This document shows positions 1-64,000 of a stretch of 64,000 nucleotides of DNA, piece after piece. Origin of the DNA: a virus (taxonomy: Duplodnaviria; Caudoviricetes); IMG/VR virus record IMGVR_UViG_3300032030_000005, positions 241,866 through 305,865 of that record; one strand, 5' to 3'. The notes under the pieces were generated by a model. The model did no database searches. It saw nothing but the letters and a program-made list of their open reading frames with translations, and was not told the origin of the DNA. The translations under genes were made by a program, and so were the position numbers. Numbering within the stretch: the stretch's first letter is position 1; every line of letters starts with the position of its first letter.

Positions 1-38
1 TTAGAAATCTAGGTGTTGAAAATTAAGGAGGAAAACTG

Positions 39-575
39 ATGGATACCATATATACTGTTATGATAAAGGAAAAGTTAGAAGACTATTGTGAAAATATTCC
101 AATGTATGGTAACTTTTATAAAAATGAATGGATGCATGATATGTTATCTTTTAGTAATAAAAAACAGTTATTAAAATATCTGAATGAAATTAAAAATACA
201 AAAGTAGAGAGTAAACTTCTTAATGAAGAGTATAAATCTTTTATTAGACAGTTAGTTGGCGTTGTAGCTGTTCGTAATGGTATTTTTAAGAGTTCTGATG
301 AAATATGGAGAGATCTTCAATATCATCATAAAACGCTTATTTATAATGCAAGAGATATACATGAATCAGAAATAGATAGGGTAAATGGTGTATTCTGTAT
401 AGTGTGTGAAGATTTAAGAGGTTCTTATAAATTGAACTATCCAACTCCAAATTCAGATGATCATATTAGAGTAGTAAGTCATTTATTAACAATATGCATC
501 TATAAAAACGATTTAGTACATAATGATACTGAGAGAGTTGAACATCAGTTAGTTAAGAATCTGGAGGAAAACTAA
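39..575 (+). CDS. hypothetical protein
   Basis: 178 aa ORF with AAGGAGG RBS. Confidence 0.7.
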   Translation: MDTIYTVMIKEKLEDYCENIPMYGNFYKNEWMHDMLSFSNKKQLLKYLNEIKNTKVESKLLNEEYKSFIRQLVGVVAVRNGIFKSSDEIWRDLQYHHKTLIYNARDIHESEIDRVNGVFCIVCEDLRGSYKLNYPTPNSDDHIRVVSHLLTICIYKNDLVHNDTERVEHQLVKNLEEN

Positions 576-853
576 TGAAAAAGAAATTACCATATCCAAT
601 AAAATGTAAACAGTGTAAGTATATTACTGTCGAAAAATTTAATGGTGAAAAAGAATTTTACTGTGAAAAGTATAATGAATTTTGTGCTTGTATAAAAAAG
701 TGCAAAAAATTTAAAACAAAATATCCATTAATAACAAGTCTTCAAGATGTATCTGTACTTATTAATCTTGGATTTGGTTTTGTTTTGTTAATATTATTAA
801 TACTTCATATGATTGGTGTTATTGATATTAACGAATTATTTAATAATAAATAA
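575..853 (+). CDS. small Cys-rich membrane protein
   Basis: CxxC...C...CxC..C N-terminus, one C-terminal hydrophobic helix; start overlaps the upstream stop. Confidence 0.65.
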   Translation: MKKKLPYPIKCKQCKYITVEKFNGEKEFYCEKYNEFCACIKKCKKFKTKYPLITSLQDVSVLINLGFGFVLLILLILHMIGVIDINELFNNK

Positions 854-859
854 AAATTA

Positions 860-890
860 AAAGTAAAGGATATTATCCTTTACTTTTTTT
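860..890 (+). terminator. intrinsic terminator
   Basis: AAAGTAAAGGATA/TATCCTTTACTTT stem followed by a T-run. Confidence 0.8.
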
Positions 891-899
891 TATAAATTC

Positions 900-911
900 A
901 ACAACTATTTA
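900..911 (+). promoter_or_regulatory. late promoter AACA-N6-TA (representative; see findings for all sites)
   Basis: AACA ACTATT TA; same motif sits upstream of 13 genes/operons; matches the AR9 nvRNAP late consensus. Confidence 0.7.
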
Positions 912-945
912 TACTTTTTTAATAAATAATAAAGAGGTGAATACA

Positions 946-1905
946 ATGTCTGAATTAACTACTAAACAGAAAGATTCATTTGATGATTCTGTTTTTGGAG
1001 TTCCAGAATTAAGGAAATTTCCATTAAATGATAGAGAACATGTGTTAAAAGCCATTCAATTTTTTCATCATTGTCCTTTAACGTATAAAAAAGAATTAGC
1101 TAATAATATTAATAAAAAAGCTAAAGAATATAATATTTCTATATCCAAATCATCTAATATATATGAGTATTTAAATGAAGAAGAACAATATGAAATAGAT
1201 TTATTTGAAGATATTCATTTATTAGAAGATTCATTATTATTTACAGAAGCTTTTGGTATGAATGAACAAGAAGCTAAAGGTTGTGTTGATACAGCTATCA
1301 ATATGTGGAAAAAAAGAAAATCATTTATAAAAACTTATAAAGATAAACAAGTTTTATTAACTGATATAAGAAATGAAAAAATGATGATTGATAGTTTACA
1401 AAGATCTGGTGATTATAATGGTATCATTTTAAGAGCCAAAAATTCAGCTAATAAAATGAATACTTCTATTAATAAGCGTAATAATCAAACAGTTCAAGGA
1501 TCTAAGAATAATGGTAGAGTTATGGGAAATCCTATATTCCAACGAAGAAATACAGCTTTTGGTGTTGGTGCTGCAACTCTTGTAGGTGCTACAGTAGCAG
1601 GTGGTGCTTTAGGTAAAGCAAGTGCTAATAAAAGAAATAACGGTCGTTTAGTTACTAAAGCTAAAGTAGGTGCAGGTGCTGTTGCCGGTGCTGCAGTTGG
1701 TAATGTAGCTGCTATGGCTGCTATGGGAGCAACTGCTGGACATCAGGAAAGACAAAAGAGAATAGCAAGAGATCCTAATGCTCCATTACAACAATATGCT
1801 AATAAATATGCTAACTTTATTAGTAATTTCCAAGGAGAAATTCTTGAATTACAACCTAATGTTGGAGGTCAGCAAAATCAGCAAGAAGGAGAAGGTGAAG
1901 ATTAA
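946..1905 (+). CDS. putative virion/internal head protein with DUF6582-like N-terminal domain and Gly/Ala-rich segments
   Basis: N-terminus DSFDDSVFGVPELRKFPLNDREHVLKAIQFF resembles DUF6582; LLE/FTE motifs; late promoter; ATG 946 follows an AGAGGTG RBS. Confidence 0.55.
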   Translation: MSELTTKQKDSFDDSVFGVPELRKFPLNDREHVLKAIQFFHHCPLTYKKELANNINKKAKEYNISISKSSNIYEYLNEEEQYEIDLFEDIHLLEDSLLFTEAFGMNEQEAKGCVDTAINMWKKRKSFIKTYKDKQVLLTDIRNEKMMIDSLQRSGDYNGIILRAKNSANKMNTSINKRNNQTVQGSKNNGRVMGNPIFQRRNTAFGVGAATLVGATVAGGALGKASANKRNNGRLVTKAKVGAGAVAGAAVGNVAAMAAMGATAGHQERQKRIARDPNAPLQQYANKYANFISNFQGEILELQPNVGGQQNQQEGEGED

Positions 1906-3200
1906 TGGGTAAGTTTTTACAAGAGGATTCTTTAGAGAAAAAGACCCTAAATAATTATTTTGATAATTATTTAGATACTACTGAAAGATATTCAAAATGG
2001 CTTCAAGGTGCTCCTACATTTGTAACATACTATTCTATTAATCTAGAAAATTCTACCCAAGATCAAGGTCTTAATAATGTAATGGAAGTAGTTGGTGGAG
2101 AATCACCTATTAGATATAATAAGATAGAAAATTTTCCTATTTACCTTGAAGGAGAAATGAATTTTACAACTAATTTAGAAGAAGATGCTGGTTTTGATAG
2201 TGATTCTGAAGGTACTGGTATTATATTACCGGGTACAATAGTTCCTCAAAATGATGATTTATTAGTATTTGAAATATTAGAGCATAAGCACATATATCGT
2301 GTGGCTAACGTAGAATATTCAAATACAAGTATTAGAAAGTTTTATAGAGTTTCTTTTTTTGTATCTCCGTTTGATATAGAAACCTTAGAAACTAGACAAG
2401 TTAAAGAAGAATATAATGTTATATATAATAATATAGGTACTGAAGTAGATCCTGTAATATCTAAGAAAGAATTCTCATTAATAACAGAAATTGATAAAGT
2501 CTTAGACTATTTGACTGAAAGGTATGTAAGATTTTATTATGATAAGAAAGTTAATTCTTTTATATATAACTATGATAAGATGAATATGATTATTCATGAA
2601 TTCTATAAAGATAATGGTATCTATGATCCAAAGCTGGCTTTTTTCATAAAACGAAATAATTTATTTATAAATAAGAAAACTTTTTTAAAAAATATTTATG
2701 TAGAAAGTTTATTACCTGATAGAGATTTAGATTATGAAAGATCTATATACTCTTTATTTGAAACATTAGATACTGATGAATTTGAGTATCCTTATTTTTA
2801 TTTTATACCTATAAATGAATCTGTATTTAAATTACTTCAAGATAAATTCCATGAATTAGTTCATAATAAAGATGATGTATATAGAAAGTTTAAAATTATT
2901 CCAGATGGTAAAATAAGATCTGGACAATTTACATCAGTTGATTTAATTAAATATGTAACTGATACAAAACTTTTAATTGATGATTTACCTTTAAATGAGC
3001 AAATTATGATTATTTATTTAAGGTGTAGAAAATATGAGGAACAAAATAATATTATAGATTATCTAGAAGATATAGTTACCCTTTCGAAAAAAATTAAAAT
3101 CGACAAGGATTTCTATACCTATGTTCAAATACCATGTATAATCTTTATACTAAAACAAATCAAAAGTATTATAACACATAGTACTAATTATATTAAATAG
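1905..3200 (+). CDS. virion structural protein (phiKZ/AR9-like, possibly neck/head-completion)
   Basis: TYYS...PIRYNKIENFPIY...GIILPGTIVP.D pattern recalled from jumbo-phage structural proteins; late operon. Confidence 0.5.
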   Translation: MGKFLQEDSLEKKTLNNYFDNYLDTTERYSKWLQGAPTFVTYYSINLENSTQDQGLNNVMEVVGGESPIRYNKIENFPIYLEGEMNFTTNLEEDAGFDSDSEGTGIILPGTIVPQNDDLLVFEILEHKHIYRVANVEYSNTSIRKFYRVSFFVSPFDIETLETRQVKEEYNVIYNNIGTEVDPVISKKEFSLITEIDKVLDYLTERYVRFYYDKKVNSFIYNYDKMNMIIHEFYKDNGIYDPKLAFFIKRNNLFINKKTFLKNIYVESLLPDRDLDYERSIYSLFETLDTDEFEYPYFYFIPINESVFKLLQDKFHELVHNKDDVYRKFKIIPDGKIRSGQFTSVDLIKYVTDTKLLIDDLPLNEQIMIIYLRCRKYEEQNNIIDYLEDIVTLSKKIKIDKDFYTYVQIPCIIFILKQIKSIITHSTNYIK

Positions 3201-3216
3201 AAAGGATTGAATTTTT

Positions 3217-4260
3217 ATGTTTAATTCATTAAGAGACGAACTTAACAAAATTGCTTTAATGGAATCTGATGATTTAGAATATTTCAATGATCATACAGTC
3301 GATGGAGACGAAGGCGCAGCTGACGATGAGCTTTACGATGATATCGAAGAAGGAGAAGAAGAAGAAGATTTCGATGATCTCGATGGCGAAGCTGTAAATG
3401 AAGCTATCGATGCTATTGTAAATCAGATGCTCGTTAATGAAGCCTTAGAAGATGCTGATTATGAAGAAGATTATGATTATGATGCAGATGATGAAGGCTA
3501 TTATGAAGAAGACTATGATGAATACGAAGATTACTATGATGAAGAAGAAGCATATGGTGATGACGTATTTGATGATGATTATGATGACGACGAATTTGAT
3601 GATGACGACGATGAAGTAGATATGGATGAAGGCGTTGTTGGTGATGGTAAGACCGTTAAGGGCGATCCAAGCGATGATGAATATGATTCTGTAGATATCG
3701 GTGGCGTTACAAACTCAATTCATTATGATCTTAAGGAAGATATTGAAGATGATGAAGAAGATGATCTTGATGAGCTTTTAGAAGCTATGCTCAATGAATC
3801 AGATGATACAAATGATCTTAGAGCTACATCAAATGATATCTTTGGTGATAGTGCTGATATGCCTTCACAAGATACACCTCCTTCACCACAGTATTCTAAG
3901 GTAACAGGTAGATGTGGTAGAACAGGTGCTACAGTTCCTACAACAGTTATGGGTGATGGACAGTTTGGTACATATGGTAAGTCAAAGTTCAGCCGTGACG
4001 TTTTAGGACAGGCAACTGTTGATGATGATGCATATGATGAAGAAGGTAATTCATATGATTTATATGCTTCAGCTGGTAATATCTATGATGATGATGAAAA
4101 TGAAGAATATTATGGCTTAAGAAATAAGGTTCAGACAAAGAATCTTTTCGGTAGACATAATATCAACAACATCAACTATGCAGAACTTGGTGACAGATTT
4201 GCTGGTACTAAGGATGCATTAGATGAATCAGTAGAACTCTTCCTTAGAGGCTTAGAATAA
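3217..4260 (+). CDS. highly acidic protein, candidate prohead core/scaffold
   Basis: Very D/E-rich; repeated LMES, VNEA, LLEA, LNES, LDES motifs; late operon. Confidence 0.5.
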   Translation: MFNSLRDELNKIALMESDDLEYFNDHTVDGDEGAADDELYDDIEEGEEEEDFDDLDGEAVNEAIDAIVNQMLVNEALEDADYEEDYDYDADDEGYYEEDYDEYEDYYDEEEAYGDDVFDDDYDDDEFDDDDDEVDMDEGVVGDGKTVKGDPSDDEYDSVDIGGVTNSIHYDLKEDIEDDEEDDLDELLEAMLNESDDTNDLRATSNDIFGDSADMPSQDTPPSPQYSKVTGRCGRTGATVPTTVMGDGQFGTYGKSKFSRDVLGQATVDDDAYDEEGNSYDLYASAGNIYDDDENEEYYGLRNKVQTKNLFGRHNINNINYAELGDRFAGTKDALDESVELFLRGLE

Positions 4261-4284
4261 TATATTAAATAAGGAGTAAACCCT

Positions 4285-4773
4285 ATGAAAGTAGTAATTT
4301 TTGATGAAGGCTTTATTCCGGGTTTAGGCCGTGGTCCTTTTAGAACACCTATTGAAATTAGCGAAGACAAGTTCTTTCTCTACAAGAGAATGGGCATTCA
4401 AGTAATAAAGGCTGATGTTACAGCTCCTATTGCTGAAAGCGGTATATTCAATAGAACTGTTACTAAGAGTATTTCTGATAATATTCCTAATGAAGAACCA
4501 GAAGCAGTTGAAGAAGTAAAGCCTATTATTAAAGAAACTAAAGTTGAAGAAACTAAAATAGAAGAACCTGCTGTTGAAGAAGTAGCAGTAGAAGCAGCTA
4601 ATGATTCAGAAGTTGATGAAGTTATCGAAGAAGCAGTTGAAGAGGAAGTAGCTATTAGCGATCTTACAAAGAAAGAGCTAGTAGATCTTTTACATGAGAA
4701 TGGTATCGAAGAAGCTTCTAAGAATATGACGAAAGACGAATTAGTTAAATTAGCTGAAGAATCTTTACAATAA
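4285..4773 (+). CDS. protein with C-terminal HeH/LEM/Rho-N-like helix-extension-helix domain
   Basis: DLTKKELVDLLHENGI...MTKDELVKLAEE after an acidic linker. Confidence 0.55.
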   Translation: MKVVIFDEGFIPGLGRGPFRTPIEISEDKFFLYKRMGIQVIKADVTAPIAESGIFNRTVTKSISDNIPNEEPEAVEEVKPIIKETKVEETKIEEPAVEEVAVEAANDSEVDEVIEEAVEEEVAISDLTKKELVDLLHENGIEEASKNMTKDELVKLAEESLQ

Positions 4774-4777
4774 AAAA

Positions 4778-4816
4778 AAAATATCCCTAAAGACTATATG
4801 TCTTTAGGGATATTTT
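4778..4816. terminator. bidirectional terminator, CCCTAAAGAC palindrome family
   Basis: AAAATATCCCTAAAGAC/GTCTTTAGGGATATTTT between convergent genes. Confidence 0.85.
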
Positions 4817-4817
4817 A

Positions 4818-5543
4818 TTATCTAGATAAACTTAAGCATTCTTTATAGTATTCGACCATAATATTTCTTTTTGTAGCTTTCTCTAAGTAAGCTGGATCAA
4901 AGATACTATTATAAGAATATAATGGAATAAGCATTATACAATCATTAATATTGTCTCCTGAATTATCTAAATAATCATACATATTAGATAACTCATCATC
5001 AACTATAATAGATATATTTTCAATATCTTTTATAACATCAGATTTCTTTTCATTTATGTCTACAAATAAGATTTCTACATTTTCAATTATAGGTCCAAGT
5101 ATACGTTTAATACATTTAATCTTAGCATCAGTATAAATATCAAATGTTCTTGTTACAACGTATACTTTATCAAAATTAAAGTGCTTATATTTAAATAGTG
5201 TAGGTATAAATTCACCTAACCTAGTAGTGATAACTTCTTTATAGAAATTATCACTTTCATTTAGGTATACCTTTAAGATATCCTGCATAGCTGCTTGCTT
5301 TTCTTTCTCTGTTAAGCTTTCTTTTAAGAGCCAATCAGAGAAAAGATAAGTTGGTCTAGAAATTAAAGGATAGTTAAAGAAATCATTATAATTGTAGTTT
5401 AATGGAATAACTTCTGGCTTTATTTTAGTAAGTAAATTTTTGTTATTCATTACACAATAAAACCATAAGTTAGTTGTGTATGTTAATACATCATCCATGT
5501 CTACTACAATTGAACCTTTTTTCACATTTCCCAATTTTAGCAT
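4818..5543 (-). CDS. HAD-family 5'(3')-deoxyribonucleotidase
   Basis: HAD motif I IVVDMDDVL, VVTR, K, IIVDD; directly downstream of the polymerase gene. Confidence 0.7.
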   Translation of the reverse strand: MLKLGNVKKGSIVVDMDDVLTYTTNLWFYCVMNNKNLLTKIKPEVIPLNYNYNDFFNYPLISRPTYLFSDWLLKESLTEKEKQAAMQDILKVYLNESDNFYKEVITTRLGEFIPTLFKYKHFNFDKVYVVTRTFDIYTDAKIKCIKRILGPIIENVEILFVDINEKKSDVIKDIENISIIVDDELSNMYDYLDNSGDNINDCIMLIPLYSYNSIFDPAYLEKATKRNIMVEYYKECLSLSR

Positions 5544-5556
5544 TATAGTGTCCTCC

Positions 5557-7644
5557 TTATATCTTAATAATATTAGTTGGAATTAAATTCTTATCAATAT
5601 TTGGTGTCTGTATATTAAGAGCATCTAATAATACAGTACCAGAATTAAGATGATCCAATACCATTTTATTTACATTTAAGAATGGCATTAACAGATCTGG
5701 AATCTTTGTTAGATTTTTTGGAAGACTTACGACGTTAATAATACCGTCTTTACATAATGCATTTTCTACTGTTGTAGTTTTATCTATTTTATAACTAAAG
5801 TTGATTACTTCATCCATTCTTTCTAAGAATAAATTATATTCATTTTCATCAACTTCAAGATTCTTTTCTTCGATATATTTGTCTATTTGCGATTTGATTA
5901 ATTCAATATTTGGTTCTATAATTACTTTTATAAGATTAATATTGTTTGGATATACGATTTCTAATTCCGGGAATAATAAATTCCATGTCATACAACCTCT
6001 TACCTGCATTACATTAAGAGGATTCTTATATCCACCAATTTCATTAGCTCTTAATGGTAAAGTATAATCTACGTTACCATCTTTTAATGACTGTTTAATA
6101 TTATTACTTAACGTAAAATATTTTCTCAATATATTATTGTATTTAATTTCATCTGATAATAATATATCATTCTTTAATAAATCTGTAAAGTGTTTTGCTA
6201 CATTTTTATTAGTATTTGATTTCTTAATAGCAAGACCTTTAAGGTCTATTTTCTGTTTCTCAATAATATTACCTTCTTGCATTAATACTGTAGAAGCATA
6301 AGACTTCTTATTCTTCGTAAGTAAGAGTCGTGAAAGCATAAACTCATTCTTCATATTAATCAATGGTCTATACTTTTCTGCAATAAAGTGTAATTTTCCA
6401 AATTTAAGATATGCTTCATTAATAACATTTGTAATTAAATACGTTATACAATTAATAGAAGCAACCTTCATTTCCTTACTATCATCAACACATTCAATAT
6501 TCTCTCTAAAATATTCATATGCTGGTTCAAGATGTAAAAAGTTTGAGTCAGTATCAACAATTGGTACTACTTTTCTCTTACCAAACTTACAGAAGTTATA
6601 CTTATTAATATCTATAAAATTATAGAATACCCAATCCTTTACATAACTCCATACATTCTTAAGTATTTCCTCATTCTCTTTCCATTCTTTATCAAATGTT
6701 GCCTTTAATTCTTTATCTTCTTCATGACCCTTTGGTAAGTTATTTGGACCATTAGGATTTAAGAATGGAATTTCCTTATTTAATATCTTTTCAAATTCTT
6801 TATATAATTTAGTATCTGTTAAAAATTCAAAAAGATTATTTTTATAGTAGATCTTTTTAAGATCTTCTTTAGACAATTTGTTAAAATAATTAACTAATGA
6901 TTCACATTCCATTAAATTAACATTTTCTACTGGAATCATTGTTTCTGGATCATAAAATAGTTTACTAAATTTATCTAAGATTTTCTCTACAGTTATTTTT
7001 CTATTAGTATTTATTTCTGTAGTATATTCTGTTTCCAGAATATTATCAACGTAAACTATAATATCTGAAGATGTATAGAAATGTAAATTTCCTTTTAAGA
7101 ACTTTTCGAAGGTATCAATGGCAGTCATGATAATTTCTTCACCAGATGCAGTAACAGATTCACCGCAATCTAAGTCTCTAAATATACTACCATTAGCAGT
7201 CAACACACCATAATATGAATTCATGATACTAGCTTTATAAGTCTGCTGTTCTGAATCATACCTATTCATTAATGTAGGATCTTCATCATTAATATGCTGG
7301 AACTTTAATTTCTTCGCTTCTTTTCTTTTGTTACCAGTATATTCTAACATTTTAGATTCCAAAGCTTCATGTTCTTCATGTTGTGCATATGCTGTTCCAT
7401 ACTTATTCAGTATGTGACCTTTTTTATTAAGGAAAGTTTCTAATTTGTCTAAAGCAACATCATTTACATCTGTACTAATCTGATCCATAAATCTGATATC
7501 GTAAGATATATTTTCATCTTGCTTATTTCTTTCTTTAATAATCTTATCAAGTTTCTTTTCTAATTCATATTCATCTTTTTCTGGAAAGGATCTTTTTAAA
7601 AATGATAACATTTTAGATTTATAATCCTCTACTTTGTTTGTCAT
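5557..7644 (-). CDS. family B DNA polymerase, split subunit carrying motifs B and C
   Basis: KASIMNSYYG (motif B), DTDS (motif C), KKSY, KGL; no motif A or Exo motifs seen; ATG 7644 follows AAGGAGG. Confidence 0.85.
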   Translation of the reverse strand: MTNKVEDYKSKMLSFLKRSFPEKDEYELEKKLDKIIKERNKQDENISYDIRFMDQISTDVNDVALDKLETFLNKKGHILNKYGTAYAQHEEHEALESKMLEYTGNKRKEAKKLKFQHINDEDPTLMNRYDSEQQTYKASIMNSYYGVLTANGSIFRDLDCGESVTASGEEIIMTAIDTFEKFLKGNLHFYTSSDIIVYVDNILETEYTTEINTNRKITVEKILDKFSKLFYDPETMIPVENVNLMECESLVNYFNKLSKEDLKKIYYKNNLFEFLTDTKLYKEFEKILNKEIPFLNPNGPNNLPKGHEEDKELKATFDKEWKENEEILKNVWSYVKDWVFYNFIDINKYNFCKFGKRKVVPIVDTDSNFLHLEPAYEYFRENIECVDDSKEMKVASINCITYLITNVINEAYLKFGKLHFIAEKYRPLINMKNEFMLSRLLLTKNKKSYASTVLMQEGNIIEKQKIDLKGLAIKKSNTNKNVAKHFTDLLKNDILLSDEIKYNNILRKYFTLSNNIKQSLKDGNVDYTLPLRANEIGGYKNPLNVMQVRGCMTWNLLFPELEIVYPNNINLIKVIIEPNIELIKSQIDKYIEEKNLEVDENEYNLFLERMDEVINFSYKIDKTTTVENALCKDGIINVVSLPKNLTKIPDLLMPFLNVNKMVLDHLNSGTVLLDALNIQTPNIDKNLIPTNIIKI

Positions 7645-7845
7645 TATTTTATCCTCCTTGTCTGAAATTGTACCATTACAGTACAAAAATATAATATATA
7701 TTTAAATACAGAATTGTTGGTTTTAGAATTTTTATTTTAGTCTAAAAGAATGTATTAAAAAAATAATGGATTAGTAACAATAATTTATTATACTGATATT
7801 TTTATCTAAATATTACAAATTTTACTTCGAAGGGAGCAATTAATT

Positions 7846-8178
7846 ATGTCAAAGTTTTTTGATAATTACAATGCTGATAATGTAATTGAATATATGAATG
7901 AAGCATTCGATCTTATTTATGAAAACGCTCATGCTGGTGAAAATACAGCTCTTAATGAAGCTAACGTTATTAAGCTCGATCAGCAGACAATGAAGAAGAA
8001 GATGATCCGTAGAGCTGAACTTGCTGCTGCTAAGAATGCTGACGATCCGCTTTTCCATAAGTATATCAAGCACTCAAAGCTTAGAAAGCAGTATAGAAGA
8101 GCTATTCACGAAAAGTATAACTCAAAGGCTAACATCATTTATAAGCAGTGGGTTGCTAGAAATAGAGGCAACGACTAA
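7846..8178 (+). CDS. small late protein, candidate processed head protein
   Basis: AACA-N6-TA at 7776-7787; MNE/IYE/LNE motifs followed by a basic C-terminus. Confidence 0.55.
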   Translation: MSKFFDNYNADNVIEYMNEAFDLIYENAHAGENTALNEANVIKLDQQTMKKKMIRRAELAAAKNADDPLFHKYIKHSKLRKQYRRAIHEKYNSKANIIYKQWVARNRGND

Positions 8179-8191
8179 TTTTATTTAAATT

Positions 8192-8277
8192 AAATGTCTT
8201 AAGGATAATATCCTTAAGACATTTTTATTCTCAAAAAAAAAAGGTTAAGGATATAATTGATATCCTTAACCTTTTTT
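8192..8277. terminator. two tandem hairpin terminators between convergent genes
   Basis: AAATGTCTTAAGGA/TCCTTAAGACATTT and AAAAGGTTAAGGATAT/ATATCCTTAACCTTTT. Confidence 0.8.
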
Positions 8278-8300
8278 ATTATATTTATTAAATTATTTAT

Positions 8301-8492
8301 TTATTTATCTTTTTTATATATTTTAATACTGTAAAATACATTTTTGCTATCAGGATATGTTTTATCAATATATTCTTCTACAGCATTTTTTATCTTTTTA
8401 TATTCGTTTCTATAATACATACGATTAAATAATATATTTCCAATAAGGCATCCAATAAGAGTGCCTATAAAAGTACTAATAATTCTTGCCAT
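8301..8492 (-). CDS. small membrane protein
   Basis: N-terminal TM helix with GxxxG; GAGGAG RBS. Confidence 0.6.
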   Translation of the reverse strand: MARIISTFIGTLIGCLIGNILFNRMYYRNEYKKIKNAVEEYIDKTYPDSKNVFYSIKIYKKDK

Positions 8493-8497
8493 TTTTA

Positions 8498-8767
8498 TTA
8501 CTCCTCATCATTATTATCATTAAATAATGTACTATAAAATATTATATTAAAAATCGTTAATAATATCGCCACTACTACTGCAATGGCGATATATAACTTA
8601 GTTGAAGGTATTTTACTAATAATTATTAAATAGATAATATCTAAAGCTATTGGAAACAGTAATCCTATTATAGCAATAATAACTGCAACCATTTTAATGA
8701 ATACTTTTAAAAATAATTCTTTTATTTCTATTAAAAATTCCAATAGTTCTTTTAATTCTTCATTCAT
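8498..8767 (-). CDS. two-TM membrane protein
   Basis: Two hydrophobic helices; AAGGTG RBS. Confidence 0.6.
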   Translation of the reverse strand: MNEELKELLEFLIEIKELFLKVFIKMVAVIIAIIGLLFPIALDIIYLIIISKIPSTKLYIAIAVVVAILLTIFNIIFYSTLFNDNNDEE

Positions 8768-8777
8768 TTTTACACCT

Positions 8778-10715
8778 TTATTTTAAAAGAATATCATAGT
8801 TAGAAAATCCCTTCTTAGATAATGTACCATACTTATCTAACAGAAGCTGATCTTTAATCTTTTCAAATACCAGTGGCTTAGAAATACTCTTACTACAATA
8901 ATGAATAGCGTCCGGTACAGAGTATAATTCATAATCTGGCATTTCTTTACCCTTGAATAAAGATCTGTCTAACTTCATAAGATTTTTAATTAATAATGCA
9001 ATATGAATGTAATCTGTCTTAGAATTACTCTCATAAAGTATATCAATAATCTTATTAAATAATTCGATAGCATTATGATTTCTTATAAATTCATTCTTCT
9101 CAATAATTTCTTTGAGTTTAAGCATCGGTCCAGAAAGTGAGTTATTATCAACAGAATAACTAAATATGTAATCAAAGTTCTTTAACTTCTTAGCTTTAAT
9201 TACATACTTATCTAAATCCTTGTCTAAATCATTAAAGAGTAATTCATTTATTTCTGGATTTATTACAAAGTTAATATTATTATCAAGTTCAACCACATTA
9301 CCATTATCAACAAGTGTAATTGAACTAATTTCATATTCTTCACAATCTTCATCAACAAGGTCTTTACTAAATGCAAATACTACTTTATCGATATATTCTT
9401 CTTTAAGAATTAACTTATCAATTTCTATTGTGAAGTACTTAAGAATTTCTGGCTTAATACTTGTAAGAATAGCAGCCTGAAGAAGATGCTTTACAGAAAG
9501 ATTTGTCTGTGTAATCATATTAGTAATGATGAGTGATGCAATAATTCCTACATTCATATCCTTGTTAAAATTATACATACCACCATAACATTTTTTACAA
9601 ATACCTGACTTACATGCACAAGTCATCGGTGTTCTAAGATAAATCGTCTTACCGATTAAATCAGAATCATCTTCACTCTTAATTTTCTTAAGATTCTTAC
9701 CAGTAGATGTTTTTGAATAATATAAATTATTGATGTGCTGTAACTTCTTCTTATTTTCAACAGTAAATGGTATAAGATGCTTTGTTCCACAATCTTCTAA
9801 ATCTGATACATATTCATCATTAAGAAGAATCTGAAGTTTTCTTGTAAGATATCCTGAATTCTTTGTCTGAATTTTAACAGTAATAAGTGCCTTAAGACAA
9901 CCTACTGCATTAATATAGAAGTCAGTTACATCTCTTAATCCCATACAGAAATTTGTATCAATAGATCTTGGAATAATTTTCTCTTTAAGATCTGGCTTAA
10001 GGCCTATATATCCGAGAACCTGTCCAAGCTGTCGATTATTAATTCCAGCACCAGAAGTGATAAAATTCTTAAATGTGTTTTCTTCATCATTAATTAATAT
10101 TTCCTGAATTTTATTTACTATACTATGTGTATGATCAATAATTTCTTCTGGTGTTACTACACCATTCTTTTCTTTTATAAAGCTATCTGGTTCATATAAA
10201 ATCTTTCTGAACTCTTCATTTCTTTTTGCTAATTGTATAAATGAATGAAGATCAAAAGTTGGACCAAAGTTTTTAGTCATATCACATGTTAAATTATTAA
10301 GATTGTCTATGATTTCTACAAGAACTTCACCAATCATATCAGGTTCATATCCTAACTGAACGCTGAAATAATCAATACACCAGTCGAAGTATTTTTCAAT
10401 TTCATTAATATTACTTACATCTGGAAGTATATCAATATTAATTTCTTCATCAAATACATAGAATGGCTCTAATATAATTAAGTAAGTAAGATACTGACCT
10501 AATTTAATTTCTCTTGGTTTTTCTCCATTAAATGTAACCTTAATTGGTTCATGTCTTCTCTCTATTTTCTCAGTTATATAGTTAGAGAGTTCTTTAATTT
10601 CATTTTCATATACGCTGACATCATTAATTATTCTATCATCAGCGAATAATTCTTTTACATTCTGAATTTCCTCATCAATTTCTTTAATTTCTTTTACATT
10701 TTTGTTCTTTACCAT
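8778..10715 (-). CDS. phage multisubunit RNA polymerase beta' C-terminal subunit (probably non-virion RNAP)
   Basis: Bridge helix TKNSGYLTRKL, DCGT, RTPMTC..GICKKCYG Zn site, trigger-loop-like TQTNLSVKH; lacks NADFDGD; early promoter at 10787-10794. Confidence 0.9.
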   Translation of the reverse strand: MVKNKNVKEIKEIDEEIQNVKELFADDRIINDVSVYENEIKELSNYITEKIERRHEPIKVTFNGEKPREIKLGQYLTYLIILEPFYVFDEEINIDILPDVSNINEIEKYFDWCIDYFSVQLGYEPDMIGEVLVEIIDNLNNLTCDMTKNFGPTFDLHSFIQLAKRNEEFRKILYEPDSFIKEKNGVVTPEEIIDHTHSIVNKIQEILINDEENTFKNFITSGAGINNRQLGQVLGYIGLKPDLKEKIIPRSIDTNFCMGLRDVTDFYINAVGCLKALITVKIQTKNSGYLTRKLQILLNDEYVSDLEDCGTKHLIPFTVENKKKLQHINNLYYSKTSTGKNLKKIKSEDDSDLIGKTIYLRTPMTCACKSGICKKCYGGMYNFNKDMNVGIIASLIITNMITQTNLSVKHLLQAAILTSIKPEILKYFTIEIDKLILKEEYIDKVVFAFSKDLVDEDCEEYEISSITLVDNGNVVELDNNINFVINPEINELLFNDLDKDLDKYVIKAKKLKNFDYIFSYSVDNNSLSGPMLKLKEIIEKNEFIRNHNAIELFNKIIDILYESNSKTDYIHIALLIKNLMKLDRSLFKGKEMPDYELYSVPDAIHYCSKSISKPLVFEKIKDQLLLDKYGTLSKKGFSNYDILLK

Positions 10716-10878
10716 TATTTTTTACCCCCTTTAAAAGATAATAAAATATTAAATTAAAAATTTAAATTTTAATTTAATACCTTATAATAATATATATTTT
10801 AATTGGATTTTTAATTTTTTTTTAAAAATAAATTTTAACAAATTTATATCATAAATGTATGAAATTTGGAGGTTGAAT

Positions 10879-12381
10879 ATGGAAATTTTAGACAAAAGTA
10901 ATGGTAGAATTTATTTATATCCAACTAAAATTGTTATAGATCCTTATACTGAAGAAGTAAAGCAAATTGAAAACCTATTTAAAGTTTGGGACAATGTATT
11001 ACATAAATACGTATTCGAAGCTTTTATTAAAGATGGTGATAAATTAATACTTCCTACAGGAGTTTCATTAGTTAAATTAAAAAGTATATTTAGTGATTAT
11101 AAAGTTGAAGATAAAAGAATGAGTTCCGAACGTTATATAAAAGCTAATAGATTAAATACAAATATAAAGATGAATTATGATTTTAAAAATGAAGAACAGA
11201 AAAAGGTCTTTAATTTTTTAAATAAACAGCAAGTAGTTCATAGTCGTAATATGCAGAAGTATATAGCTGTTAATACTGGTTTTGGTAAAACTTTTATAGC
11301 TGTAAAATATATAGCATCAAGTCATGATAGACCAATTATATTTGTAGATCAGGAATCATTAGCTGAACAGTGGAAGTCTAGAATTACTGAATATACTAAT
11401 ACTAAAGAAGATGAAATATATTATATTTCAGGAAGTAATTCTATAAATAAACTAATGAAAATGTCTAGTGATGATATTTTAAAGATTAAATTCTTTATTT
11501 GTTGTTATAGAACTTTAACAGCAAATATTAAGAATAATAATTCAACTGAAGATATAAGTAAATTATTTAATCAAATTAAAGTTACAGTAAAAATATTTGA
11601 TGAAGCACATATTGAATGGAAGTCTATCTTTAAAATAGATATGCTTTCTAATTTAAGAAGTATTTATCTTTCGGCAACTCCTAAAAGAACTGATCCATCA
11701 GAAGATAAAGTATATCAGAATATATTCCATAATGTAGATAAATATATTTCAGATATATCAAATACTGATACAGAAAATTATCATAATATTTTAATTTATG
11801 AGTGGAATTCTCATCCAGATGTTTTATCAGTTAATCGTTGTTCAAATAAATATGGATTTTCTACTGCAAAATATTGTGAATATTTATTTATTAGTAGATA
11901 TGAAAAATTTAAAGAATTATTATCTGATTTAATATTTAAAACCGTATTGGCAAAAAGAAAGAAAAAAAAGATTGCTATATTATTTGGTACTAATATGTTA
12001 TTATATCAATTCTATGATGATTTAAAAAATATATGTACTTTAAATAATTATAAATTAACAGTAAATATTTTCAATGGAGATACTAAAAAAGACGATAAAT
12101 TAAGAATACTGGAAGAATCTGATATTATATTAACAACAGATGTTTCTTTCCAAAAAGGTATAGATGTTAAGGACTTACAGGTTGTTATTAACACAGCTCC
12201 AACAAGTTCTGAACCAAAATTAATACAGACAGTAGGTCGTCTTAGAAAGCTTGAGAAAAAAGAAGTATTCTTTATTGATGTAATAGACCTTGGATTTTCA
12301 TCTATGGTAAAACAGCTAAATATTAAAAAGAATAAAGTATATAATAAAATAGCAAAGAATATTTTTATTAAAGTAAATTAA
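10879..12381 (+). CDS. SF2 DNA helicase (UvsW/Rad25-like)
   Basis: TGFGKT, DEAH, SATP, QTVGRLR; ATG 10879 follows GGAGG. Confidence 0.9.
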   Translation: MEILDKSNGRIYLYPTKIVIDPYTEEVKQIENLFKVWDNVLHKYVFEAFIKDGDKLILPTGVSLVKLKSIFSDYKVEDKRMSSERYIKANRLNTNIKMNYDFKNEEQKKVFNFLNKQQVVHSRNMQKYIAVNTGFGKTFIAVKYIASSHDRPIIFVDQESLAEQWKSRITEYTNTKEDEIYYISGSNSINKLMKMSSDDILKIKFFICCYRTLTANIKNNNSTEDISKLFNQIKVTVKIFDEAHIEWKSIFKIDMLSNLRSIYLSATPKRTDPSEDKVYQNIFHNVDKYISDISNTDTENYHNILIYEWNSHPDVLSVNRCSNKYGFSTAKYCEYLFISRYEKFKELLSDLIFKTVLAKRKKKKIAILFGTNMLLYQFYDDLKNICTLNNYKLTVNIFNGDTKKDDKLRILEESDIILTTDVSFQKGIDVKDLQVVINTAPTSSEPKLIQTVGRLRKLEKKEVFFIDVIDLGFSSMVKQLNIKKNKVYNKIAKNIFIKVN

Positions 12382-12384
12382 TTA

Positions 12385-12392
12385 TATATTAT
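12385..12392 (+). promoter_or_regulatory. early promoter TATATTAT (representative; see findings for all sites)
   Basis: Motif recurs in 16 intergenic positions, almost all ahead of non-structural genes; similar to the phiKZ early TATATTAC. Confidence 0.7.
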
Positions 12393-12450
12393 TATTGTAG
12401 TGAATATTGATATATTCACTACAATAATGATGATTAAAGGAGTAGAAACT

Positions 12451-13080
12451 ATGGCAAATAAGAAAGAAAAAGTAGAAAACTTTTTAAATGCCTCTAAGGA
12501 TATGGACAATTTTCTTGTTGTTTGTAAAGGGGAATTTGACAAAGAACTCAAAAATGTAATAGGTATTACAGGAGAGATGAAAGACAACTTAAGTATAGAA
12601 TATTCTCCAGATAAGAGATGTGTTTTTCTTCAATATACTTTTCATAGTGAATATATAAAGGAAGTTATTCATGCAACTACAATGACTAACGAAGATCCTA
12701 AAGCATATCTTTGTGTTGTAGACTTTCTTACAGAAACTTATTATATTCATAATGAATTAGATAAGATTAGAAAATTCTGTAAAGATATTACTAATGAGTT
12801 AACAAAGTATTTTGTAGATACAGAAAAGGATGTGCTTGCTATGCTTGAAGCTTCTAAGAAGTTTTTCTTTAGATTAACACATCCTAGCACACCACAGGTA
12901 ATAGAAGAATTAAACAATAAGATTTCTTTTACAAAGAATGTTTTAAAAGAGTTTGATCCTGAAGTTAGATTTATATCATCTGATTTGAGTGAAGAATCCA
13001 TAAAGACATTTGTTGAAGTAATTAAGTATGTTTATGGTTATATGGATCTTAAGCAGATTAATGATCCGGAAGAGGAATGA
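12451..13080 (+). CDS. hypothetical protein
   Basis: AAAGGAG RBS before ATG 12451; first gene of an early operon. Confidence 0.7.
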   Translation: MANKKEKVENFLNASKDMDNFLVVCKGEFDKELKNVIGITGEMKDNLSIEYSPDKRCVFLQYTFHSEYIKEVIHATTMTNEDPKAYLCVVDFLTETYYIHNELDKIRKFCKDITNELTKYFVDTEKDVLAMLEASKKFFFRLTHPSTPQVIEELNNKISFTKNVLKEFDPEVRFISSDLSEESIKTFVEVIKYVYGYMDLKQINDPEEE

Positions 13081-13694
13081 ATATGAGAAAGCTTTTTATA
13101 CGAGTATTTTATGACTCAAATAATATCAAGAATGCTTCTATATGGAAGATATCACTTGTTTCTGATAAGGCAGATATGCTTTATATAGAGACTCAACATG
13201 ATAATGTAAGTGATTCTATACCAGAAGGAGTATATCAGCAGTTATTAAAGGATAGCTATTTTAAAGGACTAACTGGTGTAGATAGTAGTATTGGTTCTTT
13301 AAAAATGGTAGATTCTGTAGATGGTAAAGAAACATCTGACATTAATATATTTATAAACGATGATAATAAGATCAGAGAAAAGATAAATCAGTTTATAAAT
13401 ACATATTATAATAATGAAGAAATATTATATATCTTCAAGGATTGTTATGAATATATACTGTTCATGAATTATATGAATATTTCTTTAGATAAAGTTAATT
13501 ATGAAGTTTTAAATCATTATTCCTTAGACAATAAATGTGAAAGGTATAATGAGATAATTAACTTATCAATTGAGAATTCTTTAAAAGAACTCGAAGGAAA
13601 TGATGAGATGAAGTCTTTATTTATGTATATGAGAATCGTTATTGAGACTCTTATACTTAAGGACTTTTTCACATATATATTTAATAATTTATAA
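13077..13694 (+). CDS. hypothetical protein, possibly a degenerate DEDD 3'-5' exonuclease fold
   Basis: N-terminus KLFIRVFY...SIWKISLVSD...LYIE echoes the 'FFDTEF...LISIGLVSE..FYAE' family but lacks the acidic catalytic residues. Confidence 0.35.
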   Translation: MNMRKLFIRVFYDSNNIKNASIWKISLVSDKADMLYIETQHDNVSDSIPEGVYQQLLKDSYFKGLTGVDSSIGSLKMVDSVDGKETSDINIFINDDNKIREKINQFINTYYNNEEILYIFKDCYEYILFMNYMNISLDKVNYEVLNHYSLDNKCERYNEIINLSIENSLKELEGNDEMKSLFMYMRIVIETLILKDFFTYIFNNL

Positions 13695-13712
13695 CTAGGA
13701 GGAAAAATTAAA

Positions 13713-14729
13713 ATGAGATCTATCGAGAAAATTTACAACAGACTGTTTAGTGTAGGAAAGCTTACATTAGAGACCGTAGTCACTAATGGAGCTAAGAATG
13801 CTTCGGATATGCGTCTGGATGCATTCAAGTATGACACATTTAAGTCTAATAAGTATTCAAACGTAGATACACTTGATCAGCTGAGAATTAACTCAAACGC
13901 TTATTTATCAGTATCCTATAAGGGATATAATGAAAATAATGAGTTTGAAAATGAGGAAGTATGGATTGCTGAAAAATATATTGGCAATTTTAAGGACTTC
14001 CTTGTATCAGCTTATGAGCAGATTATTGAGAAGCAGTCTGAAATTTATGGAAAGAATTCTGTAAATCCAGAATACGAAGACTTTATCATTACTACTGGAT
14101 ACGATGAAGAAGGTAATGGTTTCGGATTCATTGATGGTAATGGACATACTATTTATATGTATCCAGAAATGCTTGCAATTCAGGGTGACGATGATACTAA
14201 GACACTTTATCAGGGCGTAGTGTTTGTTATTGAAACAAAGGATGCAAAACAGTACGCTATTGAAATGGGTCTTAAGACCCTCTACAATATGAGTCTTATC
14301 GTTAACAACTATGATATGACTCTCGATGCAAGACTCACTTCTATAATGGGTCTATTATATCAGAGTGCTAGTGGTTCTTCTTCAGGATCTGTTAAGGCTT
14401 CTAACACAAATGTTAGACCTTCAGGACTGTCTAGACCTCTTAAGAGCAGAAATGGAGGAACTAGCCCAGTAGCACCAGCAGCTGCTAAGCCTACTTCTGT
14501 AAAGAAGCCTTCATTAGAAAATGCTCTCGACGATATGGAAGAAGACCTTGATGAAGAAGAAACAACAGCGCCAGCACCAAAAGCTGCTCCAGCAAAAGGC
14601 GGAAAGAAGATTATTTCTAAGAAGCCTGTTACAAAAACAACAAAGTCTGTAAGCATTAATGACATGCTTAACGAAGCAGACGATGTTGATGTAGATATTG
14701 ATTTAGATGAGGAAGGTGAAGACTTCTAA
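13713..14729 (+). CDS. candidate single-stranded DNA-binding protein
   Basis: Globular N-terminus, low-complexity linker, acidic tail ending DLDEEGEDF; highly-expressed codon style. Confidence 0.45.
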   Translation: MRSIEKIYNRLFSVGKLTLETVVTNGAKNASDMRLDAFKYDTFKSNKYSNVDTLDQLRINSNAYLSVSYKGYNENNEFENEEVWIAEKYIGNFKDFLVSAYEQIIEKQSEIYGKNSVNPEYEDFIITTGYDEEGNGFGFIDGNGHTIYMYPEMLAIQGDDDTKTLYQGVVFVIETKDAKQYAIEMGLKTLYNMSLIVNNYDMTLDARLTSIMGLLYQSASGSSSGSVKASNTNVRPSGLSRPLKSRNGGTSPVAPAAAKPTSVKKPSLENALDDMEEDLDEEETTAPAPKAAPAKGGKKIISKKPVTKTTKSVSINDMLNEADDVDVDIDLDEEGEDF

Positions 14730-15118
14730 TGAAAGGACTTCCTAAAATAACTCTTGATCCAGAATTAGAAGAGTTATTGGACGAGAGTTCTAAATTAGAA
14801 ACTTCTAAACCAAATAAAAAAATAAAATCTAAAAACACTAAAGTTGAAGACATTATTAATATACCAATAAAAGAAGAAGACGATGTCTTCGCTTTAGCAA
14901 CAAAGAATTTAATAAATAACTCTGGCTTGACAAATCAAGATCTATATGATCTAAAAGGTCAAAGAGATGCTTATAATATGATCTATTCCTTTAAAGTTAA
15001 AAATCAATTGGGAATAGATCGTATAAAAGAGTGGGCTAAGATTCTTCATAAGAAGCCTATATTAACATTTGTTGATATGACTGATGAAGAAATCAAAGAG
15101 CTCGAAGAAAACGAATAA
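14729..15118 (+). CDS. hypothetical protein, possible HTH
   Basis: SGLTNQDLY...LGIDRIKEWAKIL resembles an XRE-like HTH. Confidence 0.4.
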   Translation: MKGLPKITLDPELEELLDESSKLETSKPNKKIKSKNTKVEDIINIPIKEEDDVFALATKNLINNSGLTNQDLYDLKGQRDAYNMIYSFKVKNQLGIDRIKEWAKILHKKPILTFVDMTDEEIKELEENE

Positions 15119-15123
15119 AAAGT

Positions 15124-15156
15124 GCCGATAGGGAAATTTCCCTATCGGCTTTTTTT
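15124..15156. terminator. bidirectional terminator
   Basis: GCCGATAGGGAA/TTCCCTATCGGC plus T-run. Confidence 0.85.
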
Positions 15157-15459
15157 TTAGTCTAATTTATTTAAAGTTTCTAAAGCATAATTATAACCAT
15201 CTAAATGCATTTCACTAAAATGATTAGCCATTATATATGCTTCTAATTCTTCCTTATTAAATTCATAATCTACTAAGGTATGTTTTTCACCCTTACCGTC
15301 TTTATTATATGTGGTATACGTCTCTATAATCCTTACAGTCTTATCTTCTTCAGATAAATATCCTTCATAGAAAACTTCTTGACTACATGTAAATGGACAA
15401 TCCGGTTTCTTATAATTTCTATAATAATGCTTAACAAAAATTTTTTTCATAAAACCCAC
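15157..15459 (-). CDS. hypothetical protein
   Basis: 100 aa ORF; AACA-N6-TA at 15478-15489 (-). Confidence 0.6.
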   Translation of the reverse strand: MGFMKKIFVKHYYRNYKKPDCPFTCSQEVFYEGYLSEEDKTVRIIETYTTYNKDGKGEKHTLVDYEFNKEELEAYIMANHFSEMHLDGYNYALETLNKLD

Positions 15460-15487
15460 ATCCCATTCTTATATTTATAAATATGTG

Positions 15488-16084
15488 TTAAATTAATACA
15501 TATCTATGTTTATTACTATCTATGCGTTCACAACTAAGTAATGTAGTTTCCTTATGTTCTTTATAATGATCTTTGAAGGTATTCCACATATTGTTAATTT
15601 CCTTAGTGTTAGGAATATTCTTACCAGTAAAGTAATAGTTTGGTAAGTATTCTGTTTGTGATTCTAATTCTGCAAAGAGTGTTGGATCATCACTATGAAC
15701 GCAGTAATCTGTTAATGGGTCATGACCTAAAATAATTCTATCTACTACACCATCAACATCTCTTATAGTAAAGATAAGAACATACATTTCTTCATTTTCT
15801 TCTATCTCTTCTTCTACTTCTGGCACTTCTTCCTCTGGGGTCATAGAAACTTCTTCATTTTTCTGTATTGCATATTCTTTTGTAAACTTTCTTGGCTGAG
15901 TAGGCTCATCTTTTACACCGCTAAAGCTCTTTATATCTTTAGAGACAGCTTCTAAAGATGTATGAATCATTGTCATTGTATCACTCATGTGATAAATAGT
16001 ATTCTTAAGCTCTTCAACATATACCTTTATCTGAGCCATTGTCATTTCATCAAGATCTCTTTCAATATTCTTTAAAGTTAACAT
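15488..16084 (-). CDS. hypothetical protein
   Basis: GGAGG RBS; N-terminal coiled coil, acidic linker. Confidence 0.7.
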   Translation of the reverse strand: MLTLKNIERDLDEMTMAQIKVYVEELKNTIYHMSDTMTMIHTSLEAVSKDIKSFSGVKDEPTQPRKFTKEYAIQKNEEVSMTPEEEVPEVEEEIEENEEMYVLIFTIRDVDGVVDRIILGHDPLTDYCVHSDDPTLFAELESQTEYLPNYYFTGKNIPNTKEINNMWNTFKDHYKEHKETTLLSCERIDSNKHRYVLI

Positions 16085-16138
16085 AAACCATTCCTCCGTT
16101 TAATAAAAAAAAAAGGAGTCCAAAGACTCCAAGAAATA

Positions 16139-16723
16139 TTACTTCTTAATTATCTCCCTGTAGATAAATAGGTAAAATATATTATCTATAATGTTGCCTA
16201 TTAAGGCAAATATAAATAACATATTAAGATCAAACTGTTTAAACATTATGACACTAGCACCAGCCAATGTTGCAATGCTAGATACTATGTTGCTATTATT
16301 GTCATAACGTTCTCTACTTTTTTCGTCAGGATTTACCTTAGCTCTCATCCTGACGCCACCACACGCTAAATTGCGAGTAATTAAAGCATAAATCAATATA
16401 TTCATAATGAAGTATACTTTAAGGTTATGTGAGAACATTGCTATCCCGAATAGAATTATATCTAAAATCATTTCTGACCAAAGAATTATTCTATAAAATC
16501 GGAATAGTTTGTCTGAATGTTTATTCCAAATACGACAAAAGATTATTGTACTCAAACAAGCTAAGATACTTTCAAAAGAAATGTATCTTTCGCTAATTAC
16601 CCGACACATCTCTTGATAGATGTATGGATAACTTAATGAGTAAAATAACCCAGATATGAGATTAGCTACTAACATTAATGTTGATAAAAATCTCATTTTT
16701 TTGGCTGATAAATTTTTTGGCAT
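16139..16723 (-). CDS. multi-pass membrane protein (about 6 TM, half-MFS-like)
   Basis: Six hydrophobic segments; AGGAGG RBS. Confidence 0.6.
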   Translation of the reverse strand: MPKNLSAKKMRFLSTLMLVANLISGLFYSLSYPYIYQEMCRVISERYISFESILACLSTIIFCRIWNKHSDKLFRFYRIILWSEMILDIILFGIAMFSHNLKVYFIMNILIYALITRNLACGGVRMRAKVNPDEKSRERYDNNSNIVSSIATLAGASVIMFKQFDLNMLFIFALIGNIIDNIFYLFIYREIIKK

Positions 16724-16743
16724 GGCTAGTCCTCCTATTTTCT

Positions 16744-16899
16744 TTAATTGCCCTTTTCTTTACATTGCCTGTAATACTTACATTTTAGACATTCTTGATG
16801 CCTATAATAAATGCACTTAAATATTACTATTGGTAAAGCAAATGCACTCACTATAGTAATCAAAGCTAAAATGCAAAATATTATAAATAGTATATCCAC
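16744..16899 (-). CDS. 51 aa membrane peptide with Cys-rich tail (not in ORF track)
   Basis: AGGGGG RBS, GTG start; MDILFIIFCILALITIVSAFALPIVIFKCIYYRHQECLKCKYYRQCKEKGN; early promoter 16969-16976 (-). Confidence 0.65.
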   Translation of the reverse strand: MDILFIIFCILALITIVSAFALPIVIFKCIYYRHQECLKCKYYRQCKEKGN

Positions 16900-17005
16900 T
16901 GCAATTAACCCCCTATAAATATTATATTAAGGATGCAGCTTTTACACTACATCCTTAATACTATTATTATAATATATATCTACTAATAATGTTTAATTCA
17001 TATTA

Positions 17006-19186
17006 TTAATAGTATACCTTCTCATATGTGGTCTTGACATTCATTACAAGTTCCTTATTAAGAACTTTATCTGTGCCTGTATATGTTTTAACCTCATCCT
17101 TTTTAGTATCAGCAAGCTTACTTGTATCAAACCACTGACCGCAAAGAATCTTAGCAATTCTTATACCAGCAAGTCTAGCTCTTGTTTCTACTAAAAGCTG
17201 CTTAAGATTTGCAAGAACAAGCTCTGTGGTGAAGTCTTCCTTATGAGAAAGAGCTTCTACAAGATAAGCATCACCATTTGCTGGCTTTTCAACTACTGGT
17301 TCATTCTTCTCATTAAACTTAATAGCTGAAAGCTTTGAGAATCCCTTAAGGGATACTTCAAATACTCTCGCTTCATAATAATCAGAATCTGCTACACTTG
17401 GTACAGAAGTTGAGATACCATTATAGATACCATTCTTTATACCAAATTCTTCAAGAAGCTTTACCTGTTCTTCTGTGAAGTGCTTTTCTTCATAGGTCTT
17501 AACAGTTTCTTTAGTAAGTTCTTTAGCAAGCTTAAGCTGTGCTTTAAATTTGTTCTCCTTACGTACAAGATCAAAGACTTCTTCGATTGTAGCTTTACCC
17601 ATAGCAGCATTAACAATCGGAATCTTCTTAAGATCAAAGGTTACTGTAGAGCCATCTCCATTGCCTTCTATAGAATGAATGCAGAACTGATAATCCTTAA
17701 TAAGCTTATCTAAAGTTTCCTTATTAACCATTACAGTTAACTCATCCATGTTTAAGAAACCATCCTTAACAATTGTGTGATTTCTAAATATCTTACAAGG
17801 ATAATTTTCAGGTAAGTTAACTTTAGCAGCCTGCTTTGGATTTATCGCTACTGTACCCTTAACTTCAAAGCCTATTGATATATTAAGCTTCTTTTCATTA
17901 TAGGTAATATTTTCAATAGGAGAAGTCATAATGCCTTCATCCTTCTTAAACATATTGAAAGAATCTTCTGTCTTTCTTCCAATTCGTTTATAATTCTCTG
18001 TTACCACATATTTATTTTCTTTAGAAGAAGAAAGGAGTGTTAACAGATCGATGAGACAAGTTGCGTTCTCATCAGGAATATACATCATACCTGCTGAACC
18101 CTTATCTCTGCTTATATTTCTGAATGCAGCCTTTTTAAGCTTTCTCTTAAACTGTTCACGTTCATCTGGAGTGAACGCATTTATAAGCATATCTGAGAAG
18201 GTCTTATCTTTAAGACTATTTCCCAGAATCTGAAGAGCTGAATATCTGTCGCCAAAAGTATATTCAGCGAGAGCCAGTTTATACAGAATACTATCGAGTC
18301 TATTATCTGCAAGTTTGTTACCTTCTTCTGAAAATGCATTTTCATTAATTTCGCCTCTTATCAATGCTTCAGTATCATCATATACAACAATGAACTGATT
18401 TGTTCTTTTGTCAATATGTGTAAGCTTAATTTCCTCATTATAGATATTAACACTATTACTTGTTAAGTAATAGATCTTAGCACCCGGAATCTTAAGGAGT
18501 ACATTATCTTTTGTAACATCCTTGATTCTTTCCATATTTTCTTCAAAGATCTGATGATACTCATTAATATCATTAGAGTGAATGAAAATACCGAAGTCTG
18601 ACATAGAAGCCCATTCATTGAGCTTTGTTTCATTACAATAGTTACCATATCCTATTGTATTAAATGAAATAATCTTATCCTTAATACGTTCAAGGACTTT
18701 TTCTACTCTAGCATGTTCTGCTGAAGTAGGCCAAGGAGTTACTGCTTCTCCGTCAGTAAATAAAGTAACTGAGAAATTCTCACATAATGGTGCTAGTTCT
18801 TCAACGATCTTTTCAGTTTCTTCAACTGATTCACTAAAACAAGTACAGCCTATAGTACTTTTCAGTGAGTCCAATACTCTAAAGGAGCTTTCCTTATTTT
18901 CTGGAATATTCTTAATTCCTTTAAGGACAGTACGATACTGTCCTTCCCCTGAAAACCATATGATTGTATAGTAGTCATTTGCTCCCATCTGTTCTATGGT
19001 CTTCTTACAGTCCTCGATAAGTCCTTCTATGTGATAGTGCATAGAACCAGATCTATCAAGAAGCTGAATATGATGTACTTCCTTTGGGATCATAGAAACT
19101 TCTTCTTTGTCCTTCTTGTAGTCAAGTACAAATACGTTCTTATTGTCCTTTCCAATAAGTGTGTTTACCTTTGATACTTTTAACAT
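17006..19186 (-). CDS. von Willebrand factor A (vWA) domain protein
   Basis: MIDAS LLDRSGSM, T, LFTDGE; long unknown C-terminal region. Confidence 0.8.
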   Translation of the reverse strand: MLKVSKVNTLIGKDNKNVFVLDYKKDKEEVSMIPKEVHHIQLLDRSGSMHYHIEGLIEDCKKTIEQMGANDYYTIIWFSGEGQYRTVLKGIKNIPENKESSFRVLDSLKSTIGCTCFSESVEETEKIVEELAPLCENFSVTLFTDGEAVTPWPTSAEHARVEKVLERIKDKIISFNTIGYGNYCNETKLNEWASMSDFGIFIHSNDINEYHQIFEENMERIKDVTKDNVLLKIPGAKIYYLTSNSVNIYNEEIKLTHIDKRTNQFIVVYDDTEALIRGEINENAFSEEGNKLADNRLDSILYKLALAEYTFGDRYSALQILGNSLKDKTFSDMLINAFTPDEREQFKRKLKKAAFRNISRDKGSAGMMYIPDENATCLIDLLTLLSSSKENKYVVTENYKRIGRKTEDSFNMFKKDEGIMTSPIENITYNEKKLNISIGFEVKGTVAINPKQAAKVNLPENYPCKIFRNHTIVKDGFLNMDELTVMVNKETLDKLIKDYQFCIHSIEGNGDGSTVTFDLKKIPIVNAAMGKATIEEVFDLVRKENKFKAQLKLAKELTKETVKTYEEKHFTEEQVKLLEEFGIKNGIYNGISTSVPSVADSDYYEARVFEVSLKGFSKLSAIKFNEKNEPVVEKPANGDAYLVEALSHKEDFTTELVLANLKQLLVETRARLAGIRIAKILCGQWFDTSKLADTKKDEVKTYTGTDKVLNKELVMNVKTTYEKVYY

Positions 19187-19351
19187 TTGCTATTCCTCCT
19201 AATTAAATATTAAATTTTTTGCATAATATTTTATTATGCACATTAATATAATATATAAATATTTTTAAGTAAGAATTTTTTTTTAATTATATATTATAAT
19301 AGTGTAATTGAACTTACATCAATTATAATTTTATGAAAGGAAGAGTAAAAA

Positions 19352-19573
19352 ATGCTAAAACTAAATTATGTAGGAGATTTGGAGGAAATTAATGATGAGT
19401 TAATAAACTCTAAACTCTCATTCACAGATGATATGATTGATAAGATGATTACCATTGAATTGATAATTAATAATCATGATATCTATCATCTAAGAGGAAG
19501 AGTGTTAAAAAATTATGGATTTAATCTTGTTATTGTCGAATTTCGAGGATTTACTGAAGGAGGAGGAAATTAA
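19352..19573 (+). CDS. hypothetical protein
   Basis: GAAAGGAAG RBS; early promoter 19290-19297. Confidence 0.65.
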   Translation: MLKLNYVGDLEEINDELINSKLSFTDDMIDKMITIELIINNHDIYHLRGRVLKNYGFNLVIVEFRGFTEGGGN

Positions 19574-19968
19574 TGAGTTATCCTTATTTCAAGGTGATAT
19601 CATATGATATCTATGAACTAAATATAGTCGAAATATTATTTATTAAAAATAAAGAATATGAAGACAAAGTTAATGGTATAATAGAAACTTTAAAGAAGAC
19701 ATATAAGTTTATACCAAAGTTATTTTTCACAGACAATAAATATATAAATGATGAAGTTATTGTTTGTGATATCCTGTTTAATAATAATGTCGATATTGTA
19801 AATGTCGATTATAAAACAGGAGATGAATTTTTAAAGTCTGCAAATCAATATAGCAAATCTTTAAGTAAAATAACTTTCGATGATACAGAAGTAAAATTAT
19901 ATATACCACAATTAAAAGACTTAGAAGAGTCTATATTGATGAGGATATATAACTATATTACAAAATAA
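19573..19968 (+). CDS. hypothetical protein
   Basis: Coupled start; GGAGG RBS. Confidence 0.65.
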   Translation: MSYPYFKVISYDIYELNIVEILFIKNKEYEDKVNGIIETLKKTYKFIPKLFFTDNKYINDEVIVCDILFNNNVDIVNVDYKTGDEFLKSANQYSKSLSKITFDDTEVKLYIPQLKDLEESILMRIYNYITK

Positions 19969-19984
19969 TAAGGAGTAAAAAACA

Positions 19985-21142
19985 ATGAATAATGAAAAGA
20001 AAATGAATGTAATCAAAACAGCAAATGACTACGAAATTTATAACGATAATGAAATTAAAACATTTAATTTCTTACCGACAAAAATCTACACTGTAGAGTT
20101 TCATAAAATGCGAGGCTTCTACCTCAAGGAATATGATGGCCTTGATGTCAAAGAAAAAGTTTATGGAGTTCATGAAACTAAGATTAATAAGGTTATGAAC
20201 TCATTTAAGATGTTTGAAAGAAGCCTTGGTGTAATACTTTCGGGTGACAAAGGAATTGGTAAATCCCTCTTCTCAAAGATGCTCGCTAATGAGTGTCTTA
20301 AAAGAGATATTCCAGTTATTCTTGTAAACACGTACTTCCCGAACGTGGCTTCATTTATAGACTCGATTCATCAGGAAGTCATGGTTCTCTTCGATGAATT
20401 TGACAAGTCTTTCGGTGAAGTACAGGCAGATAATGGTCACGCATCACCTCAGACAGAACTCCTTACTCTGTTTGATGGTATAAGTACTGGAGACAAAAGA
20501 TTATATGTTATTACATGTAACAGCCTTCAGAAACTTAATGATTACCTTGTTAATAGACCAGGTCGTTTCCATTATCATTTTAGGTTTGCTTATCCAAACG
20601 AGGAGGAAATTAAAACATACTTGGAAGATAAACTTTCTGAAGAATATTATGGAGAGATTCCATCTGTTGTTATGTTCTCTAAGAAAGTAGATCTTAATTA
20701 TGACTGCCTTAGAGCAATAGCTTTTGAGCTTAATAACGGCTCAACATTTAAGGAAGCCATCGAAGATCTTAACATCATTAACTTTAATACTGCTCTTCCA
20801 AGCTACAATATTAAATTCGTGTTTGAGAATGGCATGATTATTAAAAAGAAGAATTTTAGATTTGATATAGACGATGAAGATAATGAGTATTTATGGCTCT
20901 CTCCAGATGGATATAGCCTATCAGATGACTTTATCAGAGTATCATTTATCCCAGCCGATAATGAGTGGGATGATAAGCTTCTCACTCATGTAATCAAGGA
21001 TTCTGATATAAAGACTGAGTGGTTCGAAAATTATATCGATGAAAATGAAAAAGAAAAAGCAAAGTCTATTATTAACACAAAATGTGTTACTATAATCTTT
21101 GACAGAATATACAAGAGTACATCGCTCAATTATAGAGTATAA
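19985..21142 (+). CDS. AAA+ ATPase
   Basis: Walker A GDKGIGKS, Walker B VLFDEFDK, arginine finger NRPGRF. Confidence 0.9.
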   Translation: MNNEKKMNVIKTANDYEIYNDNEIKTFNFLPTKIYTVEFHKMRGFYLKEYDGLDVKEKVYGVHETKINKVMNSFKMFERSLGVILSGDKGIGKSLFSKMLANECLKRDIPVILVNTYFPNVASFIDSIHQEVMVLFDEFDKSFGEVQADNGHASPQTELLTLFDGISTGDKRLYVITCNSLQKLNDYLVNRPGRFHYHFRFAYPNEEEIKTYLEDKLSEEYYGEIPSVVMFSKKVDLNYDCLRAIAFELNNGSTFKEAIEDLNIINFNTALPSYNIKFVFENGMIIKKKNFRFDIDDEDNEYLWLSPDGYSLSDDFIRVSFIPADNEWDDKLLTHVIKDSDIKTEWFENYIDENEKEKAKSIINTKCVTIIFDRIYKSTSLNYRV

Positions 21143-21190
21143 AATAATAACATATAATTAATAATAAGAATATTAATTATACGTATAATT

Positions 21191-21232
21191 AAAAAATACC
21201 CATAAGACCGTAAAGTCTTATGGGTATTTTTT
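21191..21232. terminator. bidirectional terminator, CCCATAAGAC palindrome family
   Basis: AAAAAATACCCATAAGAC/GTCTTATGGGTATTTTTT. Confidence 0.85.
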
Positions 21233-21237
21233 TTTTT

Positions 21238-21663
21238 TTATGATAAAGTCTGTTTAGTCTTATAACGACCTTCAATCTGGAACCAATACATAATACTATC
21301 GAGTTCTGATTGAATATATGATGGATAATTATTCTTACCACACTTATCGATAACGGAAATAATAAGATTAAATATCTTGTATATAGAACTAAAGATTTCT
21401 TCAGAGTCATATTCCTTAACAGGAAGTTCCATATCTACTTTAGATTTAGAAGCTATATTTTCTAATTCTTTAGCAGAAGGAATCTTTTCATTTGCTAAAA
21501 TCATCATCTCTGCAACTTGATCTATATATTCACCAAATTTATCGATATATCCATCCAGAACTTCAACATGTGTTGTATGAAAATCTAATCCAGTAGACTT
21601 CCAGTGAAGGATTCTTAGATTATATTGCTGTTTTTGAAGTGCAGCTAATAAAACAAATAACAT
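21238..21663 (-). CDS. Dps/ferritin-like protein
   Basis: HW..G.DF...H and D..AE ferroxidase pattern; ATG 21663 after GAAGG; late promoter 21688-21699 (-). Confidence 0.75.
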   Translation of the reverse strand: MLFVLLAALQKQQYNLRILHWKSTGLDFHTTHVEVLDGYIDKFGEYIDQVAEMMILANEKIPSAKELENIASKSKVDMELPVKEYDSEEIFSSIYKIFNLIISVIDKCGKNNYPSYIQSELDSIMYWFQIEGRYKTKQTLS

Positions 21664-21748
21664 TTGGATACCTTCTTTCATATATAATAATACAGTGTTA
21701 TAAAAAAACATTGACTTATATTGTTATATAGAAAGGAATGATACTTTT

Positions 21749-24700
21749 ATGGGTAAGATATATGTTAAAGGAAAAGCATATGGTGAAACCAACGAAGTTA
21801 TAGAAGAATATATTGAATCTCTTGAACAACAAATAGAAGCCTTAGAAAAGAAAATTAGAGAAAATAATATTGAAGATATAACAACTGTATACTTTGACAG
21901 CGAAGATTTATTAAAGCTCAATTCTAAAGCAGATGGCGAAGCTTTCTGTAAAGTAGAAATTAAAGAAGGCGGTAAATCAACAAAATGTTTTGCTACATGT
22001 AAAGTTCAAGGTAATACTTCAGCCGGATTTCCTAAGAAAAATTATACAGTCAAATTCTATGAAGATGATACACTTAGTAAGAAATTTAAGATTGATATGG
22101 GCTGGGGTAAACAATCTAAATATTGCTTTAAAGCAAATTGGATTGATGCTACACATGTAAGAAATGTTTTAGGTGCTAAAATAATGGGAGAAGCTGCTAA
22201 AACAAGACCAGATAGTGATTTTAAGGAATTAATTACATCTGCTCCTAATATGGGTCTTGTAGATGGTTTCCCAATTGTTGTAATGGTTAATGGCCAATTT
22301 CATGGTTTATATACATGGAATATTCCAAAGGATGCTTGGCTTTATAACTTAAATGAAAAGAATACTAATCATGTTTTATATTGTTCAGATTTCCATACAG
22401 ATGTAACAGCATTTAAATCAATATGGAATACAACAACTGACCCTGAATTAGATGACTGGGAATTAGAAGTTGGTACTGAATCTCAAACATTATATGATAA
22501 TTATAATAGAATGGCTAGATTTATAATTCAGGCAACAGATTCAGAATTTAGAGAAAATATTAATGATTATATTGATCTTTATAGTGTAATTGATTATTAT
22601 TGTTTCTGTGCTTTATCTTTCCATCCAGACGGTATTACTAAGAATATGATTCTTGTATCATACGATGGCGGTATACATTGGGGTCTTGGATTATATGATA
22701 TGGATGCTACATTCTGTTTACATTGGAATGGTCAATCATTCTATGATATAGATTCTTATGGTGTAGAATGGGATGAAACAAATAATAGACTTCTTGATAG
22801 AGTTAGAAATTGCTTCTCTGAAGAGTTATATGCTAGATATCTTGAACTTAGAGATACTTACTTAAGCTTAAGTTATATTAGTGAAGTTGCTGAGAAGATT
22901 AGTAATAAATTTACTGATAAATTAAAGAATCTTGAATTTACTAAATGGCCAGGTATTCCACAACAATCCACTAATACAGTTGATAAATTTAAGGAAATTG
23001 TTTATCAGAGAGGTAAGATTGTAGATCAGAGAATGGCTAGAATTGAATGGGGAGAAATTAAAAATCCTGATGAACCATATAGTTTAAGTGATAATCCAAT
23101 TCAATCTGGAGACGGATGGATAAAAGTTGATGAGGCTATTGCTTTAGATGGTGGTCCTTGTAATTTTGATGATGAATTTGCTTTTTATGGTGATGTATAT
23201 GTAGACTGGGCTAAAACATATACAGATGATTCAAACTGGAAATATACTAGAATAGCTGCAGCTACAAAAGATACATATAGATATCATGGAGATTTTTGGT
23301 ATTTTAGTTCAAATAGCCTAACAGCTAAAGGTGATGATTATAATGGCTATTTATTATATATGTCTAATTATATATTAGATGAAAAAAAGGATACAACTGA
23401 TCCGATAAATACAAAATTTGTTATTTGTAAACGAAGAATATATGAAGATATAGAAGATCATTCAAATGATGAATTTGCAATTCAAATCTTTTTAGATGAT
23501 GGTAATAGTTTAACACTTCCATGTGATAACCATCAAGATGAGCTTATCAGAGTTCCATCTATGCCATACGATAGTTCTGATCCTTCTGCTCCTTATTCAC
23601 ATACAAATGAATTTTTCTATAAAGCTGGATTCTGTCCTACTGTAGAAAATATTAGTAAATTATTGTATAGAGCAGATGCTAAGAAATCATTAGACCATAT
23701 AACAATTAATGGCCTTAATATATCAAAATATAGTAATTTAGCAGATAATGAATATCGATTAGGTAATCATGAAGATTTTAAAGAAAAGGATGGTTATAGG
23801 TATGTAGTACCTATCACAGCGCATCCATTTGAAGCTCAACCATCAGTAATTAATATAGAAAGATTACCATTACCATATTATGCTAGTGCTGCAGAAAAAG
23901 CAAATCCAGGTGCTACAGATGCAAATCATAATTCTATAACATCATATAGTTTAGGTTATAATATTAATAGATATTATTTAACACTTAATTCTCCAGCTTC
24001 AACTAAACCATGGGGCAGAGATAGATATAAGATTTCTATTCCAGAACATAAATATACTAAAAATATTAATTTTTTCTTTACTAATACTGAATATACAAAT
24101 AATACTCCTGTTTATTTAGGAGACTTAGCAAATGCTATTGATACTAATGTTCATTTATTTGATGAGGATAGAGATTTCTTTATCACTTTAACATATAACG
24201 CTAGAACATGGGAACATGGATCTGTATTATATCCATCAGTATTACAATGTTTTGATAATCCAACACAAGAAAGAAGAGCTTTAAAAAGCCATATCAAAAT
24301 ATATGAAGTAGCTCCGACGACAGGTATAGATCAAACATTATCAGGAGATATATTTAATGAATCATTACTATCACATATTAATAATGGCAATGAAATTAGA
24401 ATCGTTTTAGTAAAAAGAGGTCATACATTATGTGCTTTTGCTAGAAATGCTACATTAGGCAGAATTGGTGGTTCATCTGGTAACTTTTTACCGGATAACT
24501 TTATTTATAATGCAAATGCTACATTATTAGTTGGTTATGGTGATAATAATCCTAATATGGATTTTAAAGAAATACGTGTTGGTTATGGTTCACTTACTAA
24601 TGTAGACATCTTATCATATTTAGATTATCAACCAGAGACAGATCTTTATACAAATGGAGATTCATTACCATTCTTTGATGCTTTTGCAAAATTAGATACA

Positions 24701-25327
24701 AGTATGTACTTAGATGAAAAATATAGTGATGCTAATCTTGCTACATCAAACATTAATACTAATTTAACAATAATGCCATCCAGTCTTTCAGATACTAGAA
24801 ATTTTGCTATTTTCTCTGAATTTACTATGAATCATGACAGTTATACACAATCAGCAGACTGGTATCCAGGAATTTTCTCATGCTATAATGCTAGAATAAA
24901 TAACGATACTAGCGATTTAATATTCTTTGGTGTTTGTGATGCAGCAACAGGTAATATAAAAACTTTTGTACTTAATCACAATAATCATTTAAAAGATGAA
25001 AATGATAATTTATTAACAAGTACTCCATCAACATTACTTAAATGTATAATATTTAAACGTGGTTGGAGATTAATTGCTATTATACGTAAAGATAATACAT
25101 TATATTACACATATCAAGATTTAGATTCAGAAAATTATGATCCTAATGATGGTGCTGTATCTCGTCCAACACTTCATGTCGGACATGGTACTGCAGTACA
25201 TGCTGAAAACTATTATCATAGAGTTAGCGTACAATATGGCGATTTAGAAGATAGTACAATTCAAACATATTTCGGTTCTGATATTAAAATACCAGATGCT
25301 TTACAAGCTATCTTAGATGGTGAATAA
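21749..25327 (+). CDS. CotH-family kinase domain fibre/surface protein
   Basis: QGNTS..FPKKNY, FHGLYTW, D...KN, YDMD CotH motifs; two C-terminal lectin-like repeats; shared N-terminal anchor MGKIYVKG. Confidence 0.8.
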   Translation: MGKIYVKGKAYGETNEVIEEYIESLEQQIEALEKKIRENNIEDITTVYFDSEDLLKLNSKADGEAFCKVEIKEGGKSTKCFATCKVQGNTSAGFPKKNYTVKFYEDDTLSKKFKIDMGWGKQSKYCFKANWIDATHVRNVLGAKIMGEAAKTRPDSDFKELITSAPNMGLVDGFPIVVMVNGQFHGLYTWNIPKDAWLYNLNEKNTNHVLYCSDFHTDVTAFKSIWNTTTDPELDDWELEVGTESQTLYDNYNRMARFIIQATDSEFRENINDYIDLYSVIDYYCFCALSFHPDGITKNMILVSYDGGIHWGLGLYDMDATFCLHWNGQSFYDIDSYGVEWDETNNRLLDRVRNCFSEELYARYLELRDTYLSLSYISEVAEKISNKFTDKLKNLEFTKWPGIPQQSTNTVDKFKEIVYQRGKIVDQRMARIEWGEIKNPDEPYSLSDNPIQSGDGWIKVDEAIALDGGPCNFDDEFAFYGDVYVDWAKTYTDDSNWKYTRIAAATKDTYRYHGDFWYFSSNSLTAKGDDYNGYLLYMSNYILDEKKDTTDPINTKFVICKRRIYEDIEDHSNDEFAIQIFLDDGNSLTLPCDNHQDELIRVPSMPYDSSDPSAPYSHTNEFFYKAGFCPTVENISKLLYRADAKKSLDHITINGLNISKYSNLADNEYRLGNHEDFKEKDGYRYVVPITAHPFEAQPSVINIERLPLPYYASAAEKANPGATDANHNSITSYSLGYNINRYYLTLNSPASTKPWGRDRYKISIPEHKYTKNINFFFTNTEYTNNTPVYLGDLANAIDTNVHLFDEDRDFFITLTYNARTWEHGSVLYPSVLQCFDNPTQERRALKSHIKIYEVAPTTGIDQTLSGDIFNESLLSHINNGNEIRIVLVKRGHTLCAFARNATLGRIGGSSGNFLPDNFIYNANATLLVGYGDNNPNMDFKEIRVGYGSLTNVDILSYLDYQPETDLYTNGDSLPFFDAFAKLDTSMYLDEKYSDANLATSNINTNLTIMPSSLSDTRNFAIFSEFTMNHDSYTQSADWYPGIFSCYNARINNDTSDLIFFGVCDAATGNIKTFVLNHNNHLKDENDNLLTSTPSTLLKCIIFKRGWRLIAIIRKDNTLYYTYQDLDSENYDPNDGAVSRPTLHVGHGTAVHAENYYHRVSVQYGDLEDSTIQTYFGSDIKIPDALQAILDGE

Positions 25328-25336
25328 TTTATTTAT

Positions 25337-25367
25337 ATTCCCTTAAGACATTTAGCCTTAAGGGAAT
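25337..25367 (+). terminator. terminator, CCCTTAAG palindrome family
   Basis: ATTCCCTTAAG/CTTAAGGGAAT. Confidence 0.75.
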
Positions 25368-25414
25368 TTTATTAATAGCAACATCTATTTATAAGTTAAT
25401 AATTTGTAAAGTAG

Positions 25415-26014
25415 GTGAAACTAGTGAGATATTCCAAAAGTAAATATTTTAATTTAATATATAATGAAGATGGAGAACCAACACAGCAAGGTATGGAAGC
25501 AGCCGGTGGTCCTGGAATGCAAGCAGATCCTAATCAAGTGATGATGGATCCAAACGCTATGCAAGCTCCTTCATTTTCTATGTTAGATATTGAAAAAGAT
25601 GAAGACAGTAAGACAGATAAGAAATTTCCAGAAGAAAAAGATGGTATTTCTCCAGAACAAGATTTAACTAACTTTGTTAACTATCAAAGATTATTATATT
25701 ATGATAAGTTCCAAGCAATATTAAAATTAATAGAACAAACAAAAGTCACTTTTAATAATAATAAATATTATATAAATGCTGATAACGTTCCTGACGGGAA
25801 ACAACATAAGATTATTAACTTACTTATATCTTCTTTAGAAGAAATTGAAGAACAGATAAATTTTTTTTTACAAAAAGGTATTGCTACAGTTAATATTGAT
25901 AAGACAAGAGCTATATATAATGCTATTTATAAAAAATTAGATATATGCGTTACTGCTTTTGAAGATACTGTTAAAAATGCATTTGTTGAAGATAAAAGTA
26001 AAAAGAAAAAGTAA
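25415..26014 (+). CDS. late protein, candidate head protein
   Basis: Late promoter 25380-25391; IYNE motif then a Q/M/P-rich linker. Confidence 0.55.
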   Translation: MKLVRYSKSKYFNLIYNEDGEPTQQGMEAAGGPGMQADPNQVMMDPNAMQAPSFSMLDIEKDEDSKTDKKFPEEKDGISPEQDLTNFVNYQRLLYYDKFQAILKLIEQTKVTFNNNKYYINADNVPDGKQHKIINLLISSLEEIEEQINFFLQKGIATVNIDKTRAIYNAIYKKLDICVTAFEDTVKNAFVEDKSKKKK

Positions 26015-26037
26015 TTTTAGAAAGAAGGTAACTATTT

Positions 26038-26805
26038 ATGAAACTTGTAAAGCTTTTAAGTAAGCCTTTAACTTCAGTAGCTGGTATCGTAGGTGTACCT
26101 AATGCTGAAGATGTTGTAGTTCCATCAAAGAAATCACTTTTAGTTTCAGATGATCGTTTTACATTATTACAGCATAATCATGTAAAGACATATCTTATTA
26201 AAGATTTCTCAGAAGTAGCAGTTGTTAACCTCGGAGACTTTGATAAGAAGAAGACATATGTTATTGCTGATATTGTTAAGCCTTCAGAATTCTCAGGATT
26301 TGATCCTTCAGAATATGAAATTGGTGATCATATTTTTGTATATGCTGACGGTCCAGTACATCCGGGTGAACCACCTAAGATGAAGAAGCCTAAGCCGGGT
26401 TATGCTTTTACTCCACAAGAATATATTGACGCTCTTAACGAGTATAATACAGCTATGAAGGCTTATACTGAAGAACTTGAAGCTTATGAAGCTGCTGTTA
26501 AGGCATTCATTACTACAGGTGAAGCATCATATCAGGAATATGGTTGGCTCATCAGAATTGTAAGCGATACTCAGTATTATGTAATCGCAGACTTCTCATT
26601 TGAGACAACTAAGGATACTGCACAGTTTGGTGTTATGGGTAAACTTCCGAAGGAAGTTGCAACTAAGGTTACACAGGCTCTCGGTGGTTTTGCAGCTGAC
26701 GATTCTATTAAGGGTCTTACTGTTGCTGAAATCATTGAAAAAGCTCTTGGTCTTGAAGTAGAAGAAGAGTTAGTCGGTGAATTCCTTCCAAAAGACGAAC
26801 CATAA
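26038..26805 (+). CDS. virion protein, paralog of the N-terminal domain of the next gene
   Basis: MKLVKLL...LLVSD.RF...SF.TTKD..QFG..GK.P...GLE aligns with the 26885 protein. Confidence 0.7.
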   Translation: MKLVKLLSKPLTSVAGIVGVPNAEDVVVPSKKSLLVSDDRFTLLQHNHVKTYLIKDFSEVAVVNLGDFDKKKTYVIADIVKPSEFSGFDPSEYEIGDHIFVYADGPVHPGEPPKMKKPKPGYAFTPQEYIDALNEYNTAMKAYTEELEAYEAAVKAFITTGEASYQEYGWLIRIVSDTQYYVIADFSFETTKDTAQFGVMGKLPKEVATKVTQALGGFAADDSIKGLTVAEIIEKALGLEVEEELVGEFLPKDEP

Positions 26806-26884
26806 TGATTAATTGATTCCCGATAATGATTATTCATTATCGGGAATTATTAAAATAAAAAATTTAAGAAAGGAATGTTTATTT

Positions 26885-29800
26885 ATGAAATTAATTAAAC
26901 TTTTATATAAGTTTGATACTCCTTTAAAGGAAGATGTCAAGGCATTTTTCCCAAGAGATCTTGAAGAAACTCTTAAAGCTAACTATATATTAGTTTCTGA
27001 TGCTAAATTCAGACTCTTAGAATTCGCTAAGGTTGGTATGTATGTTTATCATACATTCTCAGAAACTGAAGCTGATGATATGGAAGCACTCTTTGGTTTA
27101 AGAGAAGATTACATTATTATTAAGAATGTAGTTGATCCTGCAGAATTTGATATTGATACTTTTGATCCATCAACATATAATCTTAATGACTATATCTTCT
27201 TCTATAAGGAAGCGCCAGTAGCTCCTGAAAAGCCAGTAGCTCCTAAATTCCATTCAGGTACATTCAATTATGAACTTACAGAAACAGAAAAGAAGATTCT
27301 TTGGGATGCTTATTTAGCAAAGGAAGAAGAATATAAGGCTCTTTATGAAGCATATGAAGAAGAATATGCTACATTTAAGGAAGAAGAATTAGATCTTCCT
27401 ATCTATGGTTGTCTTGGAATTATTACTAGAAAAGAAAATGATATTCCGGGAACAATCTTAAAGTACTATGATGATAAGAAGCTTCTCATCCTCTTAGATG
27501 CTTCATTTAAGACAACAAAGGATGTAGAACAGTTTGGCATCTATGGTAAGATTCCGAATGGTAGACCAACATTAGTATCTGCTGATATTGGTGGTCTTAA
27601 GGCTGGTACATCATTAAGAACATGGAACTACAAGGAAATCCTTGAAACAGTATTTGGTCTTGAACCTGAAAAGGAAAAGGTTGGTACAATTCAGCCTGAA
27701 GCTGAGTCAGATAAGGTTTCTGCTACTGTTTCTTATGGTGAAGGTAAGACAGCTATCGGTTCTCTTACAGATACAGCTACTATTACAGCTACACTTAAGC
27801 TTTCAGAACAGTCAGAAGCTACTACAGTTAAGCTTATGAATGGTACTGAAGTTGTTGATACAACTGCTGTAGCAGATACTGTAACATTTAGTGTAACAGG
27901 TCTTTCATCTACTACAATATATAAGATTGTAGCAGTTCATACAGATTCAGAATCTGGTGAAGAAGTTATTGATGCTCAGACATCAGTATCAGTTGTTGTT
28001 AACTTTGTTGCTCCTACTGTAACAGGTCTCACTGCAACTCCTACATCTGTTGATAATACTTCTACACCTGTAACATTTGCTGTAACAGTTAAAGAAGGTT
28101 CTTCTGCAATTACATCTGTTAAGCTTTATAAGTCTGATAATACTGAAGTAATGGCTATGGCTCTTACTGATGAAGAAACATATGGCTGTGTAGTTAACTC
28201 TATTACTTCTACTTCAGGTTATTATGCAAAGGCTGTAGATGCTAATAACAAGGAAGTTAAGTCTAATACAGTTAATGTAACTCTTAATATAGTTGCTCCT
28301 ACTGTAACACTCTCTGCTGATAAGACTACTGTAACATCTAAGTCTGAAGCAATTGTATTTACTGCTATTGTAACTGCTTCTAAAGCTATTACATCCGTTA
28401 AGCTTTATAAAGAAGATGGTACTGAAGTAGGTACAATGACTCTTGATGGTGCTAACTATACTTATACTGTAAATGGTATTACTGAATCTACTGGATTCTT
28501 TGCAAAGGCTACTGATGAAGATTCTATTGAGGGTAATTCTGCAGTTAAGAATATTACATTAAATATTTCTGAACCTACTATTACTCTTACAACTGATAAG
28601 AACTCTGTAACATCTTCTACTGATTCTGTAGTATTTACTGCTACTGTAACTGCAGGTTCTGGTTCTATTACTAAGGTAGAACTTTATAAGAGTGATGATA
28701 CTAAGGTAGCTGATATGGTTCTCGATGGTTCTAATTATGTATACACTGTAACTGGTCTTTCTGAAAATACTACATTCTATGCAAAGGCTACTAACTCTGA
28801 AGATCTCTTCAAGAAGTCTGCAAACAAGGCTATTACTGTAAATATTACTGCTCCTACTGTAACTCTTGCTACAGCTCCAACATCTGTTGGTAATACTACA
28901 ACTCCAGTAACATTTACTGCTACTGTAACTAATACTTCTGGTACAATTACTTCTGTAGAGCTTTATAAGAGTGATGATACTAAGGTTGGAGATATGACTC
29001 TTGATGGTTCTACTTATACTTACACTCTTAATACTCTCACTGAGACTACTGCATTCTATGCAAAGGCTACTAATAGTGAGACAAGAAGTGGTGTATCCGC
29101 TAACAAGACCGTAACTCTTACTATGGCTGGTCCTAATGCAACTCTTACAGCAAATCCTGCATCTCTAACAACTGTTGGTAAAGTAACTCTTACAGCAAAT
29201 GTAACTGCAGGTTCATCTGCTATCACTCAAGTAGAACTCTTTGATAATAGTACTGCTACTGGAACAGCAATTGAAACTGAGACATCTGGATTTGATGATC
29301 TTTCATGGGAGATTCAGGGTGTTGATGAAACCTGTGCATATTCTATTAAGGTAACTGATGCTAATGGTTTAACTAAGACTGCATCTGCTAATATTACATT
29401 TACTGTACAGAATCCAGTAATTACTATGACTGCATCTCCTACAACTATTACAACTAAGAAGGATAATGTAACTCTTACAATTACTGCTACTAAGAAGTCC
29501 TTTGATCTTACTAAGATTGAACTCTTTGAGGGTGCAACTGCAACTGGAACAGCTCTTGAAACTTGGACAACTGATCTAACAACTGCTAAGACTAAGACAA
29601 TTGCAGATGTAAATACTAATAAGACTTATACTGTTAAGGTAACTGATTCTAAGGGTAATACTGGAACAGCTTCTGCTTCTGTAACTTATAACTATGTACA
29701 TCCTGCTATTACTGTAACTAGTGTAACACCTTCTTCTACAGATAGTCCTATAACACCTTCTTCTGTAGTTACTGTTGCAGTTGCATGTACAGCTCAGACA

Positions 29801-30424
29801 GGCGCAACTGGTTCTACTGTAAAACTTTATAGAAATAGTGTTGCTACCGCTAACCTTATTGAATCTAAAGAATATGCTGCAAGTACTTCATTTAGTGTAA
29901 GTGGCGGTCATACAAATGGTGATAAGTTCGTTGCTGTAGTTGAATACACTGCAGATGGTGATTCTTATACAGCTCAGAAGACTTCTGCTGCTATTACTGT
30001 AGAAATTCCACCAACACAGGTTTATTATGGTAACTGTCTCTGGACTCCAACGCTTAAAGCATTATTTGTAGCTAGTGACGGTAATAGAGATACATTACCA
30101 TCTGACTGGACCGATGCTGTTGCTAAAGAATTTATGACAACTACTGTTTCACAAGTTCATTTAGCTAAATTTGCTGCTGTTGCTGGTGAATATGATAGTA
30201 ATACAAATGCTGAACGTATGACTGAAATGGATAATGATACTCCAATGCAAGCAGCTTATATAGTTCCATCAACATTCACAGTTCATTTTACTCAGAATGG
30301 TGCTAATGTAGATAGCTCAATGGTAACTCAGAGTGTTACAGTTGATGGTGTAAATTATACTGTTTATATGTGGAACGGTGTTTCATGGGATAATGTTGAA
30401 CAGTGTAAGATATACTTATCATAA
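26885..30424 (+). CDS. Ig-like repeat virion surface protein (Hoc-like decoration or fibre)
   Basis: About 8 tandem ~95 aa Thr-rich beta repeats (PTVTL...FTATVT...ITSVELY...YAKAT); ATG 26885 after AAGGA. Confidence 0.75.
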   Translation: MKLIKLLYKFDTPLKEDVKAFFPRDLEETLKANYILVSDAKFRLLEFAKVGMYVYHTFSETEADDMEALFGLREDYIIIKNVVDPAEFDIDTFDPSTYNLNDYIFFYKEAPVAPEKPVAPKFHSGTFNYELTETEKKILWDAYLAKEEEYKALYEAYEEEYATFKEEELDLPIYGCLGIITRKENDIPGTILKYYDDKKLLILLDASFKTTKDVEQFGIYGKIPNGRPTLVSADIGGLKAGTSLRTWNYKEILETVFGLEPEKEKVGTIQPEAESDKVSATVSYGEGKTAIGSLTDTATITATLKLSEQSEATTVKLMNGTEVVDTTAVADTVTFSVTGLSSTTIYKIVAVHTDSESGEEVIDAQTSVSVVVNFVAPTVTGLTATPTSVDNTSTPVTFAVTVKEGSSAITSVKLYKSDNTEVMAMALTDEETYGCVVNSITSTSGYYAKAVDANNKEVKSNTVNVTLNIVAPTVTLSADKTTVTSKSEAIVFTAIVTASKAITSVKLYKEDGTEVGTMTLDGANYTYTVNGITESTGFFAKATDEDSIEGNSAVKNITLNISEPTITLTTDKNSVTSSTDSVVFTATVTAGSGSITKVELYKSDDTKVADMVLDGSNYVYTVTGLSENTTFYAKATNSEDLFKKSANKAITVNITAPTVTLATAPTSVGNTTTPVTFTATVTNTSGTITSVELYKSDDTKVGDMTLDGSTYTYTLNTLTETTAFYAKATNSETRSGVSANKTVTLTMAGPNATLTANPASLTTVGKVTLTANVTAGSSAITQVELFDNSTATGTAIETETSGFDDLSWEIQGVDETCAYSIKVTDANGLTKTASANITFTVQNPVITMTASPTTITTKKDNVTLTITATKKSFDLTKIELFEGATATGTALETWTTDLTTAKTKTIADVNTNKTYTVKVTDSKGNTGTASASVTYNYVHPAITVTSVTPSSTDSPITPSSVVTVAVACTAQTGATGSTVKLYRNSVATANLIESKEYAASTSFSVSGGHTNGDKFVAVVEYTADGDSYTAQKTSAAITVEIPPTQVYYGNCLWTPTLKALFVASDGNRDTLPSDWTDAVAKEFMTTTVSQVHLAKFAAVAGEYDSNTNAERMTEMDNDTPMQAAYIVPSTFTVHFTQNGANVDSSMVTQSVTVDGVNYTVYMWNGVSWDNVEQCKIYLS

Positions 30425-30448
30425 GCTGTTTAGAAAGGATTGGTATAT

Positions 30449-31345
30449 ATGGCTATTAAATGGAGTGACAATATGTCATATGAAGGAAAAGGAAATAACT
30501 TTGAAAGAGATTATTTTGAAGTCCTTCAAAATGTATTAGACCCTGATACTGGGGAGATTATTAAAAAAGGTTTAGTAAATGTTTCTGATAGAAAGATGCC
30601 AGAAATGTTTATTGCAATGTGTGGAGAAACACAAAAGATTTATCTTTATAATAAATCAAACGATGTTGATCCAGTTTTAGGAAAGTGGAGAGAAGTAGGT
30701 TCTGCAGAATTAGGCGGTATTCTTAACTTCAATACTATTGCTGTAATGGCTTTATTTACTCCTAAGTCAAAAGCAGCTTTAGCATATTGTGCTGAAGATG
30801 AAAAGACTTATTTATATCTTGTATCAAATGAATCAGATCCTACTACTGGTAAATGGAGAGTTTTCGTTACTGGTTCAGTAAATAAAGAAATGGTAAGATG
30901 TATTGCTGTTGATACAATTGACCCTTCAAGTCCACCAACTGGTTATGATAATGGAAATTACTTATATGATTGTACTAATGATAAAGTATATCTTTATAAT
31001 GTAACATGGATTGAAGATACTCCAGCAGCTGGTCATGATGAATATTCTTTTGAAGAAGTTACAGATGTTCCTTCAGGTACAACTCCAACAGAAGTAGAAG
31101 ACATTACTCAAATATCTGCAACAGAATCAACTGTTGGTGTATACTATCATGATACAACTACTGATAAGTATTATATTGGTATTAAAACATGGGTTGAAGA
31201 TACCCCAGCAACTGGTCATGATGAATATTCAGTAACAGATGTTACAGATAACGTAACAATGTTTGAATGTACTATTACCGAATCTTTATATGAAAGTTTA
31301 GATAATGCAGTACAAATGAGAGATGTTACATGGTACGTTGACTAA
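30449..31345 (+). CDS. virion/fibre-associated protein with internal repeats
   Basis: Two YLY..SN..DP..GKWR repeats and two W.EDTPA.GHDEYS repeats. Confidence 0.6.
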   Translation: MAIKWSDNMSYEGKGNNFERDYFEVLQNVLDPDTGEIIKKGLVNVSDRKMPEMFIAMCGETQKIYLYNKSNDVDPVLGKWREVGSAELGGILNFNTIAVMALFTPKSKAALAYCAEDEKTYLYLVSNESDPTTGKWRVFVTGSVNKEMVRCIAVDTIDPSSPPTGYDNGNYLYDCTNDKVYLYNVTWIEDTPAAGHDEYSFEEVTDVPSGTTPTEVEDITQISATESTVGVYYHDTTTDKYYIGIKTWVEDTPATGHDEYSVTDVTDNVTMFECTITESLYESLDNAVQMRDVTWYVD

Positions 31346-31353
31346 TTAAATAT

Positions 31354-31383
31354 ATCCCTTAAGGCTATATAGCCTTAAGGGAT
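31354..31383 (+). terminator. terminator, perfect 30 bp palindrome
   Basis: ATCCCTTAAGGCTATATAGCCTTAAGGGAT. Confidence 0.8.
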
Positions 31384-31439
31384 TTTTATAAAAAACAGCA
31401 TATTATTATGTAATATATATAGAAAGGAAAATGATATTT

Positions 31440-33419
31440 ATGGGTAAAATTATATATAAAGGTAATGAATATGCAACAACTAGTATATCTGCAAAGCATA
31501 TAACTGTTGTAGCTATTAATGTTTTTCAAATAGATAAAACTCCTCATGATTATTATGATAATCACAGATCAAAATGGAAAAATGTTTGTGAATATGGTAT
31601 GGTTGTAAGTAATGTATCTGATGGTTCTTATACTAAAAATGTTCCAGATTTTTTAACAGATGGTGATATTTTTAAAATATATTATGATGCTAGCGGTTCG
31701 TCACCTCATTACCGTTATAAAAAATTAAATAGAGAAGATTATATTATTGATAATATTCTTTTTTTATATAATCAAGATACAGAATCATTACAAGGAAATG
31801 GAAACGATCAAAGTTTATATACTTGGTATACTAGTAAATCTTATTATGATAAAAATATTCCATGTACTGTTATAAATATTAGATATAATAATAATTCATC
31901 ACAACCAGATATAGCTCAACCAGGTATTTATTTAAATAATAAAATAATAACCGATCAAATTGATATGGGAAACTTTGGTTTTAATAAAAGAACTAAAGTA
32001 GTTTTTACTGATCCATTAGACGGTGATTGTAATTTCTATCAGTATAATGGATTAGTATTTGAAAAAATATTTAGACGATCAAATTATAATGATTCTTTTG
32101 AACGTTTTGACTCTAAATTTAGAAATAATGCACCTCCACCAATTTCAGATAATCTTAATGTTGGTGAAATTTTATTTATAAAAGATGATTCATATAGTGA
32201 TAATGATACGGATATTTCTTTAGATTTATCATTTAAACCTAATGATGTATATAGTGTAATAAATGAATACCATCAACTATCAACAGAAGAAGAAAGACGA
32301 AATTCTTATGAAAATGTTATAGAATCTATTGAAAATACTATTCTCAAAATTGATGGAAAGAAAATATTTAAGTTAGCATCATATTATTATAGCCCTAGTG
32401 CATATTCTACAGCATACAATTTTACATTTATACTAAAAGATGGATTATCTAATAATACATTAAATGCAATATCTGATTCAGGATATAGATCTTATAATAC
32501 AAATATTGAAAAAATTGCTTTTTTTAAATTAAATATTGAACACCATAGTCTTAAATCAGATTCTGTTAAAATTAATATATTTAGAAAAGTGCCTATTACT
32601 AATGATACTAAATTAGTACCACATAAAAAAAGTAAATATGATATAGGTTCTATTTATCAAACTGTGTCATCTGAAACTCAGATAAATATTTTTGCAGATT
32701 ATGATACACCAGCTGTAGATATTACAGATTCAAGTAATCCAGTTATTGCAGATCTACATTTTACAATAAATAACACTAAATTAAAACCATATAAAATAAG
32801 ATCTGAATTTGTAAACTTTGATTTCAATATAGATCCTCCAGTAGATGTAGCTCAAGAAGATAATATGAGTCCTATAACATCTAATGCTGTATATGAAGCA
32901 TTACAAACAGGTTCGGCTGATACATTTATTGGTACACATGATGAATGGAATCAGAAAACTACTGAAGAAAAGAAAGCATATACTATTGTAAACTTTACAG
33001 ATGATTATTATAGTGTGGATTCTCAAATAGAAGTTAAAATAATTTATAGTAGTTCAACAGATTTAATATCTCATGATGCTGCAACATCTATTACAGCATC
33101 TGCTAATAATAGTCATGTTAGATTAGCCAAAATCAATAATTATCATTATAAACTTATATTTGAAGCTTTTAACTTTATAGGACGTGGTGATGGTGGATAT
33201 GTAATATTATTCACTATGTCTAAATCGTTAATTAGTAATAAAAAAATTGCATTTACATGTGAATCAGTAATGTCTGATACGGGTTCTGATAAATTCTTCT
33301 CTATATATGCAACTACTAATAATGATAATAATGTTACCATAGAATTAAGATCTCCTTCTATAGAAAATAATACTACTTATAATCTTTGTGGAAATCTTGA
33401 TTTATATCTTAAAGACTAA
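31440..33419 (+). CDS. tail fibre/receptor-binding protein
   Basis: Anchor MGKIIYKG; PITSNAVY and FIGTHDEW...VNFTDD fibre junction motifs; late promoter 31394-31405. Confidence 0.6.
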   Translation: MGKIIYKGNEYATTSISAKHITVVAINVFQIDKTPHDYYDNHRSKWKNVCEYGMVVSNVSDGSYTKNVPDFLTDGDIFKIYYDASGSSPHYRYKKLNREDYIIDNILFLYNQDTESLQGNGNDQSLYTWYTSKSYYDKNIPCTVINIRYNNNSSQPDIAQPGIYLNNKIITDQIDMGNFGFNKRTKVVFTDPLDGDCNFYQYNGLVFEKIFRRSNYNDSFERFDSKFRNNAPPPISDNLNVGEILFIKDDSYSDNDTDISLDLSFKPNDVYSVINEYHQLSTEEERRNSYENVIESIENTILKIDGKKIFKLASYYYSPSAYSTAYNFTFILKDGLSNNTLNAISDSGYRSYNTNIEKIAFFKLNIEHHSLKSDSVKINIFRKVPITNDTKLVPHKKSKYDIGSIYQTVSSETQINIFADYDTPAVDITDSSNPVIADLHFTINNTKLKPYKIRSEFVNFDFNIDPPVDVAQEDNMSPITSNAVYEALQTGSADTFIGTHDEWNQKTTEEKKAYTIVNFTDDYYSVDSQIEVKIIYSSSTDLISHDAATSITASANNSHVRLAKINNYHYKLIFEAFNFIGRGDGGYVILFTMSKSLISNKKIAFTCESVMSDTGSDKFFSIYATTNNDNNVTIELRSPSIENNTTYNLCGNLDLYLKD

Positions 33420-33441
33420 TTAAGAAAGGAGAAATAATTAT

Positions 33442-34338
33442 ATGAGTATTGGAATTGTTGATAAACAGACTGGTAATGTAAATACCATTGCAGGTGGTAA
33501 TTCATCTTCAGTTTTAAATTTACTTAATAGTTTTATTGATTTAAAAGCATCTAATACTATTTCGGCTTTTAATAGAAAATGGGTAGATGTTAATACAACA
33601 TTATCTACTACAATGCCACAGACTGGATTTTTATTATTCTTTATTAAAAAAGCTAGAGATGGTTATTCTTTTTATGTTGATAGAAATGGTAAAACTGTTT
33701 GGAATTATGATAATTTTGCAGGTGAAAATGATTCTACACCAAATGTAAACCTTGTTTTAGGTGAAGCAACTTGTATGATTCCTGTAATGAAAGGTGATAC
33801 TATTACAGTATCAAGTAATGCTTTAGGTACTACCGATGATGAAAAATATTTAATAACTAACTGTAAAATTTTATATAATAATCAATCTGTATATACAATT
33901 GATGGAGATAATATTACTACTACTTTGTTCTCTCAAAAAGTTAAAGAGCTTCAAGGTACATTAACATTATCAGGTAGAAATGGAAATGGTGATGCACTTA
34001 CATTTACAAATATAGTAAATATGGGTGGATTATTAAAATATGTAGGAACTGGCACAGATGGAAAGAAGTATTATGAAGGTGCTTTTAGATTTTCTTTTGA
34101 TGTATCAAGTCCTACATCAACAAATAAATTTTTAGATATTAATTTTAATTATTCAAATAATTTTTTCTGTGATGTAACATCTGTTTCATTTGATGGAGAT
34201 CCTCATAATATATATCTAAGAGGATTAAAAAAAAGTCAAATATCTTTAGAATATTCAGAATCAGATCCATTAGATTCTACAGCTAGAACTATTGAATTAA
34301 GATTTACTGGCACATTTTATGTAGAACCGAATCCATAA
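33442..34338 (+). CDS. fibre-associated/receptor-binding protein
   Basis: IPVMKGDTI beta-sandwich motif typical of fibre tips; same operon. Confidence 0.5.
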   Translation: MSIGIVDKQTGNVNTIAGGNSSSVLNLLNSFIDLKASNTISAFNRKWVDVNTTLSTTMPQTGFLLFFIKKARDGYSFYVDRNGKTVWNYDNFAGENDSTPNVNLVLGEATCMIPVMKGDTITVSSNALGTTDDEKYLITNCKILYNNQSVYTIDGDNITTTLFSQKVKELQGTLTLSGRNGNGDALTFTNIVNMGGLLKYVGTGTDGKKYYEGAFRFSFDVSSPTSTNKFLDINFNYSNNFFCDVTSVSFDGDPHNIYLRGLKKSQISLEYSESDPLDSTARTIELRFTGTFYVEPNP

Positions 34339-34346
34339 TATTTATT

Positions 34347-34379
34347 TTATCCCATAAAAGATTATTTTTTATGGGATAA
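34347..34379 (+). terminator. terminator, CCCATAAAA palindrome family
   Basis: TTATCCCATAAAA/TTTTATGGGATAA. Confidence 0.75.
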
Positions 34380-34444
34380 TTTTATCTATTATAAATATAA
34401 CTAAAATACTTTATTATTAAATATTTAAAGAAAGGATGATATTT

Positions 34445-34690
34445 ATGCCAAAAATTTATAAAAAAAATAAAATAATTTCTGAAACAAATGACTCTTGGTA
34501 TGGTACTCATGAAGAATATGAATTACAAAAATCGAATATTCCTTTTGGTACTAAAATTGTATTTACAGATACGGAAAATAAATCTATAAGCTTTAAACCT
34601 ATAAATGATGAAGATCCAATATCTCCAATTGCAACTATTGCTGATTTAGGTGATATACAAACTGCACTAGAGGTGATTCTTAATGGATAA
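34445..34690 (+). CDS. stand-alone fibre anchor/adaptor protein
   Basis: MPKIYKKNKIISETNDSWYGTHEEYE...IPFGTKIV is homologous to the N-terminus of the 39183 protein. Confidence 0.7.
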   Translation: MPKIYKKNKIISETNDSWYGTHEEYELQKSNIPFGTKIVFTDTENKSISFKPINDEDPISPIATIADLGDIQTALEVILNG

Positions 34691-37600
34691 TGAGAAGACT
34701 ATTGCTGAGCTTTTAATTGAGCTTAAAGATGCTAAAGATAATATAAAAAATGCCCTTTCTAGAAAAGGTATCGAAGTTTCTAATGATATGACAACATTTG
34801 CTGATGATATAGATTCTATAGAAAAAAAAGTTTCTATTCCAATAGTATTATCAAATGGTACATTTACTAGTGTAACTGCAGACTATAATTCAGTTACTCA
34901 TGAATATTCAATGCCAGATATTTCATTTTTAAATTGCAATGATTTCTCAGTTACAAATGTTGAACTTCCTTCTGAAGTTACAATACTTCCTGATAATTGT
35001 TTAAAATTCTGTCAAATTACTAGTATTGATTTATCTAATATTAAAACAATTGGAAGATATGCTTTAGCCAATACTGCTATTGCAACTATAGTTATACCAT
35101 CAACTGTAGAAAAAGTAGATGCTTATGCTTTTGATAATTCTGGTTTAACATCAGTTACTTATGATATCACTTCAACTGCTGTAGATTCAAGAGCATTTAC
35201 TAATACTGTATACTATACTAATAAAATGGCTAATGTTACTGATGAATTAGTTGAAGGTAATTCACTTATTGTGGTAAAACCTGAAGCAATTGAAGAAGGT
35301 ACTTATACAATTCCAGAAGGTGTTACTACTATTGAACCAGGTGCTTTAGCTGAATTAGATACTTTAACAGAAGTTGTAATTCCAGAAGGTGTTACTACTA
35401 TTGGTAATAATGCTTTTGAAGATACCGGTTTAACATCAGTTACTTTACCTTCTACTATTACAGAGATTGGTGAAGATACATTTGCAGGTTCTAGCTTGAC
35501 TGGTTCAGTTACTCTTCCTGTTAATGTCGAAACAGTCGGTGAAGGAGCTTTCGCTGGAACAAATATTACACAAGTATTAACTGATCCAGAAAATCCTAAT
35601 GAAATTGAATTCGGTATTGATGCATTTAAAGATACACCTTATTTAAATAATATGGGTATTACTGCTGATGGTGGTGCTTTAGCTGTTACATCAGATCAAA
35701 TAACTGATTTAACAATCCCTAGCACTATTAAAATAACAAATGTAGATACATTATGTAATACAACTAATAATACATTAACAACTATTACTCTTAATGAACC
35801 TATTAATTGCATTAAATCATATGCATTTGCAAATATTCCAAATCTTGTAAGCTTTACTTGTCCTTCTGTAGATATTGTAGAGGCACATGCATTTGATGGA
35901 AATACTGCATTTACTGCATTTAATGTAGGTTCGTGTAAAGAAATTCGTGATTATGCATTCAAAAATACTGCTATTGAAACATTCGATATTCCTGAAGGCT
36001 TAGAATATATGGGTAATAATGTATTTGATGGAAATACTTTATTAACATCTTTCTTAATGGATAGAAATAAATGTATTAATAAAATGGATAATGCATTTGA
36101 TGGTTCTGCAATAGAAAGACTTAGAGTTAAAGTAAATACTCTTAAAAATACATTTATAACTAATCTTACATCTTTAACAAAATGTGAAATCATTATTGAT
36201 AAATTTCCGCCTAATTTTGGTGCTCTTGGTAATTTAACTAATTTAGAAGAATTAGTTCTTAATTGTAAAGAAATTGATATGAATTCATTTAATAGATCTT
36301 CATCTAATACTAATGAATTATCTATTGAATTAATAAATGTTGAAAAGATTGGTCCATCATGTTTCAATTATGCTATTAACATGCCTAATGAAACATTTTA
36401 TCTTCCTAATAGTTTAAAAAGTATTGGTAATGACTGTTTTAAAAATGCAATCGTTAATAATTTAAATATTGGTAGTGGTTTAAAAGAAATAAATAGTTTT
36501 AATAATTTAACAGTACTTGGATCAGAAGGTCTTACAATTCCTTCCAATATTAAAAAAGTTGGAGGATTTATGGCACTTAATACTTCTGCATTGACAATTG
36601 AAAATGGTGTAGAAGAAATAATGTCTGGTACTATAAAATTTGAATTTGCATTTAAACAATCTACTGGCTTTACAAGTTTAAATATCCCTAATAGTGTTAA
36701 AGAAGTAGGTTATGGTTCTTTTAGTGGGAATACTACATTAGAAGATGTTTCAATGTCAGAATCTACAAATCTTGGAAGAGATGCTTTTAGCGGATGTACT
36801 AGTTTAAATACAATTATAGACCAGACAACTCATACATTACTTTTCTTGAAAATAGGAAGTACTATTCCTGATGGGGTTATTAAATTAGGGCCTAGATCTA
36901 TTAAATCTTATACTGGTGATGCTCCTGCGTCTGTAACAGTTCTTGGTTTTAAATGTTTACAAAGTTCAACTGGTGATATAAACTTTTTAGGTAATGTAAC
37001 ACGAATTGAAGACTACGCTTTTTCAAATTCTACCATGACTGTTAGATTTAAAGGTAATATAATTCCTGATACTACATATTTAGAATATTTTTCTCCATGT
37101 TTATCAGATTTATCTTGTCAGCAATCAGATAATAATAAAACTTGGAATACTTATGTATGTCAATATTATACTGACTTACAAACAGTAGTAGAGCCAGGAC
37201 AGATTATAGCTGGAAGTTTATTTAAAGTAATTGATAATTTAAATAGAGAACCTACAATTGAAGATCCATTTGTAGTTGAAGATCCTGAAACCGGAGATTT
37301 ATCTTGTCAAGTACCTGAAGGCGTAACTGGTATTGGTGATATGTGTTTTATGAAGTATCAAAAAGCAGTATATCTTCCAAATTCAGTTAAAAAGATAGGA
37401 ACTTATGGTGCTGTAAATGGTAATATGCATCTTAAAGATCCTTCAAATTCTCAATTAGAATATGTAGGTTATGCAGCTTATACTAGTAAAATGAGTATGT
37501 CTAATGGTAAAGCAATGAGTGGTTTGGATGTTGATGCATTCCCACAAACTAATAATCTTTGCACTTTCCAAAATGATAGTATAATTTTTGCAGCATCAGG

Positions 37601-39014
37601 AAATAAAGGTATTGAAGGATTTAAATTTCCTAAAAGATTACATATAAATATATCATCTAATCTTAAAAAATTTTTTGATACATGTATAGAGGATGAATGT
37701 CATTTAGAGTCTACGGATGGTAGTCAATTTTATATCGGATCTGGCAGTTGTTGGTTTATGATGAATAATACTGATGGTACAAGTTCTGGAAATATTTGGT
37801 TTGGTATTAATAGAGGACAAAATATAACTCTTCCTGAAGAAACAAATATATACATACCAATGTATAACAGAGGATCTACATCTATATCTTTTAAATCATT
37901 TTATAAGAATATTCCTACTGATCCAAAATATAAAGATTATATTACACCATTTGCATTACCAAATAAATTGTTAGAATGTACTGAAGATAGTACTGGAACA
38001 CTTACTCCTGATAGAATAGTATTTCCAGAAGGTCATAAAGTTGTATTGTCATATGCATTTAATAATTTATATAGTGGTAACAATGCTAATATAACTATTG
38101 AAAAAGCTCTTAATATACCAGAGATAGTATTATCAAGTACTATTGAAGAGATCAGAGGTAATATTTTTGGTGTAGCTAAAAAACAAACAAATAATGGACT
38201 TTCTAATACATCCGCTATTTGTTATATTAATAATTTAAAACCATTTAAGATACCTGCTAGTTGTAAGAAATTATGCACTGCAGCGCTTATTGGTGCTGGT
38301 GGTTTTATTGGTATTGATTTTAATGATAAACTTGAATATATAGGAGACTATGCATTATTCAATTGTGGAAGTATAGTTGCAAACTCAAATACTGATGATA
38401 TAAAAAATGCCATACTTCCTATAACAGTTCCACCATCAGTAACTTATATAGGCGATTATGCATTTGGTAAATGTGGTTATAAGAAAATTGAATTCACTAA
38501 TGGTAATGCAGTTTACGGTAAATATTTATGTTGGAATGCAAACAAATTAGAAGAAGTAATTATTCCAGAAGGTGTTACCGAAATTCCAGATTATGCTTTC
38601 TATGGTTGTACTTCTTTAAAAACTGTTAAACTTCCTAGCACTTTAAAGACTATAGGTATTGGTGCTTTCTATGGTTGTACATCATTAGTATCTATTAATA
38701 TACCAGACAGTGTAGAAGAATTAAAAAATACATGCTTCTATGGTTGTACATCATTAGACTTAATCCATATACCAAATTCAATTAAAGTAATAGGTGAAGA
38801 AGTTTTTGTTAACTGTAATGCTTTAGATTCTCATGTATTTGAGTTACCTAATTGTATTGAAAGTATAGCTTCTAATGCTTTCAATTTAAACGGTACAGAT
38901 ACTTCCTCTACAAAAAAGTGTTATATCAAAATAGATAAAAGAACTAATAGCGTTATTAATTCACCATTTGACAATGGAAGAAATCTTAATGAAGTAACAT
39001 GGCTTAGAAACTAA
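34683..39014 (+). CDS. BspA-like leucine-rich-repeat (LRR_5) surface/fibre protein
   Basis: Many IPEGVTTIG..AF..C.SL repeats; N-terminal IKNALSRKG...FADDI coiled coil. Confidence 0.85.
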   Translation: MDNEKTIAELLIELKDAKDNIKNALSRKGIEVSNDMTTFADDIDSIEKKVSIPIVLSNGTFTSVTADYNSVTHEYSMPDISFLNCNDFSVTNVELPSEVTILPDNCLKFCQITSIDLSNIKTIGRYALANTAIATIVIPSTVEKVDAYAFDNSGLTSVTYDITSTAVDSRAFTNTVYYTNKMANVTDELVEGNSLIVVKPEAIEEGTYTIPEGVTTIEPGALAELDTLTEVVIPEGVTTIGNNAFEDTGLTSVTLPSTITEIGEDTFAGSSLTGSVTLPVNVETVGEGAFAGTNITQVLTDPENPNEIEFGIDAFKDTPYLNNMGITADGGALAVTSDQITDLTIPSTIKITNVDTLCNTTNNTLTTITLNEPINCIKSYAFANIPNLVSFTCPSVDIVEAHAFDGNTAFTAFNVGSCKEIRDYAFKNTAIETFDIPEGLEYMGNNVFDGNTLLTSFLMDRNKCINKMDNAFDGSAIERLRVKVNTLKNTFITNLTSLTKCEIIIDKFPPNFGALGNLTNLEELVLNCKEIDMNSFNRSSSNTNELSIELINVEKIGPSCFNYAINMPNETFYLPNSLKSIGNDCFKNAIVNNLNIGSGLKEINSFNNLTVLGSEGLTIPSNIKKVGGFMALNTSALTIENGVEEIMSGTIKFEFAFKQSTGFTSLNIPNSVKEVGYGSFSGNTTLEDVSMSESTNLGRDAFSGCTSLNTIIDQTTHTLLFLKIGSTIPDGVIKLGPRSIKSYTGDAPASVTVLGFKCLQSSTGDINFLGNVTRIEDYAFSNSTMTVRFKGNIIPDTTYLEYFSPCLSDLSCQQSDNNKTWNTYVCQYYTDLQTVVEPGQIIAGSLFKVIDNLNREPTIEDPFVVEDPETGDLSCQVPEGVTGIGDMCFMKYQKAVYLPNSVKKIGTYGAVNGNMHLKDPSNSQLEYVGYAAYTSKMSMSNGKAMSGLDVDAFPQTNNLCTFQNDSIIFAASGNKGIEGFKFPKRLHINISSNLKKFFDTCIEDECHLESTDGSQFYIGSGSCWFMMNNTDGTSSGNIWFGINRGQNITLPEETNIYIPMYNRGSTSISFKSFYKNIPTDPKYKDYITPFALPNKLLECTEDSTGTLTPDRIVFPEGHKVVLSYAFNNLYSGNNANITIEKALNIPEIVLSSTIEEIRGNIFGVAKKQTNNGLSNTSAICYINNLKPFKIPASCKKLCTAALIGAGGFIGIDFNDKLEYIGDYALFNCGSIVANSNTDDIKNAILPITVPPSVTYIGDYAFGKCGYKKIEFTNGNAVYGKYLCWNANKLEEVIIPEGVTEIPDYAFYGCTSLKTVKLPSTLKTIGIGAFYGCTSLVSINIPDSVEELKNTCFYGCTSLDLIHIPNSIKVIGEEVFVNCNALDSHVFELPNCIESIASNAFNLNGTDTSSTKKCYIKIDKRTNSVINSPFDNGRNLNEVTWLRN

Positions 39015-39018
39015 AAAA

Positions 39019-39060
39019 AAAAATATCCCTAAAGATTATATAATCTTTAGGGATATTTTT
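39019..39060 (+). terminator. terminator, perfect 42 bp palindrome
   Basis: AAAAATATCCCTAAAGATTATATAATCTTTAGGGATATTTTT. Confidence 0.85.
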
Positions 39061-39182
39061 CAAAAGTTATTATTAATCATTAATCTTTTTATAAAATAAT
39101 TTATAATATTGTATTTTATTAAAAAGCCTTTACCAAAAACAGCTATTTATAAAATATATTGAAAGAAAGGAAAGTGATATTT

Positions 39183-42100
39183 ATGAGCAAAATTATCAGA
39201 AAAGGTAACATCTTAGCTGAAAGTAATGACACTTGGATGGGTACTAAAGCTGAATATGAAGCTGTTAAAGAAACCATACCTTTTGGTACTAAGATAGTTA
39301 TTATTGATGGTGATAATAAAGGTGTATTCTTTATGCCTGAAGAGTCTATTGAACCATTAATTCAAACTGGTACAAAGGGTGATCCAGGTATAGGTATTAG
39401 AACTGCTAGTGTAAATCAGCAAGGTAATCTTATATTAACATTAACAAATAACACTCAAATAAATGCTGGTAAAGTTGTTGGTGCAGACGGTGCTGATGGT
39501 AAAAGTGTAACATCTGTTACAAAAACTAAAACTGAAGGCTTAGTAGATACATATACTGTTACATATACAGACGGTACTACAAATATCTTCACAGTTTCTA
39601 ATGGTGCAAATGGACAAGATGGTAAAGGTATAAAAAGTGTTACAAAAACTGCCACTGTAGAAAATGTAGATACATATACTATTAAATATACAGATAATTC
39701 TACAACTACATTTACCGTTACAAATGGTATTAATGGTGCCACAGGTGCAGCAGGTAAAGGTATAAAGACTATTGCAAAAACAGGTTCATCTGGCAAAATA
39801 GATACTTATACTATTACATATACTGATAATGCAACAACTACATTCTTAGTTACTAATGGTAGTGATGGTAGAAACGGTAATGATGGTGTTGGTATTGAAA
39901 GTATTGCTTTACAAGGTCATTTAGGAAATGTAGATACTTATGTAATTCAATATACTAATGATACTTCAACTACATTCAATGTTACAAATGGTATTAATGG
40001 TGTAGACGGTAATGATGGTAGTGATGGTATTTCTATTGTTAGTGCTGTTGTTAATGGACAAGGTGAACTTGTCCTCACATTAAGTGATGGTAATACTATT
40101 AATGCAGGTGAAGTTAAAGGTAAAGATGGTACTTCCATTAACATCATAGATAGCTTAAGTAGTTCAAGTCAGCTTCCTTCAACAGGACAAGTTAAAGGTG
40201 ACTCTTATTTAATCTCTGGTGACTTATGGGTATATACTAATAGTTCTGATCCAGACGCTGTTAATGGTTTTAAAAATGTAGGTAGAATTCAAGGACCTAC
40301 TGGTAAAGGTATTGTAAGTGCAAATATTACTGATGGTAAATTATATTTAACATATTCTGATTCAGCAACCCCAGTTTTAATAGGCGATGTTAGAGGTGAT
40401 ACTGGTAGAGGTATTTCAACTGTTGCCAAGACTGGTTCCGCTGGTTTAATAGATACTTATACTATTACATATACAGATGCAACTACCTCTACATTTACAG
40501 TAGTTAATGGTGCTAACGGTGCCACAGGTGCTGCTGGTAGAAGTGTAACCAATATTGCTAAAACAGGTAGTGCTGGTTTAGTAGATACTTATACTATTAC
40601 TTATTCAGATAGTACTACATCTACATATACAGTTACTAATGGTGCAAATGGTGAAGACGGCCAAGATGGTGTTGGCATTGCTTCTTTTGAAAAGACTGGT
40701 TCTGTAGGATTAGTAGATACATACACTATTACATATACAGATGGTAATACTGATACATTCACTGTTACTAATGGTGCAGATGGTGAAGATGGTTCTACAG
40801 GTGCAACTGGTGTAGGCATTGTTTCTGTAACAAAGACTAATACTTCAGGATTAGTAGATACATATACTATTACATTTAGTGATGATACAACTACTACATT
40901 CAATATTACTAATGGTGCTAATGGTTCTACAGGTGCTGCCGGTAGAGGTATTCAAGGTATTGCTAAAACAGGTACGGTATCAAATGTAGATACTTATACA
41001 GTAACTCTTACTGATGGCACAACTACAACATTTGATGTTACAAACGGTACTAATGGTGCAAACGGAATATCTGTTACAAATGCGACAATTAACTCTAGTG
41101 GTGAATTAATCTTCACATTCTCAGCTGGTGATCCTGTAAATGTAGGACGTGTTGTAGGTAATAACGGTGTATCAATTTCTAGTATAGCAAAGACTGATAC
41201 TGAAGGCTTAGTAGATACATATACTATTACATTTAGTGATAGTACAACTACAACATTTAATGTTACTAATGGTGCAAACGGTGCTGCAGGTGCAACTGGT
41301 AGAGGTATTCAAGGTATTGCTAAAACAAGTACTACTGGTTTAACTGATACATATACTATTACATATACAGATAACACTACATCAACTTATACAGTTGTTA
41401 ATGGTACTGTAGGTGCTACTGGTAAAGGAATTGCTGATATTTCTTATACATCAACTTCAGGATTAGAAGATACATATACTATTACATACACAGATGGTGA
41501 TACTGATACATTTGTAGTTACAAACGGTGCTGCAGGTGCAACTGGTAGAGGTATTGTTTCTATCACTAATACAGCTACAGAAGGATTAATTGATACATAC
41601 ACAATTGCTTATAGTAATGGTACAACTTCTACATTCACTGTTACTAATGGTGCTAAAGGTCAAGATGGTGCTAATGGTGCAGATGGTGATGATGGTAGAG
41701 GTATTGTTTCTGTTGCTAAAACAAGTACTTCAGGATTAGTAGATACATATACTATTACATATAGCGATAGTACTACATCTACATTCACTGTTACTAATGG
41801 TGCAGATGGTGCATCAGGTGGTATTGTACAACGTTATGTACCAAAGTATGCACACCGTGAAGGAAACGATGTTTATTTTGAAGCAAAGATTGATCCAGGT
41901 TGTGATTATGTATTCGATACCACCTCATACACTTGGACAGGTTTACAACCAAAGGATTCAAATGGCTCTAATACTCGTGGTGAAATAGCTCATGGTCCTA
42001 ATGATACAAGAGTTGCGTTTACCGCAGCATCAAATGAAACTCAATGTCAAATGCGATTCTATCCGGGTGTCGGTGTAGAATTTGATCAAATTGATTGGAC

Positions 42101-43295
42101 AAAGATTTCATTTATTAAAGTCGGTGAAACTGCGGCTGAATGTTCAGGTCATAATGCTGCTGATATTGAACGACTTGATGGTTCTGCAGTAATGCCTCCA
42201 AAACAATCAACAAATATTATTGATATTCTTGAAGGAGCTACACAAGCAAATCCTGTTAAGATTACACTTATGGGTGACTCAATTACAAATGGTTACTCTG
42301 CAGATAGTGGTAAATCTTGGGCTGCTTTATTAGAATCATATATCGAAAGCAAGTATCAGTATGTTACAGTAGTAAATACTGGTGTATCTGGATGGAAGAG
42401 TTCAGATGCTGTATCAAATCTTGAAACTGCATTACCATCTGGTACAACTGTTGCAATTGCAATGTTTGGTACAAACAACCGTCAAAGCCAAGCATATATG
42501 GATGCATTATATGGTGACTACACCACAATGTACAATCGTGCTAAGAGTATGGGTGCTAAGTTCATACCAATGTGCTGTACAGCAGAAACATTGGTAAATG
42601 AATCAATCACTGCAAAGTATGTTGCAACAATGGATGCTGTTGAACGTATTATCGCAAAATGGGCAGTGGATCATAATATGGAAATGATCAACCTTTACGA
42701 AGGTTTACTCAAGTACTGTAATTATGATTCGGATAAGTTTGATAAGCTGTTCAATCAAACAGAAACAACAACTGTCGGTGGTCAAACATATCCATTTCAC
42801 ATTCATCCGAATAATGATGGTCACTACATCATGTATCGTTTGATTTGTGAAGCTTTAGGATGCAATGCGCCAGTAGCTCAGTATACAGCACCAGTTGGCG
42901 GTGGCGGATCAACAAAATACTTACATAGAATATATCTCTATAGAAAAGGATACTATTATGTCGGATTTGATTTATATACAAGTTCAGATACATCATTCCA
43001 AGGTGATACTCAGGAAATGTTTAATGCACTTGCTGCAGAATTCACAGCTCAAAACTTTACTAACTTCTCATGGAGAAGTATTCCTCATGCAACTGGTTGG
43101 TATAGAGAAACATCTGATGGTACAGCTATTACAATTGGAGCGATATACTATGATGGTACTGATTTCGTTGGTATTCGTGAAGGTGTTTCATTAACAACAT
43201 TTAATAATGCTACAATCAAGCTCACTAACATGAAATCATTCACTACTGCACCAAAGGGTACTATATTTGATAATAATATCATAGCCATTGGTTAA
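39183..43295 (+). CDS. long tail fibre with collagen-like/DTYTITY repeats and an SGNH/GDSL hydrolase domain
   Basis: About 14 G.GI.SI.KT...GLVDTYTITY.D.TT.TF.VTNG repeats; GDSIT, GVSG, GTNN, IHPN SGNH blocks. Confidence 0.85.
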   Translation: MSKIIRKGNILAESNDTWMGTKAEYEAVKETIPFGTKIVIIDGDNKGVFFMPEESIEPLIQTGTKGDPGIGIRTASVNQQGNLILTLTNNTQINAGKVVGADGADGKSVTSVTKTKTEGLVDTYTVTYTDGTTNIFTVSNGANGQDGKGIKSVTKTATVENVDTYTIKYTDNSTTTFTVTNGINGATGAAGKGIKTIAKTGSSGKIDTYTITYTDNATTTFLVTNGSDGRNGNDGVGIESIALQGHLGNVDTYVIQYTNDTSTTFNVTNGINGVDGNDGSDGISIVSAVVNGQGELVLTLSDGNTINAGEVKGKDGTSINIIDSLSSSSQLPSTGQVKGDSYLISGDLWVYTNSSDPDAVNGFKNVGRIQGPTGKGIVSANITDGKLYLTYSDSATPVLIGDVRGDTGRGISTVAKTGSAGLIDTYTITYTDATTSTFTVVNGANGATGAAGRSVTNIAKTGSAGLVDTYTITYSDSTTSTYTVTNGANGEDGQDGVGIASFEKTGSVGLVDTYTITYTDGNTDTFTVTNGADGEDGSTGATGVGIVSVTKTNTSGLVDTYTITFSDDTTTTFNITNGANGSTGAAGRGIQGIAKTGTVSNVDTYTVTLTDGTTTTFDVTNGTNGANGISVTNATINSSGELIFTFSAGDPVNVGRVVGNNGVSISSIAKTDTEGLVDTYTITFSDSTTTTFNVTNGANGAAGATGRGIQGIAKTSTTGLTDTYTITYTDNTTSTYTVVNGTVGATGKGIADISYTSTSGLEDTYTITYTDGDTDTFVVTNGAAGATGRGIVSITNTATEGLIDTYTIAYSNGTTSTFTVTNGAKGQDGANGADGDDGRGIVSVAKTSTSGLVDTYTITYSDSTTSTFTVTNGADGASGGIVQRYVPKYAHREGNDVYFEAKIDPGCDYVFDTTSYTWTGLQPKDSNGSNTRGEIAHGPNDTRVAFTAASNETQCQMRFYPGVGVEFDQIDWTKISFIKVGETAAECSGHNAADIERLDGSAVMPPKQSTNIIDILEGATQANPVKITLMGDSITNGYSADSGKSWAALLESYIESKYQYVTVVNTGVSGWKSSDAVSNLETALPSGTTVAIAMFGTNNRQSQAYMDALYGDYTTMYNRAKSMGAKFIPMCCTAETLVNESITAKYVATMDAVERIIAKWAVDHNMEMINLYEGLLKYCNYDSDKFDKLFNQTETTTVGGQTYPFHIHPNNDGHYIMYRLICEALGCNAPVAQYTAPVGGGGSTKYLHRIYLYRKGYYYVGFDLYTSSDTSFQGDTQEMFNALAAEFTAQNFTNFSWRSIPHATGWYRETSDGTAITIGAIYYDGTDFVGIREGVSLTTFNNATIKLTNMKSFTTAPKGTIFDNNIIAIG

Positions 43296-43365
43296 TGAAG
43301 AGGACCTTCAATAGAATTATCTTCTAGATATATTTACATTAATAGTTCTTATTTAATCTAAAAAA

Positions 43366-43395
43366 ATCCCTAAAGACTATATAGTCTTTAGGGAT
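43366..43395. terminator. bidirectional terminator, perfect 30 bp palindrome
   Basis: ATCCCTAAAGACTATATAGTCTTTAGGGAT. Confidence 0.85.
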
Positions 43396-43401
43396 AACTT
43401 T

Positions 43402-43742
43402 TTAAGGATAAATTGTTACAAGCTTTTTAATTACTCGTTTTTCAATTTCTCTTTTTTCAGTTTCTACAACTTGTACCAGTACGATGGTAAGTTCTTTTCC
43501 TTTGCTTCCTGGCAGTCTACCAATAGATAGCTTATTTTCTTTAAAATTCTTATTTCTAAATAAGAAATCATCAGCTCGCCAGTCTGTATCAAACAATAAT
43601 TCACTGTATATTGGTAATACTTCTTTAGTCCAAGAACCACTCCACTGGAAGTTTTCACTCTTCTTTATAGAACAGAATACATGATGATCTGATTCTACTA
43701 CTTTGCATACCTAAGATTTCGTATAGTCAAACTATTCATCAT
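43402..43742 (-). pseudogene. frameshifted hypothetical gene
   Basis: ATG at 43742 overlaps the upstream stop and reads MMNSLTIRNLRYAK*; a 102-codon stop-free frame (VCKVVESDHH...TIYP) begins at 43710 in the adjacent frame. Confidence 0.55.
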
Positions 43743-44260
43743 ATTAATTTCTCCGTTATAGTTTCAAATAATCCTTTACTTCTAAACATTTCAAAGTATT
43801 GAGTTAAAAGATTTTTTCTTTTTTCATCATCTTTTATATTAAGTAAAGGTATACAAAAACGCTTAAAATGTTCAGCATACCAATCTGGTTGATCCTCAAA
43901 TTTATTTGGATCAAAATTTTCTAATAGTTCATAACCTCGTTTACTTGCATCTCCATCACCTATCATATCTTTAAGTTTTTCAATATGATCTAGGTCTTTT
44001 ACATACACATCCCATTCCGCTAGGAAATATGGAAATGCAAAATTATTGCATTCTGGATTATTAATTAATTCATCCATATGATTAGAGATGCAGTTTGCAA
44101 AATCATCATCATTAAAATCTTCATCATCAAAGATTTTATAATATTCATCCGTTAATCTTTTATCATCTGGTTTATATACAGATAATGCCGCTATTTTAAT
44201 TTTAGCAGAATAATCCATAGGTGTATCTCCACCCATAAAATGACCGCTCCAGTATCCCAT
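43739..44260 (-). CDS. hypothetical protein, DUF4259-like N-terminus
   Basis: MGYWSGHFMGGDTPMD resembles the MGxWGxGxFxNDxAxD motif; early promoter 44326-44333 (-). Confidence 0.5.
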   Translation of the reverse strand: MGYWSGHFMGGDTPMDYSAKIKIAALSVYKPDDKRLTDEYYKIFDDEDFNDDDFANCISNHMDELINNPECNNFAFPYFLAEWDVYVKDLDHIEKLKDMIGDGDASKRGYELLENFDPNKFEDQPDWYAEHFKRFCIPLLNIKDDEKRKNLLTQYFEMFRSKGLFETITEKLI

Positions 44261-44390
44261 AATAAAAGTCCTCCTTTAATATAATTATTTTCTTGGGATC
44301 ATAGAAATAATATTTCTACATGTATATAATATATATGTGAAAACCGTATCAAATGTAGATATTGAATATATATTATAATTGTGTAAAATA

Positions 44391-44435
44391 GAAACATTAA
44401 GTGACATGGACAGGTCACTATAATAAAAGGTCCAT
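44391..44435 (+). ncRNA. 5'-leader H-type pseudoknot motif, copy 1
   Basis: S1 AGTGAC(44400-05)/GTCACT(44414-19); S2 ATGGAC(44406-11)/GTCCAT(44430-35); second copy at 56235-56279. Confidence 0.7.
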
Positions 44436-44453
44436 CCATAAGGAGGTTATATT

Positions 44454-44672
44454 ATGGATATGACAATTACAATAACTACAAAATGCGATGAAAGAGAAGC
44501 GAGATACCTCTCAAAAGCGGCAGCTCGCGAGAAGGCACTTGAAGCTCTTAGACTTCTTAACATGATCGATAACAGAATGGATAAATTTAATAATGATTGG
44601 TCTGATATTGAGCAGGCTAAGACTTGTATCCGTTATGCTCTTGATCATTTGGATTCAGCTTTAGGAGAATAA
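44454..44672 (+). CDS. small early protein
   Basis: Own early promoter, AAGGAGG RBS and terminator; helical, contains AREKALE. Confidence 0.75.
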   Translation: MDMTITITTKCDEREARYLSKAAAREKALEALRLLNMIDNRMDKFNNDWSDIEQAKTCIRYALDHLDSALGE

Positions 44673-44804
44673 TCCTAAAGCTGAATTAGAAAAGTTAACC
44701 CAATCCGGATATGGTGAGGGTTAACTTTTTTAGTAATTTTTTTTAATTATATATTATATATGTGTCGATAAAAAGACGTTATTATTTCAAGGGGAGGAAT
44801 AGCA

Positions 44805-44840
44805 ATGTATAATTATTACTACTTATTTAAAGATGGTTAA
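44805..44840 (+). CDS. 11 aa micro-ORF MYNYYYLFKDG
   Basis: Early promoter 44750-44757 and GGGGAGG RBS 7 nt upstream of ATG. Confidence 0.4.
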   Translation: MYNYYYLFKDG

Positions 44841-44898
44841 TAAAATTTATTTTTAAAAAACATTATCAACATAAAAATATTATAAGGAGTAAAAAACA

Positions 44899-45504
44899 AT
44901 GACAATTAAGGAAATAAAAAATACAAATAAGGTAATATTAGAAATAAAAGATAAAGCAATAATGTTACCAAAAGAATTAGGTGAATACTTAATAAAAACT
45001 AATGGATTAAATGATTCCAATATAGTAATCACCGAATCTACAACTGGCGTTAAAACTCTTAAAATTAAGAGTTTAACATACACTATCTTAGATGATGGTG
45101 AAAAAGAAAAGGTGTTAAATCTTTACAAAGAAAAGTTTAACATCAAAAATATAATAGAAAATAAAGAAAAGAAGGAAGAAAATAATATGAAAGTAAATAT
45201 TCGATTTATGAATCCTAAGAAGGATTCAGAAAAGACAAATCCGTTTAAGAAATTTATACTATCAATCATTAAACCAAAAATCGTTGATAGAGAATTTAAA
45301 GATTTCACAGAAGTAAGTTCCGTAGTCTATGATGCTCTCAAACCGTTTATGACGGACAACTCTAAATGGACTATTGAGGATAACACTAAGGCTGAAGGTC
45401 TTGTTATTAAAAATGAATATAAGAAGGAAGGCAGAGAATTTCCTTCTCATAATATCTTCTTTATCAATAAAGTTGAAGAAGATAAGACTGCTGAAACTAA
45501 GTAA
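44899..45504 (+). CDS. hypothetical protein
   Basis: AAGGAG RBS; AACA-N6-TA at 44868-44879. Confidence 0.7.
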   Translation: MTIKEIKNTNKVILEIKDKAIMLPKELGEYLIKTNGLNDSNIVITESTTGVKTLKIKSLTYTILDDGEKEKVLNLYKEKFNIKNIIENKEKKEENNMKVNIRFMNPKKDSEKTNPFKKFILSIIKPKIVDREFKDFTEVSSVVYDALKPFMTDNSKWTIEDNTKAEGLVIKNEYKKEGREFPSHNIFFINKVEEDKTAETK

Positions 45505-45525
45505 AAACAATTAAGTTTTTATATG

Positions 45526-45554
45526 ATCCCATAAGACAATATGTCTTATGGGAT
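45526..45554 (+). terminator. terminator, CCCATAAGAC palindrome family
   Basis: ATCCCATAAGACA/TGTCTTATGGGAT plus T-run. Confidence 0.85.
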
Positions 45555-45647
45555 TATTTTTTTTTTTAACTGTAATAAAATATTTACTTGAATATATATT
45601 ATAATTATGAATATTCAACATAATAAATCATGAAAGGAGGTGATATC

Positions 45648-45803
45648 ATGTTTGGATTCGGTAGTACATCTACCAAGACATCTTCCAAGAAGAAGTCCGG
45701 AAGAATCTTTGGAGGTAGCTATAGCTATAGCTCTTCATCTTCAAAGAGTTCAAGTGGTTCTTCTTCAAAGAAGACTAAGATCACTTATAAAAAGAAGAAG
45801 TAA
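45648..45803 (+). CDS. 51 aa Ser/Lys-rich basic microprotein (not in ORF track)
   Basis: GAAAGGAGGTGA RBS; MFGFGSTSTKTSSKKKSGRIFGGSYSYSSSSSKSSSGSSSKKTKITYKKKK; early promoter 45595-45602. Confidence 0.75.
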   Translation: MFGFGSTSTKTSSKKKSGRIFGGSYSYSSSSSKSSSGSSSKKTKITYKKKK

Positions 45804-45958
45804 AATTCTTCAAATGAGATGATCTACTCTGAATAAGATTCCGAGTTGGTTAGCTTGGGAACAGAATTAACTAAAAAAATAATTCCTTATATGAGGAGTT
45901 ATTTTTTTTATTTTTTATAACTAAATATATATTATAATTATACTAAGGAGGAATTATT

Positions 45959-48016
45959 ATGAAAAAGAAAACTTTAAAAGAATTTGAAAATCAATTAATA
46001 TCTATAGATCCTGAATATTCATTAACTGAAAATAGTGTATATATAAATGATTCAACGCCTATTGAAATTAAACATAATAAATGTAATAATATTTTTATGA
46101 TGAGACCGGGTAAATTTATAGGAACTAAAAACACTAAAGGTAATAGATGTCCATATTGTTTTGGAACTCCTAAGAAAACATTAGAAGATATTAAAAATGA
46201 AGCATTAAATTATAATTGTGAAGTATTAAGTAAAGAATATATAAATAATAAAGAAAATTTAACATTTAAATGCTTAGAATGTAATAATATATTTGAAATG
46301 CCTTATAATAGATTTTCTAAAAAGGATATTGATATTAAATGTCCTGAATGTCGTAAGAAGAATAGAAAGAGTAATAAGACTGCTAATAATAAACTTATTA
46401 TAAAGAATACTGATTCTATTAATAATAAAAAAGAAGAAATTTTAAATTTTATAAAATCAATATATAATGGAAATATTAAAATCGATTTTAAAATTAAAGA
46501 GTTTAAAATTGATTTTTATATCCCTGAATATAAAATAGCATTTGATTTTGATAATTTATATTATCATTCAGAAAAATTTATATCTTCTAAAACATATCAT
46601 CTAGATAAAACTATATTTTGCAAAAATAATGATATAAGGCTTATTCATATTTTTGAAGATGAATGGGATAATAAACAAGAAATAGTTAAAGATAAAATAA
46701 CTTATTTATTAAAAAGATGTAATAATAAAATATATGCTAGAAAATGTGAAATTGTTTTATTAGATAAAAAAGATAAAGGAAAATTTTTAAATGAAAATCA
46801 TATTCAAGGAAATGATTCAGCTCAAATAAGTTTAGGATTAAAATATAATGATAAAATTGTAGCATGTATGACATTTTGCAAACAAAGAATCTGTATGTAT
46901 AAGAAAACTAATAATACAGATAAAAGTAATAAGTATGAATTGTCTAGATATACTACTTTAAAGAATCATTCAGTTATAGGTGGTTTTAGTAAATTATTTA
47001 AATATTTTATAAATAATTATAAATGTGATTATATTATAACTTATGCTGATATGAGATGGTCATTAGGAGATGTATATGAAGGATTGTTAACATATTCTCA
47101 TACTGCAAGGCCCGATTACTTTTATTTAGCTCCAGAAGATCGAACTAAAAGATTACATAGATATCAATTTAGAAAAACATCTATTAAAGAAAAATTTCCA
47201 AAAATATATTCAGATGAAAAAACTGAACGTGAAATGATGTTAGAAGCTGGTTATTTAAGAGTATATGGTTGTGGTAATTTAGTTTATACATGGGAGAGAT
47301 CTCATAAAAATTCAAAATATACTATTAATGAGGTAAGAAAATATATCAATTCAAATAAAGATTATGAATTGATATCTACTGAATATATTAATTATAAAGA
47401 GAAATTAAAAATTAGACATTTAGATCATGAATTTGAAATGTGTTTTGATTGTTTTAAAAATCAAAATCAAAGATGTCCAATTTGTAATGGTACTAAAAAA
47501 TATACTATTGAAGAAGTTAAAGAACTTATACATAAAACAGATAATGAATATATTTGTATATCGGATTCATATATTAATAATAAATCTAATATAAAAATTA
47601 AACATTTAACTTGTGGATATATTTATGAAGCTAATTTAAATAATTTCTTAAATAAAGAAAATAGATGTCCAAAATGTAAAAATATTTCTAAAGGTGAAAG
47701 AGATATTATGAAATTTTTGGATAAATATAATATACCTTATGAATATCGTTATAAAGGATTTAAAGATTGTAGAGATAAACGTACCTTAGAATTTGATTTT
47801 TATCTAAAACAATATAATCTTTGTATTGAATTTGATGGAGATTTTCATAGAGTAGAAGGCCGTTTTAAATCCATAGATACTTTAGAAAAATTAAAATTGC
47901 AACAAAAGCATGATAAAATAAAAGATGATTATTGTGAAAACAAAGGAATAAAATTAATAAGAATTCTTTATAGAAAAGATATTAAACCAACTCTTATTAA
48001 AGAATTAAATTTATAA
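45959..48016 (+). CDS. free-standing homing endonuclease with Zn-ribbon repeats, a Hef-like domain and a C-terminal Vsr/DUF559-like nuclease
   Basis: H..C...CPxC repeats; IDFYIP...YYHS...IYARKC...YADMRWS; FDFYL...CIEFDGDFH; very AT-rich. Confidence 0.75.
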   Translation: MKKKTLKEFENQLISIDPEYSLTENSVYINDSTPIEIKHNKCNNIFMMRPGKFIGTKNTKGNRCPYCFGTPKKTLEDIKNEALNYNCEVLSKEYINNKENLTFKCLECNNIFEMPYNRFSKKDIDIKCPECRKKNRKSNKTANNKLIIKNTDSINNKKEEILNFIKSIYNGNIKIDFKIKEFKIDFYIPEYKIAFDFDNLYYHSEKFISSKTYHLDKTIFCKNNDIRLIHIFEDEWDNKQEIVKDKITYLLKRCNNKIYARKCEIVLLDKKDKGKFLNENHIQGNDSAQISLGLKYNDKIVACMTFCKQRICMYKKTNNTDKSNKYELSRYTTLKNHSVIGGFSKLFKYFINNYKCDYIITYADMRWSLGDVYEGLLTYSHTARPDYFYLAPEDRTKRLHRYQFRKTSIKEKFPKIYSDEKTEREMMLEAGYLRVYGCGNLVYTWERSHKNSKYTINEVRKYINSNKDYELISTEYINYKEKLKIRHLDHEFEMCFDCFKNQNQRCPICNGTKKYTIEEVKELIHKTDNEYICISDSYINNKSNIKIKHLTCGYIYEANLNNFLNKENRCPKCKNISKGERDIMKFLDKYNIPYEYRYKGFKDCRDKRTLEFDFYLKQYNLCIEFDGDFHRVEGRFKSIDTLEKLKLQQKHDKIKDDYCENKGIKLIRILYRKDIKPTLIKELNL

Positions 48017-48023
48017 AAAAAAA

Positions 48024-48051
48024 TCCCCTAAAGACTGAAGTCTTTAGGGGA
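48024..48051. terminator. bidirectional terminator, CCCTAAAGAC family
   Basis: TCCCCTAAAGACT/AGTCTTTAGGGGA between convergent genes. Confidence 0.85.
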
Positions 48052-48100
48052 ATATTTATTTCACACGGAGATTTTTTTTACATTTCACACGGTGATTTTA

Positions 48101-49900
48101 TTATACTCTGTCGTAAACAGAACCATCGTTGTTCTTGATAATTACCTTTGCAATGATCGGAACGAATTCTTCAATCGTGTCACGCTTTGTGAGCATGATT
48201 GAAGGAACATTCTGGTTAACAGTGTTAAGGTAGTTCTTAACAACGTTGAATGTATATGGATAGTATTCAAATGTCTTGAACTTATCTGTAGTTGGAACGA
48301 AGAACATTGTGAGTTCGCCCTGCGGAATAAGATCTGAAGATATGATTGTGTACTTATTTGCTCCAGAAATAGCACCGATAGAATACTGTACTTCTACACC
48401 ATTTTGCTGATCGTTAACAGAATTGAATGACCATGAAACATTAGGGAGAATATTTGTATCAATCGGATTACCAACGATTACAAAGTAACCATTATAGCAC
48501 TTATAATCGCCACGCATCTTAGTAGCAAGGAGATCGAAGAGCTTCTTAAGTTCATTGAGCCATTCAGATGGATTCATAGCGAAGTGACCTGATGGATAAA
48601 CGTTAAAGCTCTTTCTATACTGAGCCTGAGTACCAGCATAAGCTCTTTCAAGGAACTGATAAATTCTCTGGTCAACCTTTTGAGCACATACGTTTGACAT
48701 AATGTCAATGAGTTCTGCTGCACCATCAACCTGATACATAGCCTTAACATCCTGAAGGAATTCAAGAGGTAAGCTTGACTCGATGTGTTCGCCAACGCCG
48801 ATTTCGATATCTCTCTTGTCGATTTCGAAGTCAACATTAGTAGCCTTCTGATGTGTTTCAGATGAAAGGAATGCCATTACACGAATCTTAACAGCACGAC
48901 CAGACATTGATACGAATTCAAGGAAACCATTTTCAAGATCTACTGAACCGAAGATAGTATCCTTTGTAGAAATCATAGCACCCGTAGCATCATATTCTGT
49001 GAAGAATACATCAGCATAAAGTCTTCTATAGAGGTCAACCTTTGCATTAACCTTAATAGGTGTAACAACAACTGTTGTACCGTCAGCCTGTACTACTGGA
49101 TAGTAAACATCAGTAACTACAAACTTTCTATCAACAGCATATCTAGCATCATTTGTTGGATGCTTATGATCAAAGATCATTGAAGCTGTGAAGAGATTGA
49201 ACTTTTCAATCTTACCACCAACACCAAGCTGGATTTCACCCGGAATTGCAGCATCAGCAGCAGTTGGGTCAGCTTCTACAGCAGTTCTTGTAACTGGAGT
49301 AATAGCTGTAATACCATCCTTAGTGATTGTAGCCTTTGCAAAGAATTCACCAGCTGGATCTGTAGGATCTGTAGCAGGATCGAAGTCAGGGTTCTGAGCG
49401 AAACCTTCATTCATTGGAAGCTGATAAAGTTCAGCAAGTTCATTATCATACATGTTAAGGCATTCTGGGAGATAGTGCTTTGTCTTACCATCTGCACCAA
49501 GAATATATGGCTTCATGAATGCAACTGAGAAAGCTGGAACTGTAACAGGTTCTGTAGGGATAGCATACTTAAGTGAAAGTCTAGCCCAAAGCTTTACAAG
49601 AATAGGCATTGTAAGTGAAGCGTAAGGCTGTACACCTTCAAGAGATTCTGTAAGAATATTTTCTCTTGTAGAATCTGCCATTTCCTTAAGCTGAGCCATT
49701 TCTGTAGCTTCGAAACCTTCACAAAGATGATTCATGTAATCCTCGTAAAGTACGTTATCTGTAAGAATATCTTCAAAGTTCTTACCAATAATATTGGTCT
49801 GATGTCTCTGAGCGAAGTAATCTTGAGTTTCATTAAGACGTCTTGAGAAAGCGTCTGTTGGTGAAGATGTAGTCATCTTCTTCTGATAAATAACACTCAT
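48101..49900 (-). CDS. major capsid protein precursor (AR9-like)
   Basis: 599 aa; strongest high-expression codon bias in the window; late promoter 50009-50020; ILTE|S candidate cleavage near residue 85; overall resemblance to jumbo-phage MCPs. Confidence 0.7.
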   Translation of the reverse strand: MSVIYQKKMTTSSPTDAFSRRLNETQDYFAQRHQTNIIGKNFEDILTDNVLYEDYMNHLCEGFEATEMAQLKEMADSTRENILTESLEGVQPYASLTMPILVKLWARLSLKYAIPTEPVTVPAFSVAFMKPYILGADGKTKHYLPECLNMYDNELAELYQLPMNEGFAQNPDFDPATDPTDPAGEFFAKATITKDGITAITPVTRTAVEADPTAADAAIPGEIQLGVGGKIEKFNLFTASMIFDHKHPTNDARYAVDRKFVVTDVYYPVVQADGTTVVVTPIKVNAKVDLYRRLYADVFFTEYDATGAMISTKDTIFGSVDLENGFLEFVSMSGRAVKIRVMAFLSSETHQKATNVDFEIDKRDIEIGVGEHIESSLPLEFLQDVKAMYQVDGAAELIDIMSNVCAQKVDQRIYQFLERAYAGTQAQYRKSFNVYPSGHFAMNPSEWLNELKKLFDLLATKMRGDYKCYNGYFVIVGNPIDTNILPNVSWSFNSVNDQQNGVEVQYSIGAISGANKYTIISSDLIPQGELTMFFVPTTDKFKTFEYYPYTFNVVKNYLNTVNQNVPSIMLTKRDTIEEFVPIIAKVIIKNNDGSVYDRV

Positions 49901-50027
49901 AGTAATTCACCATAAGATGTAAAAGTTACATCTTACTTTTCCTTTCTTTAAATTTAAGTAATAAAAATCAACTAAACAAATTATAAATTATATAAATAAA
50001 TTTAATAATAAAATTATGTTAGCAATA

Positions 50028-51392
50028 TTAGTTAAAAGGTTTAGTAACTATCTTAGCAGCAGTCTTACCAAAATGTTCACCAGCACCTCTTAATAAAGAA
50101 GTTCTAAAAGCTTGCTTCATATCATGAGCATCTTGTTCTTTTTCTTCTTGTTCTCTTTCTTTTTTCTTAAGATATTTAATTTTCTCTTCTTTAGTCATTT
50201 TATCTAACTTTTCTGCTTCTTCTTTAGCTTTCGCTTCAGCTTTTTCTTTCTTAGTCTTTTCTCTCTTTTCGTGTTCATTTTTAACACCATTAACTGCAGA
50301 CTGAGCGTATCCAGAAATAGACTTCTTAATACCTTCAAAATCAATTTCATTTAAAGGTGTTAATCCTTTAGATTCCATCATAACACAATATCTGCGATAT
50401 GATTCTCTCATAAAGTCTTCATTATCTAAAGATTCTAAATAATTAAATACATCTTGTTTTGAAATATTAACAAGTTCCTCACAGAAAAGATATTTGTTAT
50501 TCTTAGCTGCATCTAATTTATTTTTAGTATATTTACTATTAATAGAAGCATCATTACTAGATTGTCTCATTTGTTTCTTAGCTACTTCATTTTGTTTATA
50601 ATGCTTAAATCTTTCTGCTAAACCTGCACCATCATGAGTTTTTCTACTATGAATATCGGCTGCAACTGCACCAACTGCAGCAAGTTTAATTAAACCTTTT
50701 TTTAAAGAATGCTTACCAGCTTTCCATTCTTTATATTTTTTAGGTTCTGTATGAGCAGCTTTACACTGTTCTACGTATTGCTTATAAGCTTCTCTGTCAG
50801 CTGATTCATTAGTATAGAATGTATAATTTTGTAATTCTTCCAAGGTAAAATTATTAAAAAGTTCTTCTTCAAAGTGTCTTCTAAAGAAACCTGTAACACC
50901 ACCTGTATTTGTAGCTATACGTCTTTTTTTAGCTTCTCTTTGTGCATCAGCTTTAACTTCATTATAATTTTGATCTCTTGTAATATCATCTATACGTTTA
51001 TTACGTTTATATTGTTTAACTGCTTGTTTTTTTGCATCTCTCTTAGCTAATTGAACGTTTTTCTTAAAAGCAGATTTATTTGCTTCTTGTTGTATATATT
51101 TTTGACTACTATTTGGATCAGTCTTAATCTTATGGTTTTTATACATATGTCCAGCTAAAGCACCTGTTGCTAATACACCAACTGCACCTTTTATAAACTT
51201 TTTACGTTTTTCTTCCTTTTTCCAACCTTTTTCAGATTTGACAGCTTTACCTTTCATAATCTGTTCGTTTTTATAATCAGTGTATAAAGGATTTTCTTTC
51301 TTTTTATGTATACCATGTTTTAAAAGACCATCATCATCGTCATCATTCTTAGAACCTTCAAGAAGATAGTCTTCATTATAAAAATCATACAT
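50028..51392 (-). CDS. basic internal head protein with repeated x-x-E motifs
   Basis: FYNE, LLEG, YTNES, MRES, PLNE motifs separating Lys-rich modules with GAVG-type hydrophobic patches. Confidence 0.55.
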   Translation of the reverse strand: MYDFYNEDYLLEGSKNDDDDDGLLKHGIHKKKENPLYTDYKNEQIMKGKAVKSEKGWKKEEKRKKFIKGAVGVLATGALAGHMYKNHKIKTDPNSSQKYIQQEANKSAFKKNVQLAKRDAKKQAVKQYKRNKRIDDITRDQNYNEVKADAQREAKKRRIATNTGGVTGFFRRHFEEELFNNFTLEELQNYTFYTNESADREAYKQYVEQCKAAHTEPKKYKEWKAGKHSLKKGLIKLAAVGAVAADIHSRKTHDGAGLAERFKHYKQNEVAKKQMRQSSNDASINSKYTKNKLDAAKNNKYLFCEELVNISKQDVFNYLESLDNEDFMRESYRRYCVMMESKGLTPLNEIDFEGIKKSISGYAQSAVNGVKNEHEKREKTKKEKAEAKAKEEAEKLDKMTKEEKIKYLKKKEREQEEKEQDAHDMKQAFRTSLLRGAGEHFGKTAAKIVTKPFN

Positions 51393-51437
51393 GTATTATC
51401 ACTTCCTTTTTACTATATGTTTAATAATATATAGTTT

Positions 51438-53357
51438 TTAGTTATTAAAAGTACCATCAGTTTTAGCTAATGTATTATCAATCTTTTCACGCACTCTACT
51501 ATAAGGTTCATCTAATTTAAGTTCTATATTTTTAATAAGACTTTTATCAGATGACATCGTCATTAACTTTTCCATTTCATCAATTTGATGTTTAATTTCT
51601 GCTTTTTGTTTACTTGTTAAATTACGTTCATTTTCAGCTAATTCTTTTTTATACAAAGCTAGTATTTTTCTACATCTTGTGATATGTGTTGGATGCTCAT
51701 CTACGAAATATTCACCCATATATAATAAAAATAATGAACGTATTTTTGATAATACAGCAACAACATCAAAACTACTAATTTTTCTCATATTTTCTAATGA
51801 AGTATATAATTCTTTACCATAACCATGTTTAGCTGCAAAAGCATCTGCATATTTTTCAGCTTGATAGCTCATAGAATGTAAACCTAAAGATGCAGCATCT
51901 TTAAATAAAACTCTTATTAATAAAATAAATACAGTAGCAATAAGTATTCTTAAAGGTGAAATTATCATATTTATAAGAGATGCTGTATTACTAATAACTT
52001 CTCTTAAAGAACCAATAACTTTGTTAAATGCAGTTAAATTTATATGAAGTTTATCACCAATTATATCATAACTACCAGGATTTTGTAGAAAAACTATAAC
52101 CTTAAGTATTTTTTCATGATATTTAGTAGGAATTAAATCTTGCATTTTAGAAAATCCAAATTGAAGTAATAAAATTTTAATTTCTGAAATATATTCTATA
52201 ATTGTTTCATTTGGATTTATTATAAACTTAAAAGTAGAGTCTAGTAAAGCATCTACAAATCTTCCAATATGAGTACTTAATAAATATTCTTTTGTTGTAT
52301 AGAAATTATGACCTACTTCATGAAGAAATACAGCCATTAATTCTTCTTTTGTTAATCTACCATCTAATAATGATGGATATAAATAAACATTTATACGTTT
52401 ATTTTTAGAATCTTTAAATTTAATCCCTTCATTAGTTTCTACTACATCATAATTATCTTTAATTGCTAAGTTAGACATATTCTGCCAACCTATTGTAAAA
52501 GCTTGTGAATATCCATAATTACTACCAATATAAATTTTTATACTTTCAAAATTAAATAACTTACAAAGCTCTTTTTCAGCGTTATGTATATTTTCTTTAT
52601 ATTTATAAGGATTTTCACCATTAGAAACAGCTTGTATCAATGTTCCCCATAAATCATCTTCTAATTTTCTAAGTATTTCATTTTTGCCATAAAAAGCTTC
52701 ATCTAAAATTTCAATTGATTCATTAGATGCTCTTAAATTGCCTATTGCAGACAGTGTTGCTATACCACTAACACCTGCAGATGCTATACCAGAAGCAATA
52801 TAACCTTTAACAGCTTTATTTAATTCTTTAATTCTATTATCTTTCCAAGTATTAAAAGGTTCTTTACTTCCAGAAAGTTTATATAATTTTTTAGCATCAC
52901 TTAAATTATGTAACTGTTTTAATTCTTTTTTATATTCTACTATTTTCTTAAAAGAATATACACTACCAGCAGCACTCATACCGGCCATTGCTCCCAATCC
53001 AGCTACATTTCCATATTTACTTTTAGTAAAATTTGCATCTGGTCCTAAAGCTGTAATAGCTCTTAATGGTTTATCAGAATCAGAAAATATATTAGCAGCT
53101 CCTAATCCCATACCACCAGCAACACCGGCATTACTATATCTTATAGTCTTTAACTGTGCGTTAAGATACATTTTACGATCATTAAGCCATGTATTATATG
53201 GTTTTCTACTACCAGAATCTCTATATAATATTCTAGCTTCTTTAGGATTTGATAATGTTTTTAATTCTTTCTTGATATCAGACATTTCTTTAATGTTTCT
53301 AACACCTAATGAAGCGGCTGTACCAGTCATTATCATCCCATATGTTTTCTTATCCAT
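51438..53357 (-). CDS. virion-associated zinc metalloprotease (M48-like)
   Basis: LHEVGH, E.YAD.FA, DEHP; N-terminal duplicated module with Gly-rich helices. Confidence 0.7.
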   Translation of the reverse strand: MDKKTYGMIMTGTAASLGVRNIKEMSDIKKELKTLSNPKEARILYRDSGSRKPYNTWLNDRKMYLNAQLKTIRYSNAGVAGGMGLGAANIFSDSDKPLRAITALGPDANFTKSKYGNVAGLGAMAGMSAAGSVYSFKKIVEYKKELKQLHNLSDAKKLYKLSGSKEPFNTWKDNRIKELNKAVKGYIASGIASAGVSGIATLSAIGNLRASNESIEILDEAFYGKNEILRKLEDDLWGTLIQAVSNGENPYKYKENIHNAEKELCKLFNFESIKIYIGSNYGYSQAFTIGWQNMSNLAIKDNYDVVETNEGIKFKDSKNKRINVYLYPSLLDGRLTKEELMAVFLHEVGHNFYTTKEYLLSTHIGRFVDALLDSTFKFIINPNETIIEYISEIKILLLQFGFSKMQDLIPTKYHEKILKVIVFLQNPGSYDIIGDKLHINLTAFNKVIGSLREVISNTASLINMIISPLRILIATVFILLIRVLFKDAASLGLHSMSYQAEKYADAFAAKHGYGKELYTSLENMRKISSFDVVAVLSKIRSLFLLYMGEYFVDEHPTHITRCRKILALYKKELAENERNLTSKQKAEIKHQIDEMEKLMTMSSDKSLIKNIELKLDEPYSRVREKIDNTLAKTDGTFNN

Positions 53358-53435
53358 AAGAACAATGCTCCTTTCTCATTAAAATATAATAATAAGTTGA
53401 AAGCATTTTCTATTATTATATGAAAGAAGATAATA

Positions 53436-53472
53436 AAAAGAAGGTAATCCAATTACGGATTACCTTCTTTTT
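53436..53472 (-). terminator. terminator of the recA-like gene
   Basis: AAAAGAAGGTAATCC/GGATTACCTTCTTTT. Confidence 0.8.
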
Positions 53473-53512
53473 TAGTAAATTATTTAATATTTTATATGTA
53501 CCGAATTATTTT

Positions 53513-56089
53513 TTATTCTTCAGCATATTCGACTTCTTCACCATCAGATGTGTAATAATTACCATCTGAACCAAGCCATACATCATTTTCTTCATCGATA
53601 CATTCTACAAGGTTAATTCCTTCTTCCTCTTCAACTTCCTCTACAATAGAAGCATTAGTAACATCACTACCAAGATCCTTATCAAGATAGTTTTCTGAAT
53701 TAGGAATAAACTTTACATAGTTTTCTTTAACAAGTCTTGCAACTTCCTTCTGAAGATTCTTATTCTCAAGGAACTTCTCTTTAAAAGTCTTTAGTGTGAA
53801 TTTAACATCAGGACAACCTTCGAGATAATAAGCTCTTGGAGATCCCTTAAGAAGTCCTAATTCCTTAAAGTTAGCAAGGTTAGATAAAATATTATCAAAA
53901 CCATTTGCCTGTGAGAATATCATTTCAAATGATCTACCAGCTTCATTAGATCTAGATTTAACAAATTCACCCTTAACAACAAAGCCTTTAATTCCATATG
54001 TATCCTTTTCTTCAAGCTTTGTTGATGTTGTGCATCTAATGATATTATTTGCTAAGTACAATATCGAACTGCCTCCAGGAATACTTTCCATATAAGTCAT
54101 ATGAAATCGCTACTTTCATACCGTTCTCTTATGAACTGCTCTAATTTTATATATAGTTAGAGATAAGACTATATCTTCAGACGTATATGGCTAATACGTA
54201 CTGCTCCCCATTTCGATTTAATCAGGAATTACTAGATTATTACTCTATACCTGAACCACTTGGCTCTACTCTACTCCCTTCTTCAATCCTTCTTAGGATT
54301 TATGGTTTCGATAGTCGTTGAACTTTATTATTTCTTCACTTAATTCTTGTTCTATTGTTCTAAGATTATCTAATATAATTAAATTATAACCAAGTTTTTT
54401 TGCTAATAATTTCTTATTATTATCAATTTTTATTCGTTGTTCTAAATCTTTATCTGTCATACACCATTTTTTCTTTCTATGTTGCTCTCCTTGAAATTCA
54501 ATTAATAGATTAAAATCTTCAATATAAAAATCATATGGTTTATTAGATAGATATTTATTAGATTTAATTGAATAATTATAAATATAAGAATAATTATTTT
54601 TTATTAAAAATTTTTCAATTATAGTTTCACCTATTGATTTATTAGAACAATATTTACATTTTACATGCCTATTAATAAATGAATCATATGATAATTCTAA
54701 AATATGATTACATGGTAAGTGTTTTATTTGTAATAGTTGTTTACAATTATCATAATCTTGTTTATTAGAAGTTAAAATATATTCATTATCAAATTCATTT
54801 ATAATTGTATCTAAATTTTCTTTAATATATTCTTTTTTGCCATTTGTAGTATTACAGCTACATTTAGGACAAGAAATGTTACTTTTATTAGATAAAATAT
54901 GTTGAAATTCTCTATTAAAGATAAAATTACATTTTCTACATTGTAAAGAAACTTTATCTTTATTTGAATTTGGTATTTTAATTATAACAAAATCATCATT
55001 TAACATTTTAGTTAATTTATCTATAGCTTTGTCTTTTTTACTTTTAACGTGATTACATATAGGACATCTATTTCCATTTGAAATAAAATTATTAGGCTTA
55101 ATTTTCCAAATATAACCACATTTATTATGTTTACATGATATTTCTGTTGAATTATTAACATAATTTTCTAAAAATGTATAATCATTTCCAACTAAATTAT
55201 AAATTTCATTAATAAATTCTTCATTTGTTTTCTTTTTAGGCATTTAATCACTTCCTTTCTAGAGAAGTGAAGAAATAATCTTAGCTGCTGATTGTCTTTA
55301 AATAAAGAGTTCCCAGCAATTAAAGGAGTTTATACAGGACTCAAAATTCCGTTAATCCTGTTTAAGATAGTTAATGGCTGCCTGTGTCTTAGCAAAAGCA
55401 TTAATTTCAATCTTCTGTGTGATATGGTTAATAGCTATTAAAGTAATATTACCTCTTTCAAGAGAACCAGCAATTCTTTTAATAACAGCGTTATTAACCT
55501 TTGCGATAGAAGTTGCTGACATTGAACCACTAAGCTTTTCTTCTTCAGAGATATCTTCAGGCATCATCAATGCCCAGCTATCTAATAGAATAACTGTTGG
55601 TGGAAGCATATAAATTGGATTACCCTTACTATCTTTTTTACCAGTATCTATTTTAAATTCATCATAATTTTCAGGTGTATTCTTAAGTTTATCAATAGCC
55701 TTTACAATCTTGTAAATAGATTCTGAATAGATATTTCTCTGAAGTATCTTATACTTTTTTTCTATAACTTCATCTGACCATCCTGAGAGAGTCTTAATTC
55801 TAGCATAGTTAGTTGCTCTTTCAAAGTCATAATGGAATACAGAACCGTTTTCATAAGGAGCTACCATAGCACAAGCCATCTGAATAGCCATTGTAGATTT
55901 ACCTGAACCTGACTTACCGATAACAGTGATAATTTTACCACCATCAAATCCAGTAGTTACTTCTCCTTTTTCAATTCTACCATTACGATAATCCATAACA
56001 TCAATACCGCTTGAGAATGTAGGTGTATATTCTACTGACTCACCAAGGTTTTCTTTTTCAATTGTATTGTTGATTAAATCAAATAACAT
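53513..56089 (-). CDS. recA: RecA/UvsX-like recombinase, two exons (56089-55355 and 54088-53513; 436 aa spliced)
   Basis: Walker A GKSGSGKS, DFE, Walker B ILLDS, INH; spliced junction KQD|ESIPGG matches the RecA ETTPGG loop; VKSR. Confidence 0.85.
54089..55354 (-). mobile_element. group I intron (IA-like) in recA
   Basis: P1 CAGGAU/GUCCUG with U-G splice pair; P AAUUGCUGGGAA, Q AAUCAGCAG, R GUUCAACGACUA, S AAGAUAUAGUCU; terminal G at 54089; splicing restores the frame. Confidence 0.92.
54293..55243 (-). CDS. intron-encoded homing endonuclease (Zn-ribbon repeats plus Vsr/DUF559-like nuclease)
   Basis: Three H/C..C...CxxC repeats; PYDFYI...LIEFQGEQH; 3' end runs through the intron R element. 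Confidence 0.8.
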   Translation of the reverse strand: MPKKKTNEEFINEIYNLVGNDYTFLENYVNNSTEISCKHNKCGYIWKIKPNNFISNGNRCPICNHVKSKKDKAIDKLTKMLNDDFVIIKIPNSNKDKVSLQCRKCNFIFNREFQHILSNKSNISCPKCSCNTTNGKKEYIKENLDTIINEFDNEYILTSNKQDYDNCKQLLQIKHLPCNHILELSYDSFINRHVKCKYCSNKSIGETIIEKFLIKNNYSYIYNYSIKSNKYLSNKPYDFYIEDFNLLIEFQGEQHRKKKWCMTDKDLEQRIKIDNNKKLLAKKLGYNLIILDNLRTIEQELSEEIIKFNDYRNHKS

Positions 56090-56234
56090 AATAGTACCTC
56101 CGTAAAATTGTCTTAAATTTTTTTAAATTATGAAAAATCAATTTTCATATTTCTATGTTGAACCTAGAATTTTTCTTTTAATTTGAAAATCGTATTAAAT
56201 TGAGTTTCTGAATATATATTATAATTGTGAAGAA

Positions 56235-56279
56235 GAAACATAAGTGACATAGACAGGTCACTATAATAAAAGGTCTCAT
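56235..56279 (+). ncRNA. 5'-leader H-type pseudoknot motif, copy 2
   Basis: S1 AGTGAC(56243-48)/GTCACT(56257-62); S2 AGAC(56251-54)/GTCT(56273-76), compensatory relative to copy 1. Confidence 0.7.
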
Positions 56280-56298
56280 AATAATGGAGGTATTTATT

Positions 56299-56700
56299 AT
56301 GATGTTAGCTAGCAAATATTCAAGACTGTTTAAACAGGGTACAGTAGTTTCCCCTAACGAGGAAAACTACACTCTTAACAAAATGTTCCATCCTGAGCTT
56401 AAATTTATAAAGTTCAAGGATGGTTCATATCTTGGAACAAACAGTTCAGACTTTGAGTTATTAAAGAAAACTGTTTCTGCTGAAATTGCTCGTGAAAAAG
56501 CTTTCGAAAAAGCAAAAGAAGCCGCTGCAAAAGATTCGAAGGAATCGAGATATGAATATATCTCATTGGTTCTAAGTAAGTATTCGTCTGAAATTAATTT
56601 TGGAAAAATGAATACTCATGAAGTTGAAGTACTTGTGTACTCAATTTCAAATAGGGAAGACTTTGAAGTAGCCGTTTTGAATGCATTTGGACTGATCTAA
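56299..56700 (+). CDS. early hypothetical protein
   Basis: Own early promoter 56215-56222, GGAGG RBS and terminator 56704-56745; contains AREKAFE. Confidence 0.75.
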   Translation: MMLASKYSRLFKQGTVVSPNEENYTLNKMFHPELKFIKFKDGSYLGTNSSDFELLKKTVSAEIAREKAFEKAKEAAAKDSKESRYEYISLVLSKYSSEINFGKMNTHEVEVLVYSISNREDFEVAVLNAFGLI

Positions 56701-56815
56701 AAAAAAATCAGGTAATTCACATTAGTGGGTTGCCTGATTTTTTTCGTAATTTTTTTTTATTTATATATTATATATTTGGTTATAAACCAAATTATATTTT
56801 AAAGGAGGAAAATAA

Positions 56816-57088
56816 ATGACTAATTATAACCATATTATTAAAATATTAAACGAAGTGTTTGAAAAACAACTACGAGATATATTATATCATAATGTAGGCA
56901 CTTATCGAAATGAAAAAGATTCTAAAGAATTCTTTGGAATTGATAAACCAACGTTTTCGTCTAAATGGGGTTTCCCAAGTAATTATATTGCAAATAAATA
57001 CAAGACTTCTTTCTGTAAAGAAGCTAGTATGTTAGAAATGCAAATAATTGTTAAAGGAGAATGTGCTTTCTTGGTGGTGGAAAAATGA
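56816..57088 (+). CDS. hypothetical protein
   Basis: AAGGAGG RBS; early promoter 56764-56771. Confidence 0.65.
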   Translation: MTNYNHIIKILNEVFEKQLRDILYHNVGTYRNEKDSKEFFGIDKPTFSSKWGFPSNYIANKYKTSFCKEASMLEMQIIVKGECAFLVVEK

Positions 57089-57207
57089 GAATTGTAGGTT
57101 TAATAATTCTTGTTATAATATTATTTACACTTATAGGTTTATTAGTTTATAGTGTAATAAATGATATTAAACAGGAAAATGAATTAATAAAATTCTATAA
57201 AGAATAA
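57085..57207 (+). CDS. 40 aa single-TM peptide (not in ORF track)
   Basis: ATGA overlap; MRIVGLIILVIILFTLIGLLVYSVINDIKQENELIKFYKE. Confidence 0.6.
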   Translation: MRIVGLIILVIILFTLIGLLVYSVINDIKQENELIKFYKE

Positions 57208-57223
57208 ATAAGGAGAATAGATA

Positions 57224-57865
57224 ATGAAGAATAAAAAGTTAAAAGAATTATCTACTATATTACTTAAAGAGAAAAATTCACAGATATCTTACTTACGATT
57301 TAATTTAATATTAAATCAGATAAAAATAAAAGCTTCGATAAAATGGAAAAATAAATATATGAGTGAGTTAAATGATATACGAGAATGTATAGAGAGCTCG
57401 TCATTATATAGATTAATTATAAATTCTGCATATGGAATTTTATGTAATGAGAAAAAACAATCTAATACAAATTATTATAGATTTAATGAAACTATCGTAA
57501 TTGATTCATCAGTATTCGAAGGTACAAATATATATTTGGTACATGATGATAAAATCTTTGCTCAGTTATCTTCCTCACTTACTGGAGTATTTAATGTTGA
57601 AGAACATTCTTTAGAATCAGAATATCCAGATTTAAGGTTCAAACCAACCATATATCTCATAGATATCAAAGATTTTAGAAATTTAATAACTGAAGAAAAT
57701 TATGATGATTATATCACTGATATAAGAATCTTCAGTGAAGAAAAAGAATTGGAAATTGTAAAAGTTAAAAAATATGTTAATAATCATGATATAACTTTAA
57801 GAATAGATGTATCTGATTATATTAAAGCATATTTTGATACATTAATGACGTTAGGAGGTGAATAA
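57224..57865 (+). CDS. hypothetical protein containing a PolB motif-B-like peptide
   Basis: LYRLIINSAYGIL; AAGGAG RBS. Confidence 0.6.
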   Translation: MKNKKLKELSTILLKEKNSQISYLRFNLILNQIKIKASIKWKNKYMSELNDIRECIESSSLYRLIINSAYGILCNEKKQSNTNYYRFNETIVIDSSVFEGTNIYLVHDDKIFAQLSSSLTGVFNVEEHSLESEYPDLRFKPTIYLIDIKDFRNLITEENYDDYITDIRIFSEEKELEIVKVKKYVNNHDITLRIDVSDYIKAYFDTLMTLGGE

Positions 57866-57867
57866 TA

Positions 57868-58032
57868 ATGGTTGACCCAAGAGGATTTAATGAAGTCGAA
57901 TATTTAATATATTCATGTAATGATCACAAAGATATATGTGAAATAATTAGAAAAATTAATGAATTAAGAAATAAAGCATATATCAAAGAAACTGAAATAC
58001 ATAAAAATAAAGAAAAAGAGGTTATTGAATGA
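57868..58032 (+). CDS. 54 aa hypothetical protein (not in ORF track)
   Basis: AGGAGGTG RBS; stop overlaps the next start (ATGA). Confidence 0.6.
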   Translation: MVDPRGFNEVEYLIYSCNDHKDICEIIRKINELRNKAYIKETEIHKNKEKEVIE

Positions 58033-58583
58033 AAATAACGATAACTTTAAGAATTGATACTAATATAAATAAATTAAAAAATATAATTAGTTCTATAGAA
58101 GAAAATAACCCAGTAGGTATAACTAAATTAAATATAATAGTAGAAAATGTTACACTTACTAGATTATATAGAAATATGCGTGATCTGGAAAATTTATTTT
58201 CGGCAATATTTAATAATAAAATTCATCATATTAAATTTACTATAGTAAATAAATATAATAAAAATGAAAAATATACAGAAATTATTAAACATGTAATGTT
58301 TGTAGCTGATTCTATTCAAGATAAATTATATCTTGATGGATTAAGAATAATTAATCCAGTAGCATTTTATAAATTATATATAAACGATACATTAGTTATT
58401 ACTGCTAATGAAAATACTCCAATGAGTAACAGTGTATATTATCAGTTTTTCTATAGTGATATTCCATTATTTAATATGGAGAATGCTTCAATAATATTTG
58501 ATAAATCTAAGAAATCAATATATTTTAATAATGTCAATAATACAGAAGCTGCAAATTTTATATTAAGTCATACGTTAAAATAA
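58029..58583 (+). CDS. hypothetical protein
   Basis: 184 aa ORF; GAGG RBS. Confidence 0.6.
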   Translation: MKITITLRIDTNINKLKNIISSIEENNPVGITKLNIIVENVTLTRLYRNMRDLENLFSAIFNNKIHHIKFTIVNKYNKNEKYTEIIKHVMFVADSIQDKLYLDGLRIINPVAFYKLYINDTLVITANENTPMSNSVYYQFFYSDIPLFNMENASIIFDKSKKSIYFNNVNNTEAANFILSHTLK

Positions 58584-58650
58584 TTAAAAGCCTCTAAGAA
58601 CTATATCTTAGAGGCTTTATTTTTTAATTAGTTAATTAGGAGGAATAAAC

Positions 58651-60666
58651 ATGGATTACCAGAAAGCCAAGGAATATTTACTTAAAAAGAAAAATATACA
58701 AGAAGTTAAAGACTTCTTAACAAAAGCATCTGAAGCTTATTATAATACAGACTCATTAATACTCTCTGACACTGAGTATGATGAATTATATAAAGCTTAT
58801 GTAAATTTAACAGGTGATAAATTTATAGGTGCTAAACCATTAGAAGGTTCTAAAACTGTATCTGTAGAGCATGATTATGATAATCTTGTAGGTACTCTTG
58901 ATAAAGCTAAGAACCTAGAAGAAGTAAAACCTTTCTTAGACAGATATAGAAAGATAAAACTCGAAGACGACTTATTTATGCAGCTCTCTTTAAAGTTTGA
59001 TGGAAACTCTGTTACAATAGAGTATGATAAGGACGGAAACCCTAAGAAAGCTTTAACGAGAGGACAAGATGGTAAAGGAAAAGACATCATTAATGTCTTT
59101 AAAGATGACAGCATAAACATGAATGGATTTAATCTCTCTATGCTAGATTCTGAATTTGCTATTAAATATGAGATGATTACTACATATAGCGATTTTGATA
59201 AACTATGTGAAGAAAATGATATCTCGCTAGCTAATCCAAGATCAGCTGTATCGGGATTATTAAATAAGAATGATGGTTATAAATTTAGAAAATATATAAC
59301 TATGATTCCTCTTGAAATGAGAGTTAAAGAAGAAGGCTTTGCTTTCGATGACAGTGGGTATAAAAAACTATATTTTGATGAAATAGAGGAAGCTTTCCCA
59401 GAGAATTATTTTAATAAATATACAGAATTAACATGTCCTAAAGATCTCGATAAAGCCATGAAGAAAATTGAGGAGTACTATAATCATGTAAATGAGATAA
59501 GAAGTTCTCTCCCATTTATGATAGACGGTATAGTAGTTCAGTTCTTAAATAAGGAGATTATTGATGAATATTTCTATGATCCGAGAGGATTTGTTCCTCA
59601 ATACTCCTTTGCAGTTAAACTTCCTTATCTGGAACATGTAACAACTGTTACAGATATAGACTATTGCTGTGGAAATACAGGACGTATTACACCTAGAATA
59701 TGGTTTGACCCTGTAAAGTTTAATGGTACTACACATACTAAACAACAGATCTCTAACTATAAGAGATTTAAGGAGTTAAATCTTGGTGTAGGTAGTAAGA
59801 TAATGGTGTCTTATCATAACGACTGTTTATCGTATATCACCAAGGTAGATAATCAGCCTAAAGGTATTAAACCTTTTGAGTTTATCAAGACTTGTCCTTT
59901 ATGTGGAGAACCTATTGAAATAACTGTTAATGATAAAGGTGAAACCACATTAGCACAGTGTGTTAACGATAATTGTATAGGACGTCTTAAAGGAAAAATA
60001 GAAAACTATTTTAAGGCAATGTCTATTAAGGGTATTAAGATGAATACTATAGATGAGCTTTATGATAATAAGATAATAACTGATATAACTAGTCTATATA
60101 GTATTGATTATAAAAAGGTAGCAAAGTTATTAGGCCCTAAGATAGCTCAGAATATTCAAAAGGCTATTGAAGAAAAAGAATACTATGACTATGAGATCTT
60201 AGGTTCTTTATCTATTAACGGATTTAATCTAGAAAGTGCAAAGCTTCTTTGTAAAAAATACTCACTAGATGAAATCATAGACTTCTATAATGAAAACAAG
60301 CTTAAGACAAAAATGCTTGAAATTGAAGGCTTTGCAGAGATTTCTACAAATTACTTCATAGAAGGTTTAAAGAATAATGAAAGTACTGTAGAGTTCTTAT
60401 ATTCTAGGGGCTTTAAGGTATACAAGGATAACTTTAAAGATGTTAATAACGAAATTAATATTTGTGTTACTGGATGGAGACCTGATCCAATGCTGGATAT
60501 TAAGTTAACAGCTAATGGATTTAAGGTTAAATCTTCAGTATCTAAAAAAGTTAATATACTTGTTTATTCAGGAGAGCCTGGAGCTACGAAGACAAACAAG
60601 GCTAAGGAATTAGGTATAGAGATGATGTCTAAAGAAGAATTTCTTAAAAAATATAATTTAAATTAA
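58651..60666 (+). CDS. ligA: NAD-dependent DNA ligase
   Basis: YY...SD.EYD domain Ia, KFDG adenylation motif, TRG, NPR, DGIV, TGRITP, Zn finger CPLC, C-terminal BRCT. Confidence 0.95.
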   Translation: MDYQKAKEYLLKKKNIQEVKDFLTKASEAYYNTDSLILSDTEYDELYKAYVNLTGDKFIGAKPLEGSKTVSVEHDYDNLVGTLDKAKNLEEVKPFLDRYRKIKLEDDLFMQLSLKFDGNSVTIEYDKDGNPKKALTRGQDGKGKDIINVFKDDSINMNGFNLSMLDSEFAIKYEMITTYSDFDKLCEENDISLANPRSAVSGLLNKNDGYKFRKYITMIPLEMRVKEEGFAFDDSGYKKLYFDEIEEAFPENYFNKYTELTCPKDLDKAMKKIEEYYNHVNEIRSSLPFMIDGIVVQFLNKEIIDEYFYDPRGFVPQYSFAVKLPYLEHVTTVTDIDYCCGNTGRITPRIWFDPVKFNGTTHTKQQISNYKRFKELNLGVGSKIMVSYHNDCLSYITKVDNQPKGIKPFEFIKTCPLCGEPIEITVNDKGETTLAQCVNDNCIGRLKGKIENYFKAMSIKGIKMNTIDELYDNKIITDITSLYSIDYKKVAKLLGPKIAQNIQKAIEEKEYYDYEILGSLSINGFNLESAKLLCKKYSLDEIIDFYNENKLKTKMLEIEGFAEISTNYFIEGLKNNESTVEFLYSRGFKVYKDNFKDVNNEINICVTGWRPDPMLDIKLTANGFKVKSSVSKKVNILVYSGEPGATKTNKAKELGIEMMSKEEFLKKYNLN

Positions 60667-60738
60667 ATATATATTATTTATATGTCTAAAGAGTAATTAC
60701 TCTTTAGACATATTTTAAATACTTAGGAGGTAAAAACA

Positions 60739-61170
60739 ATGGAAGAAATTTATGAAACCGACGAGATGACAGAAGAGGAAATGGATGAATTTCTAGATTA
60801 TCTAGAAGATCTAGAAGATGATTTTGATATCGATGAAAAATATCATCCAAGAGAAGACGATGATGAATCTGAGGAAGATTCAGATGAAGATGAAACACTA
60901 AATAATAAGAATAATAAGAAATATGAAATAATTGAAAAAGCGAAAAAGAGTGGTTTATCAGTATTGAAATCAAACAAAAACAATGATATGCCATTAGCAC
61001 CATCAAGTAATGGTTCATCGATTAAAATAAATAATAAAGATGGTGGATCAGTAGAAATTCCAAAAGATGTTATATTTGATGGGTTCAGTACATTAATGAA
61101 CCTTGGTAAAGAAATAGGTTATGAATTTTATAAAAGACAATATTATAAAAATAAATATAAGAAACACTAA
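60739..61170 (+). CDS. acidic early protein
   Basis: D/E-rich N-terminal 55 aa; early promoter 60670-60677; AGGAGG RBS. Confidence 0.7.
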   Translation: MEEIYETDEMTEEEMDEFLDYLEDLEDDFDIDEKYHPREDDDESEEDSDEDETLNNKNNKKYEIIEKAKKSGLSVLKSNKNNDMPLAPSSNGSSIKINNKDGGSVEIPKDVIFDGFSTLMNLGKEIGYEFYKRQYYKNKYKKH

Positions 61171-61203
61171 TTAAAGACAATATCATTAAAAAAGAAAATA
61201 ATG

Positions 61204-61234
61204 AGAGTAAGGTATAATATTATACCTTACTCTC
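61204..61234. terminator. bidirectional terminator
   Basis: AGAGTAAGGTATAATATTATACCTTACTCT palindrome between convergent genes. Confidence 0.75.
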
Positions 61235-61250
61235 TTAATATATTTTTTTT

Positions 61251-61661
61251 TTAATTATTCTTTAATGAATAAATAGTAGACTCAATTAATGTAATAATTT
61301 CATCACGTTCTATAGTAATATCAAGCCCTAAACCATTACAAAAATCAGTTAAATAAATGATTACATTCTCAACAGTTCTTTCTAAAGCTTCAGTTTGCTT
61401 TTCCTTATCAAAAATACCCTTCTTCTTTAATTCGTTAACAAATGTCTGATTTGTTTCATTAACACAATGAAGTACTGTTTCATATAAGAAATCTCTTATT
61501 TTAGCACTATCATTAAGTTCAATATTATCATTAATCTTTTCTGTGACCTTATCAATCAGTCTAGTTGTTGCAAAACCAATAATTGCAATAATAATAACTG
61601 ATACAAGTCTAATAATTGAAGTCATTACTTCTTCATTAAATAAATCTTTAACAGTATCCAT
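61251..61661 (-). CDS. holin-like protein (LL-H type)
   Basis: Single N-terminal TM, then V..TNQTFV..LKK.G.FD.E.Q..A and LIES.I. Confidence 0.6.
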   Translation of the reverse strand: MDTVKDLFNEEVMTSIIRLVSVIIIAIIGFATTRLIDKVTEKINDNIELNDSAKIRDFLYETVLHCVNETNQTFVNELKKKGIFDKEKQTEALERTVENVIIYLTDFCNGLGLDITIERDEIITLIESTIYSLKNN

Positions 61662-61673
61662 AGTTAAATCTCC

Positions 61674-62687
61674 TTATTCTTGAATTAATAATTCGTTTGA
61701 TGATATAATATTATAGAACTCTGGATAAGAAATATTTATAATTCTTTCAATAAATGTTTCTGGTGAACTACCAACCATTAATTTCCAGCAATCCATAAAG
61801 AAGTCTGGACTTATGAGATGTTCAATGTGTTTATAAACAGAGTTATAATAATTTATAGCCCATTTGCTTAACTTATTAACGTCTTCAGCTTCTCGGTCAT
61901 ATAAGACTTCTATGCAATAAAAATATAATCTAATCCATACATTGGTAAAATGTGCAAGCTGTCTTTGACCTTTTTCTACACCTCTGTTTTTACATTCATC
62001 ATATACCCATATCATATTCTTTACATAATATTCTATGCTCCAGAAATAATATTCATGACCATTTTTTCTAGTTATAGAAGTTTCATTATAATGCCATATA
62101 TATACTACTTTATCGAGGAATTTGTATTTATCCGTTAACATCCTAAACAAAGTAGTGAAAGCATTATCTTCGTTAGCTCTTGTTGAATTAAAAGTAATAT
62201 TGTTACTAATTAAGAAGCTTCTTTTAAATAATTTACCAAATACCCAAATAAAGTTCTTTTCTCTTTTAATTGTAGAACCATCTTTTAATTCTTCAAAGGC
62301 TAATCCAGAAACCATATTAAGAGTATTATCTGCTTTAATTTCTTTATATAAAACTTTAATTGATGTATTATCATATAATTCATCATCAGAATCTATAAAA
62401 GTTATATATTCACCTTCAGCTAATTCTAATCCTTTTTTTCTAGCTAATCCGGGACCAAAATTAAAATCAAATCTAAAATATTTAATATTAAGACTCTGAG
62501 AATAAAATCTAATAGTATTATTATAATTAATATCTGAATGATCATCTATTACTATAACTTCTATATTCTTGTAATCTTGCTTACATATACTGTTTAAACA
62601 TCTTTTAAATGTTTCTATCTCAGTATTCCATAAAGGGATTATAATAGAAACTAATTTATTTTCTTCATTATTCTTTTCTTGTTTCAT
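61674..62687 (-). CDS. glycosyltransferase family 2
   Basis: SIIIP.WN, IDDHS, GPGLAR..G, FIDSDD, NED. Confidence 0.9.
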   Translation of the reverse strand: MKQEKNNEENKLVSIIIPLWNTEIETFKRCLNSICKQDYKNIEVIVIDDHSDINYNNTIRFYSQSLNIKYFRFDFNFGPGLARKKGLELAEGEYITFIDSDDELYDNTSIKVLYKEIKADNTLNMVSGLAFEELKDGSTIKREKNFIWVFGKLFKRSFLISNNITFNSTRANEDNAFTTLFRMLTDKYKFLDKVVYIWHYNETSITRKNGHEYYFWSIEYYVKNMIWVYDECKNRGVEKGQRQLAHFTNVWIRLYFYCIEVLYDREAEDVNKLSKWAINYYNSVYKHIEHLISPDFFMDCWKLMVGSSPETFIERIINISYPEFYNIISSNELLIQE

Positions 62688-62795
62688 ATTTATTATATCC
62701 TTTCATTTATTTATTTTATATAATATATTTTTTATTTATATATTATTAATGTGTATAATATCAAAGATATTATATAAAATAAATACACAAAGGGG

Positions 62796-64000
62796 ATGTT
62801 AAATTTGGTAGGATGTTTATATTTTTATGATAATAAATATTATATACCAAAATCTGGAGAATATTTACTCGAAGAAAAAGAATTAGATAAGGAATTATTA
62901 TATAATTATCTATTCAGACAAAATAGTAAAACCTTTACTGAAGAAGAAAGAAAACTAATTGAAGACATTGTATGGGTAAATACACAAGAAGCAGAAAACT
63001 GTACAATGAATAATAAAAGAATAATAGAAATTTTAAAAGAATATGATGAAGAATTAGAGATAACAGATAGAGAAAAATTCTTCAAAGAAAAAATTGAAAT
63101 TATTAACGTTAGACTTACTGTAGATTATTATGATGATAATGCATTAGTTAAAAATTCAATAGATTGTAATAAAATGATGGATATTGATTCTATGTATACT
63201 GAATATGCTGTAGTATTTGTTGATAGAAACGATAATTTTTATATAACTGATAATGATTTCAATAATATAACTAAAATTAATCGTAATACTGAAAGAATAT
63301 CACAGTTAGAATATAATATTCGTATGGGTTCTATTAAAAGTCCATATATAAAACCTATATACTTTAATGAAAAATATAAAGATAATCCAACTTATCAAGA
63401 TCCATATGCATATGGTAAAAGACATGAATTTGTTGTTAATAATAAAAATATATGTGATTTTGATTTTGTAAATAATTTAGATAATGATAGTAAATATGTA
63501 TCATATATGCCAATTAATAATAAAATAACTATTAATGACAATATGATTGGTTATTGTGAAATTTTAAATGATATATATGAAAAAATTAATAAATCAAAAG
63601 TAACTCAAAGTATATTAGAAGATGTTGAATTTATGCTTATTATAAATAAAGTTACTATTGATTGGAATAATGATAATAAAATTTGTGATTTAAGTTTTTC
63701 ATTTTTAACTTTATTAGTTAGTTATATTAGAGAAATTGAATATGTATATAACTACTTTGAAGATAGATTTGAATATAAAACTTATTATAATCCATCATTT
63801 ACTAATAATGGTTTTATGTATATACCAATTAGAAGAAAATATATATTAAAACTTGAAAAAGTTTTTAAAGAAGATCTTATTCCTAACTTTAACATATACA
63901 ATAAAAATATATCTAGATCTTTTAATTTTAAAGATATTAATAATTTAGGTAGTAAATATTTAGATATTTTTATTAAAAAGATAATATTATCATCATTTCC
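62796..64000 (+). CDS. hypothetical protein, truncated by the window end
   Basis: Frame appears open from ATG 62796/TTG 62805 (AGGGG RBS) to the window end; early promoter 62739-62746. Confidence 0.6.
   Translation, partial: MLNLVGCLYFYDNKYYIPKSGEYLLEEKELDKELLYNYLFRQNSKTFTEEERKLIEDIVWVNTQEAENCTMNNKRIIEILKEYDEELEITDREKFFKEKIEIINVRLTVDYYDDNALVKNSIDCNKMMDIDSMYTEYAVVFVDRNDNFYITDNDFNNITKINRNTERISQLEYNIRMGSIKSPYIKPIYFNEKYKDNPTYQDPYAYGKRHEFVVNNKNICDFDFVNNLDNDSKYVSYMPINNKITINDNMIGYCEILNDIYEKINKSKVTQSILEDVEFMLIINKVTIDWNNDNKICDLSFSFLTLLVSYIREIEYVYNYFEDRFEYKTYYNPSFTNNGFMYIPIRRKYILKLEKVFKEDLIPNFNIYNKNISRSFNFKDINNLGSKYLDIFIKKIILSSF

Follow-up and report, generated by a model that had tools for sequence, protein, structure and literature searches.

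A compact H-type pseudoknot very probably forms in the plus-strand RNA leaders of a dispersed set of phage genes, a few nucleotides ahead of a strong Shine-Dalgarno sequence, and the compensated changes in both of its helices point to selection on the fold itself. Seven copies were found within one 305.9-kb genome, and an eighth sequence is the orthologous leader of a related strain, on a metagenome contig, L082. An earlier note on this DNA had described the pseudoknot in the leaders of two early genes. The H-type fold was borne out by covariation in both helices among the eight sequences; its confinement to two genes was not, since the genome holds seven copies. The element is a new RNA family, absent from Rfam 15, within the known general kind of leader pseudoknots.

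The window analyzed here covers the final 64 kb of a 305,865-bp IMG/VR record, which has 27% G+C and is rated complete by CheckV. The major head protein of this phage is 51% identical to those of the Bacillus phages AR9 and PBS1. Within the window lie genes for a beta-like subunit of a multisubunit RNA polymerase (phrog_3015, E 3.5e-65), a DNA polymerase and a helicase, a set of encoded functions typical of the AR9/PBS1 group of jumbo phages. In AR9, the early promoter has been defined experimentally as AAATATATATTAT-(6N)-G+1 and is read by the virion RNA polymerase (PMC5312081). A motif of this type occurs about 55 times ahead of genes across the present genome, and six of these roughly 55 early promoters carry the knot.

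Copy A begins at position 44400 of the window (genome position 286265, plus strand), and all parts of its cassette lie on the plus strand. An upstream promoter element, YYGTAW (44344–44349), is placed at −39 from the inferred +1 and was found in all six promoter-linked leaders. The AR9-type early (virion RNA polymerase) promoter at 44364–44383 was recognized by its match to the AR9 consensus, from which the +1 is predicted to be G44383. Downstream of it, the sequence contains the motif GAAACAU (44391–44397) in the unpaired 5′ part of the leader, and then the hairpin S1 (44400–44419), which RNAfold predicts and which consists of a 5′ arm (44400–44405), an 8-nt loop (44406–44413) and a 3′ arm (44414–44419). 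Covariation marks the loop bases 44407–44411 as the 5′ strand of the second helix, S2, and 44430–44434 as its 3′ strand. The A-rich linker between S1 and the 3′ strand of S2 (loop 3, 44420–44429), which would cross the S1 minor groove, is A-rich in 8/8 sequences and includes three invariant A columns. The Shine-Dalgarno sequence (44440–44446) and the start codon (44454–44456) follow within 44440–44456 and lead into a 72-aa ORFan early gene (44454–44672) without a Pfam or PHROG family. A hairpin and T-run at 44695–44731, read from the sequence past the stop codon, close this one-gene cassette; the loop of the hairpin exceeds the reach of a simple terminator scan. The 72-aa protein has a sole homologue, 76% identical, on one short contig (L083), and this contig begins at the Shine-Dalgarno sequence, so that it carries no leader. 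On another contig, L212, copy A is present unchanged.

Copy B begins at window position 56243 (genome position 298108, plus strand) and is built in the same order on the same strand. The sequence element at −39 occupies 56190–56195, and the AR9-type early promoter, again a match to the AR9 consensus, occupies 56210–56229 with its predicted +1 at G56229. These are followed by the GAAACAU motif (56235–56241) and by S1 (56243–56262), whose arms (56243–56248 and 56257–56262) and loop (56249–56256) are indicated by both RNAfold and covariation. Loop bases 56251–56254 form the covarying 5′ strand of S2 and 56273–56276 its 3′ strand, with the A-rich linker, defined from the alignment, at 56263–56272. 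The Shine-Dalgarno sequence (56286–56290) and the start codon (56299–56301), together spanning 56286–56301, precede a 133-aa ORFan early gene (56299–56700) without a Pfam or PHROG family, whose 83%-identical orthologue lies on contig L082. A terminator scan identified an intrinsic-terminator-like hairpin (56701–56744) at the end of the cassette.

The similarity of these two leaders was the starting observation of the earlier note. As shown by a 33-nt core that occurs twice in the window with one difference (0 expected, 100 shuffles), both stretches are present as described, and the whole 305,865-bp genome likewise contains only these two occurrences. The shared stretch is longer than had been noted, however, amounting to about 110 nt including the promoter and upstream element; it runs from about 40 nt upstream of the promoter to four bases past the A-rich linker. 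The two substitutions that had been reported as a G-C to A-U switch of one S2 pair are also present (G44408 to A56251 and C44433 to T56276). Taken alone they are weak evidence, because the second falls at the first position where the copies diverge. The promoters match the AR9 early consensus at 12/13 positions and at the +1 G, in agreement with the claim that both repeats lie behind a promoter. A distance of 5–6 nt to the ribosome-binding site had been given for both repeats, and this needs amending for copy B, where the knot ends 9 nt before GGAGG. The proteins encoded downstream of copies A and B are unrelated, as had been stated (BLASTP E=37).

The remaining members were identified by several routes. 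Inspection of the sequence after each promoter yielded four extra leaders, and the seventh copy came from a structural scan combined with a look downstream of one gene. In genome coordinates these five copies start near 68891 (+), 115710 (−), 228042 (+), 229664 (+) and 239745 (+). A covariance model, R1, was built from the seven copies, and the genome-wide search that had been proposed returned exactly these seven at 41.8–54 bits, with the next best match at 15.6 bits. Our own structural descriptor gave eight matches in the genome, seven of which are the family. Six of the seven copies are linked to a promoter. The exception, at 229664, is located 21 nt past the stop codon of a 513-aa gene and ahead of a 44-codon ORF, and has neither a promoter nor GAAACAU. 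Because this copy is intercistronic, the element is tied to the ribosome-binding site rather than to the 5′ end or a cap, and the suggestion that it serves as a 5′ cap is not supported. The copy at 239745 is followed only by a 10-codon ORF and a terminator.

The anatomy of the element is uniform across the family. S1 comprises 5–7 bp, its loop is 8 nt long in 8/8 sequences, and the A-rich linker measures 9–12 nt; after it come 4–6 nt complementary to loop positions 2–7, which constitute S2. The first loop is 1–2 nt, and the helix junction is one nucleotide that varies among G, A and C. This geometry is that of a classical H-type pseudoknot, whose A-rich third loop has the length needed to follow the S1 minor groove. 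In 8/8 copies, the 3′ end of the knot lies 4–9 nt before AGGAGG and 17–22 nt before the AUG, and the Shine-Dalgarno sequence is never inside the knot. The two S1 pairs on the junction side (A-U and C-G) are invariant, as are the first-loop U, the A in the S2 pair nearest the junction and the three linker A columns. About a dozen positions are conserved in all, and outside them both helices vary with pairing kept. The S2 pair at the junction is mismatched (A.G) in copies A and B. The conserved bases of the junction and linker sit where A-minor triples would be expected to stabilize the knot.

Two further features are associated with the promoter-linked copies. The YYGTAW element occurs at exactly −39 in 6/6 of these leaders and is found in a minority of the 55 predicted early promoters. 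A promoter subclass with this element, used by all six promoter-linked copies, suggests a co-regulated set. The GAAACAU motif is located 7–10 nt past the predicted +1 in five of the six promoter-linked copies, while the sixth and the ortholog have a variant of it. Across the genome the motif shows no enrichment (85 occurrences seen vs 72 expected). A reading of it as a late promoter of the AR9 type (AACA-6N-TA/G) was rejected, since in most copies neither its spacing nor the T-A/G agrees. As a separate observation, a neighboring variant precedes a possible AcrIII-1-like gene.

The pairing was evaluated in an alignment of eight sequences, that is, the seven paralogues of one genome, from which the structure was derived, and the L082 orthologue. 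Standard pairs occupy 94.3% of the cells, and 8/11 pairs are changed on both sides, with 21 cells carrying such a change. Both helices contribute to these figures: S1 is 96% paired, with double changes in 4/6 pairs, and S2 is 92.5% paired, with double changes in 4/5 pairs. None of 500 shuffles attained the observed pairing percentage or covariation score, and when the 3′ partners were slid by 1–3 columns, pairing fell to 24–43% with 0–2 covarying pairs. Five cells are G.U on the plus strand, and only one mismatch cell would be G.U on the minus strand. This 5 to 1 asymmetry, together with arm sequences that differ between copies and an S2 helix that is meaningless in duplex DNA, indicates that the element is read as plus-strand RNA. 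The predicted stabilities are −3.4 to −6.4 kcal/mol for S1 and +0.2 to −7.9 kcal/mol for the S2 duplex, and folds of the single sequences revealed no consistent alternative structure that hides the Shine-Dalgarno sequence.

Contig L082 provides an important test of the structure, because the other seven sequences are paralogues within the one genome from which it was derived. This 1,358-nt contig was retrieved via protein homology only, with the 133-aa protein behind copy B as query (the matched protein is 83% identical), and it shares 90.7% DNA identity with window positions 55355–56707. Its promoter and first 12 leader nucleotides are the same as those of copy B; from there to the Shine-Dalgarno sequence, identity collapses. 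S1 reads CAAGAC/GUCUUG in L082 and AGUGAC/GUCACU in copy B, with three double changes in the outer pairs, and S2 reads GAGCA/UGCUU as compared with AGAC/GUCU, with two double changes and one single change. All of these changes are compensated, and the spacing is kept. The L082 linker and loop resemble those of the 228k and 229k paralogues, and gene conversion from another copy, instead of point mutation, may have replaced the leader. Whichever route the replacement took, the fold was retained at the same place before the same gene.

Comparison with known families agreed with the earlier note, which had not recognized the element as a named family. Rfam 15 at gathering thresholds gave 0 matches in the 64-kb window, and at E≤10 it gave 15 weak matches across six loci that together contain the seven copies, none of these matches overlapping a pseudoknot. 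At more than 19 bits, R1 had no match in the IMG/VR records G001, G002, G003 and G004 or in the phages AR9, LPJP1, BpSp and AH12. Among these, G003 (265 kb) is the closest relative with a complete genome, its head protein being 85% identical, and six relatives (four named phages and two IMG/VR records) are without a copy. The structural descriptor gave two matches in G003 and one in AR9, as compared with 0–2 in reversed-sequence controls. A search of the viral collection for the promoter plus GAAACAU pattern returned 30 loci, none with the knot, and the exact type-2 linker pattern had 0 matches there. A pattern scan of the metagenome collection returned at least 115 stretches, with no knot among the 80 loci listed.

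The genes behind the knot are similarly restricted. They are seven different ORFans without a Pfam or PHROG family and without mutual similarity. Six of the downstream proteins have no homologue in G003 and no paralogue in the genome, and a homologue search with the 99-aa protein recovered itself only. Judged by these searches, the element and its cargo genes are so far confined to one lineage.

Taken together, we tentatively favor a ligand-free, cis-acting module for translation initiation or mRNA protection. The knot and the strong Shine-Dalgarno sequence would form one portable translation-initiation module, attached to ORFan genes that are presumably transcribed early by the virion RNA polymerase. 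With its 3′ edge 17–22 nt before the AUG, the knot lies where the 30S footprint has its 5′ limit, adjacent to the SD:anti-SD helix, and from there it could keep the ribosome site free from upstream pairing and offer the ribosome a structured neighbor on the platform side. It could also act as a barrier to 5′-to-3′ decay in an RNase J-type host. These early genes would thereby be expressed strongly and durably, as would the cistron behind the intercistronic copy.

Three observations fit this explanation, namely the 5′-terminal hairpins elsewhere in the phage, the Bacillus 5′ stabilizers (PMC3997798) and the plasmid repZ precedent as summarized in PMC8383071. With regard to the first, 28/55 predicted early leaders have a hairpin beginning at +1 to +3; because these leaders open in this way, 5′ structure is the rule in this phage. 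The pseudoknot leaders lack a 5′-terminal hairpin, their pairing beginning at +14 to +25 after 13–24 unpaired nucleotides, and the knot may be an alternative solution to 5′ structure. Four observations weaken the cis-acting explanation. The helices are weak; the conserved unpaired bases and GAAACAU are not needed structurally and would be better explained by a binding site; the knot accompanies just 6 of about 55 early promoters, which looks like a regulon; and a single phage lineage accounts for all members of the family found.

In Bacillus, 5′-proximal structures and strong ribosome sites stabilize mRNA (reviewed in PMC3997798), and the B. subtilis 5′ stabilizers (5′ hairpins and strong SD-like sites) resemble the module proposed here in that a structure or a ribosome near the 5′ end shields the message (PMC3997798). 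The repZ pseudoknot lies just upstream of the ribosome-binding site and is needed for translation, according to the summary in PMC8383071. In the repZ/repA genes of IncI-alpha and IncB plasmids (Asano and Mizobuchi 1998, via PMC8383071), the loop pairs just 5′ of the ribosome-binding site, as it does here, and the required knot is the best precedent for helping initiation rather than hiding the site. The plasmid system differs in that, in the same account, an antisense RNA binds the loop, translation is coupled to a leader peptide and there is one locus per plasmid, whereas the present element is a dispersed family. Here neither an antisense RNA nor a leader ORF is evident; the scan for sigma-70-type promoters is uninformative for the promoters of this phage.

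The SAS/ESAS repeats of Cluster K mycobacteriophages are similar in being fixed a few bases from the starts of a subset of unrelated non-structural genes (PMC3203893), and they have been suggested to take part in translation initiation (PMC3203893). However, the 13-nt SAS is conserved in sequence and includes the Shine-Dalgarno sequence, and ESAS is a conserved inverted repeat (PMC3203893), whereas the present family preserves the pairing of two helices and leaves the sequence free to vary.

Exonuclease-resistant viral pseudoknots are known as xrRNAs, and we know of no bacterial pseudoknot that acts as an RNase J block. Unlike xrRNAs and the 5′ stabilizers, the present knot is not at the 5′ end and is thermodynamically weak. 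Helices this weak would be unexpected in an exonuclease roadblock, unless tertiary contacts add much.

In the main rival explanation, which we regard as possible, though doubtful, a trans-acting RNA-binding protein of the phage or the host has its operator in the knot, perhaps with GAAACAU as a further part of the site. A protein bound 4–9 nt from the Shine-Dalgarno sequence would block or promote 30S binding and thereby switch an early ORFan regulon, in the manner of T4 gp32 or RegA. Conserved junction pairs, the invariant loop U and A and the A-rich linker beside freely varying helices are what a binding site would leave; these conserved bases are, however, equally explicable as A-minor triples between the linker and the junction S1 pairs. 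A second conserved motif lies upstream in six leaders, but the intercistronic copy is without GAAACAU. The restriction of the knot to an early-promoter subclass with the −39 element, and the weakness of the helices, which a protein could stabilize, are also consistent with an operator. Against it, there is no candidate protein: S21, CsrA and cold-shock proteins were not found, although most genes of this phage are without known function. A search for RegA gave no match in the phage, and the RegA control likewise matched nowhere.

The phage precedent for an operator of this kind is the T4 gene 32 pseudoknot (PMC3014915). The gene 32 element of T4 and T2 is, like the present one, a compact H-type knot with two coaxial stems in a phage leader, upstream of the ribosome site (PMC3014915), and it is a cis element acting at the level of translation or mRNA stability (PMC3014915), a role that is proposed here. 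It differs in three respects. [quoted passage not shown]

A small ligand-sensing riboswitch of preQ1-I or SAM-II architecture, in which a ligand at the junction stabilizes S2, is improbable, and the suggestion of a ligand sensor in the earlier note is accordingly not favored by the variable 1-nt junction, the position of the Shine-Dalgarno sequence outside the knot and the unrelated ORFans behind it. The compact layout, in which a P1-like stem of 5 bp and an A-rich tail are combined with a short second helix close to the Shine-Dalgarno sequence, does resemble that of a riboswitch, as do the marginal stability of S2 and the conservation of about a dozen positions. Nevertheless, no Rfam riboswitch was matched even at E≤10, the 8-nt loop leaves one junction nucleotide, which varies (G, A or C), and the junction S2 pair of copies A and B is an A.G mismatch. 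Moreover, the knot never includes the Shine-Dalgarno sequence, and no metabolic theme unites the genes. The preQ1-I riboswitch (RF00522) has its parts in the same order and is of similar size: the minor groove of a roughly 5-bp stem takes up an A-rich tail, and a short second helix lies close to the Shine-Dalgarno sequence. Its loop is about 11–13 nt and accommodates L1, the P2 strand and L2 with a conserved C that pairs with the ligand. The 3′ strand of its P2 overlaps the Shine-Dalgarno sequence or a terminator, and the genes linked to it are those of queuosine or of transport. The present element, in contrast, has no match to the preQ1-I model even at E≤10, and its 8-nt loop has no room for a ligand pocket; in addition, the junction nucleotide varies, the knot ends before the Shine-Dalgarno sequence and no connection with queuosine genes is seen.

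It is quite improbable that the repeat acts mainly as DNA, as a portable promoter-leader cassette for recombination and shuffling of ORFans in the manner of PeSLs, with the RNA fold being incidental. One-gene units with their own promoter and terminator, genes missing from the nearest complete relative and an orthologous leader that is a mosaic resembling other paralogues would all suit such a cassette, for which PeSLs are a precedent (PMC2839356). Recombination needs identity, yet the helices have diverged with complementarity kept in two separate helices, and G.U is tolerated on one strand only, a pattern that is unexpected without selection on RNA; DNA and RNA roles are, moreover, not exclusive. 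PeSLs of T4-type phages are alike in being repeated cassettes of an early promoter and a structure before small ORFans, in variable regions with signs of shuffling (PMC2839356). They are unlike the present element in that their stem-loop lies in or next to a sigma-70-type promoter and acts as a terminator (PMC2839356), whereas here an AR9 virion RNA polymerase promoter is used and the knot lies in the transcribed leader next to the Shine-Dalgarno sequence, followed by an A-rich rather than a U-rich tract.

Very improbable is the idea that the knots are decoys or inhibitors of a host RNA-targeting defense, for example a pseudo-antitoxin for a type III TA endoribonuclease. ToxI-type antitoxins are pseudoknot RNAs, as indicated by the reference list of PMC3997798, and early expression, a small pseudoknot flanked by A-rich segments and the copy at 239745, which looks like a small stand-alone RNA with only a 10-codon ORF and a terminator, would be compatible with a decoy. 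The copies are dispersed rather than tandem, however, all of them are locked at a fixed distance to a ribosome site, and no ToxI-type family was matched in Rfam.

A DNA or minus-strand feature, either a palindromic operator near the promoter or a weak minus-strand terminator formed by S1 and the T-rich complement, has almost no likelihood, since, although S1 is an inverted repeat 17–25 nt downstream of +1 and a simple scan flags S1 and its tail as terminator-like on the minus strand, that call comes only from reading the A-rich leader in reverse, arm sequences that differ between copies exclude a sequence-specific DNA operator, the covariation of S2 has no DNA explanation, the G.U asymmetry is 5 to 1 for the plus strand, and no minus-strand gene runs into the sites, one copy lying between two plus-strand genes.

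To our knowledge, very few cases of structured leaders that control phage early genes have been described. A review of T4 considered gene 32 to be possibly the only viral pseudoknot used for translational autoregulation (PMC3014915). In this context, a broader reading of the cis-acting module can be entertained, although it is doubtful: the pseudoknot and the Shine-Dalgarno sequence might represent an unrecognized class of phage initiation signal at the 5′ edge of the ribosome footprint, read by the ribosome platform or by a dedicated phage regulator and defining a post-transcriptional regulon of host-takeover or anti-defense ORFans. In a subvariant of this reading, it would be the first xrRNA-like element from bacteria that resists RNase J.

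A knot that sets translation or stability could serve in Firmicutes-type hosts as an expression part that is both compact (about 45 nt) and portable, and it would mark co-regulated early genes of unknown function in AR9-like jumbo phages. It would also be a handle on the persistence of jumbo-phage early mRNAs after loss of the 5′ triphosphate, and such a loss has been noted for AR9 early mRNAs (PMC5312081). The seven natural variants and the orthologous replacement constitute a ready-made series of compensatory mutations, by which function is directly testable.

In the genome-wide list of predicted early promoters, one sub-class carries the element YYGTAW exactly 39 nt upstream of the inferred +1, together with an extended promoter form, ...TATAATT(G/A)TG. 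All six of the promoter-linked pseudoknot leaders use this sub-class (6/6), with the element located at window 44344-44349 for copy A and at 56190-56195 for copy B, the two leader pseudoknots within the window. The YYGTAW element is absent from the published AR9 early consensus (PMC5312081).

Across the whole genome, 28 of the 55 predicted early leaders have a hairpin whose first base lies between +1 and +3, which suggests that 5'-terminal structure is a general need of this phage's early mRNAs. Examples of such leaders in the window follow early promoters with an inferred +1 at 44764, 56778, 60684 and 62753 on the plus strand and at 44319 on the minus strand.

We compared the copy B leader with its ortholog on the metagenome contig L082. 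The 45-nt knot is ∼60% identical between the two (L082:885-930 against window 56235-56290), whereas the flanks of the two strains are 91% identical, and the L082 knot is a mosaic whose component motifs occur in other paralogues. These data suggest that the leader copies undergo conversion or shuffling among themselves.

Two further leaders lie shortly before the window. The pseudoknot copy 2 kb before it (L006:246-340, genome 239745-239860) is followed only by a 10-codon ORF and then directly by a terminator hairpin; the arrangement represents either a cassette that has decayed or a unit standing on its own, for a small RNA or a micro-peptide. An early leader 7.4 kb before the window (L080:164-250, genome 234474 onward) is a long-stem version of the pseudoknot idea of the family: its stem of 11 bp has its first pair at +2, and 5 bases of the 8-nt loop are complementary to a segment beyond a 16-nt linker, 12 nt upstream of the Shine-Dalgarno. 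The downstream gene encodes a protein of 108 aa that matches phrog_5063 and, below threshold (20.8 bits, cut-off 26, E 4e-4), the Pfam STIV_B116-like family, which is the AcrIII-1 family.

A candidate phage non-coding RNA, structured, about 250 nt long and without an ORF, was found behind an early promoter on the minus strand (L081:790-1030, genome about 150333 downward). The loop of its 14-bp stem is complementary across 8 nt to a segment farther downstream, and more hairpins and two terminator-like hairpins lie 3' of the stem.

Elsewhere in the window, a sub-threshold Rfam match to the ribosomal S15 leader (42959-43077, plus strand; 27.8 bits, gathering score 39.5, E 0.003) falls within a 1378-aa ORF (39159-43295) and is probably due to chance. 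A 685-aa ORF with strong HNH/homing-endonuclease PHROG matches (45959-48016, plus strand; phrog_559, E 2.4e-143) adjoins the major head gene (48101-49900, minus strand).
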